From a virus, in the IMG/VR virus record IMGVR_UViG_3300050013_000065, positions 1 to 64,000 of that record: a DNA stretch of 64,000 nucleotides; one strand, given 5' to 3'. The translations under genes were made by a program, and so were the position numbers. The notes below the pieces were generated by a model. That model had not been told where the DNA came from, ran no database searches, and saw nothing but the letters and a program-made list of their open reading frames with translations. Below are positions 1-64,000 of the stretch, piece after piece; positions within the stretch are counted from its first letter, which is position 1; every line of letters begins with the position of its first letter.

Positions 1-90
1 TGTGTTTTACGCTAGGCCATCGCCCCAAGAGAAATTCGAAGAAGTAGCCAGATTTTTAACCAAGAACATTTACAAGATTAAGGAGACACC

Positions 91-654
91 ATGTCCGAAT
101 CAAAATCATGGATCATCGTAAGTGACGCGGGTCCGAGCACCCACCCGGTAAGACACACTTCTTTTGAAGAGGCTAAGACAGAGAGCTTCCGTCTAGCCAA
201 ACTGCGCCCCGACTTGAAGTTCGGAGTGTTTGAACTCGTTGGAACCGCTTCGGCCACGCCAAAGAAGAAAACGGTAACGAAGTGGATGCGGGTTTTGAAT
301 AGCGGTAACGACCTAATTCCCGGCTCCAAGTTTTATGACACGAAACAAGAAGCCAACTGTGTGGTATCAAAATTCGACCCCCGGTACCACGGAGAACCAA
401 TCCCGGTGCTTGTCGAAATCGACGTAGACCAGTCGGTCGCCTTCGAAGTGCCGGACGCGAACCCCGCTGTAGAGTACCGTCTCTACAACGGTATTCCAAC
501 TTGGGGTTTCTCACGAGGGGAGACGTTCTTTCCCTTTAATAGCAAAGAGGGAGCCGAACACGGGACAAAGTACCCCAGCGAAAATTATACGGGACGCCCT
601 GTTTCTGCGTGTCCTCTCGTTCCTGAACCAGGATACGCTTACTACTCATTCTAA
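91..654 (+). CDS. hypothetical phage protein
   Basis: 187-aa ORF with AAGGAG RBS; first of a tightly packed + strand run. Confidence 0.7.
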   Translation: MSESKSWIIVSDAGPSTHPVRHTSFEEAKTESFRLAKLRPDLKFGVFELVGTASATPKKKTVTKWMRVLNSGNDLIPGSKFYDTKQEANCVVSKFDPRYHGEPIPVLVEIDVDQSVAFEVPDANPAVEYRLYNGIPTWGFSRGETFFPFNSKEGAEHGTKYPSENYTGRPVSACPLVPEPGYAYYSF

Positions 655-684
655 CCGTCCATTATCTGGACAAAGGAGATTTCC

Positions 685-1077
685 GTGGCAAAGTTTACCG
701 TACTAACACACAATGACCGCAACCTCGTAATTGAGGCGGACCGTTTCGAACCTAACAACACCGACTATGTGTTCTTGAAGGACGGCAGCGTGGTGGGTTC
801 CATTCCCCGCTCGCCCAGCATCTTTGCAGTCGTCAATCAAGAAGCCGAGAAAGCCGACTTCTACTTCGCAGACCACCAAGACGACGATACCTACGCTCCT
901 CCCGTCTGCGAGTGTACTCCAGAGTTTGACGACGAAACCGACGACGTGTGTCTCGACTGCCGGTTCGAAGAGTTCTTGGAGTCTCAGGAATTCTACAACG
1001 CCGTGGCGGACATCGTCTGCGAGATGACAGGAATCACTGGGGAAGATGAACCCAAAGGCGCGGAGGTGACCGATTGA
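685..1077 (+). CDS. hypothetical acidic protein
   Basis: GTG start after AAAGGAG RBS. Confidence 0.65.
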   Translation: MAKFTVLTHNDRNLVIEADRFEPNNTDYVFLKDGSVVGSIPRSPSIFAVVNQEAEKADFYFADHQDDDTYAPPVCECTPEFDDETDDVCLDCRFEEFLESQEFYNAVADIVCEMTGITGEDEPKGAEVTD

Positions 1078-1134
1078 GCAAGGGATTCTCTTACGCAATC
1101 GTAGAAGGGGGTCTCGGAAGGGACCCCCAATGGA

Positions 1135-1653
1135 GTGACGGACGTGAGCAATAAAGGATACCGAAAAGATCCAGCCGAAAGATTTTGGAAAAAGGTAGAT
1201 TGTCTTGGAGAGGACGAATGCTGGAACTGGTCAGGGGCCTGCACCCACAATGGATACGGAGTCTTGGGTCCTAATCTAAAAGAAAGGCGCGCCCATCGTC
1301 TATCTTGGACTCTTCATTATGGAGAAATTCCAGATGGGGCGCTAGTTTTGCATTCTTGTGACAATAGGAAATGTGTCAACCCTAAACATCTATTTCTCGG
1401 GACTCCGCTGGAAAACACCGAGGATATGTACGCCAAAGGAAGAGAACAAAACCCAGGACCGAGCGTGATTCAGTACGGAGAAAATGTTCCTTCCGCTAAA
1501 ATATCAACGGAAGAAGCTAGACAGATTCGGTCTCTGTATCGTCCTTACCAAAGAGGGTTGACCAAATCTCTTGCCGAAAAGTTTGGTCTATCTCAAGGCC
1601 AAATTCGTGTCATCGCAACAGGCCGTCAGTGGTCACATTTGAAGGAGGAATAG
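1135..1653 (+). CDS. HNH homing endonuclease (HNH_3-like)
   Basis: CWNWSG..NGYG, AHRLSW, VLHSCDNRKCVNPKHLFLGT..EN motif and C-terminal HTH-like segment. Confidence 0.9.
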   Translation: MTDVSNKGYRKDPAERFWKKVDCLGEDECWNWSGACTHNGYGVLGPNLKERRAHRLSWTLHYGEIPDGALVLHSCDNRKCVNPKHLFLGTPLENTEDMYAKGREQNPGPSVIQYGENVPSAKISTEEARQIRSLYRPYQRGLTKSLAEKFGLSQGQIRVIATGRQWSHLKEE

Positions 1654-1654
1654 C

Positions 1655-2107
1655 GTGAGTGGATACATAAACGTTACAGTAGTTGGGAGTTTAGGTCGTG
1701 ATCCAGAGATTCGATCCACCACCTCGGGAAAGAAGATTGCTTCGTTCTCCGTAGCTGTGGATCAAGGCTACGGAGAGAACAAGAAGACCGAGTGGGTGAA
1801 TGTAATCGCTTGGGAAAAGCTAGCCGATCTGGCCGAGAAGTACCTCAAGAAGGGCAAGCAAATTGCCCTATCCGGGAGTCTTCAGACTTCCTCGTGGGAA
1901 GACAAGAAGACCGGCGATAAGAAGTACAAGACGGAGGTCGTAGCCCGAGATATTACCTTCATGGACTCTCCCGGGGGAAAGACCAACGATGCTCCCCGAC
2001 CGGAACGGCAAGCTCCCGCACCTCGACAGCAAGCCGCCCCAACCCCGCGAGCGGCTGCAACTGACAACCCGTTTGACGATGATGATGCGTCAGATATACC
2101 TTTTTGA
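1655..2107 (+). CDS. ssb: single-stranded DNA-binding protein
   Basis: GSLGRDPEIR, KTEWVNVIAW, YLKKG, acidic C-terminal DDDDASDIPF. Confidence 0.97.
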   Translation: MSGYINVTVVGSLGRDPEIRSTTSGKKIASFSVAVDQGYGENKKTEWVNVIAWEKLADLAEKYLKKGKQIALSGSLQTSSWEDKKTGDKKYKTEVVARDITFMDSPGGKTNDAPRPERQAPAPRQQAAPTPRAAATDNPFDDDDASDIPF

Positions 2108-3876
2108 GGAAGGAACTACGATGACTAACTTCTACTATGTCTACAAGGTCGGGGGAGGCAGACCGACCTTTCACCACCCAACATTTGAACAGGCTGTATC
2201 AGAGGCCCAGCGTCTAGTTGACTCGGTCGGCGGTGAGTATGAAATCCTCGAAGCCCGGGCGATTGTAAAGGCTGCTCCGAAGTATGTGATTGAAACGCTC
2301 AATCCATCTCCGTGGACGCCCTATCACTACAACGAGGTAGTGGTAGACGATCCGCCCTTCTAGGAGGCATCGTGTCCGAACAAATTGAATTCAAGAGAGC
2401 CGTGAATGAAATCGTGAAGCTGGCCGAGACAAAAGCCTGGAGTCTACCTTCAGCGGAGTACCGAGACTTCTTCAACGAAATCATCAAGGCTCTCAAAAAG
2501 AAAAGGGATGTGGAATGAGAATCCAAGTTACACAGAAGCATATCAATGCGGGTCTCCGGGGGAGTTGCTCTGGGGACCCAATTTGTTTGGCGATGAAAGA
2601 CGCCGGACTAAAAAATATTTGGGCATCTCCGAGTCAGTTGAGGTATAATGGAAGAATAACAGAAATTCCAGAAGAAGTTTTACAGTTTATGAAAAACTTC
2701 GACAACGAGATGCTTGTCGATCCGTTCGAATTTTTACTGGAGGAATGATGCCCAACGCTTGGAAATACAACGATAACGAAGATTACGATGAGTTCACCGC
2801 GAGGCAAGTAACGGTTCGAGACTTAATCGACTACTTAACCCAGTACTTGAGTGAATCTTCCGAAGGAGAAGGAAGAGAACAGTCCAGTCACAATGCCCCC
2901 TTTGGAGTATACATCTTCGACGAAGATGGTGAGTATTACACTCTCGCAGGTGCGGAGCTAAGCAGACGAATGGGGTGTGGGTGCGAAGACGGAATAAATT
3001 TGAGAATCAAGAAGTTTAGTCCAGATAATGGACAGGAGGAAGTATGAAAATTCTAAGCATGATTCAACGCGCCTTCGGCGAAGCCGACGACCAAGAGCAG
3101 GCTGAATTTCTAAACCAACTTGGCTACAGTCTCCTCGAAGCCTGTAAGTTCGACCACAACAAGGTAGAAGGACAACTCTGCTACGTGTCGTCCAAGTTGG
3201 ACAAGCACGGGAAGGAATTGATCCAACAACTCGCCGCGTTTATTGCCCTTCGAGAAAACGAGGAGCCTAGTCCATTTTCTGGACAGGAGGAGCAATGAAC
3301 AAGCTGGTGTTTAGCACAAACGAATACAGGGGCCACAATGTCCGAGCTTACTACGTTGGAGAATCAGGAGACGCCGAAATAGAGGTGTGCAGACCTGATC
3401 GTGTTGTGCGCGTATTCAAGGTTCCAGCATACAAGATCTGGAATTATGCCGCGCACGATACGGACCTAATTGATTCTATTCTGGATAAGGAGGACTGATG
3501 ATAAGCGGAGGAGGATCAACAACCAACACGACCGTTTGCGCTAGGTGCCTGCGGGACCTTGTGTGGAATGAAAGCCGAAAATCTCCAGTGTGGACAGACG
3601 TGCAGTCCGACAGTATGTATTGCCCTTTTGACGGTCGTCTGTCCCCCTCTGCTTTGGCAAAGGCCCATAAGCCGGTCTCCGGAGAAGCCCGATAATGCCT
3701 ACTTCAACTCCTTTGCCCGTAACTATCTGTGAACTGTGTGGGGCGACAAAAGAACCTACGCAATCTTGGAATCCTGTTTATGGGGACTGGACTTGGTACT
3801 ACGAGCACACTTCCCCGAACAGTTGCATTAAGTACCTGCGGTCTTTAATTGACGACACCAGATCCCGAAGGATTGT

Positions 3877-4914
3877 TTGATGCCCACTAAGAAGAAACCA
3901 ATCCCGAAGCAGATTACCCTCAATGAAGAGCAGCAAGCTGTGGTTGACGCGAGGCTCGGAGTATATGCGGTATATGCTGGGCCAGGAAGTGGGAAAACCA
4001 GTGTTGCTGTCCAAAGAGTAGCCGCTCTCGTCCGGGAAGGAGTAGACCCAAACAACCTGCTTGCCTTGTCTTTTACGGCCACAGCGGCGCGCAACCTACG
4101 GGACCGAGTCGAAGCGTTGACCGGTCCTTTGTCCATTACCCGGACAGCGGGGTCTATGACTCTGCACTCCCTAGCCTTAAAGTTTGCGGAGGAAGAAAGA
4201 AATGAATTTCCGTTTGAGCTCGCCGATTTTCCTTTGGCGACTGAGCCAGTTGCTTATCGTCTATCCGCCGAAGCCTCAAAACGCTATGAGATTGACCCCC
4301 GATCTCTACGCTCCGCGATTAGCTTATTTAAGAGGGGTCGCGTTCGTCCTGGTCAGGCCGTCGCTGACGCTGAATCGAAGGGGGACCCCAAGCAACTTCG
4401 ACTAGCCCTGGCCTACAAAGCGTATGACAAGAAGTGCCGGGAGGAAAAGGTTCTCGATTTCGACTCCCTCATGTTCGAGATGGTGGATTTGATGGGCAAG
4501 AAGAAGGCTGTACGAGACCGGTGGCAGTACCAGTTCGTGACCTGCGACGAGGCTCAAGATTGCTGCAAGACTGACTGGGAACTGTTAAAACTGCTATCGG
4601 AGAAATATGGAAACCTATTGGTAGTAGGCGATCCGGGGCAGTCCGTGTTCGGATTTCGGGGAGCATCTCCGAAACTATTTCTGAATATGGAAGAGATGTT
4701 TCCGGGAACTAAGAAGCTATTTCTGGCAACCAATTATCGAAGCACCCGAGAGCTGGTATCGTTCCTGAAAGAGATAGGACCCGTTCCAGAATTGTCCGAG
4801 CGGTTTACTACTCCAAACGACACCGGAGTTCGTCCCGAAATAAAAGGATTCGTATCCCCAGCACTAGAGGCCGAGTTTGTGGTAAAATGTATTCAGGAGA
4901 CACAAAATGTTTAA
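3877..4914 (+). CDS. UvrD/PcrA-like SF1 helicase, N-terminal half
   Basis: Q motif LNEEQ, Walker A AGPGSGKT, LSFT, DEAQD, VGDPGQSVFGFRGA, LATNYRST; ends at EAEFVVKCIQ. Confidence 0.93.
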   Translation: MMPTKKKPIPKQITLNEEQQAVVDARLGVYAVYAGPGSGKTSVAVQRVAALVREGVDPNNLLALSFTATAARNLRDRVEALTGPLSITRTAGSMTLHSLALKFAEEERNEFPFELADFPLATEPVAYRLSAEASKRYEIDPRSLRSAISLFKRGRVRPGQAVADAESKGDPKQLRLALAYKAYDKKCREEKVLDFDSLMFEMVDLMGKKKAVRDRWQYQFVTCDEAQDCCKTDWELLKLLSEKYGNLLVVGDPGQSVFGFRGASPKLFLNMEEMFPGTKKLFLATNYRSTRELVSFLKEIGPVPELSERFTTPNDTGVRPEIKGFVSPALEAEFVVKCIQETQNV

Positions 4915-5188
4915 CGAAACCTACAGCTATGGTGATCTTCCACCCTCTTCAATATGGTCCGGTTTGTTTGGCCCTGGTTATTCTCCGTATTTCCACGAAG
5001 ATTGGGTTGACCCCGCTCCGGAAGGGTGGAGAAACTGGATCGGAGATACTCCGCCGGAAGGTAAATTGATCCAGCGGTGGAGAAAAGAGTGGGACAAGCC
5101 AGTAACCGGATATTCCCACGAGATCAGTCCGTACGCCAACGTAAATGGACTCTACTGGAGACTAACCGGAATTGCAAAGGAGACCTAA
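4907..5188 (+). CDS. hypothetical protein lying between the helicase halves
   Basis: 93-aa ORF overlapping the upstream stop, AGGAG RBS. Confidence 0.6.
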   Translation: MFNETYSYGDLPPSSIWSGLFGPGYSPYFHEDWVDPAPEGWRNWIGDTPPEGKLIQRWRKEWDKPVTGYSHEISPYANVNGLYWRLTGIAKET

Positions 5189-5273
5189 TGGATGATCTTT
5201 CAATGTTCTTAGGAGCAGTAGGACTTCTGATCTTTCTTTTGATCTGGGCTAAGCTGAACGAGAAGGAGGGACG

Positions 5274-5465
5274 ATGAAGTGGACTAACATAAAAGATCAA
5301 CTACCTGAAGAATCGTGGGATAAATTCTTCCTCGGGAGACTATCACAAGAGCACATGTGGACTACACATAGGACGTGTCCGTATGATGTAGTAAGTGGGG
5401 CTTATTTGAATCGTTTTCCGGGCCTGTATACTCATTGGATGCTTATCCCAGAGGAGTCCGAATGA
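5274..5465 (+). CDS. DUF551-like small phage protein
   Basis: MKW..IKDQLPE...THWMLIPE signature. Confidence 0.65.
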   Translation: MKWTNIKDQLPEESWDKFFLGRLSQEHMWTTHRTCPYDVVSGAYLNRFPGLYTHWMLIPEESE

Positions 5466-5598
5466 ACAACCTAGATTTGTTGTATGAGATCAAAAACCGC
5501 CTCGGGATGCTCGACCTCGGTCTCGCCCTTTGTATCCCTTTGCTTGTTCTTAATATGGCTTTTACTGCCATTCTTCTGAACAGAAAGGAGTCCAGATA

Positions 5599-6423
5599 AT
5601 GGACAAACCGACTACGGCGATCCTCTGCCGGGTGAATGCCGGACTCAGGCCGTTCGAGCAGGCGTTGTCCGAAGCGGGGGTTCCGTTTCACTATATCAAC
5701 CGTGCGGGGTTCTTTTCTCAACCAGAAATCCAATCAAGCCTCGCTTATCTCGGAGCCTGTTTGTTCCCAGCTAACTATTTGATTTCAGGAATGTTGCGTT
5801 CGGATTTTCACCCTACTAAGTTCCTTCCGAAGACTAAACTAGCCGCCCGATTTAAGGAGTTGAAAGCCAACGACCCCGAAGTGTCTTACTGGACTCTGAT
5901 TACCAAGGAACCTAGAACGCTGGTCGATCCGAGAAACTTGGAAGCTCTGCAACACTTCTCACAGTTCGTCCACTCTCTGTCTAGATACCGAGACCTTCCC
6001 CCCTCTGAGGCCCTCAAACAGGTGCTCGGAGCTTTGAAGGTTGGAGACCATTTTGCTGAGCAAGAAACCATTGACAATGACCCCTTGCAGAACCTGTCTG
6101 ACTTGATAAAAATGGCAGGTAAGTATCGGTCCATCAAAGAGTTCCTGGATTTTACACGAAGAGTTGCCGCCGCCTCTCGGGCTAAGAAGGGGGTGGCCCT
6201 CGGAACAATCCACAGCGCCAAGGGCCTTCAGTGGCACTCGGTTTTCCTGGTAAGCTGCCAAGAGGGTATTTTACCTCATTCCAAATCTACTGATCTAGAA
6301 GGCGAACGGAACTGCTTTTTTGTGGCGTGTTCACGGGCCGAACAGAAATTGACTGTAACGTACAGTGGACAGCCAAGCTCATTTGTGATACCATACTTGC
6401 AGGTTAATAAGGAGGAAGCATGA
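5599..6423 (+). CDS. UvrD/PcrA-like SF1 helicase, C-terminal half
   Basis: AILCRVN, motif V TIHSAKGLQW..VF, motif VI ERNCFFVACSRAEQKL; own AAAGGAG RBS. Confidence 0.93.
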   Translation: MDKPTTAILCRVNAGLRPFEQALSEAGVPFHYINRAGFFSQPEIQSSLAYLGACLFPANYLISGMLRSDFHPTKFLPKTKLAARFKELKANDPEVSYWTLITKEPRTLVDPRNLEALQHFSQFVHSLSRYRDLPPSEALKQVLGALKVGDHFAEQETIDNDPLQNLSDLIKMAGKYRSIKEFLDFTRRVAAASRAKKGVALGTIHSAKGLQWHSVFLVSCQEGILPHSKSTDLEGERNCFFVACSRAEQKLTVTYSGQPSSFVIPYLQVNKEEA

Positions 6424-6893
6424 GATTCTGGACGCACAAAATGACAGATGAATCAGCACCGATTGAACCCACGTCTCTCGAACAAGCTCTCAAAGAGTAC
6501 CCAGACAAGGTTCAGGTTCTAGAAACCCCAACGGACCCGCCTCCTGACATGTCCACAAAGCCAAAGGACATTGTTGAGTATTGCTTTGGGTATGCCTGCC
6601 CGAAAAAGCACGTATTTGACCTATTTGACTCAATTACACCGGCTGGATATGATACCCAAAAAGCATGTCCAAAATGTGGGGAGTTGGCGAAACCATCGGT
6701 AATCCGAAAAATAGCAGAGCCGGTGTGGCGTAAGCTTATTTCAGACATGTCCTCGGAAATAAACGATGAATCAGAGTTTAAGTGGCGCACAACTTCCCTA
6801 GTTGGTTATAGAAAAATTACGCTGTGGAGCCGTTATGAGTTTGTCCATTATCTGGACCCAGTTAAGCCTAGACCAAGACGGAGGAAGAAATGA
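6420..6893 (+). CDS. Zn-ribbon hypothetical protein (paralogue of 19889-20338)
   Basis: ACPKKH...CPKCG, ends EFVHYLD. Confidence 0.6.
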   Translation: MRFWTHKMTDESAPIEPTSLEQALKEYPDKVQVLETPTDPPPDMSTKPKDIVEYCFGYACPKKHVFDLFDSITPAGYDTQKACPKCGELAKPSVIRKIAEPVWRKLISDMSSEINDESEFKWRTTSLVGYRKITLWSRYEFVHYLDPVKPRPRRRKK

Positions 6894-8077
6894 GTGTACT
6901 CTACACCAGCGCTTCTGGAAGACAAGTAACCCACAGTTCCTCTAGCGCGCTTGATACTTTTAGACTGTGCCGACGTAAATTCCGCTTGTCCCGCATCGAC
7001 GGATGGAAGCAGAAGGCCCGCAAAGCTAGTTTGGAAATTGGAAAGTGCTTGGAATCCGCCCTCCAGTTCTACCACGATAACGGCCTAAAGGACGGCGACT
7101 TTGAATCAGAGTGGCAGCGACTGTGGCTAAAATTTGCCAATATTGACCTCACCTACACGGACCAGGAGAAGGACTGGAAGAACGTCTATGATCTTGGAAA
7201 GGACTGGGCACGGCTATACCCCATTCTCCTCCCCACATTTCCAATCCGAAACCCCAAGTGGCAGCTTCAGTTCCTCAAGGAATTGTGGCCTAGAGATCCC
7301 TTGTATGGCGGTCTCAGCTTCATGGGATACACCGATATGCTGTCTACGTTAGAAGACGGAACCCGACTAATCATCGACGTGAAGACAGCTGCAAAGGCAC
7401 TCCCAGTAACCTCGGATTTGATGGCTCTCGATGGCCAACTCCGAAAGTACGCATGGGTAAGTGGGATAAACCAAGTCAGTTTCTTAAACTTCGTAAAATG
7501 CGACCCTAGTTCCTTTCGTAAAGGAGTGGACGTAACTCTACTAGAGGATACCCGAGATTGGAAGGCTGGGCAACCCCTGGTCGTTTTCAAAGCTGAAGAG
7601 AAGCAGTTCGGAGCTTCTGAAACTCCTCTCCTGCTGCTTACCCTCGGAACTGCCGAAACTGTCCGGATAATGGACGAAGAGTTAGACATCATCAAGGGGA
7701 AGGGAAGTACGGAAGCCAAGGCGGCGGTAGTCTCTTCTTATCTCTCAGACGGTCGGCTGTGTGTAGTTGAAAGATCGGGGGTCACTAAGGTCAAAATCCA
7801 ATTCGTTCGTGGTACAATACCAGAAGAAGACTTGCCAGAGATCGGGCAACAGATCGGGCAGGATATGATCGCTCTCAAATCCGCGTCTGATACCAACTCC
7901 TTCTTCAAGGATGGTGGTGTGCGATTTCCAAATGCCATTTGTGGGTGGTGCGAATTTTTGCCCATTTGCAACCGAAATGACCAGCGTCGGGACGAGACCT
8001 TAGTTCAAATCAAACCCGCCAACGCCACTGAAGAGAAAGACTGGCTCACCGAATTAGAAAGCGAGGACGGTGAATGA
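6890..8077 (+). CDS. PD-(D/E)xK nuclease (RecB/Cas4-like exonuclease)
   Basis: S.SALDTF..C, GYTD...IIDVKT, QLRKY, C-terminal CGWCEF..IC cluster. Confidence 0.85.
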   Translation: MSVLYTSASGRQVTHSSSSALDTFRLCRRKFRLSRIDGWKQKARKASLEIGKCLESALQFYHDNGLKDGDFESEWQRLWLKFANIDLTYTDQEKDWKNVYDLGKDWARLYPILLPTFPIRNPKWQLQFLKELWPRDPLYGGLSFMGYTDMLSTLEDGTRLIIDVKTAAKALPVTSDLMALDGQLRKYAWVSGINQVSFLNFVKCDPSSFRKGVDVTLLEDTRDWKAGQPLVVFKAEEKQFGASETPLLLLTLGTAETVRIMDEELDIIKGKGSTEAKAAVVSSYLSDGRLCVVERSGVTKVKIQFVRGTIPEEDLPEIGQQIGQDMIALKSASDTNSFFKDGGVRFPNAICGWCEFLPICNRNDQRRDETLVQIKPANATEEKDWLTELESEDGE

Positions 8078-8306
8078 TCATCTATACAAAATCAGGAAGC
8101 AAGTACCGAATCGACCTCGACGCCAAGACCTGGGAACGTCTGCACCATGACCCAACGTCCAACAATCTTCGGACGCCCAGAGGTTCCTACTTGGAAATCC
8201 GACTCAAGCTGGGAGAACCGATGGAGATGCTGTGTCCGCCTCTTGTAGCAGATGCAGACGCCCGGTACGTAGGAACCAGCACTGTAACTAGAATGGAGGA
8301 GGAGTA

Positions 8307-8582
8307 ATGGAACGTATCATACGTAATGCTGCCCGCTGTAAGAAGTGCGGGGATGAACTTGAATCGGAAAACAGACACGATTTCGTGACCTGCTCGTGTG
8401 GCGCGCTGTCCGTAGATGGGGGTCTTGACTACTTGAAGAGGTGCGGAGACCCAACGAACTGCGAGGAACTGTCCGAGTACTCGGACGAACCCGTACTGCC
8501 GAAGCCCCGAGTCAGCCACTACGGACTCCTGCTTGACCAAACCGAAGAGCCTAAGATTCTAGGCGGAAAGTTGACTCGATAA
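8307..8582 (+). CDS. conserved phage Zn-finger protein
   Basis: RNAARCKKCGD..ES..RHDFVTCSCG.LSVDGG. Confidence 0.75.
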   Translation: MERIIRNAARCKKCGDELESENRHDFVTCSCGALSVDGGLDYLKRCGDPTNCEELSEYSDEPVLPKPRVSHYGLLLDQTEEPKILGGKLTR

Positions 8583-8883
8583 TGGCCTACGAATATGTAA
8601 AACAGTATTACGGAGTTCCTGTTGAAATTGGACAGAGGGTTTCTATGGAAGGTCGTAGACTGGAGTACGGGACTGTGGTCCGGAAAAGGGCGTACGATCA
8701 ATATGTCCATGTCCGCTTCGATGGCCAGAAGTTCGATGTCCCCGTACACCCTCTGGACTTGAAGTATCTTGCTCCGGGCGAAGAGATGTCCGGTTAAATG
8801 TCCGGATAATGGATTCCCACGAAACAGGCAGTATAATACTGTTTTACGACTGGAAATAACGTTTTACGACGGAGAGGAGGAAA

Positions 8884-9276
8884 ATGCCAGCACGAGTTAT
8901 TGATGATTCAATCTATCTTTCAGACAAGATCAAAGCTCTCCGTCCCGAACATCGGGCAGAATACTCATATCTACTCCCCCTGACGGAAGCCAACGGGGTA
9001 TTGGAAGCCAACCCAGCCCGTATTTGGTCCGCCGCATACTCGTATCACCGAGAAGGAATTGACATCGAATGGGTCCGAGAATTGCTTGAGGACCTAAAAC
9101 AACAGGACCTTCTCCGAACTTGGGAAGAGGCGGGAAAAACATGGGGGTGGTGGGTAGGAATCGACAAACCGGGCAGGCTCCCCTCCAAGGAACACCTCAA
9201 AAGATACAAGAATTTACCGCCATTTCCGCCCCTACGAATAAGGTCGGATGACGTTGTCCCGGAGCCTCCCGGATAG
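8884..9276 (+). CDS. putative replication initiator, N-terminal domain
   Basis: MPARVIDDSIYLSDKI...helical N-terminus typical of phage Rep proteins; followed by short repeats; strong GGAGGA RBS. Confidence 0.55.
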   Translation: MPARVIDDSIYLSDKIKALRPEHRAEYSYLLPLTEANGVLEANPARIWSAAYSYHREGIDIEWVRELLEDLKQQDLLRTWEEAGKTWGWWVGIDKPGRLPSKEHLKRYKNLPPFPPLRIRSDDVVPEPPG

Positions 9277-9340
9277 GTCCGGTCCGGGACTGGTCCGGTC
9301 CTGAAGGGTATTGGTATGGTATGGTATGGTATGGTGTGGA
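9255..9340. repeat. short repeats (TCCCGGA x2, GGTCC x4, TATGG x4); candidate origin
   Basis: directly visible at the 3' end of the rep-like gene. Confidence 0.6.
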
Positions 9341-9391
9341 GTCTCGCGGAGCGAATTTTAAAACTATTCTGAATAATGGACAAGGAGAAGC

Positions 9392-10054
9392 ATGAAAATC
9401 AAGAAAGAACTTCAAGCGGTGTGCGCGGCTTTCGGGGAAAAACCAGGGGGTTACCAATCAACCTGGGAAGACGCTCAGGCTTTGGCGGTGGTCCACTCTG
9501 TCGGTGCGGTAGTTCGGGACTTCACTGAGTGGATGGAAGAGAACCAAGGGGATGATTTTTCCTACGGACCGGTATCGAAGTATCTGCAAGTAGCCTCAGC
9601 ACGACTTTCCAGTGGTGCCTCGCCTGTCTCAGCGGCTTTGAAGGACCCGGAGGTAGTAGCACTAGTCCGAGAGCTGTCCTACGCGTCTGGGGGCCAAATC
9701 TGCTTCGTAGATAAGCAACGTGCTCGGCTGGCAGAAGTGCTGAAAGAGTTCTCCGCCGAGGAAATCAAGTCCGCGTTCAAAACTTGGGTTGGGGCGCAGG
9801 ACCTGAACGACCCTAAGAACGTATCCTTCCTGCCCGGAAAGTTCGTCCAGATAGTGGACAACCTCACCTACGCCGCCCGGAAGCAGAAGCAAGAAGCCGA
9901 GGAAGCCAAAACCCAGAGGGACGCCGCCGTAGTCAAAATGCAGGAGCAGGCCGAGCTTGAACGGAAACAGGCAGAGGAGAAGAAAGCCAAAGAGGCCCAG
10001 ATTTTTGATCCTCTCGCCGATTTGCTGTCCGAAAATGACCAAACTGTGGTATAA
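9392..10054 (+). CDS. hypothetical replication-associated protein
   Basis: 220 aa, AAGGAG RBS, coiled-coil C-terminus, between rep-like gene and primase. Confidence 0.6.
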   Translation: MKIKKELQAVCAAFGEKPGGYQSTWEDAQALAVVHSVGAVVRDFTEWMEENQGDDFSYGPVSKYLQVASARLSSGASPVSAALKDPEVVALVRELSYASGGQICFVDKQRARLAEVLKEFSAEEIKSAFKTWVGAQDLNDPKNVSFLPGKFVQIVDNLTYAARKQKQEAEEAKTQRDAAVVKMQEQAELERKQAEEKKAKEAQIFDPLADLLSENDQTVV

Positions 10055-10885
10055 TGGTTTTGTGTCCAAAGGAGGAAGTATGAAATACCAGAATATAGCG
10101 AGCGCAGTTGAAGAAGCGGAGAGGTTCATCGCAAAGTCAAAGATTCTCTTGGGGTTGACGGGGGAAGAGAGCGAGTACGTTCTTCAAGGCCGGGAGTCTG
10201 CGTCGGTCCGCAGATGCTCCCTCGAACTGTCCAACCTTTTGTCCCAAATGAGAAAGTCTGATTGGGATGAAGCATGAGGACTTGTGATGTGTGCTCCGAT
10301 GACCAACTCGAAGCGTGGGCAGAAGACATTGGATATGTGAAGACGGAATAGGAGACAACATGGATTGGGAACAGAAATTTAGAGCGATGCAGGCCCTCCT
10401 GATTTTTAAGGGAGATGCCGCCCTCCACATGCGGACTCCGGGAGACTGGTATGTAGGTCTTCCTGGCGTGAGTCTGAAGAAAGAGTTCACGTTGGAGGGG
10501 GTGTCGGGTTCGGGGAATACTCCCGAAGAAGCCATAAACTCAGCATGGAAAAGGTTAACCAATCCGGGACTAGGGCAGTATCTAGTGACTAGGACTCTCA
10601 CCAACCCCAGCAAAGCCGTGAGGTGGAACGGATTCATGTGGGAGGATGTTGCGGAGGAGAAGCAATGCTGATCAGCGAATTCAGTTTGAGAAACAAAGAG
10701 CCACTTCCTGACATCGTCTTGTTCGCGGGTGATCTCCTCGAACATCACGGAGAGCTGTTCGGACATACTTTCGGCGTCCAAACTGCTGTAGACAAAGCTG
10801 CCCGGATGTTGACTATGCAGCTTGAAGAAGATGAAGACTGGGTGTAATTTAGGCGTCTGCTCCGGAGCCAGGATATACAAGGGGA

Positions 10886-12766
10886 TTGGTCATAGTGGAT
10901 AATCTGGACGAAATCAAAGAAAACCCGGCGGTTCTGAAAATCTACGGGCAGTACGTGCATGGGTTGAAAAAGGCTGGGAATCTGTATACCGGCTCGTGCC
11001 CTCTTCATCAGGATTCTCATCCGTCGTTTTCGGTTTACCCGGACATGCGTTGGACTTGCTTCTCTGGGGCGGACTGCGGGTCGGGGAACATTTTTCAGCT
11101 CATCGAGCGTGTAGATAAAATCAGTTTCCAAGAGGCCGTAGAAAAAGTGAAAATCGAGATAGGGCAACCAGACTCGTGGAAGAAGGACAAAGAACGTGTC
11201 GAGAGCGTATTCAAGCCCGTGTCCGAAAAGAAAGTCTACAAGACAATTCAACTGAGTCGTATTGCTTCTTTGGAAGAGGCTTTGAAGAACTCCCCAGAAG
11301 CTATCCATTATCTGGACACGCGGGGGATTACACTTGAGACTGCTCAACAGCTAAGACTTGGATTCGTCCAGAATCTGGGGTCCTTAGCGGGAGAAGAAGG
11401 AAAGGATATTGCCGACAAAGGCTGGCTGGCCTTTAACTACCTCGACGGCGATCTTGTCCGGCTAATCAAGTACCGAAGTCTAGTAAGGAAGCGACCGGGT
11501 GGCTTCGCCCGGCAGTTTGGCATGGAGACTGTTCTCTACGGGATCGAGGATATTGATCCTTTTGAGCCTATTTATCTAGTGTCCGGAGAGTTCGACCGGG
11601 CAGTAATGAAACAAGCCGGGTTTCGTGCGGTCAGCCTAGCCTCAGATACGCATAAACCAACTCCCGAACAAAAAGACCAGTTGATGACTGCGAGTATGAT
11701 AATCCTTGCCGGGGATACTGACACCGTCGGTTCCCAGACTATGGATCGTTTGTGGAAAGAGTTTGGAAACCACTCGTACAAACTAACTTGGCCAGACGGC
11801 TCCAAAGATGCCAACGATGTGTTTCTCAACGCCTGCGGACGCGACCTTTCAAAATTCAAGAATCTTGTAGACGAGTTAACGAGTAAGGCTAAGTCACAGC
11901 CGATGCCTTCTGTATATTCCTTGCAGGAAACTATGCGGTCCGGAGATGACGCGGTTCTCTCTGATCACCCAGATAGAATGCGCGCTCCGTGGCACGACGT
12001 GGACACAATGGTGAATATCATGCCGGGGGACGTGGTCGGAATCAATGCCACGAATAGTGGTATGGGCAAGAGCACTTTTGTGTTACAATGGACTTTGTAT
12101 AATGCCAGGAAGTACGGTCGGTCGTTTGTAAACTTCCAAGCCGAAATGCGTCCTGCTGAGATTGCTACAATGGTAACAGCGCAGGTTCTCAGGAAAGATA
12201 GAAATTTTCTGACCGGCTCTGATAAGAAACAGGCCGCGAATGAGTTGGAAGGCGTGGAATATTACGTGGGGTTTGATCCAGTTTTGAATGGCATCAACGC
12301 GGTCCTTGATCTACTTGAGGCTGCTATTAAACGTTTGTCGCCATATGGGGTCGTGTTGGATCACTTCCACCACCTGACCACGGGAATGAACAACGAGACG
12401 CAGGTGCAGACAGCGGCAATGACCCGGATCAAGCAGATAGCTGAGACCTACAAGGTTGTGTTCTTTAACGTGGGTCAGCCCCGGAAGGCAACGCAGCAGA
12501 CAAAGGGTAAGCAGATTCATCTGACAGATGCAAAAGGTTCCGGAGCTTGGGCGGACGCCTCAAACTCAGTGGTTACGATTCACCGAGAACTAAACAAAGC
12601 AGACGACCCCACGATGACTAAGGGCGTATACGAAGATCGTACGCTCGTCAAGTTACTGAAAGGTAGATCAATGGGAACCGGAAACTCGGCTTGCTATCTG
12701 ACATCGTTTGGTGAGTTCGCCAGCTTTGAGCAAATCGATACAAACCACGAAAGTTACGAAGAATAA
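10886..12766 (+). CDS. DNA primase-helicase (CHC2 Zn finger + TOPRIM + DnaB/SF4 helicase)
   Basis: CPLH..HPSF...C....C; SGEFD, AGDTD, KDAND; Walker A SGMGKS; VVLDH; KGSG. Confidence 0.93.
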   Translation: MVIVDNLDEIKENPAVLKIYGQYVHGLKKAGNLYTGSCPLHQDSHPSFSVYPDMRWTCFSGADCGSGNIFQLIERVDKISFQEAVEKVKIEIGQPDSWKKDKERVESVFKPVSEKKVYKTIQLSRIASLEEALKNSPEAIHYLDTRGITLETAQQLRLGFVQNLGSLAGEEGKDIADKGWLAFNYLDGDLVRLIKYRSLVRKRPGGFARQFGMETVLYGIEDIDPFEPIYLVSGEFDRAVMKQAGFRAVSLASDTHKPTPEQKDQLMTASMIILAGDTDTVGSQTMDRLWKEFGNHSYKLTWPDGSKDANDVFLNACGRDLSKFKNLVDELTSKAKSQPMPSVYSLQETMRSGDDAVLSDHPDRMRAPWHDVDTMVNIMPGDVVGINATNSGMGKSTFVLQWTLYNARKYGRSFVNFQAEMRPAEIATMVTAQVLRKDRNFLTGSDKKQAANELEGVEYYVGFDPVLNGINAVLDLLEAAIKRLSPYGVVLDHFHHLTTGMNNETQVQTAAMTRIKQIAETYKVVFFNVGQPRKATQQTKGKQIHLTDAKGSGAWADASNSVVTIHRELNKADDPTMTKGVYEDRTLVKLLKGRSMGTGNSACYLTSFGEFASFEQIDTNHESYEE

Positions 12767-13644
12767 TGACTAAAATTTGTTCGCTATGCCGCAAGGAAAA
12801 ATCTCTAGAGGATTTTCACCGGGACAGTCAAGGCAAGTACGGAAGAAAGTCTAAATGCAAGGACTGCATCGCACAATACATGCTGAGCAGAAAGAATATC
12901 CCCGGAGTGCGCGAGTCCATATATCGCAATAGCAGAGCATACGACCGCAGAAACCCAGAAGCTAGAATGGCAAATTCGGCAAGAGAAAGATCAAAAAGGA
13001 ACGGTACTCTTTGTACTATAGCTAAAAACGAAATAGTAATTCCTGACTTGTGCCCGATATTGGGCATTCCTCTCAAACGTGGAAATCGATCTTCACACGA
13101 TGACGCTCCTAGTTTGGATAGAATTATTCCCGAGGAGGGGTACGTAGCAGGCAACGTGAACGTAGTATCCTACCGGGCCAATCGTCTGAAAAATAATGGA
13201 ACGCCAGAGGAGCACCGTCTTATTGCCGCTTGGATGTCAAATTCAGGGTTTACAAGTCCAACCAAAAGTGAACAGATTTTAGAAAACTCCCAAAAGGAGA
13301 TGTTTAACGCCTCCCGACAACGGGCAAGGAGACTGGGTCTTAATTTTGGAATACAAATAGGAGACATAAAAATCCCACGCGTATGTCCTATATTAGGAAT
13401 TCCACTAGAACCAGGAAAGGGTAGAGGTAGCAGACACGAGGGATCTCCAACACTAGACAGGACTGATCCAACAAAGGGATACATTCAAGGAAACATTTCT
13501 GTTATTTCTTATCGGGCTAATCGCATCAAAAACGACGGCACCGCCGAGGAGCATTTAAAGATTGCGGATTGGATGGACAGTATGTTACAATCCAAAGTGT
13601 TGGATATGAACCATGAAGAGGAGGACCCAAATGGGTTTGAATGA
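12766..13644 (+). CDS. His-Me finger/HNH-type endonuclease with two tandem nuclease domains
   Basis: N-terminal CSLC..CKDC; two copies of CPILGIPL..SP(S/T)LDR..P.GY..GN..V.SYRAN..K. Confidence 0.85.
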   Translation: MTKICSLCRKEKSLEDFHRDSQGKYGRKSKCKDCIAQYMLSRKNIPGVRESIYRNSRAYDRRNPEARMANSARERSKRNGTLCTIAKNEIVIPDLCPILGIPLKRGNRSSHDDAPSLDRIIPEEGYVAGNVNVVSYRANRLKNNGTPEEHRLIAAWMSNSGFTSPTKSEQILENSQKEMFNASRQRARRLGLNFGIQIGDIKIPRVCPILGIPLEPGKGRGSRHEGSPTLDRTDPTKGYIQGNISVISYRANRIKNDGTAEEHLKIADWMDSMLQSKVLDMNHEEEDPNGFE

Positions 13645-14560
13645 GGATTTAGGAGATCGAGAAAACGTGGGCAACGCCTCTCTGTCTGCTCCGAAGATTG
13701 CTACGAAGACGGATGAACCCACGTATGAAGACCTTGTTGGGGAAGAAGTAGCACACGACGAGGACCTGGAGGAAGATGCAAAACTCAAGGCCCACGACCT
13801 ATTCCTCCGCCTTCAGAGTTCCTTTTCTGCCCCGAACTATATCACTCTGGAGGAGGTTCGAGACGCCACCGGGTTCGACGGACAAAGAACAGCCGACGCA
13901 ATGGCTATCTCGCTATACCGGAGTCGGGGAAAAGCTCTATGGGGGTTCGAATTCAAGGTGTCTCGGTCTGATTGGTTGCACGAGCTGAAGCAGCCAGAGA
14001 AGTCGGAATCGATTCTCAGGTTCTGCGACTACTGGGCGCTCGTAGTTCCAAATAAGGACCTCGTAAAGGTCGGGGAACTCCCCCCAACGTGGGGGATGTA
14101 TGTGGCACAGAAGAACCGTTTGAAATGCGTTGTTCCTTGTCCGAAGCTAGATCCTGTCCCTCTAGATCGGATAATGCTTACCGCTTTGGCCTACGCAATT
14201 GACCGTCGTCAGGCTAAAGTGGACAAAGTAGCTTTGGATGCCGCCAGAGACGAAGGGTATAAACAAGGAGTATCCCGGTCCGGGTCCGACTACTACGAAA
14301 AGTCCTACAGAACTCTCTTGGGGAAAGTAGAAGAGTATGAAAAGGCGTCGGGACTCGACATTCGGTACGGATGGACTTCTCCGGACAAGATAGGGGGCAT
14401 AGTTTCTCAGATTCTGTCCGGGGATAAAAACTTGAAGTCAATCCTGCACGATGTCCATTTCTCACTCAAAAGCAACGAAAGACTCAAGACTCTGTTAGAG
14501 GAACAAGCAAAAGAACTAGAAGCGTTTTTGGGAAGAAAGTCAGAGGAGGAAACAGAATGA
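13631..14560 (+). CDS. MmcB-like PD-(D/E)xK protein
   Basis: RTADAMAISL..SRG..LWGFEFKVSRSDWLHEL..PEK. Confidence 0.75.
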   Translation: MGLNEDLGDRENVGNASLSAPKIATKTDEPTYEDLVGEEVAHDEDLEEDAKLKAHDLFLRLQSSFSAPNYITLEEVRDATGFDGQRTADAMAISLYRSRGKALWGFEFKVSRSDWLHELKQPEKSESILRFCDYWALVVPNKDLVKVGELPPTWGMYVAQKNRLKCVVPCPKLDPVPLDRIMLTALAYAIDRRQAKVDKVALDAARDEGYKQGVSRSGSDYYEKSYRTLLGKVEEYEKASGLDIRYGWTSPDKIGGIVSQILSGDKNLKSILHDVHFSLKSNERLKTLLEEQAKELEAFLGRKSEEETE

Positions 14561-14736
14561 CATCAGCTCGAATTATTAAAGCCTCAGACACAGCGAATGA
14601 GTACACCCGTTTGGAAGATATTAAGGCCGACTCCACCCGCGTTGGCCTCAAGATTTACGGGTGGGCGAATGGCAGGTTTTACGAGGTTTTCCCGGGCGGT
14701 CGCACCATTGAGTACACAGACTTGAGGGAGGAATAA

Positions 14737-15816
14737 TTGAACATCGCAGCCACAGAACTAAAGAAAGCTCTTCGGGTTTTTGCGCCAGTTCGAACCGAGT
14801 TCTACCAAATCGGGGAGCACGGAATTTCTGCCCAGGACTCCGACATCTGGGTAGTATCCGAAAGTCCATTATCCGGACTAGGGGGAATTTTCTCGGTCAA
14901 CGGTAAGAAGCTGTCCCAAGTCGTAGGTCGAATGTCCGGGCAAGTTGAGATCACCAAAGAGGAGAAGCTCCTGTCTCTGAAGTCGGCGCGCGCGAAGATC
15001 GAGTTGGAAATCCAGGACATCAAGCCTCTCAAGATCCCCGATCCCCCCGCCAAGGTCCTGGAACTGGCTTCTGTCGATCTCAAGAAAGCTTTGTCGATAG
15101 CTGTTGCTTCGGCCTCCCCCAATAAGGCTTCAGCGTTCGGGGGTGTTGTCCTGCTCCAGAGCCTGCCTTTGGGAATCGAGGAGGGGTCTCCATCCGGCTA
15201 TCGAATTGTGGGGACAGACGCGAACGTTCTCACCGTAGCCACCGTGGGAAACTCAGTCCAGTTTGAGTTCAAGATGACGTTGAACCTTCCGGCGGCTGCG
15301 ATAGTCCAGATAATGGACGGTACGATCTCCCTCGGAGAATCAAATACGCATCTGTACGCTCAGTCGGGGGGAATCCGTGTGTTCGCCTCCAAGCCGACCC
15401 AGACGTTCCCGAATTTTGACAGCCTTTTGTCCGTTCCTTCGAAGCTGAAGTTCGGATTCAAGACCGAGGAGTGGGTATCAGCTCTCCGCACAGTCGAGAC
15501 TCTGATCGAAGAATCTGTCGATCAAGGAGGAATCGATTTACAATTCGCCGAAGGTGTGGTACAATGGAACAATACTGGAGTAGGGTCAACAGCGTCAGAC
15601 GAAGCGCCCTACGAACAGATTGACCCAGACCCGCTATTTCAGCCGGTAACTGTTTCGAATCTTAGGGTTAAGGCCAAGTACCTGTCCGGATTCTTGGCGA
15701 AGGCTGGGGAAGAATCTACTTTGGGGCTGGTAGACAAGAATAAACCGATCCGACTGGAATCCGGAAATATGACTACTTTGGTAATGCCTATGGCAGGGAA
15801 GAAGGAGACGAAGTAA
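14737..15816 (+). CDS. dnaN: DNA polymerase III beta sliding clamp-like protein
   Basis: 359 aa; VGTDANVL, TFPNF..LL, C-terminal TLVMPM, three-domain length. Confidence 0.75.
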   Translation: MNIAATELKKALRVFAPVRTEFYQIGEHGISAQDSDIWVVSESPLSGLGGIFSVNGKKLSQVVGRMSGQVEITKEEKLLSLKSARAKIELEIQDIKPLKIPDPPAKVLELASVDLKKALSIAVASASPNKASAFGGVVLLQSLPLGIEEGSPSGYRIVGTDANVLTVATVGNSVQFEFKMTLNLPAAAIVQIMDGTISLGESNTHLYAQSGGIRVFASKPTQTFPNFDSLLSVPSKLKFGFKTEEWVSALRTVETLIEESVDQGGIDLQFAEGVVQWNNTGVGSTASDEAPYEQIDPDPLFQPVTVSNLRVKAKYLSGFLAKAGEESTLGLVDKNKPIRLESGNMTTLVMPMAGKKETK

Positions 15817-16535
15817 TGGACGAAATCCAGACAACACCTTCCTACCTGCCCCCTCTAAACCAAGAGGATGCTCTCGTAAAAGGCAAGGAAATTGACGCAC
15901 TCATTGGGCAAATCTGCTCCCACGAGGAGAGGCTTTCCCATTCCTACGCGCGCCTCGGGTCCCTACTCCGGGAGGTAAAGCTCCAGCAGTACTGGATTGC
16001 GTACGGTTTTGACCGATTTTCTTCCTACTTGGAGACGGTTCGTGAAAAAATAGATAGACGCCGGTCACAATTGTATGCTATACTGTCTGTAGCTGAAGTT
16101 TTGCTTCCGCATATTTCTGAGTCCAAGTTGGAAGAGATTGGAATCACTAAAGCTCATGAATTGAGACGGTTGGTTCAGAACGATGGAAATGTGCACGCGG
16201 AAGTTTTGGACCCGGATAACCAGACAGAAGATACCTGCGGGACTGTCCGGATAATGGACTACGCTCTACGCCCCAAGGTAACAGCAGCACAACTTCGGGT
16301 TAAGGTAAACGAGCTTCTTCATATTCACGAACTTCCGTCCGGGCTCTGGCTGGAGCTTCCCGGGTTCTACGCTACGCCAGACGAGAGAAAAGAAATCGAT
16401 GAGTTCTGGAAGTTGGGGAAACAAGTTTTGGAGATCACGTCCGAGTCAGAACACGAAGTTCACAAAGAGGTGTTCTTGGCAGCTATTCGCGAGTGTGTAA
16501 GTTCGTGGATTCCTTTACTACAGGAAGAAAAATGA
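15816..16535 (+). CDS. hypothetical protein (helical, possibly DNA-binding)
   Basis: 239-aa ORF translationally coupled (TAATG). Confidence 0.65.
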   Translation: MDEIQTTPSYLPPLNQEDALVKGKEIDALIGQICSHEERLSHSYARLGSLLREVKLQQYWIAYGFDRFSSYLETVREKIDRRRSQLYAILSVAEVLLPHISESKLEEIGITKAHELRRLVQNDGNVHAEVLDPDNQTEDTCGTVRIMDYALRPKVTAAQLRVKVNELLHIHELPSGLWLELPGFYATPDERKEIDEFWKLGKQVLEITSESEHEVHKEVFLAAIRECVSSWIPLLQEEK

Positions 16536-16738
16536 TTATTTTGGAAAAGCGGTGTCACAAATGTGGGGATACCAAAGATGCCTCGTTTTTTAACAAAGAT
16601 AAAAGCTCTAAGGACGCCCTGAGCCGAGAATTTCCTCCGGACTACCAACTACTGTGCTGCAATTGCAATCGCTCAAAACACTGGGGAAATGGTATTTGTA
16701 TTCACCAGCGAGAAGAAAAGGAGTCTAATGCCGAGTAA
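16532..16738 (+). pseudogene. internally deleted HNH endonuclease remnant
   Basis: N-terminal CHKC finger joined directly to C-terminal FPPDYQLLCCNCN.SK...ICIH; central DH-containing part absent. Confidence 0.6.
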
Positions 16739-17093
16739 AACAGTCCGCGTAGAACTCGGAGAAACCGGTCTCCCGATCCGCATATTCCGGGATAAGCAAT
16801 GGTTAAACTACCCTACGGTAGAAATGACCAAGGCCAAAGCGGTGGGGGGAATTCGAAAGCAAGTATTTCGTAGATGTTGGAATCCATTATCTGGAAACTT
16901 CGAATGCGAAAAGTGTGGACGAACAATCACTTGGACTTCTGGAGAAATGAACGAGAAAATCGCGAAGGGTTCTGGTGGGGAAGTAAGTTTGAGCAACTGT
17001 GAAGCGTTATGTCACAGTTGTCACACAGGAAGTCCGGATTCCGCTCACGGAGACCGGAGATGGCAAACAGCAAAATTGAGTCCGAAGGAATAA
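16728..17093 (+). CDS. HNH-like nuclease (catalytic His apparently substituted)
   Basis: CEKCG...EMNEKIAKGSGG..SLSNCEALCHSCH. Confidence 0.75.
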   Translation: MPSKTVRVELGETGLPIRIFRDKQWLNYPTVEMTKAKAVGGIRKQVFRRCWNPLSGNFECEKCGRTITWTSGEMNEKIAKGSGGEVSLSNCEALCHSCHTGSPDSAHGDRRWQTAKLSPKE

Positions 17094-17095
17094 CA

Positions 17096-17614
17096 ATGGA
17101 CGTTCTTAAATACAAATCGGTAATCAAGCAGGTTTTGTCCGAGCTTAAAATCCCCGCAGATCAGAGGGAAGACATGAGCCAGGAGTGTTACGTAGCCTTG
17201 CTTGAAAAGCAGTCTCACATTGAAAAACGGATTGAAGCCAAAGAGGACTACAAATATGTAGCCCAAATCTGTCGGAGAAAGATCATGTATCTTTGGAGGA
17301 CGGGGCAACACCCTCAGAGGACCAAGGAAAACCCGGGGCCGAGGTTGGTGTCTCTTTCTTTGCCCAAGATCATGCACCAAGTAGAAAAGATACCTCAACC
17401 GACCGCCGAAGTTTCGGACGAGGAGCTATACGGAGCGATTGATAGCCTTCCCCTGGATGAATACCGAGTAATTTACAACGTGTTTGTGGATGGGAAATCA
17501 CAGCGAGAGACCGCCGGAGATTTTGGAATCAGCCGCCGACAGGTGGCAAATTTAGCGGATCGCGGGATCAAAAATCTGAAGAAGTATTTTGAGGTAGAAG
17601 ATGGCCAAGATTGA
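17096..17614 (+). CDS. phage sigma70-family (ECF-like) sigma factor
   Basis: REDMSQECYVALLE region-2-like; AIDSLP..EYRVI..F.DGKSQRETA..FGISRRQV region-4 HTH. Confidence 0.82.
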   Translation: MDVLKYKSVIKQVLSELKIPADQREDMSQECYVALLEKQSHIEKRIEAKEDYKYVAQICRRKIMYLWRTGQHPQRTKENPGPRLVSLSLPKIMHQVEKIPQPTAEVSDEELYGAIDSLPLDEYRVIYNVFVDGKSQRETAGDFGISRRQVANLADRGIKNLKKYFEVEDGQD

Positions 17615-18189
17615 AGGTAGAGGAACTCTAAAAGCCGAAGTGGTCCTAGTTCTGTCTGAGGAAGAGGCGGGAGCCTTGGACGCCTTAGCGGGATACGGAG
17701 ACGATTCGTTCATCGAATGCTTTTACAAACACATGGGGAGGGTATATCTAGAGCCCTACGAGAGGGGCCTACGCAGTCTGCTCAAGTCGGTCAGAACCGG
17801 AGAGGGATGTGTATCTTCTATTTTAGGCCGGGCTCAAAAGGCTAGGCGTATATTCTATGGGGAGGAAAAGTAATGGGAATCCGAAACACAGTCGAAATTA
17901 TTTGTGATTATCCCGAATGTAAAGCTGGACAAAACGGCAAACCCGTGGTATACTCTTGGTGTAAGGATGATGTTGAGAGCGGAAAAGCACAAGCCCCTCC
18001 CGAAGCTCAGTATTTAGTAATCTTCAACCAGGGAGGAGTTACGAAGTCCTTCTGCTGTCAGTTACACGCTGCGAGGTATTTTCTGCCGCCTGGGTACGAT
18101 ATCAAGCAGACCCCGGTGGTGGACATTTCAACGCGAAAGCCCGTCGAACCTTGGACGGAACCAATTCCAGATAATGGACAGGAGGGCCA

Positions 18190-18561
18190 GTGACCGGAAC
18201 AGACTTTAAACAAAGCCAAGTAGCCCTTGCTTGTTGGCGCGCGGCCAAGACAGAACTCCACCAGACAATGCTGGCGGTCTGTCAGGTGTTCATGAATCGA
18301 GCAGCCGCCGGATGGTATGACGGAGACCTATACGAAAACTGCTGTATGTGGCTATCTGAGAATCCCGGCGAGTACCCGGACCCACGCGACCCTCAATTTC
18401 AACAACTGCTGTCCCGGATTGAATCAGTAACTTCAAAGCTGGTGTCAGATGTGACGGGAGGGGCTATCTACTTTACCCCCAAATCCGAACTAGACGAGGA
18501 GACTCTGCCCAAACGGTACAGCATAACTACTACCATTGGAAATATGGTATTCATCAAGTAG
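18190..18561 (+). CDS. SleB/Hydrolase_2-like cell wall hydrolase (divergent)
   Basis: MLAVCQVFMNR, DVTGGAIYF, TTTIGNMVF; expected catalytic Glu not evident. Confidence 0.6.
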   Translation: MTGTDFKQSQVALACWRAAKTELHQTMLAVCQVFMNRAAAGWYDGDLYENCCMWLSENPGEYPDPRDPQFQQLLSRIESVTSKLVSDVTGGAIYFTPKSELDEETLPKRYSITTTIGNMVFIK

Positions 18562-18730
18562 GAGGTAACATGACCAGGAAAAGACTGACTGTCAAAGAGC
18601 TGTATGAAAAGATGGAGGAGATTCACTCCGCTTTGGACTCCTCCGAAGTTTACCACTTTGGATTGTGGGAGGCGATTGCCGGACTTATGGTAGGACTCTC
18701 AATTGGGTATACTCTTGCGAGGATATTCTA

Positions 18731-18898
18731 GTGAGCCCCGTATACAATTACCAGTGCGTAGAGTGCGGGGAGAAGTTCGAGAAGCTGGTCAAGAAGGACA
18801 CCAAACCTCCCCGATGTCCAACTTGCGACAAACCGACTCAGCAGATTTGGAGTGTACCGGCGGTCGCGGTTTGGAAATGCAGTAAGGGAAGTTTATGA
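18731..18898 (+). CDS. FmdB-family Zn-ribbon protein
   Basis: PVYNYQCVECGEKFE...CPTC. Confidence 0.8.
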   Translation: MSPVYNYQCVECGEKFEKLVKKDTKPPRCPTCDKPTQQIWSVPAVAVWKCSKGSL

Positions 18899-19365
18899 CA
18901 CGAAAAGCAAAGCCGAAGACTAAAGTGCAGCTTGACAAAGCCGCCGACCAGAGACTCCAAAAGACGTATAATATCACTCTTCGAGAGTACGAGGAGATGG
19001 CCAAGAGGAACAATAGATGCTGCTGGGTGAGTGGGAAACCGGCAGGAACCCGTCGTCTGCACGTCGATCACGATCATGCGTGGAAGAAGGTCAAGATCGA
19101 GACCGTCAAGGTAAACGGATTGTGGGCGGCGGCGGCTCTCTACAACGAGAGAGAGTATGTTGGTGTAAATTCCAAAAAGTCTTTGGCGGTTCTCCAAGTG
19201 AAACGTCAACTGCTGCGCGCCAGTGTCCGGGGGTTGCTTTCATATCAAATCAATGCCGGGTTACAAAAATTCGCGGATGATCCGATTCTACTGAGGGCGG
19301 CTGCTGACTACCTCGAAAACTTTCAGAAAGGAAGTCCATTATCTGGACAGGAGAAAAATGACTAA
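18895..19365 (+). CDS. recombination endonuclease VII-family protein
   Basis: YNITL.EY, LHVDHDH, VRGLL...N.GL..F.DDP..LR.AADYL. Confidence 0.88.
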   Translation: MTRKAKPKTKVQLDKAADQRLQKTYNITLREYEEMAKRNNRCCWVSGKPAGTRRLHVDHDHAWKKVKIETVKVNGLWAAAALYNEREYVGVNSKKSLAVLQVKRQLLRASVRGLLSYQINAGLQKFADDPILLRAAADYLENFQKGSPLSGQEKND

Positions 19366-19888
19366 ACCGGTTTCAGAATATGCAACACCTCGCAAGTGCT
19401 CCGTTTGCCAGCAACCAGCAACCGTCTGGAGTTTCAAGTCGGACAAAAAGGGAGGTATCAATCTATCCTCTCGTTCCGCTCGGTGCGAAGAGCACAAGGA
19501 GACAGCATGAGCAACGTAACAGTAAATTCTTACCGAGGAATGGGTCTCGGCGGATGGCTTACCCTGATCTTCGTTACTCTCAAGCTGGTGGGGTTTATTA
19601 CGTGGAGTTGGTGGTGGGTACTAATCCCCCTCTGGATCGGGGCGGGCATCTTCCTCGCTGTTTTCCTCTTCATTCTTCTGCTGGCGTTTGTCGTTTCCTT
19701 TGCGGAGATCCTATGACACACGAAATCAAACTCGAACGCCGAACGGTAGAAGCCATCCTGGCCTCTGTATTTGGGGCGGCGGCGGTAGAAGCCTTTATCC
19801 AACGTTCTTGGCTGCTGGGCGGGTTCTCCGCGCTAGTAGGCGTAGCTCTCTTGATTACTGAGAAGGCTGATATTGAAGAGGAGGAAGC

Positions 19889-20338
19889 ATGAGTTGGTTC
19901 AAACCTGCCCCACCCAAACCCGATCCAGAGGTAACCTACCGAATTGGATTTGCCTGCGCTAACGGGCATGTTCAATCTGTTTCATGGAAACAATCTATCG
20001 AGTCCGAGAAAGAAGAGGTGTGTTTGACTTGCGGACTGCGCTCTGCTGTGGCCGTCATTAAAAGGACATTCGAACCTTATTTGGTAGGTTTCTTTGCAGA
20101 GCGTTGGATCACAAGCTCCTGGTTGAGCATGACCGATGAATTTGTCCATTATCTGGACGAAGACTCTAACGTAAAACTCTCGGAAGAAATACTCACCAAG
20201 CTCAAAGTTCGAGCGGCCCGAGATATGACTCGACAAATTTCCACTGAAGAGCTTCATACATACTCTTTGGGGCTACAAGACGGGGAGACAATGACCGCTT
20301 TATGGCTGCTGGGCGAGATTCAAAAGGAGACTAAGTAA
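19889..20338 (+). CDS. Zn-ribbon hypothetical protein (paralogue of 6420-6893)
   Basis: ACANGH...CLTCG...EFVHYLD. Confidence 0.6.
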   Translation: MSWFKPAPPKPDPEVTYRIGFACANGHVQSVSWKQSIESEKEEVCLTCGLRSAVAVIKRTFEPYLVGFFAERWITSSWLSMTDEFVHYLDEDSNVKLSEEILTKLKVRAARDMTRQISTEELHTYSLGLQDGETMTALWLLGEIQKETK

Positions 20339-21828
20339 TGCCTAAGACAACACCGGTTCCAGAAGAACTCAAGACTCGGGTACACGAGTGCGCCGATCTT
20401 AATCCAGAAGCGTCTCATCGATGGATTGCCAAGCAGTTCGGTCTCCACCACAAGACGGTAGATCGAATTCTCGGACAGATTCGTCACCTAAGCTACGAGG
20501 TTCTTCCGAAGGATGCGAGACCAGAAAAGACCTCTGAAGTCGAGGATATGTCCACTCCTGTAGAAAAGGAGGAGCCTGATGGAGACTGGGTACAACGGGA
20601 TCGCTACGTTTACAACGGCCAAACTGACTCGTATATTACATTCCTCAAGTGCCGCCCGAAACCTCTGGTCATCAACGGTGTCAAGTTCCGGTCGATGAAA
20701 AAGGCGTATTCTGATTGGGACGGAAAACCCTCCACAATCAACGAAATTTGCCGAAGGTTTGCAATCCCCCGCGATCAGTTTCAAGAACTTAAAGCAGTAC
20801 ACGGCTGGACCCACGAATCTGAGCCATTTACCCGCGAGGAGATACTATCTCGGGAAGTGGACGATCTCGCTGACGACGCCTTCCAACAGAGACGGCAGGC
20901 TGTATGGGAAGGGTTCGAGAAGAAGCGCTGGCACCAGACAAAGATCGACGCTGAAAAGTGGAATGATCTTGAGCAGAACTTTATCGTTCCGTTGCAGGAC
21001 CACTTGTCTACGCTTATCCCTGCGTATACTCCCCCTGTGTTCAATTTGAAGTCTCCTCGAAATCCCTTTGCAGTAGTCACCAGCGCGGGAGAACTTCACT
21101 ATGGAGGTTCGGGTTGGGAAGTCGAGACCGGAGAAAACTTCAGCCGCAAAGAAGCAGAGGAGCGTCTTGTCTACGCCAGGACGAAACTTTTGGAGGACGT
21201 GGCGGACAAGGGAAGGCCGGATAAGTTTTTCTATACCTCTGGTAATGATTTCTTCACGATAGACAATGACCAAGGTGGGACGACTCGCGGAACTCCACAG
21301 GAACTGGACGGAACTGCCGCACAGATTTTCTCAGAAGGCGTGGACCTTGCGTTCCGAGATGTTGACATGCTTCGAAGTGTGGCCCCAGTCCTGATACTTT
21401 TTGTCCCCGGCAATCATGATCGGCTGCTGAGCTTAGCCTTGCTGAAATGCCTCCAGGTCAAGTATCAATCGGACCCCGCAGTGGAAGTTGTGTTCTCTGC
21501 CAAGACTCGGGCATACGCTTGCTACGGAGACACCCTAATGGGGTTTGCCCACGGAGACGGGGCGCTCAAACCTCCGCAGTACATGGCAACAATGGCGAAG
21601 GAAGAACCGAGGTTGTGGTCCGAGACGATCTACCGTGCTTTCTTCACCGGACATCTGCACCACGAGGTTGTTCAAGAGTTGGTCGGGGGGACTCACTACC
21701 AGATGTCCTCTTTAAGGGGAGCTGACCGATTCCATGAGAGGAATGCGTACTTGGCAGATGCCGCTTTGTCCAGCTACATAGTTGACAGACACCGGGGTGT
21801 TACTGGTACAATTCAGACGAGGGTTTAG
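20338..21828 (+). CDS. calcineurin-like metallophosphoesterase with N-terminal HTH
   Basis: GELHYG, GND, PGNHD, AHGD, TGHLH; N-terminal HRWIAKQFGLHHKTV. Confidence 0.85.
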   Translation: MPKTTPVPEELKTRVHECADLNPEASHRWIAKQFGLHHKTVDRILGQIRHLSYEVLPKDARPEKTSEVEDMSTPVEKEEPDGDWVQRDRYVYNGQTDSYITFLKCRPKPLVINGVKFRSMKKAYSDWDGKPSTINEICRRFAIPRDQFQELKAVHGWTHESEPFTREEILSREVDDLADDAFQQRRQAVWEGFEKKRWHQTKIDAEKWNDLEQNFIVPLQDHLSTLIPAYTPPVFNLKSPRNPFAVVTSAGELHYGGSGWEVETGENFSRKEAEERLVYARTKLLEDVADKGRPDKFFYTSGNDFFTIDNDQGGTTRGTPQELDGTAAQIFSEGVDLAFRDVDMLRSVAPVLILFVPGNHDRLLSLALLKCLQVKYQSDPAVEVVFSAKTRAYACYGDTLMGFAHGDGALKPPQYMATMAKEEPRLWSETIYRAFFTGHLHHEVVQELVGGTHYQMSSLRGADRFHERNAYLADAALSSYIVDRHRGVTGTIQTRV

Positions 21829-21855
21829 TCCAGATAATGGACAAAGGAGACCTGT

Positions 21856-22269
21856 ATGAAGGTTTATCTAGCTGCTAGGTACTCTCGAAAGAAGGAAATC
21901 AAGTCTTTGGTGCCGATTCTTCTTGAGCATAATATCGAAGTGACAAGTAGGTGGCTCGAAGAAACCGGGTCAGATACGGCCCATCTCCACGAGTTCACTC
22001 CAAAGTTCTGCCGCCAAACTGCTTACATCGATTTAGAGGACATCGATAAAGCGGACACGTTTGTGTTCTTCTCCGAAGACCCAACTATCGGTATCCCTCG
22101 CGGTGGTCGCCACACCGAATTTGGGTATGCTCTGGGTACCGGTAAACGACTTATAGTGATTGGTGGAGAAGAAAATATCTTCCACTACCTGCCTCAAGTT
22201 GTCCATTATCCGGACTTAAACTCCTTCTTAGAAGGGGAAAGGATAGACGATGTCATTGCTTCCGACTGA
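21856..22269 (+). CDS. nucleoside 2-deoxyribosyltransferase-like protein
   Basis: MKVYLAARY, DLEDIDKAD, GGRHTEFGYA. Confidence 0.82.
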   Translation: MKVYLAARYSRKKEIKSLVPILLEHNIEVTSRWLEETGSDTAHLHEFTPKFCRQTAYIDLEDIDKADTFVFFSEDPTIGIPRGGRHTEFGYALGTGKRLIVIGGEENIFHYLPQVVHYPDLNSFLEGERIDDVIASD

Positions 22270-22564
22270 CCCGCAGGAGAGGAAGAAGATTCCTCTGTGG
22301 TCGGGGTTGCTACAATATTTTCCCGATGCTTTGGCCGATGTTGCGCATTTATCTTACGTCGGAAACGATCAGCACAACCCTGGAGAAAGCCTACACTGGG
22401 CGCGCGAAAAATCTACCGACCAAGAAGATACCCTTCTTCGACATTTGATGGAGAAGGGAACCCTAGATACGGACGGAATTCGGCACAGTGCAAAAGTGGC
22501 GTGGAGAGCCCTAGCCATGCTACAATTGGAAATCGAAGGAGAAAAATGTCAGAAAACTTTTTGA
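22250..22564 (+). CDS. dATP/dGTP diphosphohydrolase-like (DUF5664-type) protein
   Basis: FPDAL..VA.LS..G..QH, W, LLRHL, D.DGI.H.AKVAWRALA.LQ.E. Confidence 0.75.
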   Translation: MSLLPTDPQERKKIPLWSGLLQYFPDALADVAHLSYVGNDQHNPGESLHWAREKSTDQEDTLLRHLMEKGTLDTDGIRHSAKVAWRALAMLQLEIEGEKCQKTF

Positions 22565-23007
22565 TGAACCGTTTGTTCAGTGCTACTAATCCCTATCAAG
22601 GCAAGTACAAGAAGGTCCTCTGTGTTTGCTCTGCTGGGATTCTTCGGTCGCCCACAGCAGCTCTAGTCTTGGCCCAGGAGCCATACAATTTCAATACAAG
22701 GGCGGTAGGATTGACCGCAGAGTTTGCTTTAGTTCCGGTAGATGAAGTTCTGTTGCACTGGTGTGATGAGTTGGTTTGTATGGATCACCGGCAGGAGCGT
22801 CAGTTGAAAAAGATGCTGAAGGAACCCAAGCCAATTGTGGTCCTCAACATTCCAGACAACTACGAATACCGAGACCCAGATTTGATGAAGGCTATCAAGA
22901 CCGCTTATGACGAGGCCGATCCGAGTTATAAGGCAAAACAACCTCCTCCTCCTATTACGATTGGACAGTATGAATTCACAATCAACGATGACAAAACCAC
23001 CCAGTAG
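22546..23007 (+). CDS. low-molecular-weight protein tyrosine phosphatase-like
   Basis: CX5R loop VCSAGILRSPTA; LNIPD.Y.Y.DP.L. Confidence 0.85.
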   Translation: MSENFLMNRLFSATNPYQGKYKKVLCVCSAGILRSPTAALVLAQEPYNFNTRAVGLTAEFALVPVDEVLLHWCDELVCMDHRQERQLKKMLKEPKPIVVLNIPDNYEYRDPDLMKAIKTAYDEADPSYKAKQPPPPITIGQYEFTINDDKTTQ

Positions 23008-23510
23008 TGGTCCAGATAATGGACAGAGAGGAGGTATTGTGGAAGATTCCGATGGTACAGTAATCGAGAGACAGCAAGCGGAGAGTTTGATTAGTTTGAT
23101 AACCTCACAAAATATTCAAAGCAGGCTGAGAGAGGAAGGACTCATGGTTAATCCTGGTGCAATAGTAGATGCCCTGTCTGGCTTGTATCAATCTAAGCCT
23201 ATCAACGGCTAGTTTATACAGAGTTGTCCCAAATAATGGACAGAATCGAGACGAAATGAAACAAACAGTTAGAAAATACGTGGGCGTGTGGGTTGGATAC
23301 GATAATCCCGACGAACTGAAGTTTGGGGCGTTGCCAGAGTTGCTTGAGACGGATTTTGGAGGGAACGGAACCATTCCAGCCTCAAGGGCTGCTGTGAAAT
23401 ACTACCCCATTGACATTGTAGTAGACCCCTCTGAATTGAACGGCTTTGATAGTTTAGAAGCTGCTCGGGGCGCGCTCAACCACAAAAACAAGTAGTCCAG
23501 ATAATGGACA

Positions 23511-23554
23511 CAGAAAAGCCCCCGAATCCGCAAAGGACCGGGGGCTTCTGTTTT
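23511..23554 (+). terminator. intrinsic terminator (possibly bidirectional) ending the early block
   Basis: AAGCCCCCG...CGGGGGCTT stem with A-tract before and CTGTTTT after. Confidence 0.8.
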
Positions 23555-23679
23555 CCACAGATTTATTGTGTTTTACACAAGATTTCCACAAATATATTTG
23601 TCACGCTAACGATATATTATGCCGATTACCCTCTTTTTATGCTACTATTTAGTAGCGAACAAATTCAAAAGGAGCCGCT

Positions 23680-24672
23680 GTGGAACAACGGAAAGAACAA
23701 CAGAAGAAATATTTTGTTTACCTAATCACGAACCAGATAAACAAAAAAGTATACGTGGGATTTACCTCGAATTGGAAGAAGAGGTGGAAGGAGCATAATT
23801 TAGAGTCCCAGCGAAATCGAAATGATCAGAGGAATCGGCATCTGTACCATGCTATGCGGATGTATGGTCGCGAGAATTTTTCGTTTTGTCTTCTCTGTTC
23901 TGTAGATGATGAAAAGGAGGCTCTACGTTTAGAACAATACTATATTGAACAGTACGGTTCTAAAAATCCGGACAAGGGGTACAACATGACAGCGGGCGGG
24001 GACGGGGTGCGCGTACTGAGAGGAGATAGCCTAGAGAGAATGAGAAAAGCTGTTTCAGAGAGGATGTCTGTCCCTGAAAATACTCCGAATTACCGAGAAG
24101 ATATTTCGACAGAAGAGATTGTGGAATTGTATGTTATAGAGGGGTTGAACACCGTGGCTATCGGAAAGAAACTTGGAATATATCCGGGTCTAGTTAGTTC
24201 CCGTTTAAAAAGGAAAGGAGTAAAAAGAAGAGGACGCCGGATAGAAATAAATGTTGCTGAAGTGCTCCGCCTTTACGAGATTAAGAAGACGGCGGCGGAA
24301 ATAGGAGAAATATTTGGAGTTAGTAAATACAAAATATTATCTGTCCTAAAAGAACAGGGGATAGACAGGAGGAGGTCCGGGGCCAGAAAAACTACGGAGG
24401 GGAGAAAGGAGAAAAGATGCCCGGGGTGCCAAAACATAAAACTTCTCTCCTTCTTCAATAAGAACAAAAGCTCGCACGATGGGTATTCGAGTTTGTGTAA
24501 GCAGTGTATTTCAGACAGAAACAAGATGAAGTTACGGACTAAAAAGGAGATTGCTCCGGAGCCATGTTCAAGTACCGGAGGAACGTTGGGTCCTTCAGAC
24601 GTTCTTGGGGCTGAAGATTCTTCATCGCCTTCGCTATGTACTTCTTTCTCGTCTGAAGGGTCAGAGGCATAA
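23680..24672 (+). CDS. GIY-YIG homing endonuclease
   Basis: FVYLITN..NKKVYVG, RW.EH, LE..YI, GYNMT.GG, HTH repeats and C-terminal Zn finger. Confidence 0.92.
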   Translation: MEQRKEQQKKYFVYLITNQINKKVYVGFTSNWKKRWKEHNLESQRNRNDQRNRHLYHAMRMYGRENFSFCLLCSVDDEKEALRLEQYYIEQYGSKNPDKGYNMTAGGDGVRVLRGDSLERMRKAVSERMSVPENTPNYREDISTEEIVELYVIEGLNTVAIGKKLGIYPGLVSSRLKRKGVKRRGRRIEINVAEVLRLYEIKKTAAEIGEIFGVSKYKILSVLKEQGIDRRRSGARKTTEGRKEKRCPGCQNIKLLSFFNKNKSSHDGYSSLCKQCISDRNKMKLRTKKEIAPEPCSSTGGTLGPSDVLGAEDSSSPSLCTSFSSEGSEA

Positions 24673-27600
24673 GGGCTGTTTTTTCCGTTGGATTCATTTG
24701 GTCATAAAGACGAAGGTATTCCTCTCCCGGCAGTCTGGAAGCTCTAGTGTAGAGAGACGCTAGACTAGAATCCATTCCTTGTGTTTTCTTTATGTTTTCG
24801 GTTATTTTCTTCAGATCATCTTGGTGCAAGTCTCCCGAAGCATACATTTTGTAAACGTCAGGCATGGTCATTTCTCCTGAGCGTACCTTGTCCTCAAAAC
24901 CCATGATTACTCTGTGTCTGGCCATTTGCGCCGGGTCTAACGCCCCGTCTGGATTATGGGAGGCGGCAAGCTCAGAGGCTAACTTCTGAGCCGGGGTTGC
25001 GTACGTCTGCGCAGTACCGCCGACAGATTTCCACACCTGTCCAGGATTGCCGACAGAAGGTCCCGTTCCGGAAACCATCTGTCCGATAGTTTGTGCAGGA
25101 ATCGGGGCCATGTTTCTAAAAACATCACTCCAAAGCTCATCGGGTTGTAGCTTTCTTCCAAACTGGTCACGTTGGGACAGGAGTTCTTCTCCCGTGCGCA
25201 TGGTCGGTGATAGTCTCCCCTTGATGAATCCCACTGGATCGGATGCTGCGTGGAGTAGATCGGTAGGCAGGGTCCTGATTCCGAAGACGGTTTCTTTACC
25301 CTCTTTGTTCTTTACAGCAAGACCGAAGGGGGCTTCATTGTGGAAGTTTCCTGTCGAAGCGTAGTTGAGCACACGAGCTATTCCCCACAAACCTAGAGCC
25401 ATCTTGGCAACTTGGGCGCGACCTAACCCGCCCTCATCTTTGTTAAACAGATTAGCTCCGGAGCGCATTTCTGCCTCTAGCCAGTCCGGAGCGAGTAGTA
25501 ACAAACGGCCCCAATCTTGATTGGTAGCTGACCGTCCCATCTGTCTCCAAGGAATTCCTCCGAATGTATTATTTGCGTGGGTGGCCGCAGCTTTTGCAAC
25601 ATGATCGTCTGACCAATCTGGATGGGCCTCTCGGTATCGGTCAAACATAAGTTCGTAACCACGCGCTTTAAGGGCAGGGATATAGCGTTTGAACAAGAAC
25701 GATTGGTACCAGTCCATAGCATTAGACAGAGGTTTCCCGACTCCAGGGATGAGACGAAGAATTCCGCCACCCGCAGCGACACCTTCAGAATGGTCCTGCA
25801 AGGATTTGTAATCTACTCCTAGTTGGAGGTTATTGCGAACCCCTACATTTATCTTTGTGGGTGAATTAGGGTCGAGCGGGTCTACTTTGGCTCCAGTTAG
25901 AATGTCCGGCCCAGTAATGTGGAAAGGGTTAACCCCGACCATGACTCCGCGTAGTGCTTCTTGGACCATGTGGAACGGAGATAGAGACAGCAACGTCTCC
26001 TTCATTTTAGTCCCCACGCCGAGCAAAGCTTTCCCCACAGCGCTACTTGCGACAGCAGACGGTTCCAGACCCAAACGGTTCTTCAGATACTCGGCAAACT
26101 CCGGGTGAACGCGGATATCTGACCGTACTAGAATGTTATGTCCGGCAGAGTCGTTAGTTACGAAGTTCCAACCCTTCATTGCGTTATTGTTCAGGCTGAT
26201 GTAGTCTTGTGGGTCCCACGCATAAATCTTCTTCTGGGCCTCGTTAAACTCCTTGAGCCCCGAGAAGTCCTTATTGTTTGCCATCGACTTCAGATACATG
26301 ATGTCGGTCGAGAGTTTATTGTTCCCAACTTCGTCGTACTGAGCTTCTTTTCTGGTGGCTTGCTCTTCCAGTTTTTCGATAGCCGCTTGGATATTCGATG
26401 GATGGACATAGGGAGTCAGGTCCTTGATGGTTCCTTCGTCCAGAAATCTTTGAAGGTCTCCTGATTTGTCCAGTTGCTGGACTACTGAATCTGCTATGTT
26501 GATTTTACGAACCCGATTTGGGTCGATGAAGGTCTTTGGGTCCTCGCCGTTTTGTCCGGACACAACTTGGCCTTGTCCTGAGAGCACTACCGCAGGGCGA
26601 CCATCTGACCCACGAGTAAAGGAGTCTCGGAGAGTATCAATTAGCTGCTTGTTGGCCGCCGCTTTGATGAGTTCTCCGCGACCTTTGGCCGTTACAGAAA
26701 CGGGATCAAAATCAATCGGCTTCGGAGATTTCAAAAGCGCTGTCAAGTGAGAGTCGTACACACGTTGACGAGCCATCGTAACCTCTGTAGCGAACTTGCC
26801 CTGCTTGGCTTCAGACGCAACAACCTTGCCCAAAGGATTTAGGTCCTTGTAGGTACGGGTCATATAGTCTTTGACGAACGAGTGCAACAGGTCGTTGGAC
26901 GACCCGATTTGGAAATTACGCGCTTGTTCTTCTCTCAGAACTTTGGCCGCGTCGAGTTCGCGGTCTGACAGTTCTCCGTTGGCAACTCTCTTCAAGGATT
27001 CAAGAACGGTGTTCTGATAGGAAGTAGGAAGGTCTTTGAGTTTGTTATCGGCAATCATCTGGGGAAGATTATCGGGAAGTCCATTATTTGGACTAACCGG
27101 CCCAACATCTAGTCTATCTTCTTTTCCAAGACTCTCGGCCACGGCGTTGTACCACTGCGCGGCCTTGATTTTATCCCCACCCGTAACCACCTGATGAAAC
27201 ACAGAAGCGAGTTCAAGTTCTTTCTGTGCTTTTACGTCGGCTTTTGGGCCAAACACCTTCTCCATAAATCCAGGAGTTTCGTGTCCGAGAATTCCCCGAA
27301 CGCGGTTGTCTAGGTTGATGGATTCTTGTTCGCCAATTGCATGTTGAACTTCTCTTTCTTTGTTGGCTCGGTCCAGTGCCAAAAACTCGTCGTTAGGCCG
27401 GAACTTGTCCGTCTCAAGAAGAGGCTTGAACAACTCGCCTGCTGAGTGCAGGGCGTGAGGCATTCCCAAAATTCCCAAAGCCCCGCCCGCAAAGGCTTCC
27501 GTTCCGTATTCCCACGCTTTGTCGGTATCTCCTTCTTTCAGAGCGTCGAGGAATCGAGGAGACATAGCCGCTGCTGTTTCAAACTGCTGGAGGGTAAACC

Positions 27601-28525
27601 CAGCATTCAAAACAGCGTTCGCAGTCTTGGCCATTCGGGCAGTAGCCGCGACGGGTAGATCGGGAATCGTGTGACGCAGGACTTGGAACGCCCCGTTTTC
27701 GAGCATGTTCTTGGATAGCAAATCTTGCTCGGTCAGACCGTTGTCGTATAACGCTTTCTGAGCGCGCTTCCAAGTATCGACATCTGCTCCTGTTTCGCGT
27801 ACGGCGTCCTCGACCGGATGAAATCCAGCTTTGGCTCCGGCAACTGTGTCACTGGTTTTGCCCAGAGCTTCGAGTTCTTCGGGGGTGAATTTTCCAGATT
27901 CCTTCAGGGCGTTTTGGATCGCGGGCGTACCAAACTCTGCGTCTCGGTTGAGCGGAGACACGAGTTTTCTAGCCCTGTCCAGAAGGCCCATATCGTGGCC
28001 TCCTGCTTCCAGAGCTTGTTGGATGACTGGGTCTACTGACTTTGCTTCCTTGAGAGCACCTAGAGCCGCTTGCGAGCCTTTGACAGCGTCGGCGATCTCA
28101 GTGGCAGACAGTCCGGCTTCTTTGAGAGCAGTAGCCCCCGCACTTTCGATCAAACCACCCGTTCCGAAGGTAGCCGCTGTTAAAGCTAGACTATAGGGCG
28201 CTGTAAATCCAGACGCGATATGCTCAACAGCGCGCTCGAATCCACCAGCTCCCTGACGTTCTTCGGGAATCCCAAACAAACTTTCTGTAAGCGGGGTTGA
28301 AAAGAAATCATGGGCGCGTTTGTACCACGGCTGGGAGGAGTCTTGGTAGATGTGTTGAGCGGGTTCGGATGGTTGAGAAGTTTGTCCAGATAATGGACCA
28401 GAAATTGATCTTCCCCCAAAAGCGGCAAACGGATCAGAGGAAGAAGCGGGAGTCGTCTCATTTTCCGTGTTTTCGGGAGCAGAAATCATTCGACCGCCGA
28501 ATTGTGCAAAAGGATCGTTAGTCAT
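24539..28525 (-). CDS. large internal virion/DNA ejection protein
   Basis: 1328 aa, N-terminal DPFA.FGG repeats, last gene of the structural block. Confidence 0.65.
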   Translation of the reverse strand: MTNDPFAQFGGRMISAPENTENETTPASSSDPFAAFGGRSISGPLSGQTSQPSEPAQHIYQDSSQPWYKRAHDFFSTPLTESLFGIPEERQGAGGFERAVEHIASGFTAPYSLALTAATFGTGGLIESAGATALKEAGLSATEIADAVKGSQAALGALKEAKSVDPVIQQALEAGGHDMGLLDRARKLVSPLNRDAEFGTPAIQNALKESGKFTPEELEALGKTSDTVAGAKAGFHPVEDAVRETGADVDTWKRAQKALYDNGLTEQDLLSKNMLENGAFQVLRHTIPDLPVAATARMAKTANAVLNAGFTLQQFETAAAMSPRFLDALKEGDTDKAWEYGTEAFAGGALGILGMPHALHSAGELFKPLLETDKFRPNDEFLALDRANKEREVQHAIGEQESINLDNRVRGILGHETPGFMEKVFGPKADVKAQKELELASVFHQVVTGGDKIKAAQWYNAVAESLGKEDRLDVGPVSPNNGLPDNLPQMIADNKLKDLPTSYQNTVLESLKRVANGELSDRELDAAKVLREEQARNFQIGSSNDLLHSFVKDYMTRTYKDLNPLGKVVASEAKQGKFATEVTMARQRVYDSHLTALLKSPKPIDFDPVSVTAKGRGELIKAAANKQLIDTLRDSFTRGSDGRPAVVLSGQGQVVSGQNGEDPKTFIDPNRVRKINIADSVVQQLDKSGDLQRFLDEGTIKDLTPYVHPSNIQAAIEKLEEQATRKEAQYDEVGNNKLSTDIMYLKSMANNKDFSGLKEFNEAQKKIYAWDPQDYISLNNNAMKGWNFVTNDSAGHNILVRSDIRVHPEFAEYLKNRLGLEPSAVASSAVGKALLGVGTKMKETLLSLSPFHMVQEALRGVMVGVNPFHITGPDILTGAKVDPLDPNSPTKINVGVRNNLQLGVDYKSLQDHSEGVAAGGGILRLIPGVGKPLSNAMDWYQSFLFKRYIPALKARGYELMFDRYREAHPDWSDDHVAKAAATHANNTFGGIPWRQMGRSATNQDWGRLLLLAPDWLEAEMRSGANLFNKDEGGLGRAQVAKMALGLWGIARVLNYASTGNFHNEAPFGLAVKNKEGKETVFGIRTLPTDLLHAASDPVGFIKGRLSPTMRTGEELLSQRDQFGRKLQPDELWSDVFRNMAPIPAQTIGQMVSGTGPSVGNPGQVWKSVGGTAQTYATPAQKLASELAASHNPDGALDPAQMARHRVIMGFEDKVRSGEMTMPDVYKMYASGDLHQDDLKKITENIKKTQGMDSSLASLYTRASRLPGEEYLRLYDQMNPTEKTALMPLTLQTRKKYIAKAMKNLQPQERLKDPTFLRYLNMAPEQSPF

Positions 28526-28545
28526 TCCCTATTCTTTCTTTTATA

Positions 28546-30339
28546 CTACTTTGCTCTTTTGATTCCCTGACGAATAGCATTGGCTTCGTCGGGATCTACG
28601 TCTAGCTTAGCTATATCTTTCTCCACATCTTCGGGAGACTTTTTCTTCAAGCGGGTGATGGCTCTTTGCACCATCAAGTTGTTATTGTATTTAGAAAGGT
28701 TTGGAGGGTCTATATTCAATTGTTGACGAATATTGTCTTCTTGCGTGAGAGAAATAGAAGGGTTGGATAAAGTCTTCTCTCTCTCGGTGGGAGACATTTC
28801 TCTGAGTTTGTTTATGTCAGGACCCACCGAAGTCTGAGTTGTTCCTCCCAAGGTATTTCCCGAAGAAACTACCGTAGATCCTGGGTTTTGCTGCATAAAT
28901 GCCGACAAATTTTCGGGTGGAACTTCTCCTATTGATCCGTTTGCTAGACGAACCGAAGTAACCTGTGTGGCTGGGTTGACTTGCGAAAGAACACTGTTCG
29001 GGTAAAGTTTTTCGCGGATTCCTTGATACTCTTTGCGGGTCTTTTCGAGTTGGTCACTTAGAACTTTTTGTTGCGCGGGGTCCGACACCGTTTTGAGTTG
29101 GCTTTCGTAGCTACGCATAGTGCTGCCGAGTTGGTCTGCCGCCGCTTTCATCTCCGCCTTTTTTCCGCTATCTATTTCCATTTTGATACGTTGGGTTTCG
29201 TTTGCAATATGAACTCCATCAAGGTAGAGTTGCTTAGTTTCCATTTTAAGTTTACCAAGTTCGGCGGCGTCCTTCATGCCGTTTCCGTACATAGCAACTT
29301 TGTCGGCGGGAGCTACCATATAATCTTTATCGGGGTCAAACATGTTAACTCCCTTGGGAAGTTGCATGATACTATTCAACGCACTTCCCTTGGTGGGCGT
29401 TTTTACAAACATGTTTTGGATTGGAACATCAATTACTTTTATGGAAGTTTGATCCGTCATATTAACAGGCTCGCCTGACGAGTCTATCCAATGTAAGCCG
29501 TTGAAACTAAGTTCTGAATGGTCATGGAGATCAATAAAGTGACGGGTATAAGTTTTTCCATCTCCAACTTGCCGAATTGAAGGGTCTTTTTGATACGCCT
29601 CAACGAGTTGGTTAGCCGTCAAATCTCCCGGCAATTTTCCATCGACGGGTGCAGTCCCTCCTATTTTGGGATCAGTGAGACCATCAATCATCGCTTGTGC
29701 TGCTTTATTGTGGCCGTCAATAGAATCTTGGGTCCGAAAATCTAAATCAGCGTGTTTCGCAGCGGTTGTTGCTTGCACATCTGCTAAGTTAGCTTTCATC
29801 ATCTGAACCCGAAGAGGTTCTTCCTCTTGTTCTCGTTTCTCTTTATTTGCGGTCAGTTGGTCTTGCCACTGTTGACGGGCTTGTTGCTGAGATTTCTGCT
29901 GCTCGGCTTGCTGATTTTGCATACCCGCTTTCGCCCCGGGCATCAAACCGCTAGCAAAACCTCCGTAAGGATTCTGGTTATGAGCTTCTTGTCCAGCGGC
30001 TCCTCCCATAATGGCCCCAGCTAAAATACTACGGAATAGCTGACCCGGTTTGTCTTTAACTTGGGTCGGGACAGGAGGTCCGTTTGGGTTGCTAGTATTT
30101 GGTCCCCAAACCGTATGCTCAGGCATGAGGGCATTCCACATCATTCCCAGTTTGGAGTGGTGGACCGCTTGGGCCTGCGCGGGCGTAGGTAAAGACTGCG
30201 CAGGAATATTCATTTGCTGCGGCGGCTGAGAGTCTAGTTGTGGGGCTCCGGAGTCGGGAGACGGACTCAAAGGAATCGGCGGGGTCGGTCCGGGGGTTAC
30301 TACTGCGGAAACTGCGGAATTCGGAAGAGTATCAGGCAT
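28546..30339 (-). CDS. putative internal virion/ejection protein
   Basis: 597 aa, Q-rich coiled coil, Gly-rich hydrophobic segment, position. Confidence 0.55.
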   Translation of the reverse strand: MPDTLPNSAVSAVVTPGPTPPIPLSPSPDSGAPQLDSQPPQQMNIPAQSLPTPAQAQAVHHSKLGMMWNALMPEHTVWGPNTSNPNGPPVPTQVKDKPGQLFRSILAGAIMGGAAGQEAHNQNPYGGFASGLMPGAKAGMQNQQAEQQKSQQQARQQWQDQLTANKEKREQEEEPLRVQMMKANLADVQATTAAKHADLDFRTQDSIDGHNKAAQAMIDGLTDPKIGGTAPVDGKLPGDLTANQLVEAYQKDPSIRQVGDGKTYTRHFIDLHDHSELSFNGLHWIDSSGEPVNMTDQTSIKVIDVPIQNMFVKTPTKGSALNSIMQLPKGVNMFDPDKDYMVAPADKVAMYGNGMKDAAELGKLKMETKQLYLDGVHIANETQRIKMEIDSGKKAEMKAAADQLGSTMRSYESQLKTVSDPAQQKVLSDQLEKTRKEYQGIREKLYPNSVLSQVNPATQVTSVRLANGSIGEVPPENLSAFMQQNPGSTVVSSGNTLGGTTQTSVGPDINKLREMSPTEREKTLSNPSISLTQEDNIRQQLNIDPPNLSKYNNNLMVQRAITRLKKKSPEDVEKDIAKLDVDPDEANAIRQGIKRAK

Positions 30340-30354
30340 TGTGATCCTTTTGGG

Positions 30355-30382
30355 TTGACAAATGGAAAATCTGTGATATACT
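30355..30382 (+). promoter_or_regulatory. sigma70-type promoter
   Basis: TTGACA-N16-TATACT with TGn extension, upstream of an AAAGGAG RBS. Confidence 0.75.
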
Positions 30383-30411
30383 GATTCTAGAGGTTAGAAA
30401 GGAGATCAACA

Positions 30412-30921
30412 TTGTTGACCCTAGAGGAAATTGAGAGTCTAAAGAAGATGTACGAATCGGAAACCAAAGTCGAGGGTGTTCCTCAATGGCTAATTCCGGC
30501 ACGATCTCAAAGAACGGTTGAAGCTCTAGAGGAACTGATTGCTTGGAGAGATGCCTCGGGAAATAAACCACCCCTAGCTCTGAAATTTGACAAAGATGGT
30601 AAGATGGAAACTGTAATTCCTGGGGGAAAAAGCGTAATCACTGTGCAAAATCTCAAACCACCGAAGGCTCGCCCCTCTCGAAAATCAGCGTCCCAACGGC
30701 AACTAGAGAACGCCCGCAGCGCGACTCGCGTAGCGCGCGGCGCTACGAGAAACCCTCACGAACTTTTTCGTGTGGTAGGGATACACCCCGAACCTAGAAA
30801 GTATAACGGAGTACAACTCGTCCAGATAATGGACAAAGGAGAAAGTAATGGAGAAATTCTACCGCACATCAGAGATAAAAGAAGATCCGGAAATCAAAAT
30901 TGCTACCAAAGTAAGCATTGA
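30412..30921 (+). CDS. hypothetical protein, antisense cassette
   Basis: own promoter and RBS. Confidence 0.6.
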   Translation: MLTLEEIESLKKMYESETKVEGVPQWLIPARSQRTVEALEELIAWRDASGNKPPLALKFDKDGKMETVIPGGKSVITVQNLKPPKARPSRKSASQRQLENARSATRVARGATRNPHELFRVVGIHPEPRKYNGVQLVQIMDKGESNGEILPHIRDKRRSGNQNCYQSKH

Positions 30922-31195
30922 TTTTCCAGAGAGACATTGGATTCCCGGAAACCCATATCCGGCGACCTACGATAATGTAGTTGCCCACTTTTTGGGCGTT
31001 GTGGTTCGCAAAGAAAATGGGGAATACGAATCAAAACTGGAGTATGGTCTGGATGTCGGACGCGCTCCCAAAAATCCAGAATCGCAGAATATAGGGGATG
31101 CCGTGGAAAAAATAGTCCCATTTCTCAACAGAACTGCCGAGGAATTTCGGGAACAAACAGCGCGCCTAAACTCTGTTTTGCCTCGAAGTTCTTAA
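30848..31195 (+). CDS. hypothetical protein
   Basis: AAAGGAG RBS immediately after a 15-bp motif copy. Confidence 0.6.
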   Translation: MEKFYRTSEIKEDPEIKIATKVSIDFPERHWIPGNPYPATYDNVVAHFLGVVVRKENGEYESKLEYGLDVGRAPKNPESQNIGDAVEKIVPFLNRTAEEFREQTARLNSVLPRSS

Positions 31196-31238
31196 CCACG
31201 CCTACAGAAAATAAGCAGTCCAGATAGTGGACAAAAAC

Positions 31239-31311
31239 GGGGCCACCCGGGGGATTCTTCTGGAATGCCAAGGTCCAGAACACGTTGGTTCGATTCCAAC
31301 GGGCCTCACCA
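31239..31311 (+). ncRNA. atypical tRNA-like element
   Basis: 73 nt; T arm GTTGG-TTCGATT-CCAAC, acceptor GGGGCC/GGCCTC, 3' ACCA; D arm and anticodon loop non-canonical. Confidence 0.5.
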
Positions 31312-31363
31312 ACTTATACCGTCCAGATTCTCGGAGTGCCGGGAGTCGTCTGATGCTAAAATC

Positions 31364-31750
31364 TTAGCTTTCGACAAAATATGCCAAGGGAATCTTAGTG
31401 GTCAAACTCGGGTCTTTGAGCGCGCGCTTCAGGAATTTAACTATCTGGTCTTGGCCTAGCTTCTCAGTTATTCCTAAGACGCGCAATAGATTTTCGAGCA
31501 GGTCGGTAGGCTTGAGATTGGCGCGAGACTCTCCCTTGCATTTGATCGTTAGATCAAACACAGCCGCTCGATACCCGGCGAGAAAAGTCTTGAACACTCT
31601 TCGGCCAACACTGTCTATCTCATTTTTTCCTGGACGGGAAAAGCTCATAGTACCAATCGGGTTTCGAATCTGGTACAAATCAGAGTCCGGATTAGTGGAC
31701 GAACCCCGCAAGTGGGAAATAGCATCAACCAGGGCTTCGATTCTATCCAT
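31364..31750 (-). CDS. hypothetical virion-associated protein
   Basis: 128 aa, coupled to the upstream gene. Confidence 0.6.
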   Translation of the reverse strand: MDRIEALVDAISHLRGSSTNPDSDLYQIRNPIGTMSFSRPGKNEIDSVGRRVFKTFLAGYRAAVFDLTIKCKGESRANLKPTDLLENLLRVLGITEKLGQDQIVKFLKRALKDPSLTTKIPLAYFVES

Positions 31751-32514
31751 TACAATCCTCCCAAGAAGTTCATTCCTTGTTCACCAAGAGAGGAACCTCC
31801 GGTGGTGTCGAGATTTCCAAAACCACCCATAATAGAACCCGCCATTCCTCCCAACATACCCAGCGGACTGGCCGCGTTGTTTGCTTGAGAAACAGCGTTC
31901 GCCTCTGAGTTGGCAGTAGACCCGGCGCTATTAGCAGCAGTAGCCGTTCCGTTCGGGTCGTACATACCAGCTACTCCTCCTAGTTGTCCGATAGCCGACT
32001 CGTAGTCATTATGGCCCTGCTGATACCCAGATTGTTGAATTCCAAGAAGCTGGCTTGAGGCTTGGTTGGCCGCAGAAGAAGCAAGTCCGGCTTGCTGCTG
32101 AGAAGATACTCCAGACGGAAGTAAAGAATTCCCACCTCCCTGCGCCGCTTGGTTAGCCCTCAGAGACTTGCTAGCGTTTGCATACTGCTGCCCGGTTCCT
32201 TGAATAGCCTGCGAATTTAGATTATTGGTTTCAGCCGCGTTGTATCCGAATTGATTTTTACCGGCAGAAATGATCGGATTCAGGGAGTTTTTGAGCGTCG
32301 AAAGTATGGAATTTTTATTAGCAAACTGCGTGCTGTAATCGGACGAAAGGGTGTTGTAGAAATTCTGTTGGCTGTCCACCAAACTAGTCTGTTGGCTCGA
32401 CGCACCCTTGCATAACAAGATCGGTCCCGTCCAGAAAATGGACTTTCTTTTTACCAACAGATACTTAGATTGTTTATCGCTCCAAGTAAATTCAGCTTTT
32501 TGGGTGATCCACAT
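31750..32514 (-). CDS. putative pilot/ejection protein
   Basis: N-terminal ...LCKG motif, Q/N/A/G-rich low complexity, Gly-rich C-terminus. Confidence 0.6.
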   Translation of the reverse strand: MWITQKAEFTWSDKQSKYLLVKRKSIFWTGPILLCKGASSQQTSLVDSQQNFYNTLSSDYSTQFANKNSILSTLKNSLNPIISAGKNQFGYNAAETNNLNSQAIQGTGQQYANASKSLRANQAAQGGGNSLLPSGVSSQQQAGLASSAANQASSQLLGIQQSGYQQGHNDYESAIGQLGGVAGMYDPNGTATAANSAGSTANSEANAVSQANNAASPLGMLGGMAGSIMGGFGNLDTTGGSSLGEQGMNFLGGL

Positions 32515-32926
32515 TTTTTCCCTCCAAATCCGCTAGCTTAGTTCTGTAAATCTTCATGGGTACTTCCTCGAAAATATGATTGGAGGCGAATTCGGCGGTA
32601 TCCGTATCGCTCGCCAAAAAATAGATTTCTCCAGAACCCCGGACGTGCGCTAAAGTGATGGCGTTCTGAGTTAACTCCCTTAGACAGCAGGCAGTTTGTG
32701 CAGAAGATAACCCAGGACGCAGGGCTAGAGATTCCAGCATAATTGGTTGCTGAAGGGTCTGATAAGCGAGAGGGCCGTCTTTGTCGTAGGCGCACCATGT
32801 GGTCGATGATGAAAATAAGGCTACCGCAGGGTCAAATTCGTTTTTATCCTTGTTTTCAATCGCCCAGCTAAAGTACGTCTGGACTTCTTCAGGAAGTGCG
32901 GGTCGAACATAAACTCGGTTTGGCAT
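32492..32926 (-). CDS. GNAT-like fold protein
   Basis: VYVRPA..EE N-terminus; position before ejection genes as in many podoviruses. Confidence 0.45.
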   Translation of the reverse strand: MPNRVYVRPALPEEVQTYFSWAIENKDKNEFDPAVALFSSSTTWCAYDKDGPLAYQTLQQPIMLESLALRPGLSSAQTACCLRELTQNAITLAHVRGSGEIYFLASDTDTAEFASNHIFEEVPMKIYRTKLADLEGKNVDHPKS

Positions 32927-32929
32927 AGT

Positions 32930-33235
32930 TCAAGGCATCCTGGCTAAGACGAGCCGGAGATCATCTCTCATGTTCCCCAGCCCCTCTTTTAAATCGTCGC
33001 GTAGTCCGGCGATGTTCAGGTTTACTTTGACAAGTTCTTCCTGCACGTGGGGGAGATGGCTTGTTTTGATTGTTTCCATGTCCGTTCGAAGTTCGGTGAT
33101 GGCGGTTCCGTAAGAAGCGAAACGATTAACCACGATATATCCTTTATACAAGAATAGGCCGATGGATATCCAGCCAACTAGATATATCCAGTTTTGGGCG
33201 ATCCACGCTGCGGGGTTCCAACTAAAAGGGGGCAT
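32930..33235 (-). CDS. membrane protein with coiled coil (holin-like candidate)
   Basis: one hydrophobic segment WIYLVGWISIGLFLY followed by heptad-rich tail. Confidence 0.45.
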   Translation of the reverse strand: MPPFSWNPAAWIAQNWIYLVGWISIGLFLYKGYIVVNRFASYGTAITELRTDMETIKTSHLPHVQEELVKVNLNIAGLRDDLKEGLGNMRDDLRLVLARMP

Positions 33236-33506
33236 TATTTTACCTAACGAAGAGAGTTTGGGGGATTGATTCTGTATTGTGGGATAACCCCTCCGGCGTA
33301 ATGCTGGCGGAGGTTGTCGGGATTGACAATATTTCCCGACGTTGGTAAAGGACAGCGAAGAGTTGTATTGACGATTGGGGTTGGATTTGATCCCCAAATT
33401 CCCGTTGGAAGAGGGGGGCGAGCCATAATCGGAGCTACAGTAGACGTTCCGGAATAAGACGACGAGGGAGAGACTATTCTAGAAGCTATGCTCGGCATGT
33501 AAGTCC

Positions 33507-36500
33507 TTATTTTTCTTGACTAAAAGACCCAAATAGCGTGGTGGACAACAACTCATTTCTGACAGTATCAGTGCCCCAGTCAAATTGAATCTGAAGATGT
33601 CTGCATACTGCTGGTTGTTGTGTTTGAGATAAGTAGAATCTCTGAGCATAAACTGACAAACTGGGAGAAAGCTGTGTCGGGTCCGGGGTGTATAAAGTAA
33701 GAGGTTCAAAATACGTACCGGTTTGTCCGTACGGAATCCTCTGAATTTCGTCGAGCTGAACTGCTAGAGAAATTGGAGTTCCAATTGCCACAGAGTCGGT
33801 CGTAAAACTCTCTACTTCTGCCAACTGCCCAGGTTGGGCCAGAACCATGCTTCCTAAAACAGCAAAAGAGTTGTATGCTGATCCGTTGTCGGAATAAACC
33901 CCATAGTCTCTCTTGAGAATGGGTCCTCCTGCGGAAGGAGGACCAACCAATAGATTATAGGTTCCGGGTACCACCTCAACAGATTGTACCGCCGAAAATC
34001 CTGAAGCTATCTGGGCCTTGGGACTCCATGTTGTTCCGGACTCGGGGGAAGGGGTTGGGCACATTCTCCACCATGTTCCTTGATAATCCGAAACGTACAA
34101 ACCTTTATCTTGAGAACCGGCAACATGCCAAGTTACTCTTGTACTGGTAGGAGTAAAAGTTCCTGTTCCGTTATTTGGACCGAATTGATCTCCGATTGGA
34201 AAACCAACCTCGGAGACTCCGGAACTAGGATCGAGACTAAGAAGTTGATTATCCGACGTATACATGTATACAATGCTTCCGTTAACCGCAAAAGCATCAT
34301 AAGAGAGTAGTCCAACGTGTCGAAGAAAAGGAGAGGAGTACAACGAAGAAGAGGAGGTATTGGTTCCTTGAATAATATAAATATCAGAGGAGGTGAAAAC
34401 CAAAAGACCGGAGGTGGTTGGAAACATGACTGTTACTGAAGACGGAAAGACAAACACATTGCTCGGACTCCACGCCGTGTTTCCGTTTCCCGAAGTGACC
34501 AAGGGGCCGTCGGAATATCTGACAGAGTTTCCGAGTGCCGCCCAAACACACCCCAAGTGGTACGAGAGCGCCGTAATACCCACGGGAGGGGGATCGTTTT
34601 CGTTATTAATTGGAGCTTCAATCAACTCATTAAGATAGGTGTCGGGGATATAGTCTGTAAATGTCCAATTAGAGGCAGTTCCTGGGGTTGGATTTGCTAT
34701 CGAAGAGTCAAAGAATAGAGTTGACGAAGAACCCCCTTGAACCGATCTCCAAATCCAAACCGAAGTTATTTGTTGATCTGCTGGAAAACTTCCGGATATG
34801 ATAGCTCTAGGATTGTTAGAAGGACCTAGAACGTAAGACCCATAATTTTGCGCGGCAAAGGGGGCGGAAGTACTTATGCTTCCGTCAGTTCCGACCCAAC
34901 TGTATGCGTAGTACACGTTTCCAGTAATTATTACCGATCCCGTTCCAACGCAAGTCCATGTTATGGTTCCGTCCGATGTGGTAGACCCTACGGTCGAAGA
35001 CCAAGAAGGAGCAGAAGTTCCCGTGTGAGACCCACTGCCAGCGCCGTTAGTCGCGATCTGAAGATTCCCGTTGGTGTCTAAAACACACATAAAAGTTTGA
35101 TACGCAGTACTAGCTGACCACACCAGGATAGGCCCACAATTTTGCCAAACCACTCCGTTGTCAAGAGTCTGACCGCCTGCCCCGTTTGTCAAAGAGGGTT
35201 CTGTGGCGTTCCAAGTAGGTGAAATAGCTCCAGTAATGTATCCTATTCCTGAGACGTAATTTATGGCCACTTCTACGTCGTTGTTTTTGTCAAGAACAGA
35301 ATACCACTCATATAAGGTAGTGTTAGCAACCCATTGACGATTTCCAGAAGCAGGAGTTACAGTCGGAGCAAGAGTAGGCGCAGCTATTCCCCAGTTATAG
35401 AGAGGAACACCAAAATTCTGCCAAGTCAGTTGATTGTCGAGGGTATATCCTCCGAGAGAGCTGTTCCATGTGGGAGAAGAAGTGCTGCTCAACCCCGACC
35501 CTGTGGAAGACGTAGAGGTCGCTGTTCCTGTATCGGCAGCAGGGCCATAAACAGACGTGGCCGCTGTTGTAAAATACGCAACATTAGAATAGGGGGGAAG
35601 ATAGTTGTTGTTAACAACCACGGTTTGTGATTGTGAGTTAATCGAGGTATAAGTGGTTACGCCAGAAAAACTGACTTGCGTACCTTGCGTCCAGAATACA
35701 CTAGAGTCAAAGGTGACTTGTAGAAAATAGCCGATCGGGCCTAGAGGTAAACCAAGGCTTGAACTAACTATTTGTATTTGAGTAACATTCGCTGTGCCCG
35801 TTCCCTGAACTATTTGTAGATTTCCGTTGGGATCTAGAATTTGATCGCCGTCGTTAAAAGTCTGGCCGGGTGCCCAGACAAGACTCGGGGTTATTAGTTT
35901 CTTCTGATCCGCGCCGTCTGTAAAATACAGAGAATTTCCCACGGATTGGAAATAAGTACTACCCGCCCCGACGGATTTAGTAAAAAGTGTTTTGTTAGTT
36001 GAAGGTCTCGTCACGTCTCGGATGGTCCCCCCAACCAGAGGAAAAACCCCAGTAACTGCTGATGTTCCTGTATCCGAGGCGGGGCCGTATAGAGCCGAAC
36101 CAAACAGAAAGGTTGCCACATTTCCTGTTACAGATACAGAGCCTCCAGGAATTACTTGTCCATTTAAAGAGGTATAGTTTGTTATGCCGGAAAAAGACCA
36201 AGTCTGACCAACCGCCGGTTCCGGCGGTGTTGTTGTAAAAGTAACATTGGCAAAATACTCATATACAATAGGACCCGGAGGGAACGTTCTCTGTTGTCGA
36301 GTGACCTGTATGGAGGAAATATTATACGTCTGGGTGGAAGGACCCGATGCGCTTACGTCCGCGATTACGTTTATGTTTTCTGTAGCCGCCGTTTGAGAAG
36401 CATTATAAACCGTTGTTCTATTTTCGTAAAATCGTTTTATGGCTGGAAATGTTTGACTATTGTAGACAGAGGTTCCTGGTCTTCTGATGAACGTAAGAGA

Positions 36501-36701
36501 CGGACTGATTTCGCAGTTCAAACCATCGATCAGCGCATCTCCGCGCGCCCCATAAAACTCTTCTTCTATTCTCGTAGAAGCGGCATCACGAAGAGGAGAC
36601 CTTTGGGTCCATATTCCGGTCGCAAAACGATTTGACCAAAGAACTCCATACCTTACCGGTTTAGAAGATTGTGCTCCGAATTTAGATAGCCAGTTACTCA
36701 T
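33507..36701 (-). CDS. tail tubular/nozzle (virion stabilisation) protein
   Basis: 1064 aa beta-rich; SVRYSD, beta-propeller-like C-terminal half; position. Confidence 0.65.
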   Translation of the reverse strand: MSNWLSKFGAQSSKPVRYGVLWSNRFATGIWTQRSPLRDAASTRIEEEFYGARGDALIDGLNCEISPSLTFIRRPGTSVYNSQTFPAIKRFYENRTTVYNASQTAATENINVIADVSASGPSTQTYNISSIQVTRQQRTFPPGPIVYEYFANVTFTTTPPEPAVGQTWSFSGITNYTSLNGQVIPGGSVSVTGNVATFLFGSALYGPASDTGTSAVTGVFPLVGGTIRDVTRPSTNKTLFTKSVGAGSTYFQSVGNSLYFTDGADQKKLITPSLVWAPGQTFNDGDQILDPNGNLQIVQGTGTANVTQIQIVSSSLGLPLGPIGYFLQVTFDSSVFWTQGTQVSFSGVTTYTSINSQSQTVVVNNNYLPPYSNVAYFTTAATSVYGPAADTGTATSTSSTGSGLSSTSSPTWNSSLGGYTLDNQLTWQNFGVPLYNWGIAAPTLAPTVTPASGNRQWVANTTLYEWYSVLDKNNDVEVAINYVSGIGYITGAISPTWNATEPSLTNGAGGQTLDNGVVWQNCGPILVWSASTAYQTFMCVLDTNGNLQIATNGAGSGSHTGTSAPSWSSTVGSTTSDGTITWTCVGTGSVIITGNVYYAYSWVGTDGSISTSAPFAAQNYGSYVLGPSNNPRAIISGSFPADQQITSVWIWRSVQGGSSSTLFFDSSIANPTPGTASNWTFTDYIPDTYLNELIEAPINNENDPPPVGITALSYHLGCVWAALGNSVRYSDGPLVTSGNGNTAWSPSNVFVFPSSVTVMFPTTSGLLVFTSSDIYIIQGTNTSSSSLYSSPFLRHVGLLSYDAFAVNGSIVYMYTSDNQLLSLDPSSGVSEVGFPIGDQFGPNNGTGTFTPTSTRVTWHVAGSQDKGLYVSDYQGTWWRMCPTPSPESGTTWSPKAQIASGFSAVQSVEVVPGTYNLLVGPPSAGGPILKRDYGVYSDNGSAYNSFAVLGSMVLAQPGQLAEVESFTTDSVAIGTPISLAVQLDEIQRIPYGQTGTYFEPLTLYTPDPTQLSPSLSVYAQRFYLSQTQQPAVCRHLQIQFDWGTDTVRNELLSTTLFGSFSQEK

Positions 36702-37067
36702 TCAGCTTCCTTGTTTTGTTTTCTTGATCTCTTTGCTGGGGTGTTCGGGAGAGGAGTATATCGTATATAGTTTCAAAGTAGAGGTCTTGGACTTGTTGAT
36801 TACGTTGTGGTAGGAACCACCGGGGACTACTACAGAATCTCCATCTCGGGCAATGAATACATCTTCCTTGTTCAAAACGAAGATTGCGGTACCTTGCTCA
36901 ACGCGGAAGAACTGATCGGAGGGGTGTTTCTCTTCGCCAATTTCTTCTTCTGGCTTCAGAGACATCAGAACCAGTTGGAGCTTTCCCGTGAATAGTACCT
37001 TTCGATAGGCAGAATTGTCGCGGGTCTTGTCTTCGATATTTCCATAGAAAGGTTTCATTTTGTCCAT
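36702..37067 (-). CDS. cupin-domain protein
   Basis: QLVLMSL.P.EEIG.E.H..DQFFRVEQG; VVPGG..HNVIN; LKLYTIYS.PEH. Confidence 0.9.
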   Translation of the reverse strand: MDKMKPFYGNIEDKTRDNSAYRKVLFTGKLQLVLMSLKPEEEIGEEKHPSDQFFRVEQGTAIFVLNKEDVFIARDGDSVVVPGGSYHNVINKSKTSTLKLYTIYSSPEHPSKEIKKTKQGS

Positions 37068-37083
37068 TATCTGGATTTTTCGG

Positions 37084-37113
37084 TTGACAGAAAGAGGGGA
37101 GAAGTGGTAAAAT
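37084..37113 (+). promoter_or_regulatory. sigma70-type promoter, probably giving a leaderless mRNA
   Basis: TTGACA-N18-TAAAAT ending 6 nt before ATG 37120; no RBS. Confidence 0.7.
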
Positions 37114-37119
37114 GTTTCT

Positions 37120-37848
37120 ATGAGAGAAATAACAGAAGAAAGATCAAAAGAACTTCAAACCGCAATACACGAGTATGTCGATGGCTTATCTTCGGCTAAG
37201 GTGTGCAAAAAGTACAAAATAGACCACAAAACTTTGGCGAAGATGGTCGTTGAATCCGGACACCACGTTCGAAGTCGTGCAGAAGTGGTTCAGCTCATGT
37301 ATGGGGTTAACCACGCGACGCAAAAGGATGACAGCACTTGGGTAAAAGTGTGTAAAGAGTGTGGGCAAGAAAAATCGGTAGAAGTTTTTCATCCCGACAA
37401 GGAGTATGCAGACGGAAGAGGAAGTATTTGTTACGATTGTAAAAATGCCAAAAGAAGACCTCGCGAACGAACTCGGTACCAAAACGATCCGGAGTACCGA
37501 GATAAAGCCATCGCGGAGTCCAAAAAATACTACGCGGAGCATCCAGAAACTATCAAAGCATATCACATAAAAAGTACGTATGGCTTGGAGTTTGAGGACT
37601 ATACGAAAAAGTTAGAAGAACAAGGAAATTGTTGTGCGGCTTGCGGTGCTACATCTCCTGGAGTAGTGGGGAGAACTTGGCATGTAGATCATGACCATTC
37701 TTGTTGTTCTGGAAAAAAGAAAGCTTGCGGAAAGTGCGTACGAGGTTTGTTGTGTCAACCCTGTAACTTGATACTGGGCATGGCAAAGGATAGTCCTGAA
37801 ACTCTCCGGAGCCTAATTTCTTACTTAGAAAAATACAAGAGAGGCTAA
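37120..37848 (+). CDS. endonuclease VII-family homing endonuclease
   Basis: YGLEFEDY, CAACG, WHVDHDH, CVRGLLC..CN..LG..KD. Confidence 0.92.
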   Translation: MREITEERSKELQTAIHEYVDGLSSAKVCKKYKIDHKTLAKMVVESGHHVRSRAEVVQLMYGVNHATQKDDSTWVKVCKECGQEKSVEVFHPDKEYADGRGSICYDCKNAKRRPRERTRYQNDPEYRDKAIAESKKYYAEHPETIKAYHIKSTYGLEFEDYTKKLEEQGNCCAACGATSPGVVGRTWHVDHDHSCCSGKKKACGKCVRGLLCQPCNLILGMAKDSPETLRSLISYLEKYKRG

Positions 37849-38945
37849 CTTCCATACCCTGGCGAGAAAAATGCAGAACCAAAAGGCTGAGCTGCCCCGA
37901 TACCAGCCGCTCCGTAAGGAAATCCATTTCCCCCGAGGATCGTGCTGGAAGGGGTGAGCACATTATTTTCCTGCTGACGATCCGCGCCATTGAGGCTTTT
38001 GCGTAAAACTTCTTCCCACTCTGCATACGCTTGCGCGCCTTTTGGGTTACCATTAAACATTTGTAACTGCGCGCGAACACCGGCCCTAAAGAGGTAACTC
38101 ATAGAGAGCGGAATCGGGTCAATCGTCTGCTGCATTGTCAGCAAAGTTGGAGGTAACTGCTGATATTGCCCGCCAATATACCAACAGAGCCCGTTCAGAG
38201 CAGGCAGCGGAGCAACTCTCCAGCAAATGCCGTTGGGGTCTGCAACTGTCCAAATCACCGATCCATCTTGAACCAAAGTCCCAGGTGTTGCGTCAGGGTC
38301 GGCGGCAGGTTGTACACTTCCAGAAACACCATAAGGAGAAGTGGACGGGAGAGGAATCGTAGTTCCTGTGTATCCGGGGGACTCAATAGTAATCCCTAAC
38401 TGAGTTGAATCGATGAACAGGATGTTCCCATTCTCGTCTTGGAATTGCTGGATCGGAGACTTGGGAAGCTGAGCTACCCCGTATCCGCAACCGTACGCCG
38501 TGTTCGCCTGCCACTGCCCCATGTAAGCTTGGTAGTTATACACAAAAGCTATCTGGAATGGCACGTTTTGGACTGATGTACTGACAAGGTCACGGACTGT
38601 CTCCATCGGACGAATTGGCTTAGGAGCCCCGTTAGAATTGGACGTAGAGTTGTTGATGTCTACAATCCAGCAGGCTTCGAGCCAGCTTACGTCGGTCAAG
38701 TTAGTACAGTAGTCTTGCTGGAGAGATACCGTCAAGAAAGGAGGGATAACCTTGCGGTTCCACTTCCAGGGCATACTCTCGTCCAGAATCCGGCACATGA
38801 CATCGTTGCAGGCCGTCAGCAACGGTTCCGTCGAATACCCAGCAGTGCCCCCGAGAACGTTGTAGAACTCGGGGTTCACTTTCATCTGCTTACTAAGGTC
38901 CGCTACTGTGATCGAAGTAGATTGATTGCCCGGTACTATTGGCAT
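37845..38945 (-). CDS. putative head-tail adaptor protein
   Basis: PWKWNR..PPF..VSLQQDY motif shared with 44499-45209. Confidence 0.55.
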   Translation of the reverse strand: MPIVPGNQSTSITVADLSKQMKVNPEFYNVLGGTAGYSTEPLLTACNDVMCRILDESMPWKWNRKVIPPFLTVSLQQDYCTNLTDVSWLEACWIVDINNSTSNSNGAPKPIRPMETVRDLVSTSVQNVPFQIAFVYNYQAYMGQWQANTAYGCGYGVAQLPKSPIQQFQDENGNILFIDSTQLGITIESPGYTGTTIPLPSTSPYGVSGSVQPAADPDATPGTLVQDGSVIWTVADPNGICWRVAPLPALNGLCWYIGGQYQQLPPTLLTMQQTIDPIPLSMSYLFRAGVRAQLQMFNGNPKGAQAYAEWEEVLRKSLNGADRQQENNVLTPSSTILGGNGFPYGAAGIGAAQPFGSAFFSPGYGS

Positions 38946-38987
38946 ATCTTCTCCTGGTCAAAACTCATTCTGATCCCTTTCATGCTT

Positions 38988-39455
38988 CTACCGTACAACA
39001 GATCGAAGCGATGCCACCTGAGTTCCTGTATCCGGAACGGCTACGCTGGCAGTGGTAGTGCTTTTTGCCCCGGTTACCGAGGTTGGGGCAACTGGATTTG
39101 CAGGAACCACGTAAGGCCCTGCTGTTGCGCTGGCGACTGAATATGCCCCGCCCAAATCAGTTTGAGCCACATAGCATACCGTTAAACCTGCTGCGGTCTT
39201 GTCCGTGTAGGCAACTGTACTAGTCTCAGCACCGCTGTTGAGGGAAGCATACGTACCCGTGGTTGCCACAGGACAGGTCACAGCCCCTGATGTCACCGCG
39301 ATGCGGCTGAATAGGTAGGTGCAAGAGTTTCCTGTGCAGATGGATGGGGCTGTCCCATTTATAGCTACCACATGTGTAGTAGCAGGAACCTGTGCATGGC
39401 ATCCAATAGAAACTAGTAGAAATGCCAGAGTCATGAGAAAAGAAATTCGTTTCAT
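38988..39455 (-). CDS. secreted beta-rich (FN3-like) protein
   Basis: signal-peptide-like N-terminus ending CHAQ; YTD...CYVA. Confidence 0.6.
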   Translation of the reverse strand: MKRISFLMTLAFLLVSIGCHAQVPATTHVVAINGTAPSICTGNSCTYLFSRIAVTSGAVTCPVATTGTYASLNSGAETSTVAYTDKTAAGLTVCYVAQTDLGGAYSVASATAGPYVVPANPVAPTSVTGAKSTTTASVAVPDTGTQVASLRSVVR

Positions 39456-39467
39456 TTTACCCTCTTT

Positions 39468-41705
39468 TTAGTTGATTGTGAAGTTTCCAGAGATGACCAC
39501 ATTGCCAGTAATTTGTGGTGGCATTAGGGACGCTGATGAATAGCAGGTTGCCGCGTTAAACGAGATTGGAGATCCCGCACCGCCGTAGCTGCCACCCGAT
39601 GTGCCCAGATAGCAAGCCTGTGCCGGAATGGATGTCGTCTCCGAAACGTGCCCGCCGGGTCCGCTCCCTCCGGTAACGTCCGGGCCAATAGCTGGGTACG
39701 GAAGCGATCCCCACCACGAAGGTTTGGCGCTTAAATAAAAAGACGCCGGAAGGGTGTGCGTCAGGCCAGTGGTCCAATAGACGGAGTTGGAGATGTCGCC
39801 GTAGTTTCCGTGCAGCAGCGAAGTGGAATAAGCCAGCGTTGAATCCAACGCCCAGGTGCCGTCGTCTCCGGCCTCTCCGTAGCCGAAGGCGTAATCGTAC
39901 ATGATGGAGTCGTAGGATCGAGAGCCGGGCCACTGGAGAACATCAGTTTGTGGAGAGCCAGAGTTGTAGACTGTTACTCCCTCCCCCCCATAACCGAGGT
40001 TATTGATTTGCCAAGCGCTTCCTACTACGTTACCAAGCAGGTTGGTCCCAAGCGTAAGATACGAGATGTTGACTGCTCGCCCGCCTTGGAACTGGTAGCA
40101 GGACTTTCCGCTTGTTATGCCGGTGCAAGGAACCGCCGCCCCTCCCGCGCTGACCGCGTTCCGGCCTGCGGCAATGGGATTGTTGACCGCCATAGACCCT
40201 GTTGTCCAGTTCCGATAATAGGTCGAGTGAATCGAGGTTCCCCAAATTGAATCTGGCTGGAACTCTTGCAGGATGTTCCCCTCAAACAAGTTGAACTCAG
40301 GATGCGCGCCGTGGAACTCAATTGCCCCAGTCACGAAATCAACGCTCCCCACATCGAAGGGAGCTTGGATGAAGTTGTAGGAAACCACATTTCCAGATGC
40401 ACCTTTTTCAAGGTTGATACCTATGTGCAACCGCTCCAATATGTTGTTGTCGAAGAGAAGTAGCGATGTCTTGGAGTCAATTTGGACGCAGGAATCGTAA
40501 GTTCCAGAAGTGTGCAAGATCGCGTTCGAGAAATAACTTTGTGTGATTTCGCCGCCGTAATCCCAACTTGCCAGAACGTGATCCGCGTCTGTGTAGTTGT
40601 CTTCGACGCCGGAAACAAAGCAATACTCGCACTGATTGATTGAGATATTCGGGCCAACAAGGGTATCCGTCCCACCGTTCACAGTGTAAAGTTGCAGGTT
40701 CTTCACGCCCGCTTCGACGGTTGGCGTGAAGGGAGTAGCCAGAGGGCTGGTCGTGGTGCCTGCGCCGAGGTCAAGCCAGTTACAGGTTCCGTCTGTGAAC
40801 TGACTTCCATTTGTGGGGAAGCTGGACGCGGATGTTCCGCTCACGCAGTTATAGTTCGCGGTGCCGTAATTCGCTCCGCTGCCTGGACTGATGACGTTGA
40901 AGTAGATGTGTCCCTTCGTCGTGACATTCTGGCCTTCATAGTAGGTCGTGCTCGCCACCCACGAGGGCAGTGTCGTTCCATAAGTCCAGTACAGACCGGG
41001 CGAGATTGTGACGGTTGTCCCGCTCACATTCGTGACCTTGACCGTCTGACCGCTTGACCTGCTACCGTTGTAGTTGTCGCAGAAGTTGCAGAATCCCTCC
41101 GAGCCGGTCGAGTTGACGTTGTTTGACGCGCTGTTCAACTCCGAGATGGAGAGCAGAGAGCCTACAGAAATATGCGCAGCACTGGCTACTGCGATGCTCG
41201 TAGACCCTGCCGACAGTCCGCCAGTAATTGCCGTATCGTTCGCTGTAGACGGAGCAGCCGGAGAGCCGCCCGACATTGGCGCGCCAAGATTGATCTCGCC
41301 GTTCCCACTGGTACTGGTGAATTGCAGGATGGTAGAGTTCGCGCCCTGGCCGTTCAGGTAGCAATAGCTGGAGGGAATGAGTGGACCGGATAGGACAAAC
41401 GTTCCTGCCGCCAAGTTGACGTACTTGACTGCTCCGGAAGATCCGCCGCAAGCCGCCAGTGCCGCATTGATCGCGGAGGTCTGGTCTGAGCCAGTAGCCG
41501 CGATTGTGCTGCCCGTCTGCGTACCTGTGGGGACGCCACCCGGGATGCCCGACCCGCTCCAGTCCACCGCACATCCGGACGGTGTAGCTCCCGTGCAGGT
41601 TCCCGAGCCAGGCGGGTAAAGCAATCCGCTCCACAACTGTGAAAAGCAGGGCTTCGCAGAGACCGCAGAGAGGGAGAGAAGAAGGAAAAAGAGAAATTTC
41701 TTCAT
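39468..41705 (-). CDS. pectate-lyase-like beta-helix protein with signal peptide
   Basis: DQTSAINAALAAC..V.L.AGTF; L.G.G...TIL; repeated beta-helix N-ladders; LPASFYLS.KP.WW. Confidence 0.75.
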   Translation of the reverse strand: MKKFLFFLLLSLSAVSAKPCFSQLWSGLLYPPGSGTCTGATPSGCAVDWSGSGIPGGVPTGTQTGSTIAATGSDQTSAINAALAACGGSSGAVKYVNLAAGTFVLSGPLIPSSYCYLNGQGANSTILQFTSTSGNGEINLGAPMSGGSPAAPSTANDTAITGGLSAGSTSIAVASAAHISVGSLLSISELNSASNNVNSTGSEGFCNFCDNYNGSRSSGQTVKVTNVSGTTVTISPGLYWTYGTTLPSWVASTTYYEGQNVTTKGHIYFNVISPGSGANYGTANYNCVSGTSASSFPTNGSQFTDGTCNWLDLGAGTTTSPLATPFTPTVEAGVKNLQLYTVNGGTDTLVGPNISINQCEYCFVSGVEDNYTDADHVLASWDYGGEITQSYFSNAILHTSGTYDSCVQIDSKTSLLLFDNNILERLHIGINLEKGASGNVVSYNFIQAPFDVGSVDFVTGAIEFHGAHPEFNLFEGNILQEFQPDSIWGTSIHSTYYRNWTTGSMAVNNPIAAGRNAVSAGGAAVPCTGITSGKSCYQFQGGRAVNISYLTLGTNLLGNVVGSAWQINNLGYGGEGVTVYNSGSPQTDVLQWPGSRSYDSIMYDYAFGYGEAGDDGTWALDSTLAYSTSLLHGNYGDISNSVYWTTGLTHTLPASFYLSAKPSWWGSLPYPAIGPDVTGGSGPGGHVSETTSIPAQACYLGTSGGSYGGAGSPISFNAATCYSSASLMPPQITGNVVISGNFTIN

Positions 41706-44497
41706 TTCACCACCCACGCGCTTCCGTTGCAAAAGGCTGGCTCAGTGTACCCTCCGCCACCTGGAGAGATAGCGGCACCCCAAGTATCAGTCGGCGCATC
41801 GTTGACGCTTGCACGCATTCCAGTATAGGTGGAACTGCACGGATAAGCCGCATTCAGGGTGGAATAGCTGACTACGGGGAGTTGGATTGTAGCGGTCCCG
41901 CTTCCAGTGCCTTTGTACCCAGGAGCCGCAATCGTCTCTGTTGAGGTAATCGTGCTTACTGTAGTCACACCATCATCAATATGACTGGTGCCCCAGGCAC
42001 TTGACCCCGCATATAGCGGATAGTAGTTGGTTTGCGTTGGCCACGTCATGCCGCTGCACGCTGCCCACGATCTTATGCCTGAGCCGTTGTCGTATAAACA
42101 GCCCGGTGTACCTGTAGCTGAAGGCGCAAGCTGCACATACCCCGTTGCTGGACCCTGATTGCCAAGTGCCGTCGAGGGAATGACCGTGCCATTGGCGTTG
42201 GTGTAGTTTGAAAACAGCACATTTGGCGGCGTGGATGAGGCCGTTTGATTCCCGCTGAGATACGGATTCGTCGCGCTCCCGCTATTGATCGGCGTCGTCA
42301 CCCCAGACCACAAAACGTTATCGACAATCTGAGGCCGCGTTCCCTCTGTAAGTATGCCTGTGCCACTGTTGGTGATCGTGTTGGCCCGGAATATCTGGTC
42401 GGTGCCTCGATCAGAGATTCCGTATAGGCTCACTCCTTTGATCTTGTTAGCGGTGAAGCTGCTGTTCGCTCCCAGCGCTATAATGCCAAAATTCATCCCT
42501 GAAACCGTGCTGCCGTCTCCATAGCCATCTATGCTGACGCCGGTCACATTGACGTTATTCGTATTGACCCCAAAGTAAATACCCGAATTACCGCCAGTTA
42601 AAGACGGAGCATAGACAGAGCCTCCCGTGATATTGATGTCAGCGTCATAGCCTTGGAAGTAGTACCCTAAACCGGTCGGAGACATCCAAATATCGTTGTT
42701 CCCGAAGGTGCATTTGTAGCAGTTAGAGACTGAGGTTCCCGTGTCACCGATGCCTGAATGCCCGGCATTCCTTATCGTGTTCCCGGTCACGTTGATGTGC
42801 TCCGCACCCTTGAGATTGATCCCGTTTCCGTAGCCACCAGTAAGGTTTTCAAAGGTGTTTCCAGTAATCGATGTAGAGTACACCCCCGCCAGTGAAACCC
42901 CGTCGCTGATTGGGTTTCCACTACAAACATTCCCTGTTATAGTGCCTCCCCACACAGCGGACAGCCCAATGCAGGATTGCGGCAAAGAAGATGCCGATAG
43001 GTTCTGATCGCACTGCGAAAGGGTGTTGTGTTCGACGGTGGGAGTCGCAACGCCCTGCAAATAAATGCATCCTCCCGCCGTATTGGTTATAATGTTTCCA
43101 ATAATCTGCGGAGAGGAGATCGCGTGCTTCAAACTTGCGTTCGGCGAAGAGATGGAGTCATCCGGCGCGGTTTGTGCCCAGGTGAAGGTTGTTCCGGTCA
43201 CGCCTGTAAGTGTGAATACTCCGTTGAAATCCGTTCCGTTCGGTCCAAACTGACTCTGCGTAACTAGGACCTGCATCCCGCTTGTGAAAGTGAACGATGG
43301 GGCGCTAGGCAGTATCGCCGTGACCACATTCGATGTGCGCGAGATGCTGGATAGCACGTCGGTTCCACTGATCTCGTAGTACACGATCCCATAGCCCTGC
43401 CCGACTCCATCGGCAGAGTTATACATATCGTTCTGGTCGATAACGTTGTTTTCAGCATCGCATTCGGTACAGTTATAAAGTCCGAAGGAAATCCCAGTGT
43501 TTGATGAGAACACTCGATTGTTGCGAAGGTGCAGCCGGGTTGTAAATTTGTTGTCGTAATTGGTCCAAACGTCATATCCTTGCGGATTTGTCCCGCCGGT
43601 CGGACCTACGCCGTTTGCTGTGAAAATGTTGCGCTCTACCCACAAATCCGATGATCCATTCCCAATTATAAGGGCACCAGAATAGCCACTGCCGACACCT
43701 ACTTGAGTTCCCGCTTGCGTGATAGTGTTGTCGTGAAAGCGGAATTGGCTTACCCCGTAGGCTTGCACTGTAAATCTTCCAGTCGTTCCCTCAAACGTGA
43801 TCCCATCCACTTCCACGTTTGAACCAGTGAACGTGATTCCGTTCGTATTGCTGAACTGGATGAACGCGCAATCCCTTCCTGCGCCATGCAGATGCATGTT
43901 GGTACTAGATAATGACCTTGCTGTCAAGGTCCACGTACCGCACGGTAGGTTGATGGTAATGTTTGAACCAAGCGCTAGGTCGGCGGCAAGCTCTGCGGAT
44001 GTGGTTGGGGTGTAGGTAATGTTGGTTTGAGCACTGACCGAAACGCCAGCCACGAGGGTGCCTGAGAACGATGCGCTGGTGCCGTTGACTACGTTTGGGG
44101 TTGTGCTGCCCAAAACAGGCGGGGTGGCAAACAGGGCAACGGAGGACCCCGTGTTCTCACAAATGTTGGTGGTGGTATACGACCCGGCTCCGGGGGAAGA
44201 TACTGTTTCATCTACGCAGTAGTTCAAGGGAATATAGTAGTCGTAATTTCCGTTTGCGTCCGATGTTACAGATCCTGATGCGATTTGGGAGGTAAGCAGC
44301 GGGTCTCTGTAAATAGTAGCTAAAAGTCCCGTCGCCGCGCTGGTAACATGGATAGTTCCACGCGGGACTATTTGAGCGTAGGCCCCCGAGGTTCCTCGCT
44401 GGAGAAGCTGGTTAACTCTATGATATCCGGTAGTGACTTGGCCAAACGCGCAAGTAGTCCAGATAATGGACAAAATGATGGTAAGGGTTTTCTGCAC
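41702..44497 (-). CDS. tailspike-like right-handed beta-helix protein
   Basis: N-terminal LATIYRDP...SDANGNYDYY head-binding-like domain; I.GN repeats. Confidence 0.75.
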   Translation of the reverse strand: MQKTLTIILSIIWTTCAFGQVTTGYHRVNQLLQRGTSGAYAQIVPRGTIHVTSAATGLLATIYRDPLLTSQIASGSVTSDANGNYDYYIPLNYCVDETVSSPGAGSYTTTNICENTGSSVALFATPPVLGSTTPNVVNGTSASFSGTLVAGVSVSAQTNITYTPTTSAELAADLALGSNITINLPCGTWTLTARSLSSTNMHLHGAGRDCAFIQFSNTNGITFTGSNVEVDGITFEGTTGRFTVQAYGVSQFRFHDNTITQAGTQVGVGSGYSGALIIGNGSSDLWVERNIFTANGVGPTGGTNPQGYDVWTNYDNKFTTRLHLRNNRVFSSNTGISFGLYNCTECDAENNVIDQNDMYNSADGVGQGYGIVYYEISGTDVLSSISRTSNVVTAILPSAPSFTFTSGMQVLVTQSQFGPNGTDFNGVFTLTGVTGTTFTWAQTAPDDSISSPNASLKHAISSPQIIGNIITNTAGGCIYLQGVATPTVEHNTLSQCDQNLSASSLPQSCIGLSAVWGGTITGNVCSGNPISDGVSLAGVYSTSITGNTFENLTGGYGNGINLKGAEHINVTGNTIRNAGHSGIGDTGTSVSNCYKCTFGNNDIWMSPTGLGYYFQGYDADINITGGSVYAPSLTGGNSGIYFGVNTNNVNVTGVSIDGYGDGSTVSGMNFGIIALGANSSFTANKIKGVSLYGISDRGTDQIFRANTITNSGTGILTEGTRPQIVDNVLWSGVTTPINSGSATNPYLSGNQTASSTPPNVLFSNYTNANGTVIPSTALGNQGPATGYVQLAPSATGTPGCLYDNGSGIRSWAACSGMTWPTQTNYYPLYAGSSAWGTSHIDDGVTTVSTITSTETIAAPGYKGTGSGTATIQLPVVSYSTLNAAYPCSSTYTGMRASVNDAPTDTWGAAISPGGGGYTEPAFCNGSAWVVK

Positions 44498-44498
44498 T

Positions 44499-45209
44499 TT
44501 ATCGTCCTTGTTGAACCTTGTTCATTTCTCTGATACTGTTGACGCGGTCTTGAAGCCAGATGTTCTTTTGACTCTCAGTCAGCCCCTCGGATACGTTTGC
44601 TAACTCTGTGTAAAACAGTTGCATTGTTCCTTGAAATCGAGGATCATTCATGTACTGGAAAGACAAGGCGTCGAATCCCATGTTATATATGTATGACATA
44701 TAGTCGGGGATCGGTGCCCACGTTTGAGTTGCCACTGTAAATAGGGGCGCAGCTTTCTGCCACTCCACTACAATGTTATACTCATCATCAGGAGGCGGAA
44801 ACAGTCGGAATACAATGTTTCCCGAGTCGTCATCATACTGGGCAGCAATACGTGCCGGTTCGTTTTGGAGGGACTCCCCACCGGAGACTAGGCCGACCTG
44901 TAGCTCAAAGGCTCGGAAGCCATCGGCCACATCGTATCCAACCGCTTTCTCGATCCATCCAAAGTTGGGGAGTGAAACCGGGTAATCAGAAACTCCTGGG
45001 GTAGTTGTAAACGTCGGGGCCGTAGGAGTTGCCGTAGAGTTCCTGTTCCATCTCCACGCGAATGGAGGCGCTAGTATTGTCTGCATAACCCAGTCTGCGT
45101 TTGAGAACGCGGGATCGTTCGCCGTATTAGACGCAAACGTCAAAGGAGCCAGTCTAATAAACTGGCTACTTCTGTTTATCGTCCTTTGAAGCTGAATTGT
45201 ACTTGCCAT
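44499..45209 (-). CDS. putative head-tail adaptor protein
   Basis: PFAWRWNR, GVSDY, LFPPPD..Y; paralogous to 37845-38945. Confidence 0.55.
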   Translation of the reverse strand: MASTIQLQRTINRSSQFIRLAPLTFASNTANDPAFSNADWVMQTILAPPFAWRWNRNSTATPTAPTFTTTPGVSDYPVSLPNFGWIEKAVGYDVADGFRAFELQVGLVSGGESLQNEPARIAAQYDDDSGNIVFRLFPPPDDEYNIVVEWQKAAPLFTVATQTWAPIPDYMSYIYNMGFDALSFQYMNDPRFQGTMQLFYTELANVSEGLTESQKNIWLQDRVNSIREMNKVQQGR

Positions 45210-45621
45210 GTTTTACCTTGGGAAAAGGAGGGATAATATCTTCGGGGAGGGTCTTCAGAAACGCCATCGTCAGCTTTTGGGTTTGCTGTTCGAGTGTTCT
45301 CATGAATAGAGGAGTTGTTGTGCTCGATAGATAGGGTTCCATACAGTCCTGAAAAGGGTCAAGAAAAATGTGAACCAATTCGTGAACAATCGACATTACG
45401 AGAAGATTACCTTCTCCCTCTTCGAAATCTATCTTCGACTGCTGGTAGAGAGTAATAGTCGAAAACTGGTAAGGAGAATTTATGTTGTTGTCCGCGTAGC
45501 ACCCGCTCTTGGATTCCTCGTTTCTGAATTCAACGTGGATGGTCCACCCGGCGAGGTCAAAATACTCGGACACATTCTTTACGAACTGAGTTACCCAACT
45601 TTCGTAAGACAGGTTTTTCAC
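45166..45621 (-). CDS. HExxH metallopeptidase-like protein
   Basis: IVHELVH. Confidence 0.55.
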   Translation of the reverse strand: MKNLSYESWVTQFVKNVSEYFDLAGWTIHVEFRNEESKSGCYADNNINSPYQFSTITLYQQSKIDFEEGEGNLLVMSIVHELVHIFLDPFQDCMEPYLSSTTTPLFMRTLEQQTQKLTMAFLKTLPEDIIPPFPKVKHGKYNSASKDDKQK

Positions 45622-45642
45622 TCGGGCCTCGTTTAGATGGGA

Positions 45643-46251
45643 TTAATCGTCGTCTCGTAAAAAGGAATCATGCGCCGCTTGCACTGGGTTACTGAACCGA
45701 CGTTCTGTTCCGGCGGTAGACAGCTTATTGATGGAAGCTTTTCTGCGCCAATACACGTAGTCGTGACCTTGCGCGTCAACTGGGTCTTCTGGGTGGAACA
45801 ACCTGCCACAAGTAGTGCAAATACCAACATCTATTCCAATGTCTGTTCTGTGCCAAACAATACAAGTCTTTCCATGAACTTCCGGAACTTCTCCCAGACT
45901 TCCAGCAACGTGGTCGCACAAATTCTGCCCACGTTTCTTGGTTTCTTTCTGTCGCCGGGACAGTTCCCTCGCCTGCTCGTAGAACATTCTATCGTTCTCT
46001 TCCCGGGCTAGTTGTTCTTTTGACTTCAGAACTTCACGAGGCTTAGTAGTCTCCAAAATAGCTTCAGCGAGTTTAGCATTTGCTTCTGCGGCGGCGGTTT
46101 GGGAGGCGAGCAACTGCTGTTGCATCGAGGCGATTAGCGTGAACAGAGCGTCTGTAGAAATAGGTGTTACGCGGCTATTGAAAGTCTGAGGGGTTTCCTC
46201 AACGGCTTCGGTTTCTTCATTTTGGTTCTTGGGTGGTCTTCCTGCGGGCAT
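45643..46251 (-). CDS. hypothetical protein with C-terminal Cys/His domain
   Basis: CDHVAG..IVWH..GICTTC; AGGAG RBS. Confidence 0.7.
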   Translation of the reverse strand: MPAGRPPKNQNEETEAVEETPQTFNSRVTPISTDALFTLIASMQQQLLASQTAAAEANAKLAEAILETTKPREVLKSKEQLAREENDRMFYEQARELSRRQKETKKRGQNLCDHVAGSLGEVPEVHGKTCIVWHRTDIGIDVGICTTCGRLFHPEDPVDAQGHDYVYWRRKASINKLSTAGTERRFSNPVQAAHDSFLRDDD

Positions 46252-46852
46252 ACATTCTCCTATGGCTAATCCAAGCCAAACGGGTTGTCCATTAATCGGA
46301 CTGGTTAAGCAATTTTCTTTGCGTTACGGTGGTTGTTCAGTTTCTTGTACCAAAGCGAATTGACGCCACCCGAAGGGGGTCCGAATTCCTTTTCACACTG
46401 TTCTTCTGTTAGGAACAAAGAACATTCTATCGTTCTCTTCCCGGGCTAGTTGTTCTTTTGACTTCAGAACTTCACGAGGCTTAGTAGTCTCCAAAATAGC
46501 TTCAGCGAGTTTAGCATTTGCTTCTGCGGCGGCGGTTTGGGAGGCGAGCAACTGCTGTTGCATCGAGGCGATTAGCGTGAACAGAGCGTCTGTAGAAATA
46601 GGTGTTACGCGGCTATTGAAAGTCTGAGGGGTTTCCTCAACGGCTTCGGTTTCTTCATTTTGGTTCTTGGGTGGTCTTCCTGCGGGCATACATTCTCCTA
46701 TGGCTAATCCAAGCCAAACGGGTTGTCCATTAATCGGACTGGTTAAGCAATTTTCTTTGCGTTACGGTGGTTGTTCAGTTTCTTGTACCAAAGCGAATTG
46801 ACGCCACCCGAAGGGGGTCCGAATTCCTTTTCACACTGTTCTTCTGTTAGGA
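45981..46852. repeat. tandem duplication, 434 bp x2 (45981-46414 and 46419-46852)
   Basis: apparently identical copies at offset 438. Confidence 0.93.
46393..46689 (-). pseudogene. truncated duplicate of 45643-46251
   Basis: first about 90 aa identical, then a junction-derived tail. Confidence 0.8.
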
Positions 46853-47450
46853 TGTTGTTTTCAATGAACCTGAGAAGCACAGATCGCCAACCAATATCGA
46901 TACAACGAATCATCACATCTCGTTCGTTGAATTCGTATCTTGAATACTCGGGCCGAACGCCCAAAGTGATGTACCCAAGATACTTGAAGCTGTTATTGGA
47001 CCACTCTGGCTTATTAATTCCTGAGGTTGCATAGAGCGCTAGATCGACAACCACACCATTTATCATTACACCGCCTTGCGCCACGTACAATTGTGGGTAG
47101 ACGTGTAACAGTTTCTGTAGGAACAAAGAACATTCTATCGGTCTTCCGGGCCGGTCGTCAATGATGTCAAGAGTATCTGCGTGTCTCTGCCGTCTCGTCC
47201 CCTCGGAATTATAGTTCATCTCTTGGAGTCGGGCCGTATGCTCTTTAATGCTCAGCTTCGGTTGTTTCAGGCAGTTATAGCACTGGGGACCATATCCGGA
47301 TTTATAGGTCGAGTTCTTCGGAAAGAACCCACCCGAAAATGTCAGCAATCTGTGGCATGACGCACACTCAGCTCCGAGAATGTCATCAGAAACTCCAGCA
47401 TCGTAATCTATGACATCAAACTCGTCTATGATCATTGGTTTGGCACCCAC
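46743..47450 (-). CDS. hypothetical protein
   Basis: 235 aa, CASC...CYNC. Confidence 0.65.
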   Translation of the reverse strand: MGAKPMIIDEFDVIDYDAGVSDDILGAECASCHRLLTFSGGFFPKNSTYKSGYGPQCYNCLKQPKLSIKEHTARLQEMNYNSEGTRRQRHADTLDIIDDRPGRPIECSLFLQKLLHVYPQLYVAQGGVMINGVVVDLALYATSGINKPEWSNNSFKYLGYITLGVRPEYSRYEFNERDVMIRCIDIGWRSVLLRFIENNILTEEQCEKEFGPPSGGVNSLWYKKLNNHRNAKKIA

Positions 47451-47827
47451 AACTTACTAGGCTCTGGTTTGTTTGGATCGGGGAAAGCTTCGTTCAACTT
47501 AGCTTCGATGGTTTTAACCACGGACTCGGCTAACTGGTTGTCCTCGAAGTTGTCGGCGTGAGCTGCAATCTCTCGTTCCAATGAGATTTCCCCCGAGGGT
47601 TGCCGAACGACTGCGGCAATTACATAACCGATGACGTTTTCGAAACCTCCGATGGGGTCTTCTTGTGCTCTTAGAACCGCGATAGCAACTGACATTTGAT
47701 TCCTTAGTCCATTATTCGGACAAGTTGTTGCGGGTGTTCTCGATATCTCACGTTTGGTTTTACTGAGAGACCCCGAGACCCGTGTACCCGCTCTGCGCAT
47801 TACTACGTAGAGACACCCGCACGTCGT

Positions 47828-48520
47828 TTAGAACTGCGACAAGTTGAGTTCCACCGGAGTGATTGTGTTGGCCGCGCCTGTATTGAACTTCACAGATTGG
47901 AAGAAGAACAAGTCAGTCGGAGAAGCGATTGTGATTGGAGTAAGGGCGGTACGCACCGTATAAGTTCCACCTACTGTTGCCTCAGCCCACCCATTCAGCA
48001 AGTGAGAAACAGCGTCCCAAACCAAATTGACCTGGATCAAGTAGTTGTAACTACCCGCCGCTAGGGTAGCAGAAGATAGAGCCGAGAAAATTGTATTCTT
48101 GGTAGTTAGCTGGGCACCGTTCGCGGCGGTAGCTTGGTACAAATTAATAGCGTGAGCGGTGGCCGAGTCAACTGCTGACGTAGTGAAATACCCAGACGCC
48201 TGCAAACAGAAAGGACGACCATTAAAGCTATTCGAGTTAAAGTACGGGCGCGCGCCTCGGTAATCCTGCCCAGGACGGCCTAGATTGCCGCCCATGCTGC
48301 TCCCGTTTTCATTCTGATCTAGAGGAGCATTGCTCCCGATGATATCAGTCTGAAGGGGGGCGCGAACAAACGCGGCTACCCCCGTTGTAAGGGAGGAATC
48401 CGTGGCCATATTGACTACGGTCTCAGTGGTTCCTAGACCAGTTAGGGGAAGAAGATTGTTACGGTAGGTTGGGTTGCCCGTTAGGACGCCGGAAAGTCCG
48501 GCAAAGGTATCGCTATTCAT
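47828..48520 (-). CDS. putative virion structural protein
   Basis: 230 aa, T/A/S/N-rich beta composition, AAGGAG RBS. Confidence 0.55.
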   Translation of the reverse strand: MNSDTFAGLSGVLTGNPTYRNNLLPLTGLGTTETVVNMATDSSLTTGVAAFVRAPLQTDIIGSNAPLDQNENGSSMGGNLGRPGQDYRGARPYFNSNSFNGRPFCLQASGYFTTSAVDSATAHAINLYQATAANGAQLTTKNTIFSALSSATLAAGSYNYLIQVNLVWDAVSHLLNGWAEATVGGTYTVRTALTPITIASPTDLFFFQSVKFNTGAANTITPVELNLSQF

Positions 48521-48569
48521 GTAAAACTCCTTAGAGGTAGTTGGTTGATTATCTTTGCCACTACGGGCA

Positions 48570-49388
48570 CTAGGTTATCGTTTCTGCGTGTGTGCCAGAA
48601 ATAAGAAGAGGTTTGAAGATTTGTTCCGCATTAAAATCTGGGTATTTATCTCCTTTGGCAAGATTATCCCCAGACCAAAGCGGCTGAAGATTCAGGTAGT
48701 AGCAAGCCAAAACAACATGTTGACGCTCCCCCAAGTCATAGGCGGACAAGGGAATTATGTGGTCTATGTTCCATCGATCCTCCCCTATTCCCCAGTTCTC
48801 CCAAGTCATTCCAGTTTGGAATTTAGATTCAAGGTGCGCCTTTAGTTCTTCTATAGAGCATCCTAAGTCTCGAACAGCCGATCCAGTCTTCGTGTTCGAT
48901 TTAATTGCTTGGTTAAGGCGAGTACGTAAATCACAAGCGAGTTTATAGTTGAGGTCTTCTTCCTTCTTTTGTTTCTCAAACTCATTCCTATGTCTACGAT
49001 ATTCGGGACTTTTACTCTTCTCTCTTTTATTAGCTTTATGCTCTTCGCTGGTATATCGTTTTCTACTTTTTTCTTTAGATTCAGGAAGATTTCGATACGC
49101 GGTATTTCTAGCAGATATTTCTGGTTTTAGTTGAATATATCTGTTTGCGTGGTACTCAGAAATTCGTTGTTTATGGATTTCGTAATACTCGTGATTCTTC
49201 TGCGAAAATCTTGAGAAATATTCCGGGTCTTGTTTCTTTTCTCGACGAGTTTGGTTACGGCAATCTTTACACCAAGAGTCTAAGCCGTTTTTCTTATTTT
49301 TATTTGCCCCAAAACAATCTCTACTTTTTCTCTCTTTGCACTTAGAGCAGAGCGCCGAGGTAGCTATTTCCAAGAATTCTGTTTCCAT
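48570..49388 (-). CDS. HNH endonuclease
   Basis: LGCSIEELKAHLESKF..GMTWENWG..WNIDHIIPL...NLQPLW..DNLAKG. Confidence 0.9.
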   Translation of the reverse strand: METEFLEIATSALCSKCKERKSRDCFGANKNKKNGLDSWCKDCRNQTRREKKQDPEYFSRFSQKNHEYYEIHKQRISEYHANRYIQLKPEISARNTAYRNLPESKEKSRKRYTSEEHKANKREKSKSPEYRRHRNEFEKQKKEEDLNYKLACDLRTRLNQAIKSNTKTGSAVRDLGCSIEELKAHLESKFQTGMTWENWGIGEDRWNIDHIIPLSAYDLGERQHVVLACYYLNLQPLWSGDNLAKGDKYPDFNAEQIFKPLLISGTHAETIT

Positions 49389-49411
49389 TATTCCTCTGAA
49401 AAATGAATATT

Positions 49412-50047
49412 TTACGAGATTGTTTCCGACCTCGTTCCCGGGGGTGTATTGGTCGGCCTGAAAATTGGATCTGCCACTACTTTTCCATTATTCAGGTAAA
49501 TAGCAACGATTCCCCCCGGCTCTACCAAAATACTCTTGTGGTCGTTATACAGCATACTTCCAACTTCATGGACTATGCTACTATGGGCAACCACAATAGT
49601 AGGAACTCCACATTTTAGAGCTATATCCACGGCCTCTGTGATGCAGGGCCTAATCCTACTTTTGAAGTTATTCAGCGATTCCCCGCCGGGTATATCTGTT
49701 GACGGGTGATCTATGAATACCTGTAATGCGGCTTCTGACTCTTTTGTTCTTAGTTTTCCGGAAAAATCCCCCACGTCAAGAGCGCGCAAACTTTCTGACC
49801 TATGTATGGGTAGTTTTGCCGATTTTCCTATCTCCTCAGCAGTTGTAGTGGCCCGGAGTCGGTCGGAACAAAATATATGGGATATTTCTACGGGTTCTAG
49901 AAGTTTGGCCACCATTTCCGCCTGTCGAATGCCGACACTATCTAAAGGCGGATTGCTATTGCCTCTAAAACATCCATCTGCATTGAGCGTAGTCCTCCCG
50001 TGCCTAACGACGTAACACAGAACATTTGTTTTATCCGCTAGTTGCAT
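49412..50047 (-). CDS. histidine phosphatase (phosphoglycerate mutase family)
   Basis: VRHG.T, SD.LRA..TA, PGGES, VVAH. Confidence 0.92.
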   Translation of the reverse strand: MQLADKTNVLCYVVRHGRTTLNADGCFRGNSNPPLDSVGIRQAEMVAKLLEPVEISHIFCSDRLRATTTAEEIGKSAKLPIHRSESLRALDVGDFSGKLRTKESEAALQVFIDHPSTDIPGGESLNNFKSRIRPCITEAVDIALKCGVPTIVVAHSSIVHEVGSMLYNDHKSILVEPGGIVAIYLNNGKVVADPIFRPTNTPPGTRSETIS

Positions 50048-50372
50048 TGCTGTCTCCAGAATTTACTGTCACGTCGGGACCAAACATAGTCTTCGTTGTT
50101 ACTCCGGCTGTAAAAGGACCCGGGCCTTGCTCTACTTCTGGGACTGGAAATTCGAACGAGATTCCCTCGTATTCGGCTTCCAACTCCTGGACAAATTCTC
50201 GGAGATCCGTGTGCTTGACGTAGGGAGATTTGCGGACCCACAGAAGCTCCACAGCAAATTTACGATAGTCTCTGGGGGCAGCGTCATTGCGAGCTAAGTC
50301 GCGGAGGGTAGAGTCGGGGAGGGGGTTAAGATGGCGGTACCCATCTGAAAAAGGATCGGCTATTTTTGGCAT
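50031..50372 (-). CDS. hypothetical protein
   Basis: GAGG RBS before MPKIAD. Confidence 0.6.
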   Translation of the reverse strand: MPKIADPFSDGYRHLNPLPDSTLRDLARNDAAPRDYRKFAVELLWVRKSPYVKHTDLREFVQELEAEYEGISFEFPVPEVEQGPGPFTAGVTTKTMFGPDVTVNSGDSNATSG

Positions 50373-50676
50373 TGTTCCTCTGGGTAGATACAAATCGCAG
50401 ACCGTAGTAGAAAGTTAAGATCGGACGTTGCCCGGTTGGAGTCGTAATCTGACTACGATAGTAGAGGTCATCTAAAATCTTGTCGGAGCGACCCAACCTG
50501 CCCAACCTGCCTCCTCGCTCATTCAGGGCTAGTGAACGATTGGATTGGCTGGTTCTCTTGCGGTCTGCATACGTCCATTATCTGGACAAACTTGGGAGGC
50601 CGGGACAGTTGAAAGGAGGAAGAAAGAACTGTCCCGGCAGGCTGTCCTATATTTATGAAGGAGGCGGACAGCCGAT

Positions 50677-50898
50677 CTAACGAACTCTGGTGTTCTTGTG
50701 TGCGTTACGAATGTGTTGGTGGAAATACGACCCGGGACTATCCGCTTGTTCAAGTCCGTCTATAAGTTCTTGCGGCACTTGGTGGTAGGCCACAGTTGCA
50801 CCATTCAGAACGGTAGTCAAGCGTTCTGTATCCGGGTCGTAGGTCGATCCTTCGTGAATCTGACTGCTCTTCTTCTTGAGTTTTAATGGGCGGTCCAT
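50677..50898 (-). CDS. KTSC-domain protein
   Basis: SSQI...YD..TE.L......Y..VP......L..ADS.GSYF...IR. Confidence 0.85.
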   Translation of the reverse strand: MDRPLKLKKKSSQIHEGSTYDPDTERLTTVLNGATVAYHQVPQELIDGLEQADSPGSYFHQHIRNAHKNTRVR

Positions 50899-51071
50899 TA
50901 CTTGCCTTTTGCGATCTTCTTCATGTTTTGGGCAAAGACGGCTTTCTTGGCCTCAGCGCCTCCGGCTTTCTTACCAGCCGCAATCTTCTTTCCGGTGGCC
51001 TTGCCGAAGGACCCTATCGTGCCCTTCTTCTCCATTTTCTTCGTAGCGTTCTGAATCCATTTTTCGGCCAT
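50898..51071 (-). CDS. small basic protein (57 aa, MAEKWIQNATKK...AVFAQNMKKIAKGK), not in the ORF track
   Basis: AAAGGAG RBS, own promoter, TAATG overlap with the KTSC gene. Confidence 0.75.
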   Translation of the reverse strand: MAEKWIQNATKKMEKKGTIGSFGKATGKKIAAGKKAGGAEAKKAVFAQNMKKIAKGK

Positions 51072-51094
51072 GTTGTCTCCTTTGATTTAAGAAC

Positions 51095-51123
51095 ATTGTA
51101 CTACAGTTTGGTGGGTTTGTCAA
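51095..51123 (-). promoter_or_regulatory. sigma70-type promoter
   Basis: TTGACA-N17-TACAAT. Confidence 0.8.
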
Positions 51124-51576
51124 CACTTTTACGGAATTTTTATCCAAAAACCAGGAGAGTACTCATAGACAACCCCTCGGTGTGCTAGGAGCGGTCGAAA
51201 ATCATCAGGAAACCTAACCAACTTGTCCATGAATTATTTCAACTTCCAAAAGAGATTAGCTACGTGCATCAAGCCGGGCTCCCCAAATCCAGACCATGTT
51301 TCTTTCGCAAAATCCGAACCGTTCATTCGAAATAGCACAAACTCGGCCAGAGTGTTTTCAGGAGGAGGAGACTTCCAATATTTAGTTAGTCCCTCTAAGT
51401 TTGGGGGAAACTCTGATTTTTCAACCACGTGTTTGTCCATTATTCGGACTCCTTCTTCGGAGTGATATTCCAGACCCATCCAGAATTGCAAGCAGCCAAG
51501 TGCTCCAAAGGAATCTGGTTGGGCGGGTAGATCACACCCTCTTTGTAGATTCTCGGAACTCCATCAGTTAGCCGCT

Positions 51577-51690
51577 TCATTTCTTCTTGGTCTTCTTTGC
51601 TTTCTTGGGCTTGGGTTTAGGTTTGGCTCCGTAGTACGTCGCGGTCGTGCTGGGCATTGATGGGCCGGTGGTTACTGAGGCGTTAGGCAT
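51577..51690 (-). CDS. 37-aa Lys-rich peptide MPNASVTTGPSMPSTTATYYGAKPKPKPKKAKKTKKK
   Basis: GAGGA RBS, ATGA overlap with the next ORF. Confidence 0.6.
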   Translation of the reverse strand: MPNASVTTGPSMPSTTATYYGAKPKPKPKKAKKTKKK

Positions 51691-51768
51691 TGGCGAAATC
51701 CTCACATGAGAGTTTGGGCTTCCGGGGACCGCGGTGAGGCGCGGCCCCCTTCAACCGTTTGTTCGAAC
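51688..51768 (-). promoter_or_regulatory. pseudoknot leader RNA, copy 1
   Basis: stem GGGGGCCGCG/CGCGGTCCCC, loop CCTCAC complementary to GTGAGG over the RBS. Confidence 0.6.
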
Positions 51769-51821
51769 ATAGTAGTATTATATCACACTTTCGTGCAATT
51801 GCAACAACTATTTTCGAATTT

Positions 51822-54800
51822 TTACGATGACGACGTTTCTGACTGCAAACGCTGCTTGTTGCGTCCATTATCTGGACGGGTCGATCATTTCTGTCGGCCT
51901 CATACGGTTTCGTTTTCCGTATGGTCGGACTGTTGCATACTCTTTCGAGTCTTCTTCGCTCAGTCTCTCACGGTCTCTTTCGAGTTCCGCCTCGTCACCA
52001 TTTCAGGGTTCGAGTCAATCAGAAGAAGTTTAGGCTCCGCCGCTGCTTTAACGGAGTGTCATCGTGCTTCCCGGCACATGTTACTCATTCTAAACATCTT
52101 AGAACGGAGTAGATCGTTTCCGTCTACTTCATACGGTTTTTGTTTCCCGTATGCTCGGACTATTGCATGTCCATTATCTGGACCCGCTTCGCTTAGTCTC
52201 TCAGCCTGCTTTCGCTTGGCCCTCCTTGGCATTTCAGCGTCGGAGTCAATCAGAAGTGGTTTATACTGCGCCCGTATGTTAACGCAGTGTGTTGGTGTAG
52301 CGCACATTGTAAGAAACCCATCCGCCAATTTGGCGAGCTGGATCGCTCACGCTTCCCTGCTCAGGAGCACTCTGAATAAACAGCTTATAGTTCTTCGAGC
52401 CGTCATTCGGGTTCTTCCCGCGTATGTTACTCATTCTAAACATCTTAGAACGGAGTAGATCGTTTCCGTCTACTTCATGCAGTTACTATTTCTGCATGTC
52501 CAGACTATTGCATCGTCCATTATCTGGACGCCACTTCGCTTAGTCGTTCACGGTCTCTTTCGAGTTCCGCCTCGTCACCATTTCAGGGTTCGAGTCAATC
52601 AGAAGTGGTTTTCCTACGCAGATTACGCTGCGAGGTCCCCGGAGTTAAGGAACACAGAGAAGATAGCATCGTCGCCGAAAATGTAACTATTGTAATACGT
52701 ATTGCCTGAAATAGTCACAGTGGGGGCAGTGGATGTCTGTTTGAAAGTAACACCCGCGAACGAGATGGTATCCTCATTCTTAGGCAGTTCAAACAGCATG
52801 TTGCGCATCTCGTCGCTTCTCTTGATGATGTCCGACAATCCGTTGAAGGAGGTGTCGTTCAAAACATCTCTGACAACATTAGGTAATTTTGTTAATCGGA
52901 GTTTTTACTTCCATCCGTGGTGTTCCGAGATTAGAACGCAGGGTGTTGCCTCGTTCAATAAATCCCCGGTCTCCCATGGGTGACCCACTCCGTACAGGTC
53001 AGTCACCTGATCTGTTTTCTTACAGTCGCCTGTAAGTTCGGACTCTATCTTCGCCGTCCATTTTTCGGACGGGTCCGGCGTATTAGTCTCTACGGGTTTG
53101 CCTTTGCGATTCAATTCTTTACAAAGAGAAATAATCTCATCTCTGCGCTCCATGCTTCCGAATCTATTCAGTTGCACATATTCTAACAACAGAGCCGCTT
53201 GTCTTTGTTTTATCTTCAGATGAGGTATTATGCCCTTCAACAGAACTTCTTTGCTTTCGTTTCCGAGAGCAACCCAGGTCCATTGGTTCTTCCACTTTTT
53301 CTTAGCCATAGGTCTGAAATAAACGGTACCCCCAAATTTCTCCAATAACCAATCTAGAGGTTCTTTGGTGGTAAGACTCATGGATATTCGGGAGTCCCGG
53401 TGTATGTAGGGCTTTCCCTTTGTGGATATAGAACGACCGCGAGATTTTGTTTTGTGAGACGTGGCCGCTATGTGGCCTTCTCCGTCTATTAGTCCCGCTG
53501 CGTACGCAAAATCTACTTCTGAAATAATTGAATCAGGCATCTTCCCTCGGTATTGTCTGGAATTTCACTACAACAAGTCTATCACAAACGACAGAAATTG
53601 TCAACCAGAGATTCACCGATTTAGCCAGATTTTATATCCACCCTATATACGGCTTACGCCGCTTGGTGATAGTTTTGATAATGGATAATTCCACCAAATT
53701 TGTTGTCCACGAGAGGACGAGCGTTGACGCTTACCAGCGACTGAGCAGCAGACCGGATGTTATTCGCGGTCAGATACGAGCCGTTCGCAAGCTGGATGTT
53801 GACCAAGCTATCGACCGCAACAGCCGAGTCAGCGGTAAGCTGGACCAAGGAGTTGAGGGTGAGGGCTAGGCGGTAGTTTAGTTCGTTCCTTTTTGTTACC
53901 GTCCAGATAACGGGCGGGGCTGGTCATTTCTGCCAGCCTCTATACATCGCTGCATAGAGCGGACTATCGCATCACCCCGAAGGGCGTCCTCTTGTTTAGT
54001 CTCTACTGCTGCCCAGCCGAAGCCTGCTTGCAGTCTGTTGTCTCCTTGCGGAGAGTTCCAGCTTAATTAAAGAGGATTTATACTGGCCCATTGGGTTAAG
54101 CCAGATTCTGCAATAAACCCGGGTCATCTATCGCGACATCCAACGCTAGGTCAGATGAATTGATGAAGTCGGCATATTGCCCGCAATGTGTTTAGGCAAC
54201 CAACATCACTGTTGGTGCGCTCTCGCAGTCGCCTACGAGGTCAGACTCTATCATCTGTCCGTTATCCGGACAGGCAACCGTATTAGTCGTTAGGGATATT
54301 CCGCGATGATTTAGTACTCGAAATTTTTTGATAACTTCTCGGGTCTCATCATCAGAAAGATTTCTTCGGTTTCGAAACCAGTCAAGTAGGAGAATAGCTT
54401 GCTCTCGTTTAGTAACCATATAAGGCAAAATAGCTAAGAGAGTAGTTTCCAAGAATCGGGTCGGTAGTACCCAATTTCCTAGTTCACGATGTTCTCTTTT
54501 GGAAGAGCTTACGCTGCCGCCAAACTTTTCAAGAAGGAAATCGAACACTCTCATGTCCGTATTGGGAAGCTGAATCTTGGGGTCGAAAGAACGTTTTGAT
54601 TCATACAAACTCAAAGTTCCTTCGGCGTCTAAAATTCCGGCTAAATATTGATAGTCGTCCTTGCTCGCTGTAACTTCTTCTACATCTCTGTGCATTCTTT
54701 TTACTGGCTCAAAAAATCCGTTCCTAAAAGAAACGTAATCAGACAGTTCTTTTCTAGCATCAGAATTGTGGTAGCTTCTCCCCCCCAATCCAATAAATTG

Positions 54801-56494
54801 AACTATCGTTTCTCCTTGTCTCCGTTTCAACTTCAGAAGAGGGGAAACCATTTTCAATAGATTAAGTTGGTGTTCAGAATTACTCACATACCAATGATGA
54901 TTTGGTTTACGATTTGGACGCTTATCCTGTGTCGTGTAAAATTGTCCTCCGAAAGTATCGGATAGCCATTTTACCGTAGGCAGGTGCGTGGTCGCTACTT
55001 CTACCGTTGCATCATAGTTAATGTAGTTTTGTTCGTGCGGGTGGACTGCTATTCCCAAAGAACCATCGCCGTCTATTAAACCGGCTAGGTAGTTCCATCT
55101 TGCGGGGCTTATTTTTGTCTTATCTTTCAAACGGGTTTCCTCGGTATTGTCTACTCCAACTACTATACTACTACACCAAGTAGTATTTTGTCAAGCAGAT
55201 GTTCACCGATTTAGGCTGCTTTTTCGACCACCGATATATTCATGGTCGCTACGATCTTGTTGCTGGACTCGCTGATGGGCGATCCAACGGTTCCCTCAGC
55301 AGCCTGATTTAGGTTTGCTGCGAGCAGAGCGTAGGTGAAGACTTTTGTGTTTAGGCCGTCAGTATCTCTACTGGGGCGCTCTCATCGTCGCCGATGAGAA
55401 CAGGCTGTATCTTCGGTAGGTTGAGATAACGAATTACATCGCACAACTTCTTGCGGAGTTCCCTATTCGGAGAACTAGGAAGACGAACAAGCTCCAAAGC
55501 GATCTTGGCTTGCGGTCTCTTGATTCTTAGGTAGGGAAGAACTTGGAGGAGGAATTGTTCCCGCCTTTCTTTTCCCGTCAACTCCCAAGTATAAAACTCC
55601 TCGGTGTTGTCGTGGGCCTTTGTCGTATGAAACCAACCTCCGTAGAGATCGAGAAACATTTGGACAAGGGGGCGGTAGTTGTTTCCCATCCGAATTCGTA
55701 GCATCGGTTTATTGTCTGGGGTGAAGGCGGCAGATACGCAACCTTCTCCGTCCATAATTCCGGCTATATACGCATGTGTTAGTTTATCTTCAACTTTTCC
55801 GTCTAGCGTCTCAGTCGTTAGGCATTCCCTGTTCTTCATTCCGCGAATCGTTTCCATAAGCTCTTGGCGTCTGGAAGGATTCTGTGCGTCTCCCAAGCTA
55901 TAGAACTCCTGAAGTACGAGAGCCTCAGCTTTTTTGATGCGAAGATACGGAAGAATGTATGAGAGGAATTCGGGGGCAAACTTTTTGCCGTTGAGGTTCC
56001 ACTGGTACCAAACCTGCCCTTTCTTAGGGGTGTGTTTGGTAAAGAAGCCACCGAAAGTTCTAACCAGCCATTTGACTATCGGCAGATTAGTATTACTCAA
56101 AACAATGCGTGGTTGGTAGTTGGTGCAGGGGCCGTTCGGTTTAACTGTTGGTTTGTAAATCGAAAAGCAACCCTCGGCGTCCATCAGTCCGGCTACGTAT
56201 GCTTTTGTTCGTTCTCTCATAGGGTCTTTGCTCGGTATTGTCTAGTTGACAAGATAAGAATACCACACCAGCATTCTATTGTCAATAGGGTTCCACCGAT
56301 ATAGCTAGATTTTAATTCAGCACTATTCAATACTGAATCTGGTTTCCCTGACGGAGCGGCAGCGGACGCTGCTTCGTCATGCTAAGGAAGGGTGTTTGTG
56401 CCTTCAGGTTAGGAATTGCTTCACGTTCATAGTGAATAGCTACGAGGTTGGGCAAAGCGCCCGAAGTCACAATTGATGCAGGTGAGTAACTCAT
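51822..56494 (-). CDS. major capsid protein, N4-gp56-like, 327 aa, 8 exons: 56494-56332, 55341-55242, 54183-54099, 53887-53681, 52883-52648, 52420-52282, 52074-52051, 51851-51822
   Basis: exons sum to 984 nt with no internal stop; motifs LP..GNQIQF, EG, ATIGQYAD, AIDDP, IIHP....D, AGV.F, IFG.DA, DP.RQ.G.WV.Y; AAAGGAG RBS; directly downstream of the scaffold gene. Confidence 0.92.
51852..52050 (-). mobile_element. group I intron 7 (199 nt, ORF-less)
   Basis: P1 CTCCGT/GCGGAG; in-frame TAA start; compensated P7 GACTG/CAGTC; ends in G. Confidence 0.88.
52075..52281 (-). mobile_element. group I intron 6 (207 nt, ORF-less)
   Basis: P1 ACTGCGT/GCGCAGT; in-frame TAA start; GAGACTA and AATAGTCC; ends in G. 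Confidence 0.88.
52421..52647 (-). mobile_element. group I intron 5 (227 nt, ORF-less)
   Basis: P1 GTTCCT/GGGGAC; ACGACTA and AATAGTCT; ends in G; restores CT+C codon. Confidence 0.88.
52884..53680 (-). mobile_element. group I intron 4 (797 nt) with LAGLIDADG ORF; terminal nucleotide A
   Basis: P1 ATCCAT/GTGGAT; P10 TAGG/CCTA; GAGACTA and AAGATAGAGTCC. Confidence 0.85.
52905..53540 (-). CDS. single-motif LAGLIDADG homing endonuclease (intron 4)
   Basis: YAAGLIDGEG; FGG, IPHLKIK..QA. Confidence 0.92.
   Translation of the reverse strand: MPDSIISEVDFAYAAGLIDGEGHIAATSHKTKSRGRSISTKGKPYIHRDSRISMSLTTKEPLDWLLEKFGGTVYFRPMAKKKWKNQWTWVALGNESKEVLLKGIIPHLKIKQRQAALLLEYVQLNRFGSMERRDEIISLCKELNRKGKPVETNTPDPSEKWTAKIESELTGDCKKTDQVTDLYGVGHPWETGDLLNEATPCVLISEHHGWK
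53888..54098 (-). mobile_element. group I intron 3 (211 nt, ORF-less)
   Basis: P1 CTGGCT/GGCCAG; starts with in-frame TAA; GAGACTA and GATAGTCC; ends in G. Confidence 0.88.
54184..55241 (-). mobile_element. group I intron 2 (1058 nt) with LAGLIDADG ORF
   Basis: P1 CGACCAT/GTGGTCG; P3 GCAGCC/GGTTGC; ACGACTA and GATAGAGTCT; ends in G. Confidence 0.9.
54192..55130 (-). CDS. double-motif LAGLIDADG homing endonuclease (intron 2)
   Basis: YLAGLIDGDG and YLAGILDAEG. Confidence 0.93.
   Translation of the reverse strand: MKDKTKISPARWNYLAGLIDGDGSLGIAVHPHEQNYINYDATVEVATTHLPTVKWLSDTFGGQFYTTQDKRPNRKPNHHWYVSNSEHQLNLLKMVSPLLKLKRRQGETIVQFIGLGGRSYHNSDARKELSDYVSFRNGFFEPVKRMHRDVEEVTASKDDYQYLAGILDAEGTLSLYESKRSFDPKIQLPNTDMRVFDFLLEKFGGSVSSSKREHRELGNWVLPTRFLETTLLAILPYMVTKREQAILLLDWFRNRRNLSDDETREVIKKFRVLNHRGISLTTNTVACPDNGQMIESDLVGDCESAPTVMLVA
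55342..56331 (-). mobile_element. group I intron 1 (990 nt) with LAGLIDADG ORF
   Basis: P1 ATTCAGT/GCTGAAT with U.G; P3 TCTAGC/GCTAGA; ACGACTG and AAGATACAGCC core strands; ends in G. Confidence 0.9.
55351..56220 (-). CDS. double-motif LAGLIDADG homing endonuclease (intron 1)
   Basis: YVAGLMDAEG and YIAGIMDGEG; LPYLRIK twice. Confidence 0.93.
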   Translation of the reverse strand: MRERTKAYVAGLMDAEGCFSIYKPTVKPNGPCTNYQPRIVLSNTNLPIVKWLVRTFGGFFTKHTPKKGQVWYQWNLNGKKFAPEFLSYILPYLRIKKAEALVLQEFYSLGDAQNPSRRQELMETIRGMKNRECLTTETLDGKVEDKLTHAYIAGIMDGEGCVSAAFTPDNKPMLRIRMGNNYRPLVQMFLDLYGGWFHTTKAHDNTEEFYTWELTGKERREQFLLQVLPYLRIKRPQAKIALELVRLPSSPNRELRKKLCDVIRYLNLPKIQPVLIGDDESAPVEILTA

Positions 56495-56521
56495 TTAGAG
56501 ATACTCCTTTGTTGTTAGTTT

Positions 56522-57697
56522 TTAGCGCCGACTTTGAGCACGTGCCCGACGAATAGCATTGAGGGTGTTCGCAACTTCTTCGTCTGTCATGTTCTCAAAA
56601 TCCTCGGCTGAGGGTGCGTTCGGAGACTCCGGAGGTTTGACGGGTGTTACGTCATTCCTGCCAATTCCTAGTGCCGCTCTCGGGCGCGTAACCTGACTTA
56701 CAATCCGTGAGTCGGGACGCGGCGCAGGTGCCGGTTCGTGTTGAACCGCTACCGGCGGAGGGGGTTCCACCGTTTCCGGTGAAGGTGTTTTGGGTTGCCT
56801 TGGTGCCTGAATCATCAAACCATCGTTGTTCAGGTCTTGGAAGGCTTCCTCAAGATTTTCGGCTGTGTAGTTTCCGGTGGAGAGTAGATTATTGAATACC
56901 GCTTCTTCATCTCCCTTTCGGATTGATTCACCGAGTTTGAACTTCGCTAGCCACTGAAGTAGCAGGTTGAAGTTCTGAAAATTTGTGTCCGCATAATAGT
57001 CGGGGTTATTCGCCAAGAAGGTTTTATTTGCCTGCTCGGCAGTAAGCTGATTGGCCGCGTACGATCCTTGCTTTGCTCCCTGCTGGGCGAGGTTCAGGAC
57101 TTGGTCCATAGTCACCCCGCGAGTTTTTTGGAGTAAGAAGTCGTTGGCGGCTGCTGGATCTGACTCCCACAAAGTCCGGTATTCAAAAATCTCGTCTGCG
57201 GTGAGTTGCCGGACAGGAGACGGCTGAGGGGTCTGTGTTTGTGCTACTGGCTTCGCGGGAATAGCTCCGAACTTGATCTTGGCATTCTGCTCCCGAATCT
57301 TCTTGGTAGCATTTGCCTGAGCCTTTAGAACTTCCAGAATCAACTTGTTCTTGGTAGCTCCTTTGTAGACTTGGGCGCTTCCCGCGCAACCTACGACCGA
57401 ACCAACCCACACTCCTTTGTCTTTACTCAGGACTAGTTGGGTACCATCTTCGAGGTCCATTGTTTCTGGTTCTTCTGGTTCCTCGGGGGGTGGGGGCGGA
57501 CCTGCTACAGGAGGAGTCTCGATAATTTCCGGGTCTAGGTTTTCCTGAGATGTGAGAACTGGATCTTGGTCATTAATATCTTCGTCGAGGTTGGGAAGAT
57601 CGGGCATATTCCAATCTACGTTGTTTGCGAATGGGTCGGGGCTTCCGTCAGAGTTCAGGAGCCAGGGGTCAGATACAGGCTTACTCATGTTGTTCAT
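56522..57697 (-). CDS. putative capsid scaffolding protein
   Basis: acidic Pro-rich N-terminus, helical middle, C-terminal FENMTDEE; immediately upstream of the capsid gene. Confidence 0.7.
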   Translation of the reverse strand: MNNMSKPVSDPWLLNSDGSPDPFANNVDWNMPDLPNLDEDINDQDPVLTSQENLDPEIIETPPVAGPPPPPEEPEEPETMDLEDGTQLVLSKDKGVWVGSVVGCAGSAQVYKGATKNKLILEVLKAQANATKKIREQNAKIKFGAIPAKPVAQTQTPQPSPVRQLTADEIFEYRTLWESDPAAANDFLLQKTRGVTMDQVLNLAQQGAKQGSYAANQLTAEQANKTFLANNPDYYADTNFQNFNLLLQWLAKFKLGESIRKGDEEAVFNNLLSTGNYTAENLEEAFQDLNNDGLMIQAPRQPKTPSPETVEPPPPVAVQHEPAPAPRPDSRIVSQVTRPRAALGIGRNDVTPVKPPESPNAPSAEDFENMTDEEVANTLNAIRRARAQSRR

Positions 57698-58028
57698 TCC
57701 TCTTGATATAATCCAATATCAACGGGTAGGTGTTTAAGGAAAAAGTATACGTTATTTCTTAGTGGAATTGTCCATTATTCGGACTTTCAGCCAATGTTTG
57801 TGGAAGTACGAGTTATCCAAGCTTGGCCGGTGGCCCAGGACCAATCACCAACGTACGGCTGCGGGTATCCGGGCCAAGGCTGAATATACGGAGAGGATAG
57901 TGGGTTCTTTCTACCACAACATGGGCAATACCCACAATTGGGGCAAACGTGTTGCGTCTGCTGATTAGGTTCCCCTCCGCACGAAAGTTGTGTATATGTG
58001 CTTGCTTGTCCTACGAGATTCTCGTCCA

Positions 58029-58370
58029 CTACGCCTCCTGCTGTTTCAAAACATCAAGTTTATCTCGGAACCCACTTAAGTACGCCGTGAACTCCGTATC
58101 TGGGTGTAGTGCGAATTCCATTGCATTTTCGAGGTCCTGCTTGAAGAAAGTCTCGAATTGACTCAGGACAGAAAGTCCGGCATGGGAGGCTACTACTGCG
58201 GGGTCTCCCGGCGGAAGAGATCGATGCGCTTGGTCAGTACCATCTACGTAGCTGTGGACAGTATCAAAGATGATCTCCCAGGCTTGGTCTGGTACTGTTC
58301 GTAGAATCCGTCCCCGTTCGTACACATCAATCTTGCCTTCTAGTTCATCGGGGTAGATAATGTCGGTCAC
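58029..58370 (-). CDS. hypothetical protein
   Basis: 113 aa between portal and scaffold. Confidence 0.6.
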   Translation of the reverse strand: MTDIIYPDELEGKIDVYERGRILRTVPDQAWEIIFDTVHSYVDGTDQAHRSLPPGDPAVVASHAGLSVLSQFETFFKQDLENAMEFALHPDTEFTAYLSGFRDKLDVLKQQEA

Positions 58371-58575
58371 GACTGCCCTCCGTACCGCTTAATAAGCCCG
58401 TCGATGTCTACATACCCTTTTTGAGGGGGAGGAGGTGCGGCGGATACTCGGCCCATACGTCCTGTTTTGACTTGGTGGGCTTGGTTGATTAGGTTCTGAA
58501 TCTCGGCGTCCGACATTCGATCATAATCGGTGGCGGGGATAGCGTTGTCTTTAGTACTAAAATTTGGTTGAGTCA

Positions 58576-59361
58576 TTAGTAGTCGTCATCCCTCCAATCG
58601 TCGTAGTCGTACTCTGGCTCGTTTTCTTCCTCTAGTTTTTCCGGAGGGATGATGTCGGTTCTCACACTCCACTCCGGCCCAGAAAAGATTTTCTCTAACG
58701 CTTTCTCAGGGTTCTTGAGGGCTTTGCGGTATTCCCGAACGCCCACAAAAAGTTTATTGATCTGGTCGTCTGAGAGAGCGTCCAGACCTTCCGCCGGGTA
58801 CGCGTAGCCCCCGATAGACTTTCTTTCGTCCTCTACCTTTTGGTAAAGTTCTTCTTGTGTATAGGAGGGGGTGAACTCTTCTTCCGAGTTTTGGGATGTG
58901 GGAAATTGCGTTATTCTCCCGTCCGGCCAGAATCTTGTGCCCGCAGAAGACCATCTATTAAACGAAGGCTTTGCGCGCCATTCCGCGTAATCTTTGTCTT
59001 CCGGGAGGAAAATTCTTTGGCAGACAGTACAGATTCCAACAGCCGCACCCGTATCCAAAGTGTGCCAGACGATGCTCGTCCTTCCAAAGGTATCTTGCAT
59101 TTCGCTTAGAGGATTACAGCCAGCAACGTGGGGGCAGTTGTCTTGCTCGTCTTTCTTGTAACGCTCTTGTCTTTCTCGTAATTCTTTCGCTAGTTTTCTA
59201 AACGTAGATTCACGAGTTTCTTCTTCCAGGAGCGCCTGCGCTTTTCTCTTGAATTCTTTCAGAAAATCCTCTAGTGCGGAAAGAAGAGGCTGTAACAAAT
59301 CTTCTAACTTTTGGGCCATCGTGTCTCCTGCATCAATCCGATGCCTCGGGGGTTTGTCCAT
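58576..59361 (-). CDS. hypothetical protein with Cys/His domain (paralogue of 45643-46251)
   Basis: CPHVAG..IVWH..GICTVC. Confidence 0.7.
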   Translation of the reverse strand: MDKPPRHRIDAGDTMAQKLEDLLQPLLSALEDFLKEFKRKAQALLEEETRESTFRKLAKELRERQERYKKDEQDNCPHVAGCNPLSEMQDTFGRTSIVWHTLDTGAAVGICTVCQRIFLPEDKDYAEWRAKPSFNRWSSAGTRFWPDGRITQFPTSQNSEEEFTPSYTQEELYQKVEDERKSIGGYAYPAEGLDALSDDQINKLFVGVREYRKALKNPEKALEKIFSGPEWSVRTDIIPPEKLEEENEPEYDYDDWRDDDY

Positions 59362-60376
59362 TATCTGGACGGTTTAGTTGGGTGTCTATCCAATCGGCTA
59401 TTTGGCGGTGTTCGGCGGCGGTGCCCACGTTCTTGATTCTGTTTGCTCGCCAACTGATTACCGCAACATTTCCGGGAACGTATCCGAGTTCGGGGATGAT
59501 CTTGTCTAGAGTCGGCGAACTGTCTTGCATCTTTCCAAGACCGGGCCTGATAGGTATTCCGAGAATGGGACAAATACTGGGAATGAGAAAATCCTCTTTT
59601 GTGATAGAGAACGGAAATCCACCTCTCTTTGCCCGCCCTTTCGCGCTAGCGGTAAGCCGGTACAAATGCTTTTTAACAGCCGGAGTTGTCTCAAATACAA
59701 AAGAAGAAATACCTTCGATCCAGTTGGCAATCAGCCGGTGTTCTTTAGCCGTCCCGTCAGTCTTTAAAGTATTCGCCCGGTAGCTTATTACTGCGACATT
59801 TTCCCGAATGTATCCCAACTCAGGAACAATTCTATCCAAACTTGGAGATTCATCGTGATGAACTCCGGTCCCCCGTTCTAACGGTATCCCCAGAATAGGG
59901 CACAAGCGGGGAATGACCACATCTTCCTCCACCAAAGAAAAGGGTATATTATTCTCTTTGGCGCGGTTTTTAGCGGCATAAAAAATAGAGTACGAGGGTC
60001 TCTTCCGTCGCTTATCTTTCTGTTCTTCTAGAATGCGAGGCTTATTTTCCTCGTAAAAATCTTTACTTCTCGCAATATTTTTATCTCGGTTTATGACGTG
60101 ACGAGATCGACGATATTGCTTTATTTCTTCTGAGTGGGTTTCGTTATACGCTTTTTCTGCTTTGCGAATAGAGTCTCTATTTTTTAGATTATATTCTCGA
60201 TTTTTAGCGAGTATTTCTTCTTTGTTCTCCGCGTAGTACTCTCTTCTTCTCCGGGAAAAGCAGGATTTACAGTCGTTTCGAAACCCATCTTTCTTGCTTA
60301 AGTCTTTGTAAAACTCTGTTAACGGTTTAACTTCGCCGCACTTAGAGCAGCGTTTCATCATGGCTTCTTCTGTCAT
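59333..60376 (-). CDS. His-Me finger/HNH-type endonuclease with two tandem nuclease domains
   Basis: CSKC..CKSC; two CPILGIP...SP.LD.I.PELGY...NVAVIS.RAN..K domains; start placed after the AGGA RBS. Confidence 0.87.
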   Translation of the reverse strand: MTEEAMMKRCSKCGEVKPLTEFYKDLSKKDGFRNDCKSCFSRRRREYYAENKEEILAKNREYNLKNRDSIRKAEKAYNETHSEEIKQYRRSRHVINRDKNIARSKDFYEENKPRILEEQKDKRRKRPSYSIFYAAKNRAKENNIPFSLVEEDVVIPRLCPILGIPLERGTGVHHDESPSLDRIVPELGYIRENVAVISYRANTLKTDGTAKEHRLIANWIEGISSFVFETTPAVKKHLYRLTASAKGRAKRGGFPFSITKEDFLIPSICPILGIPIRPGLGKMQDSSPTLDKIIPELGYVPGNVAVISWRANRIKNVGTAAEHRQIADWIDTQLNRPDNGQTPEASD

Positions 60377-60452
60377 TTGGCTCATCCTGAATATGAGGTA
60401 GGGCTTTGGGGACGATGATTCAGGCACCGACCCCTCTGCCGTTAGTTCGAAC
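60374..60452 (-). promoter_or_regulatory. pseudoknot leader RNA, copy 2
   Basis: stem GGGGTCGGTG/CATCGTCCCC, loop CCTGAAT complementary to ATTCAGG over the RBS. Confidence 0.6.
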
Positions 60453-60459
60453 TAAAGAT

Positions 60460-60488
60460 AGTATACCACATCCTTTACAAAAAGTCAA
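60460..60488 (-). promoter_or_regulatory. sigma70-type promoter
   Basis: TTGACT-N17-TATACT with TGn extension. Confidence 0.78.
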
Positions 60489-60496
60489 CTGTTTTC

Positions 60497-62575
60497 TTAT
60501 AGATTCCCGCCGAATCCGGAACTACCTGTGTTTGGCTGGCCTGTTAATACATCTGGCTCAACGGCTCGTTTGAATGATTCGCGCAGCACGTCACGCGCGC
60601 TCCGGGCAATATTTTCGCTGTCTGCTTGTTCGGCTTGTAGTTGTGCCTTCTGCGCCAACAGAGCCTGTTGCTGCTGGAACTTGACTTGCATTGCCCCACT
60701 TTGACTCTTCTGCTGTTGGCGTTGTAGGTCTTCTGGGGTCATATCGACGATTACATCGTTCTGGTTACGGAACTCAGAGGCTTCGAACCACATCCTACAG
60801 ATTTCGTTTACGTCTATCTTTTTACCTTCCATAGCTAGCTGTTCCACCACGGAGGGATTGGCCAAGAATTGACTTAGGAGAGGAAGACCCTGTGACATGT
60901 TTCTCCTCGTAGTCATTTTGCTCCCGGCCAATACGGCGAACTTCACCTTGGCATTGAGGACCGAAACAAGATCGCCCCCATTTTGCACGTACTCGTGTTT
61001 TAGTTCATCCGAAAGGATAAATTCCAACTGCGAATAGGGCAACATCATCTGGTTCATTTCAGAAACGTCATACAAATAAGGCACCAGCACCTGATTAGCC
61101 AGTTTATCGATACAATCGGAGATGATATTTGACGCGCCCTGTCCGAGTAGTGAAGCTCCGGCGGAGGATCGGGCGAGGTTAGAGTGCCCAGCCGACCCAG
61201 CATTTCCCTGAGAGGTAATTGGGTTAGCGCCCGACACAGAATCCACCCTCTGCTGAGACATGGCAAAGAGCTGGTTGGCTTCTTGTACTGGATCTCCGAA
61301 CTTCAGAGGTTGTAGATCGCCTTGGGCGTCCACTTCGATCATTTTGTTGGGGCCGATGCGGATGCTTTGTGTCGGGACCGACTTTCCTTTTACACGAACC
61401 ATAGGAGCGTTCAACTTCAGGTTCGCGATGTTCATCATCAGGTTTGTAATACCGGCTTGGACACGCTGTTCTGTGCCGATCAGCCGACCAAGACCGATAG
61501 ACCAGAAAGCTCCGGGCTGGTCCCACCAACCGATACTCAGGAACGGGATTTTACCGTAGGCGTTCTGTCCGTTGTAGATGACCACCTTTTTCTGGATCAC
61601 TACGATTAGGGTTTTGTTGTCCCACCGTTCGAGGACTTCCAGAGGTTGCTGGAAAGGATCGACCGTGGTAGCTTCCCACGGAGATTCCGCGCGCGCGTCC
61701 CACAAAGGATTGCGTCCGCCTTCTTGCTGGGGATTGGATTCGACGGGTTCCTTCGGGGGGAGAAACAACTCAAGCATCTTCTCGCGAGATGGAATATCGT
61801 AGCCTTCACGGTCGCGCAGCTTGTCAATATCGTCCCAGGTCATATACCGGCGGCGGACAATATATTTAGCTTTGCGGATGTCTGGGACTTCGAGACCTGG
61901 GTCCACCAGAATTTCCCGAAGATTGACTATGTGCTCAAAAGTAGGTCTGTCGATTACTTCTTCGATCTCTTCTACTTCGAGTTCGTCATCAGATATTGAG
62001 GTCTCAGGAGCGCCGGGAATAGTGCTTGGAATTTTGACAACTGGATTCTTCCGCTTGACGATCTTTCGAGTCTTGGTGTATTTTTCCCACCCTTCGGCGA
62101 AAATGGCTGTTCCGAACAGTAGACAGTTCATCAAACCAAGACGGAGTTCTTCTCGGAAGTTGATGTCTTCCAGTTGATAGCCGAGAAGGGCCGACACGGC
62201 GCGCGCACACTGCGCTGAGGTTCCGCTCCGTTCTTGAACCATAAAAGGGGGATTTTCGTAGAACAATCCGGCCAAAAGCTGGGGGTTGATGCCGTTGACC
62301 GCCGTAGCCACCGTGAAGAAATTTACCGAAGAAGCTTCAATTGAGGTACCCGGCCAGAAGTTCGGGGCATAAATCGAAGTATAGAGGTCTCGGGAAGAAA
62401 CCCAGGCCATTATCCAGCTTTTTCTCTGCTCATCGGATTCTGCCCTCTCCGTATCTTGGACTACGAGAGCAAGAGACGCGGGGTCTCCGAAAGTCCCGGT
62501 ATGCAGAAACTCTAACGCTTCGTCTTTTGTTATGTCCTGGTGCGGGTCGCGGACTGGTTCTGGAAGCTGGCTCAT
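60497..62575 (-). CDS. portal protein (P22/T7-like podovirus type)
   Basis: 692 aa; LLFGTAI, EILVDP, VLERW, YGKIPF, FWSIGLG.LI...Q, Q-rich barrel C-terminus. Confidence 0.85.
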   Translation of the reverse strand: MSQLPEPVRDPHQDITKDEALEFLHTGTFGDPASLALVVQDTERAESDEQRKSWIMAWVSSRDLYTSIYAPNFWPGTSIEASSVNFFTVATAVNGINPQLLAGLFYENPPFMVQERSGTSAQCARAVSALLGYQLEDINFREELRLGLMNCLLFGTAIFAEGWEKYTKTRKIVKRKNPVVKIPSTIPGAPETSISDDELEVEEIEEVIDRPTFEHIVNLREILVDPGLEVPDIRKAKYIVRRRYMTWDDIDKLRDREGYDIPSREKMLELFLPPKEPVESNPQQEGGRNPLWDARAESPWEATTVDPFQQPLEVLERWDNKTLIVVIQKKVVIYNGQNAYGKIPFLSIGWWDQPGAFWSIGLGRLIGTEQRVQAGITNLMMNIANLKLNAPMVRVKGKSVPTQSIRIGPNKMIEVDAQGDLQPLKFGDPVQEANQLFAMSQQRVDSVSGANPITSQGNAGSAGHSNLARSSAGASLLGQGASNIISDCIDKLANQVLVPYLYDVSEMNQMMLPYSQLEFILSDELKHEYVQNGGDLVSVLNAKVKFAVLAGSKMTTRRNMSQGLPLLSQFLANPSVVEQLAMEGKKIDVNEICRMWFEASEFRNQNDVIVDMTPEDLQRQQQKSQSGAMQVKFQQQQALLAQKAQLQAEQADSENIARSARDVLRESFKRAVEPDVLTGQPNTGSSGFGGNL

Positions 62576-62969
62576 TTATTCTCTCGTTAGGCCAAGGGCC
62601 TTTATTTTGTTAGAAACAGTGTGGTGATCAGACCTAGTCGTTTTCCGATTTCTCGTAACGATATTGATACCGTTCAATGCGCCGATGATTGCCATGCGAC
62701 CCCTTAGATTGAAACCTTATTGAGTACCGCCGCTGGCAGTCCGGAAAGCAACACACGGGCTGTCTGAACTCCCAACTCATAGCCGGACTTGAAGTCCTCG
62801 GAGGCATTAGGTACGGCGGAATGCAGCTCTTTCCGCTGATCCGGCAAAACCCACGCCTCCGCGCTGAAAGCTGTAGGCGATTGCAATTGGTCAATCGCCG
62901 CTTCGATCATCATCGCCGCTGGTACAATCATTTCTCGCCTCCCTGGAGCCTCGCCGGGCGTACAAATCC

Positions 62970-63450
62970 CTAACTGCACCCCGTGATAGTAACCGACCCA
63001 GTCCCACTTATCGTGATTTTTCCTGTAGTGCCTACTGTGATGGTGCAGGAACTGGAAGGTGTGGTGATCGTGTACAGCGCCGAGCTAACCGCACTGTTGG
63101 TGTATCCGGATTTCACTGCCAGCGCCTTGACGGTCGTGGTCGTCACAATCGAGAACGGCGCAGCATAGAGAGTCGAAGAGGTCGTGGGATTGGTGCCATT
63201 TGTAGTGTAGTAAATCGCCGCGCCGCTGGTGCTGCTGGCGAGGGCTACTGACTGAGCTACGGTGTACGTACCTGCCACGGGACTGAACGTGGGAGTTGCG
63301 GCGGTTGGAGGCGTGGTGGTGATGGTGTACGCGGCGGAGCCAACTGTCGAGTTGGTGTATCCGGACTCGGTTGCGATCGCATAGAGCGTTTGCGTTGATG
63401 CCACGGTCACCGCACCCGTCGCCTGAGTCGCGCCGGTGCAGGAGGCACCA
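62970..63450 (-). pseudogene. 5'-truncated gene with chitobiase/beta-hexosaminidase C-terminal (Fn3-associated) repeats
   Basis: ATPTFSP.AGTY..AQSV.L...GAAIYYTTNGT.PT..S.LY; frame begins mid-repeat just after a TAA, with no RBS. Confidence 0.6.
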
Positions 63451-63534
63451 TGTTTTTATTCCAAGCACCGCAGTGCCATCATTATCGTTGCCTGACTCCC
63501 ACCTGACGATTAGGCACCGTTCAGATGTATTCAG

Positions 63535-64000
63535 CTACGGCCTTGGCTTCAGCGAGTAGACGATCACCGCATTCCCCGGTGCTCCGCCTAAAGTGCTGGT
63601 CAGCGTGACGGTACCGGAACAGGTGGCAGTGCCACTCGTGCATGTGGCCGTAGTGGGTGCGGCTGTGCAGCTTTGCCCTCGCGAGGTGATTGTGATCGCT
63701 CCGGCCACTCCGCTTGTGACTGCCATTGTTGCCGTAGCTGTGCAGGCAGCATTGAAAGTCCCCAGTGATACGTTTCCTGTCCCGCTAAGCGGGAGGCTGC
63801 TCACATACGTTGCTGTTGCCACGCCTGTGGCTATAAATCCTATCTCAGGCTGTAAGTTTTTCGTTGTCGTTGAACTGACAGTTATCGGTGAATATGTATT
63901 TTCTGCGGCTACCAGGGATGCGCTGGAAAAGTTCCCCGACATAAACTCCGATACGCTAAGGACGGATGGAGAGAGAGCGACAATGTTGTAATTGATTTCT
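63535..64000 (-). CDS. C-terminal part of a T/S/G-rich virion fibre-like protein (runs off the window)
   Basis: ATATMAVTSG..AITITSRGQ.CT.APT repeat-like segment. Confidence 0.5.
   Translation of the reverse strand, partial: EINYNIVALSPSVLSVSEFMSGNFSSASLVAAENTYSPITVSSTTTKNLQPEIGFIATGVATATYVSSLPLSGTGNVSLGTFNAACTATATMAVTSGVAGAITITSRGQSCTAAPTTATCTSGTATCSGTVTLTSTLGGAPGNAVIVYSLKPRP

Follow-up and report, generated by a model that had tools for sequence, protein, structure and literature searches.

Evidence for a mobile group I intron in the major capsid gene of a peat phage, with one homing-endonuclease gene interleaved with the ribozyme

Results and Discussion

Intron 1 and its host gene

The window analyzed here is a stretch of viral DNA of 64,000 nucleotides, with positions counted from its first letter. 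The host gene of the element under study, group I intron 1, is the major capsid gene of a peat phage, and the locus is arranged as follows:

56332..56494, minus strand: capsid gene exon 1 (MSYSPAS...QGNQIQ plus base 1 of the next codon), where intron-less alleles read on
55342..56331, minus strand: the 990-nt group I intron 1, whose first base follows the P1 U.G pair and whose last is the terminal G
55242..55341, minus strand: capsid gene exon 2 (finishes codon F, then FTYALLAANLNQ...IVAT)

The 5' splice site was placed after the U (56332) of the U.G pair in P1, and the terminal G of the intron is position 55342. Taking intron 1 out leaves the host reading frame uninterrupted, and the predicted ligated exons (...QGNQIQF[FY]TYALLAAN...) are read exactly by more than 40 intron-less alleles.

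Introns such as this one escape covariance-model scans. Rfam at gathering scores gave no match in the whole window, and with E values of up to 10 its matches were confined to the 3' halves of two introns other than intron 1. Intron 1 itself was unmatched, probably because inserts of 390 nt and 354 nt hide the core. Moreover, blastn of the intron region against 50,697 phage records returned no match. Members of the same sequence family that lack an ORF reach 50-65 bits against RF00028 (gathering score 50). In one of them, which scores 63.5 bits, Rfam placed the GUAACGACU..AC-plus-hexamer motif on J6/7-P7-P3'.

Layout of the reading frame in the ribozyme

The intron holds one long reading frame, whose two domains lie in two different loops of the ribozyme:

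55351..56220, minus strand: 289-aa homing-endonuclease ORF and its stop codon; contains two LAGLIDADG motifs
55831..56220, minus strand: domain 1 (residues 1 to ~130), in the P6 loop, between two covarying P6 strands
55430..55783, minus strand: domain 2 (residues ~147-264), in the P8 loop, between the P8 strands

The ribozyme elements, in the order in which they are transcribed, are given below; introns of like layout are called threaded, and MFE stands for the minimum-free-energy fold.

56315..56338, minus strand: P1, ATTCAGT (56338-56332) with guide GCTGAAT (56321-56315); paired in 8/9 orthologs and in the core MFE
56304..56309, minus strand: P3 5' strand, TCTAGC; pairs 6/6 with its partner in 14/14 threaded introns
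56232..56299, minus strand: P4 (TCGGTG, 56299-56294), P5 extension and P4' (TACCGA, 56237-56232); from pairing, covariation and the core fold
56221..56231, minus strand: P6 5' strand (GC, then CCCT), ending one base short of the ORF's ATG
55802..55830, minus strand: P6', J6/7, P7 5' strand and P3'; read as N-R-E-CLTTETL-D; covariation and scarce synonymous change
55784..55801, minus strand: P8 5' strand (CGG, GTTGA, GATAA); read as D-GKVEDK; 3/3 basal pairs compensatory
55414..55429, minus strand: P8 3' strand (TTATC, TCAAC, CCG); read as R-YLNLP; pairing and covariation
55403..55413, minus strand: J8/7 (AAGATA) and P7' (CAGCC); read as KIQP; synonymous-difference fraction 0.07
55360..55399, minus strand: P9 (55399-55380, GCGA loop) and P9.1 (55373-55360, GAGA loop); read as VLIGDDESAPVEIL

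An earlier note on this DNA had described an ORF that starts after the P4/P6 strand, carries the motifs YVAGLMDAEG and YIAGIMDGEG, and reads through J8/7-P7' and P9 to end shortly before the terminal G. All of these were recovered on the minus strand: the ATG is at 56220, the motifs are residues 8-17 and 151-160, and the stop codon (55353-55351) lies 8 nt ahead of the terminal G. The frame passes from domain 1 in the P6 loop through P6', J6/7, P7, P3' and the 5' strand of P8 to domain 2 in the P8 loop, and from there through P8', J8/7, P7', P9 and P9.1. Translation covers about 130 nt of the catalytic core, both in the middle of the gene and at its end.

The 23-nt string quoted in the same note spans 55824-55802; in translation it gives CLTTETL, followed by bases 1 and 2 of the D codon. 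Within this segment, P6' consists of 55830-55827 and 55823-55822, the P7 5' strand GACTG occupies 55816-55812, and P3' GCTAGA occupies 55807-55802. GACTG faces CAGCC (55407-55403) with the single A.C mismatch already remarked upon, which is present in the window copy; five of the nine orthologs have CAGTC and form a perfect P7. P3' was likewise found to be the exact complement of the 5' TCTAGC (56309-56304), as claimed. On the window sequence alone this match is weak evidence, since other hexamers of intron 1 fit P3 as well (one more at 6/6, counting G.U, and 20 at 5/6), but the comparative data described below place it far beyond chance.

Covariation and synonymous constraint

Core pairing was tested against slid controls in nine orthologs and in 14 threaded introns, whose ORFs are 35-83% identical to that of the window. 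Paired core cells amounted to 93.4% in the orthologs vs 31-41% in the controls, and to 97.6% in the threaded introns vs 27-44%. Across the latter, compensatory changes were detected in 20 of 33 core pairs, including 5/6 pairs of P3 and 3/3 pairs of basal P8, both helices being 100% paired; the second basal pair of P6 changes from C-G to G-C in 6/14. Compensatory changes were also observed in P9 (5/6 pairs) and P9.1 (5/5 pairs). P3, P4 and P7 do not vary in close orthologs, and their covariation comes solely from distant threaded introns at other capsid sites. P3 occurs in five sequence versions, and each of the 14 introns forms 6/6 pairs with its own P3', compared with a mean of 3.2 and a maximum of 5 for non-self partners. 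In the same way, the P8 strands that flank domain 2 pair at -13.4 kcal/mol with self vs -5.3 with non-self, and self pairing is better than every cross-group partner in 13/14 introns. The outer part of P8 (GATAA/TTATC) has no fixed register across orthologs, where helix 8 is 79% paired; nonetheless, each intron forms an extended P8 duplex with its own strands. Finally, once both domains were deleted in silico, the free fold of the remaining 276-nt core gave every nested helix, with P1, P3, P4, P5, P6, P8, P9 and P9.1 complete in the MFE.

The coding side of the same nucleotides was then considered. The fraction of synonymous differences is ~0.5 in the bulk of the ORF (~0.5 in domain 1, and an ordinary 0.31-0.64 in domain 2) vs 0.08 at CLTTETLD and 0.07-0.18 in the tail, and dS is 0.51 in the linker and 0.31 in the tail vs ~1.6 in the domains. 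Moreover, T135, T136 and T138 are invariant, even in proteins only 35% identical to that of the window. Based on the covariation of P3, P6 and P8, the local loss of synonymous change and the deletion fold, J6/7-P7-P3' is the linker between the two domains, a catalytic strand lying between an L6 and an L8 insertion. These comparisons support the main reading of the earlier note, in which the core is threaded between one domain in L6 and another in L8.

It could be argued that both LAGLIDADG domains share one loop, with the true P7-P3' elsewhere and the linker motif being merely a protein motif. Such an arrangement does occur, as both domains lie upstream of P7 in intron 2 (55241..54184) and in L038, L045, L050 and L054, and the window sequence offers a second candidate within domain 1, GGCTG followed by GTTAGA (56069-56059). 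However, this candidate is not conserved, the hexamer being GTGGAA, GTGTCC, GTCGAA or GTTGAA in orthologs, and a search downstream of domain 2 found no candidate for P3' that is next to a P7 strand. In addition, five sequence versions show P3 and the linker P3' changing together, and the synonymous sites of the linker are frozen, which makes the one-loop arrangement very improbable.

The probability is smaller still that intron 1 is a twintron, in which a second intron with domain 2 would sit inside P8 of an outer intron with domain 1. The capsid gene is indeed crowded with paralogous introns, and a P4'-like 12-mer with one mismatch in domain 2 (55611-55600) was striking at first; changes in orthologs break its pairing, however, and we therefore treated it as chance. 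Against a twintron, the 354-nt stretch enclosed by the P8 strands is a single open frame with ordinary synonymous variation, a conserved RNA motif was sought within the domain 2 stretch of the orthologs without finding any, one ORF spans the whole stretch, and Rfam gave no second core in 55783-55430.

The endonuclease and its activity

The protein matches Pfam PF00961 (E = 2e-8), and in both sequence and fold it is best matched by I-MsoI, I-CvuI, I-CreI and the engineered single-chain proteins 3fd2 and 3mxa, with Foldseek TM scores of 0.72-0.74 to single-chain I-CreI and I-MsoI. AlphaFold (pTM 0.83) and Foldseek agree on a two-domain alpha-beta-beta-alpha-beta-beta-alpha fold with the motif helices packed, and pLDDT falls below 50 only at residues 132-136 and 270-289. 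The model predicts two good I-CreI-like domains, with low confidence confined to the RNA-encoded linker and tail. P6', J6/7, P7, P3' and the P8 5' strand together encode a flexible linker of ~16 residues, and P8', J8/7, P7', P9 and P9.1 a disordered tail of 20 residues. In effect, nature has here made a single-chain form of a homodimeric I-CreI-type enzyme. A single sequence under RNA and protein constraints is a natural test case, and the solution found here is that codons under RNA constraint fall in disordered peptide.

An acidic residue is present in both motifs (DAEG and DGEG), and both motifs, with this metal-binding residue, are conserved in 13/14 relatives. With dN/dS values of 0.05 and 0.08, the two endonuclease domains are under strong purifying selection. 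The start region of the window copy has only a weak Shine-Dalgarno match (GAG). The predicted endonuclease would cut intron-less capsid alleles and so drive homing.

Some LAGLIDADG proteins are maturases, and the threaded architecture might be real and still belong to an immobile relic, either without an active endonuclease or with a protein that acts mainly as a maturase for the split ribozyme. This is compatible with the presence of I-AniI and the bI3 maturase among the PDB matches, with relative L024, where K replaces the acidic residue of motif 2, and with the possibility that a ribozyme with inserts of 390 and 354 nt needs help in folding. However, both acidic residues are intact in intron 1, dN/dS is 0.05-0.08 across its two domains, and the intron lineage occupies no fewer than four sites within the capsid gene's first 55 codons and has a patchy distribution in close relatives, which fits an active homing element. 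We regard an immobile relic as unlikely. Overall, with a probability of roughly 0.9, the element is a mobile group I intron of the peat phage major capsid gene, in which the ribozyme and a single homing-endonuclease gene are interleaved.

Splicing and its conflict with translation

In metatranscriptome contigs of two studies, 55341 is joined directly to 56332, so that precisely 990 nt are left out; the exons of these contigs differ from the window (in one of them, by 9/94 bases in exon 2). Given these differences, they may be transcripts of intron-less relatives and not products of splicing. The 55341-56332 joint is absent from the source DNA run, and the contigs of X17 are all intron-bearing. 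The joint of exon 2 to intron 2, at 55242, is also present in the RNA contig data.

A ribosome moving along the ORF would have to unwind P6, P7, P3, P8 and P9, and a given RNA molecule would then be either folded for splicing or translated. It is reasonable to infer that the two processes are mutually exclusive on one RNA. Intron 1 offers an extreme case in which to study how translation and splicing conflict in late genes of phages.

Origin of the threaded layout

In a tree of single domains, the threaded domains 1 group in a clade of their own (support 98), as do the threaded domains 2 (support 95), and the two clades share the same inner topology; threaded domain 2 falls in a polytomy with single-motif domains and with domains of ORFs that have both in L6. 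An AU test did not reject a single clade of threaded domains 1 and 2 (p = 0.57), and duplication and fusion cannot be told apart with these two analyses. None of the 100 loci examined proved to be a family member whose sole domain lies in L8. In L054, HLTTDT in the linker of the two-domains-in-L6 ORF was considered as a decayed extra copy of P7; the hint was too weak to use, since the DNA matches the P7 motif in only ~10/14 bases and the feature is absent from L050. As judged from the domain tree, the threaded layout has a single, old origin that predates the spread of the lineage and is not a recent event in intron 1. The ribozyme-endonuclease arrangement is old, under selection and mobile.

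Homodimeric I-CreI-type enzymes are limited to near-palindromic targets. As a tentative proposal, which we hold to be somewhat less probable than its negation, use of the core as a linker may have freed such a homodimer to become a single chain, which could then have reached its four or more capsid sites. Under this tentative proposal, threading would lock nuclease and ribozyme together, such that neither could be lost or moved alone, and their expression would be coupled, as the RNA is either folded or translated. If true, the two halves of a single-chain enzyme could evolve independently and the intron-endonuclease unit would retarget itself. The threaded layout also offers a natural path by which a homodimeric LAGLIDADG enzyme could become monomeric.

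Comparison with known systems

ORFs of group I introns are usually described in one peripheral loop, sometimes creeping into the core at their ends. In the open-access literature, we found no published description of one LAGLIDADG domain per loop.

The LAGLIDADG gene of the Synechococcus 23S rRNA group I intron L1917 has a single motif (Haugen et al. 2007, PMC1995217), and the intron also appears in Table 1 of Edgell et al. 2011 (PMC3073962). The ORF begins in P6, passes P7, P3 and P8 without a change of frame and reaches its stop codon in P9, making the core dual-coding. Intron 1 resembles it in having a LAGLIDADG ORF that runs from P6 into P9 over dual-coding core nucleotides. However, L1917 has one nuclease domain, in P8, and its core encodes only the N- and C-terminal extensions of that domain, whereas intron 1 has a complete second nuclease domain in P6 and its core is the linker between folded domains.

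The T4 td intron is likewise a phage group I intron with an ORF in the P6 loop that overlaps the core. The 3' end of the I-TevI ORF gives nucleotides to P6a and P7 (PMC3073962), an overlap that was proposed to oppose translation and splicing (Edgell, Chalamcharla and Belfort 2011, PMC3073962). The nuclease, I-TevI, is of the GIY-YIG type, and the overlap covers 20 nt at one end only (PMC3073962). Core creep, the extension of an ORF end via loss of a stop codon or an earlier start (PMC3073962), fits the C-terminal tail of intron 1 but not its P6'-P7-P3'-P8 segment, because the latter lies between two complete domains, away from the ORF ends.

Two paralogs occur in the same capsid gene, namely intron 2, with two domains in L6, and a single-motif intron (about 53690..53020). 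Both are of one sequence family with intron 1, sharing GACAATACCGAG at P4' and AACGACU at P7, and in both the ORF tail is also read through P7, P3', P8, P7' and P9. However, all of their nuclease domains lie ahead of P7 and their P8 is a short hairpin, the distance from P7 to J8/7 being 36 nt vs 405 nt in intron 1, where P8 holds a whole domain. At the protein level, the closest parallels are the engineered single-chain forms of I-CreI and I-MsoI (PDB 3mxa, 3mx9 and 3fd2), which likewise join two I-CreI-family subunits in one chain by a flexible linker. Their linkers were designed in the laboratory, whereas that of intron 1 is natural, with a sequence dictated by the P6'-P7-P3'-P8 strands.

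Capsid gene and intron boundaries

The record of which the window is part is a 75.5-kb IMG/VR virus record (completeness estimate, 70%) that occurs repeatedly in peat and permafrost metagenomes. Over 51822-56494 (-), many introns belonging to one sequence family interrupt its major capsid gene, as follows.

Features of the capsid gene region
Start 56494 (-): major capsid gene, interrupted by several group I introns
56331..55342 (-): intron 1, 990 nt, ends in G
56220..55351 (-): intron 1 ORF, 289 aa, two LAGLIDADG motifs, Pfam PF00961
55241..54184 (-): intron 2, 1058 nt, with L6 (the P6 loop) holding both of its two LAGLIDADG domains
54098..53888 (-): intron 3, 211 nt, ORF-less
About 53690..53020 (-): fourth intron, single LAGLIDADG domain in L6

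One capsid gene thus contains three layouts of one intron family: threaded (one domain in each of the P6 and P8 loops), two domains in L6, and a single domain in L6. Introns 2 and 4 have short P8 hairpins (TGTCCG-GATAA-CGGACA and similar) at 54255-54271 and 53056-53075 (-), a position occupied by domain 2 in intron 1. The single-motif ORF of the fourth intron (52905-53540, -) extends about 115 nt beyond the Rfam-aligned 3' end at 53020.

The 5' splice site of intron 1 lies directly 3' of the U in the P1 U.G pair (ATTCAGU / GCUGAAU), and more than 40 related phage contigs have no intron at this site, with ...LRQGNQIQF[FY]TYALLAAN... unbroken over the predicted junction. In metatranscriptome contigs of two studies, position 55341 abuts 56332, exactly 990 nt being absent between them; this joint was not found in the DNA run that is probably the record's source. 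RNA contigs are also joined at the first two of the other introns listed, and at the fourth from 52883 to 53691, with 10 unmatched letters. As the exons of the contigs with the 990-nt joint differ from the window, these contigs may be transcripts of intron-less relatives; they are consistent with the splicing boundaries of intron 1, without being decisive.

Ribozyme core of intron 1

It had been proposed in the earlier note that the catalytic strands J6/7-P7-P3' serve as the linker between two endonuclease domains. All the strings quoted there were located at their places, including the single A.C mismatch in P7 (GACTG, 55816-55812, versus CAGCC, 55407-55403). P3 (TCTAGC, 56309-56304) is the exact complement of GCTAGA (55807-55802), and the 18 nt 3' of P3' form with the 16 nt 5' of J8/7 a three-part stem (CGG/CCG, GTTGA/TCAAC, GATAA/TTATC). 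Nevertheless, the window sequence alone proves little, as a 6-nt complement is not rare in 990 nt: a scan of the intron for P3-type hexamers returned a second 6/6 match, plus 20 at 5/6. GACAACACCGAG at 55611-55600 (-), inside domain 2, agrees with the family's invariant P4' 12-mer at 11 of 12 bases and would form a perfect helix with P4; it was rejected as a P4' copy and attributed to chance, since it is not conserved in the orthologs.

ORF-less introns of the same family, located in the same capsid genes, reach 50-65 bits with the Rfam group I intron model RF00028 (gathering score 50). In one of them, at viral-contig locus L006 (3967-4132), Rfam aligned GUAACGACU..AC, together with the seven bases that follow it (GCCAAAU), to J6/7-P7-P3'; J8/7-P7' was matched by AUGAUAUAGUC. 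Intron 1 itself gave no Rfam match, presumably owing to the inserts of 390 and 354 nt in two of its helices. When both domains were replaced in silico by GAAA loops, the unconstrained minimum free energy fold of the resulting 276-nt RNA (-78.3 kcal/mol) contained P1, P3, P4, P5, P6, the whole P8, P9 and P9.1, with pair probabilities of 0.71-1.00. Only P7 was missing, a pseudoknot that the algorithm cannot draw.

Comparative analysis of threaded introns

Scanning of viral contigs identified 12 loci that carry this intron in the same position, their ORFs being 68-98% identical. When nine distinct copies were aligned, the proposed helices were paired in 93.4% of cells, versus 31-41% when partners were slid by 1-3 columns. 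Compensatory changes were observed in P6, basal P8 (C-G to U-A), P8b, P9 and P9.1, with no variation in P3, P4 and P7; the periphery of intron 1 is plastic and its core frozen. P7' reads CAGTC in five of the nine copies, so the A.C of the window is a local deviation. Among the orthologs, L016 (2941-3861) is without almost the entire P5 extension, of which only a 5-bp hairpin (TCTGA/TCAGA) is present, and L011 (2826-2897) carries about 65 additional nt in the P1 loop.

A scan with a capsid exon added 80 further loci, six of them threaded (L024, L028, L029, L033, L085 and L096), in the order P4', motif 1, P7, motif 2, J8/7, with ORFs only 35-39% identical to that of the window. These six lie at capsid sites other than that of intron 1, after AIH, NLKA or SMT; together with the site after QIQ, threaded introns thus occupy at least four positions, all within codons 1-55 of the capsid gene. 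The sites of L085 and L028 are 3 nt apart, and a single contig may hold several family members. For the distant P3 strands CTGTTC, TCCGAC, CCTTGC and CTTGGC, the exact partner is the hexamer that follows the P7 motif in the intron's own linker. Self pairing of P3 was 6/6 in all 14 threaded introns (non-self mean 3.2, maximum 5), and the flanks of domain 2 paired at -13.4 kcal/mol with self versus -5.3 with non-self; in 13 of the 14 introns, self pairing was stronger than that with any cross-group partner. Across the 14 aligned sequences, 97.6% of cells were paired versus 27-44% in slid controls, and 20 of 33 pairs changed on both sides (P3 5/6, basal P8 3/3, P9 5/6, P9.1 5/5). This pairing and these both-side changes settle that P6', P7 and P3' lie inside the inter-domain linker and domain 2 in the P8 loop.

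In the threaded relative L024 (2625-3476) the second motif is FFDGKG, with K at the metal-binding acidic position, and the enzyme may be a nickase or lack one active site. In L054 (2821-3765), with both domains in L6, the linker HLTTDT recalls the P7-encoded TTxT; the real P7 (IPTTNV) follows domain 2. HLTTDT may derive from a second copy of the core strand that has since decayed, the DNA match being weak.

Endonuclease protein and dual coding

AlphaFold, run on a 14-sequence alignment, predicted two complete LAGLIDADG domains (pTM 0.83), with confidence under 50 confined to residues 132-136 and 270-289; predicted secondary structure was absent at residues 130-145 and 268-289. In the model, these low-confidence, unstructured segments coincide exactly with the RNA-encoded parts. 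Among PDB entries, the best relatives were, by sequence, the homodimeric I-MsoI, I-CvuI and I-CreI (top match, engineered single-chain I-MsoI 3fd2, E = 8e-23) and, by fold, single-chain I-CreI (3mxa) and I-MsoI (TM 0.72-0.74). The product of the gene is therefore a natural single-chain enzyme of the I-CreI type, with the ribozyme core serving as its linker. All 39 protein relatives in a large database came from metagenomes.

Among the orthologs, codon usage gave a sharper test than helix pairing. Codon pairs for the same residue differed in about half of cases in the bulk of the ORF, in 8% at CLTTETLD (codons 133-140) and in 7-18% at codons 269-288. Nei-Gojobori dS dropped from about 1.6 in each domain to 0.51 in the linker and 0.31 in the tail, so that linker and tail are under additional nucleotide-level constraint. 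With dN/dS of 0.05 and 0.08, both domains are working protein.

The domains of the intron 1 ORF share 37% identity. In a 49-domain tree, all threaded domains 1 formed one clade (support 98) and all threaded domains 2 another (95), with identical inner topology. The layout thus arose once, before spreading to different capsid sites, and is not recent in intron 1. The earlier note had suggested fusion or duplication of single-motif genes; the separate phylogenies resolved the two clades without separating these origins. Constraining both domains together carried no likelihood cost (AU p = 0.57), and on this tree duplication of domain 1 and recruitment of another single-motif gene are indistinguishable as sources of domain 2.

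Comparison with known systems

Overall, the comparative data establish the architecture, the dual constraint and the selection on both domains, and bear out the central interpretation of the earlier note, whose observation was real. The endonuclease would cleave intron-less capsid alleles, leading to intron homing, and translation and splicing of intron 1 would be in conflict: the start codon lies one base 3' of the P6 5' strand, the ORF spans nine core strands, and several relatives start at a GTG that is itself base-paired. Such conflict has its nearest tested precedent in I-TevI of T4 td (Edgell et al. 2011, PMC3073962).

ORFs overlapping the core are known; on the comparative data, intron 1 belongs, with good support, among mobile group I introns with such an overlap. 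The overlap is 20 nt for I-TevI (PMC3073962), and the Synechococcus L1917 ORF begins in P6, crosses P7, P3 and P8 and ends within P9 (Haugen et al. 2007, PMC1995217; Table 1, PMC3073962). The open-access literature yielded no description of two loops that each hold a LAGLIDADG domain, joined through the core as linker. In both precedents, a single loop holds the one nuclease domain, whose extensions the core encodes, whereas in intron 1 each of two loops holds a domain and the core encodes the linker between them.
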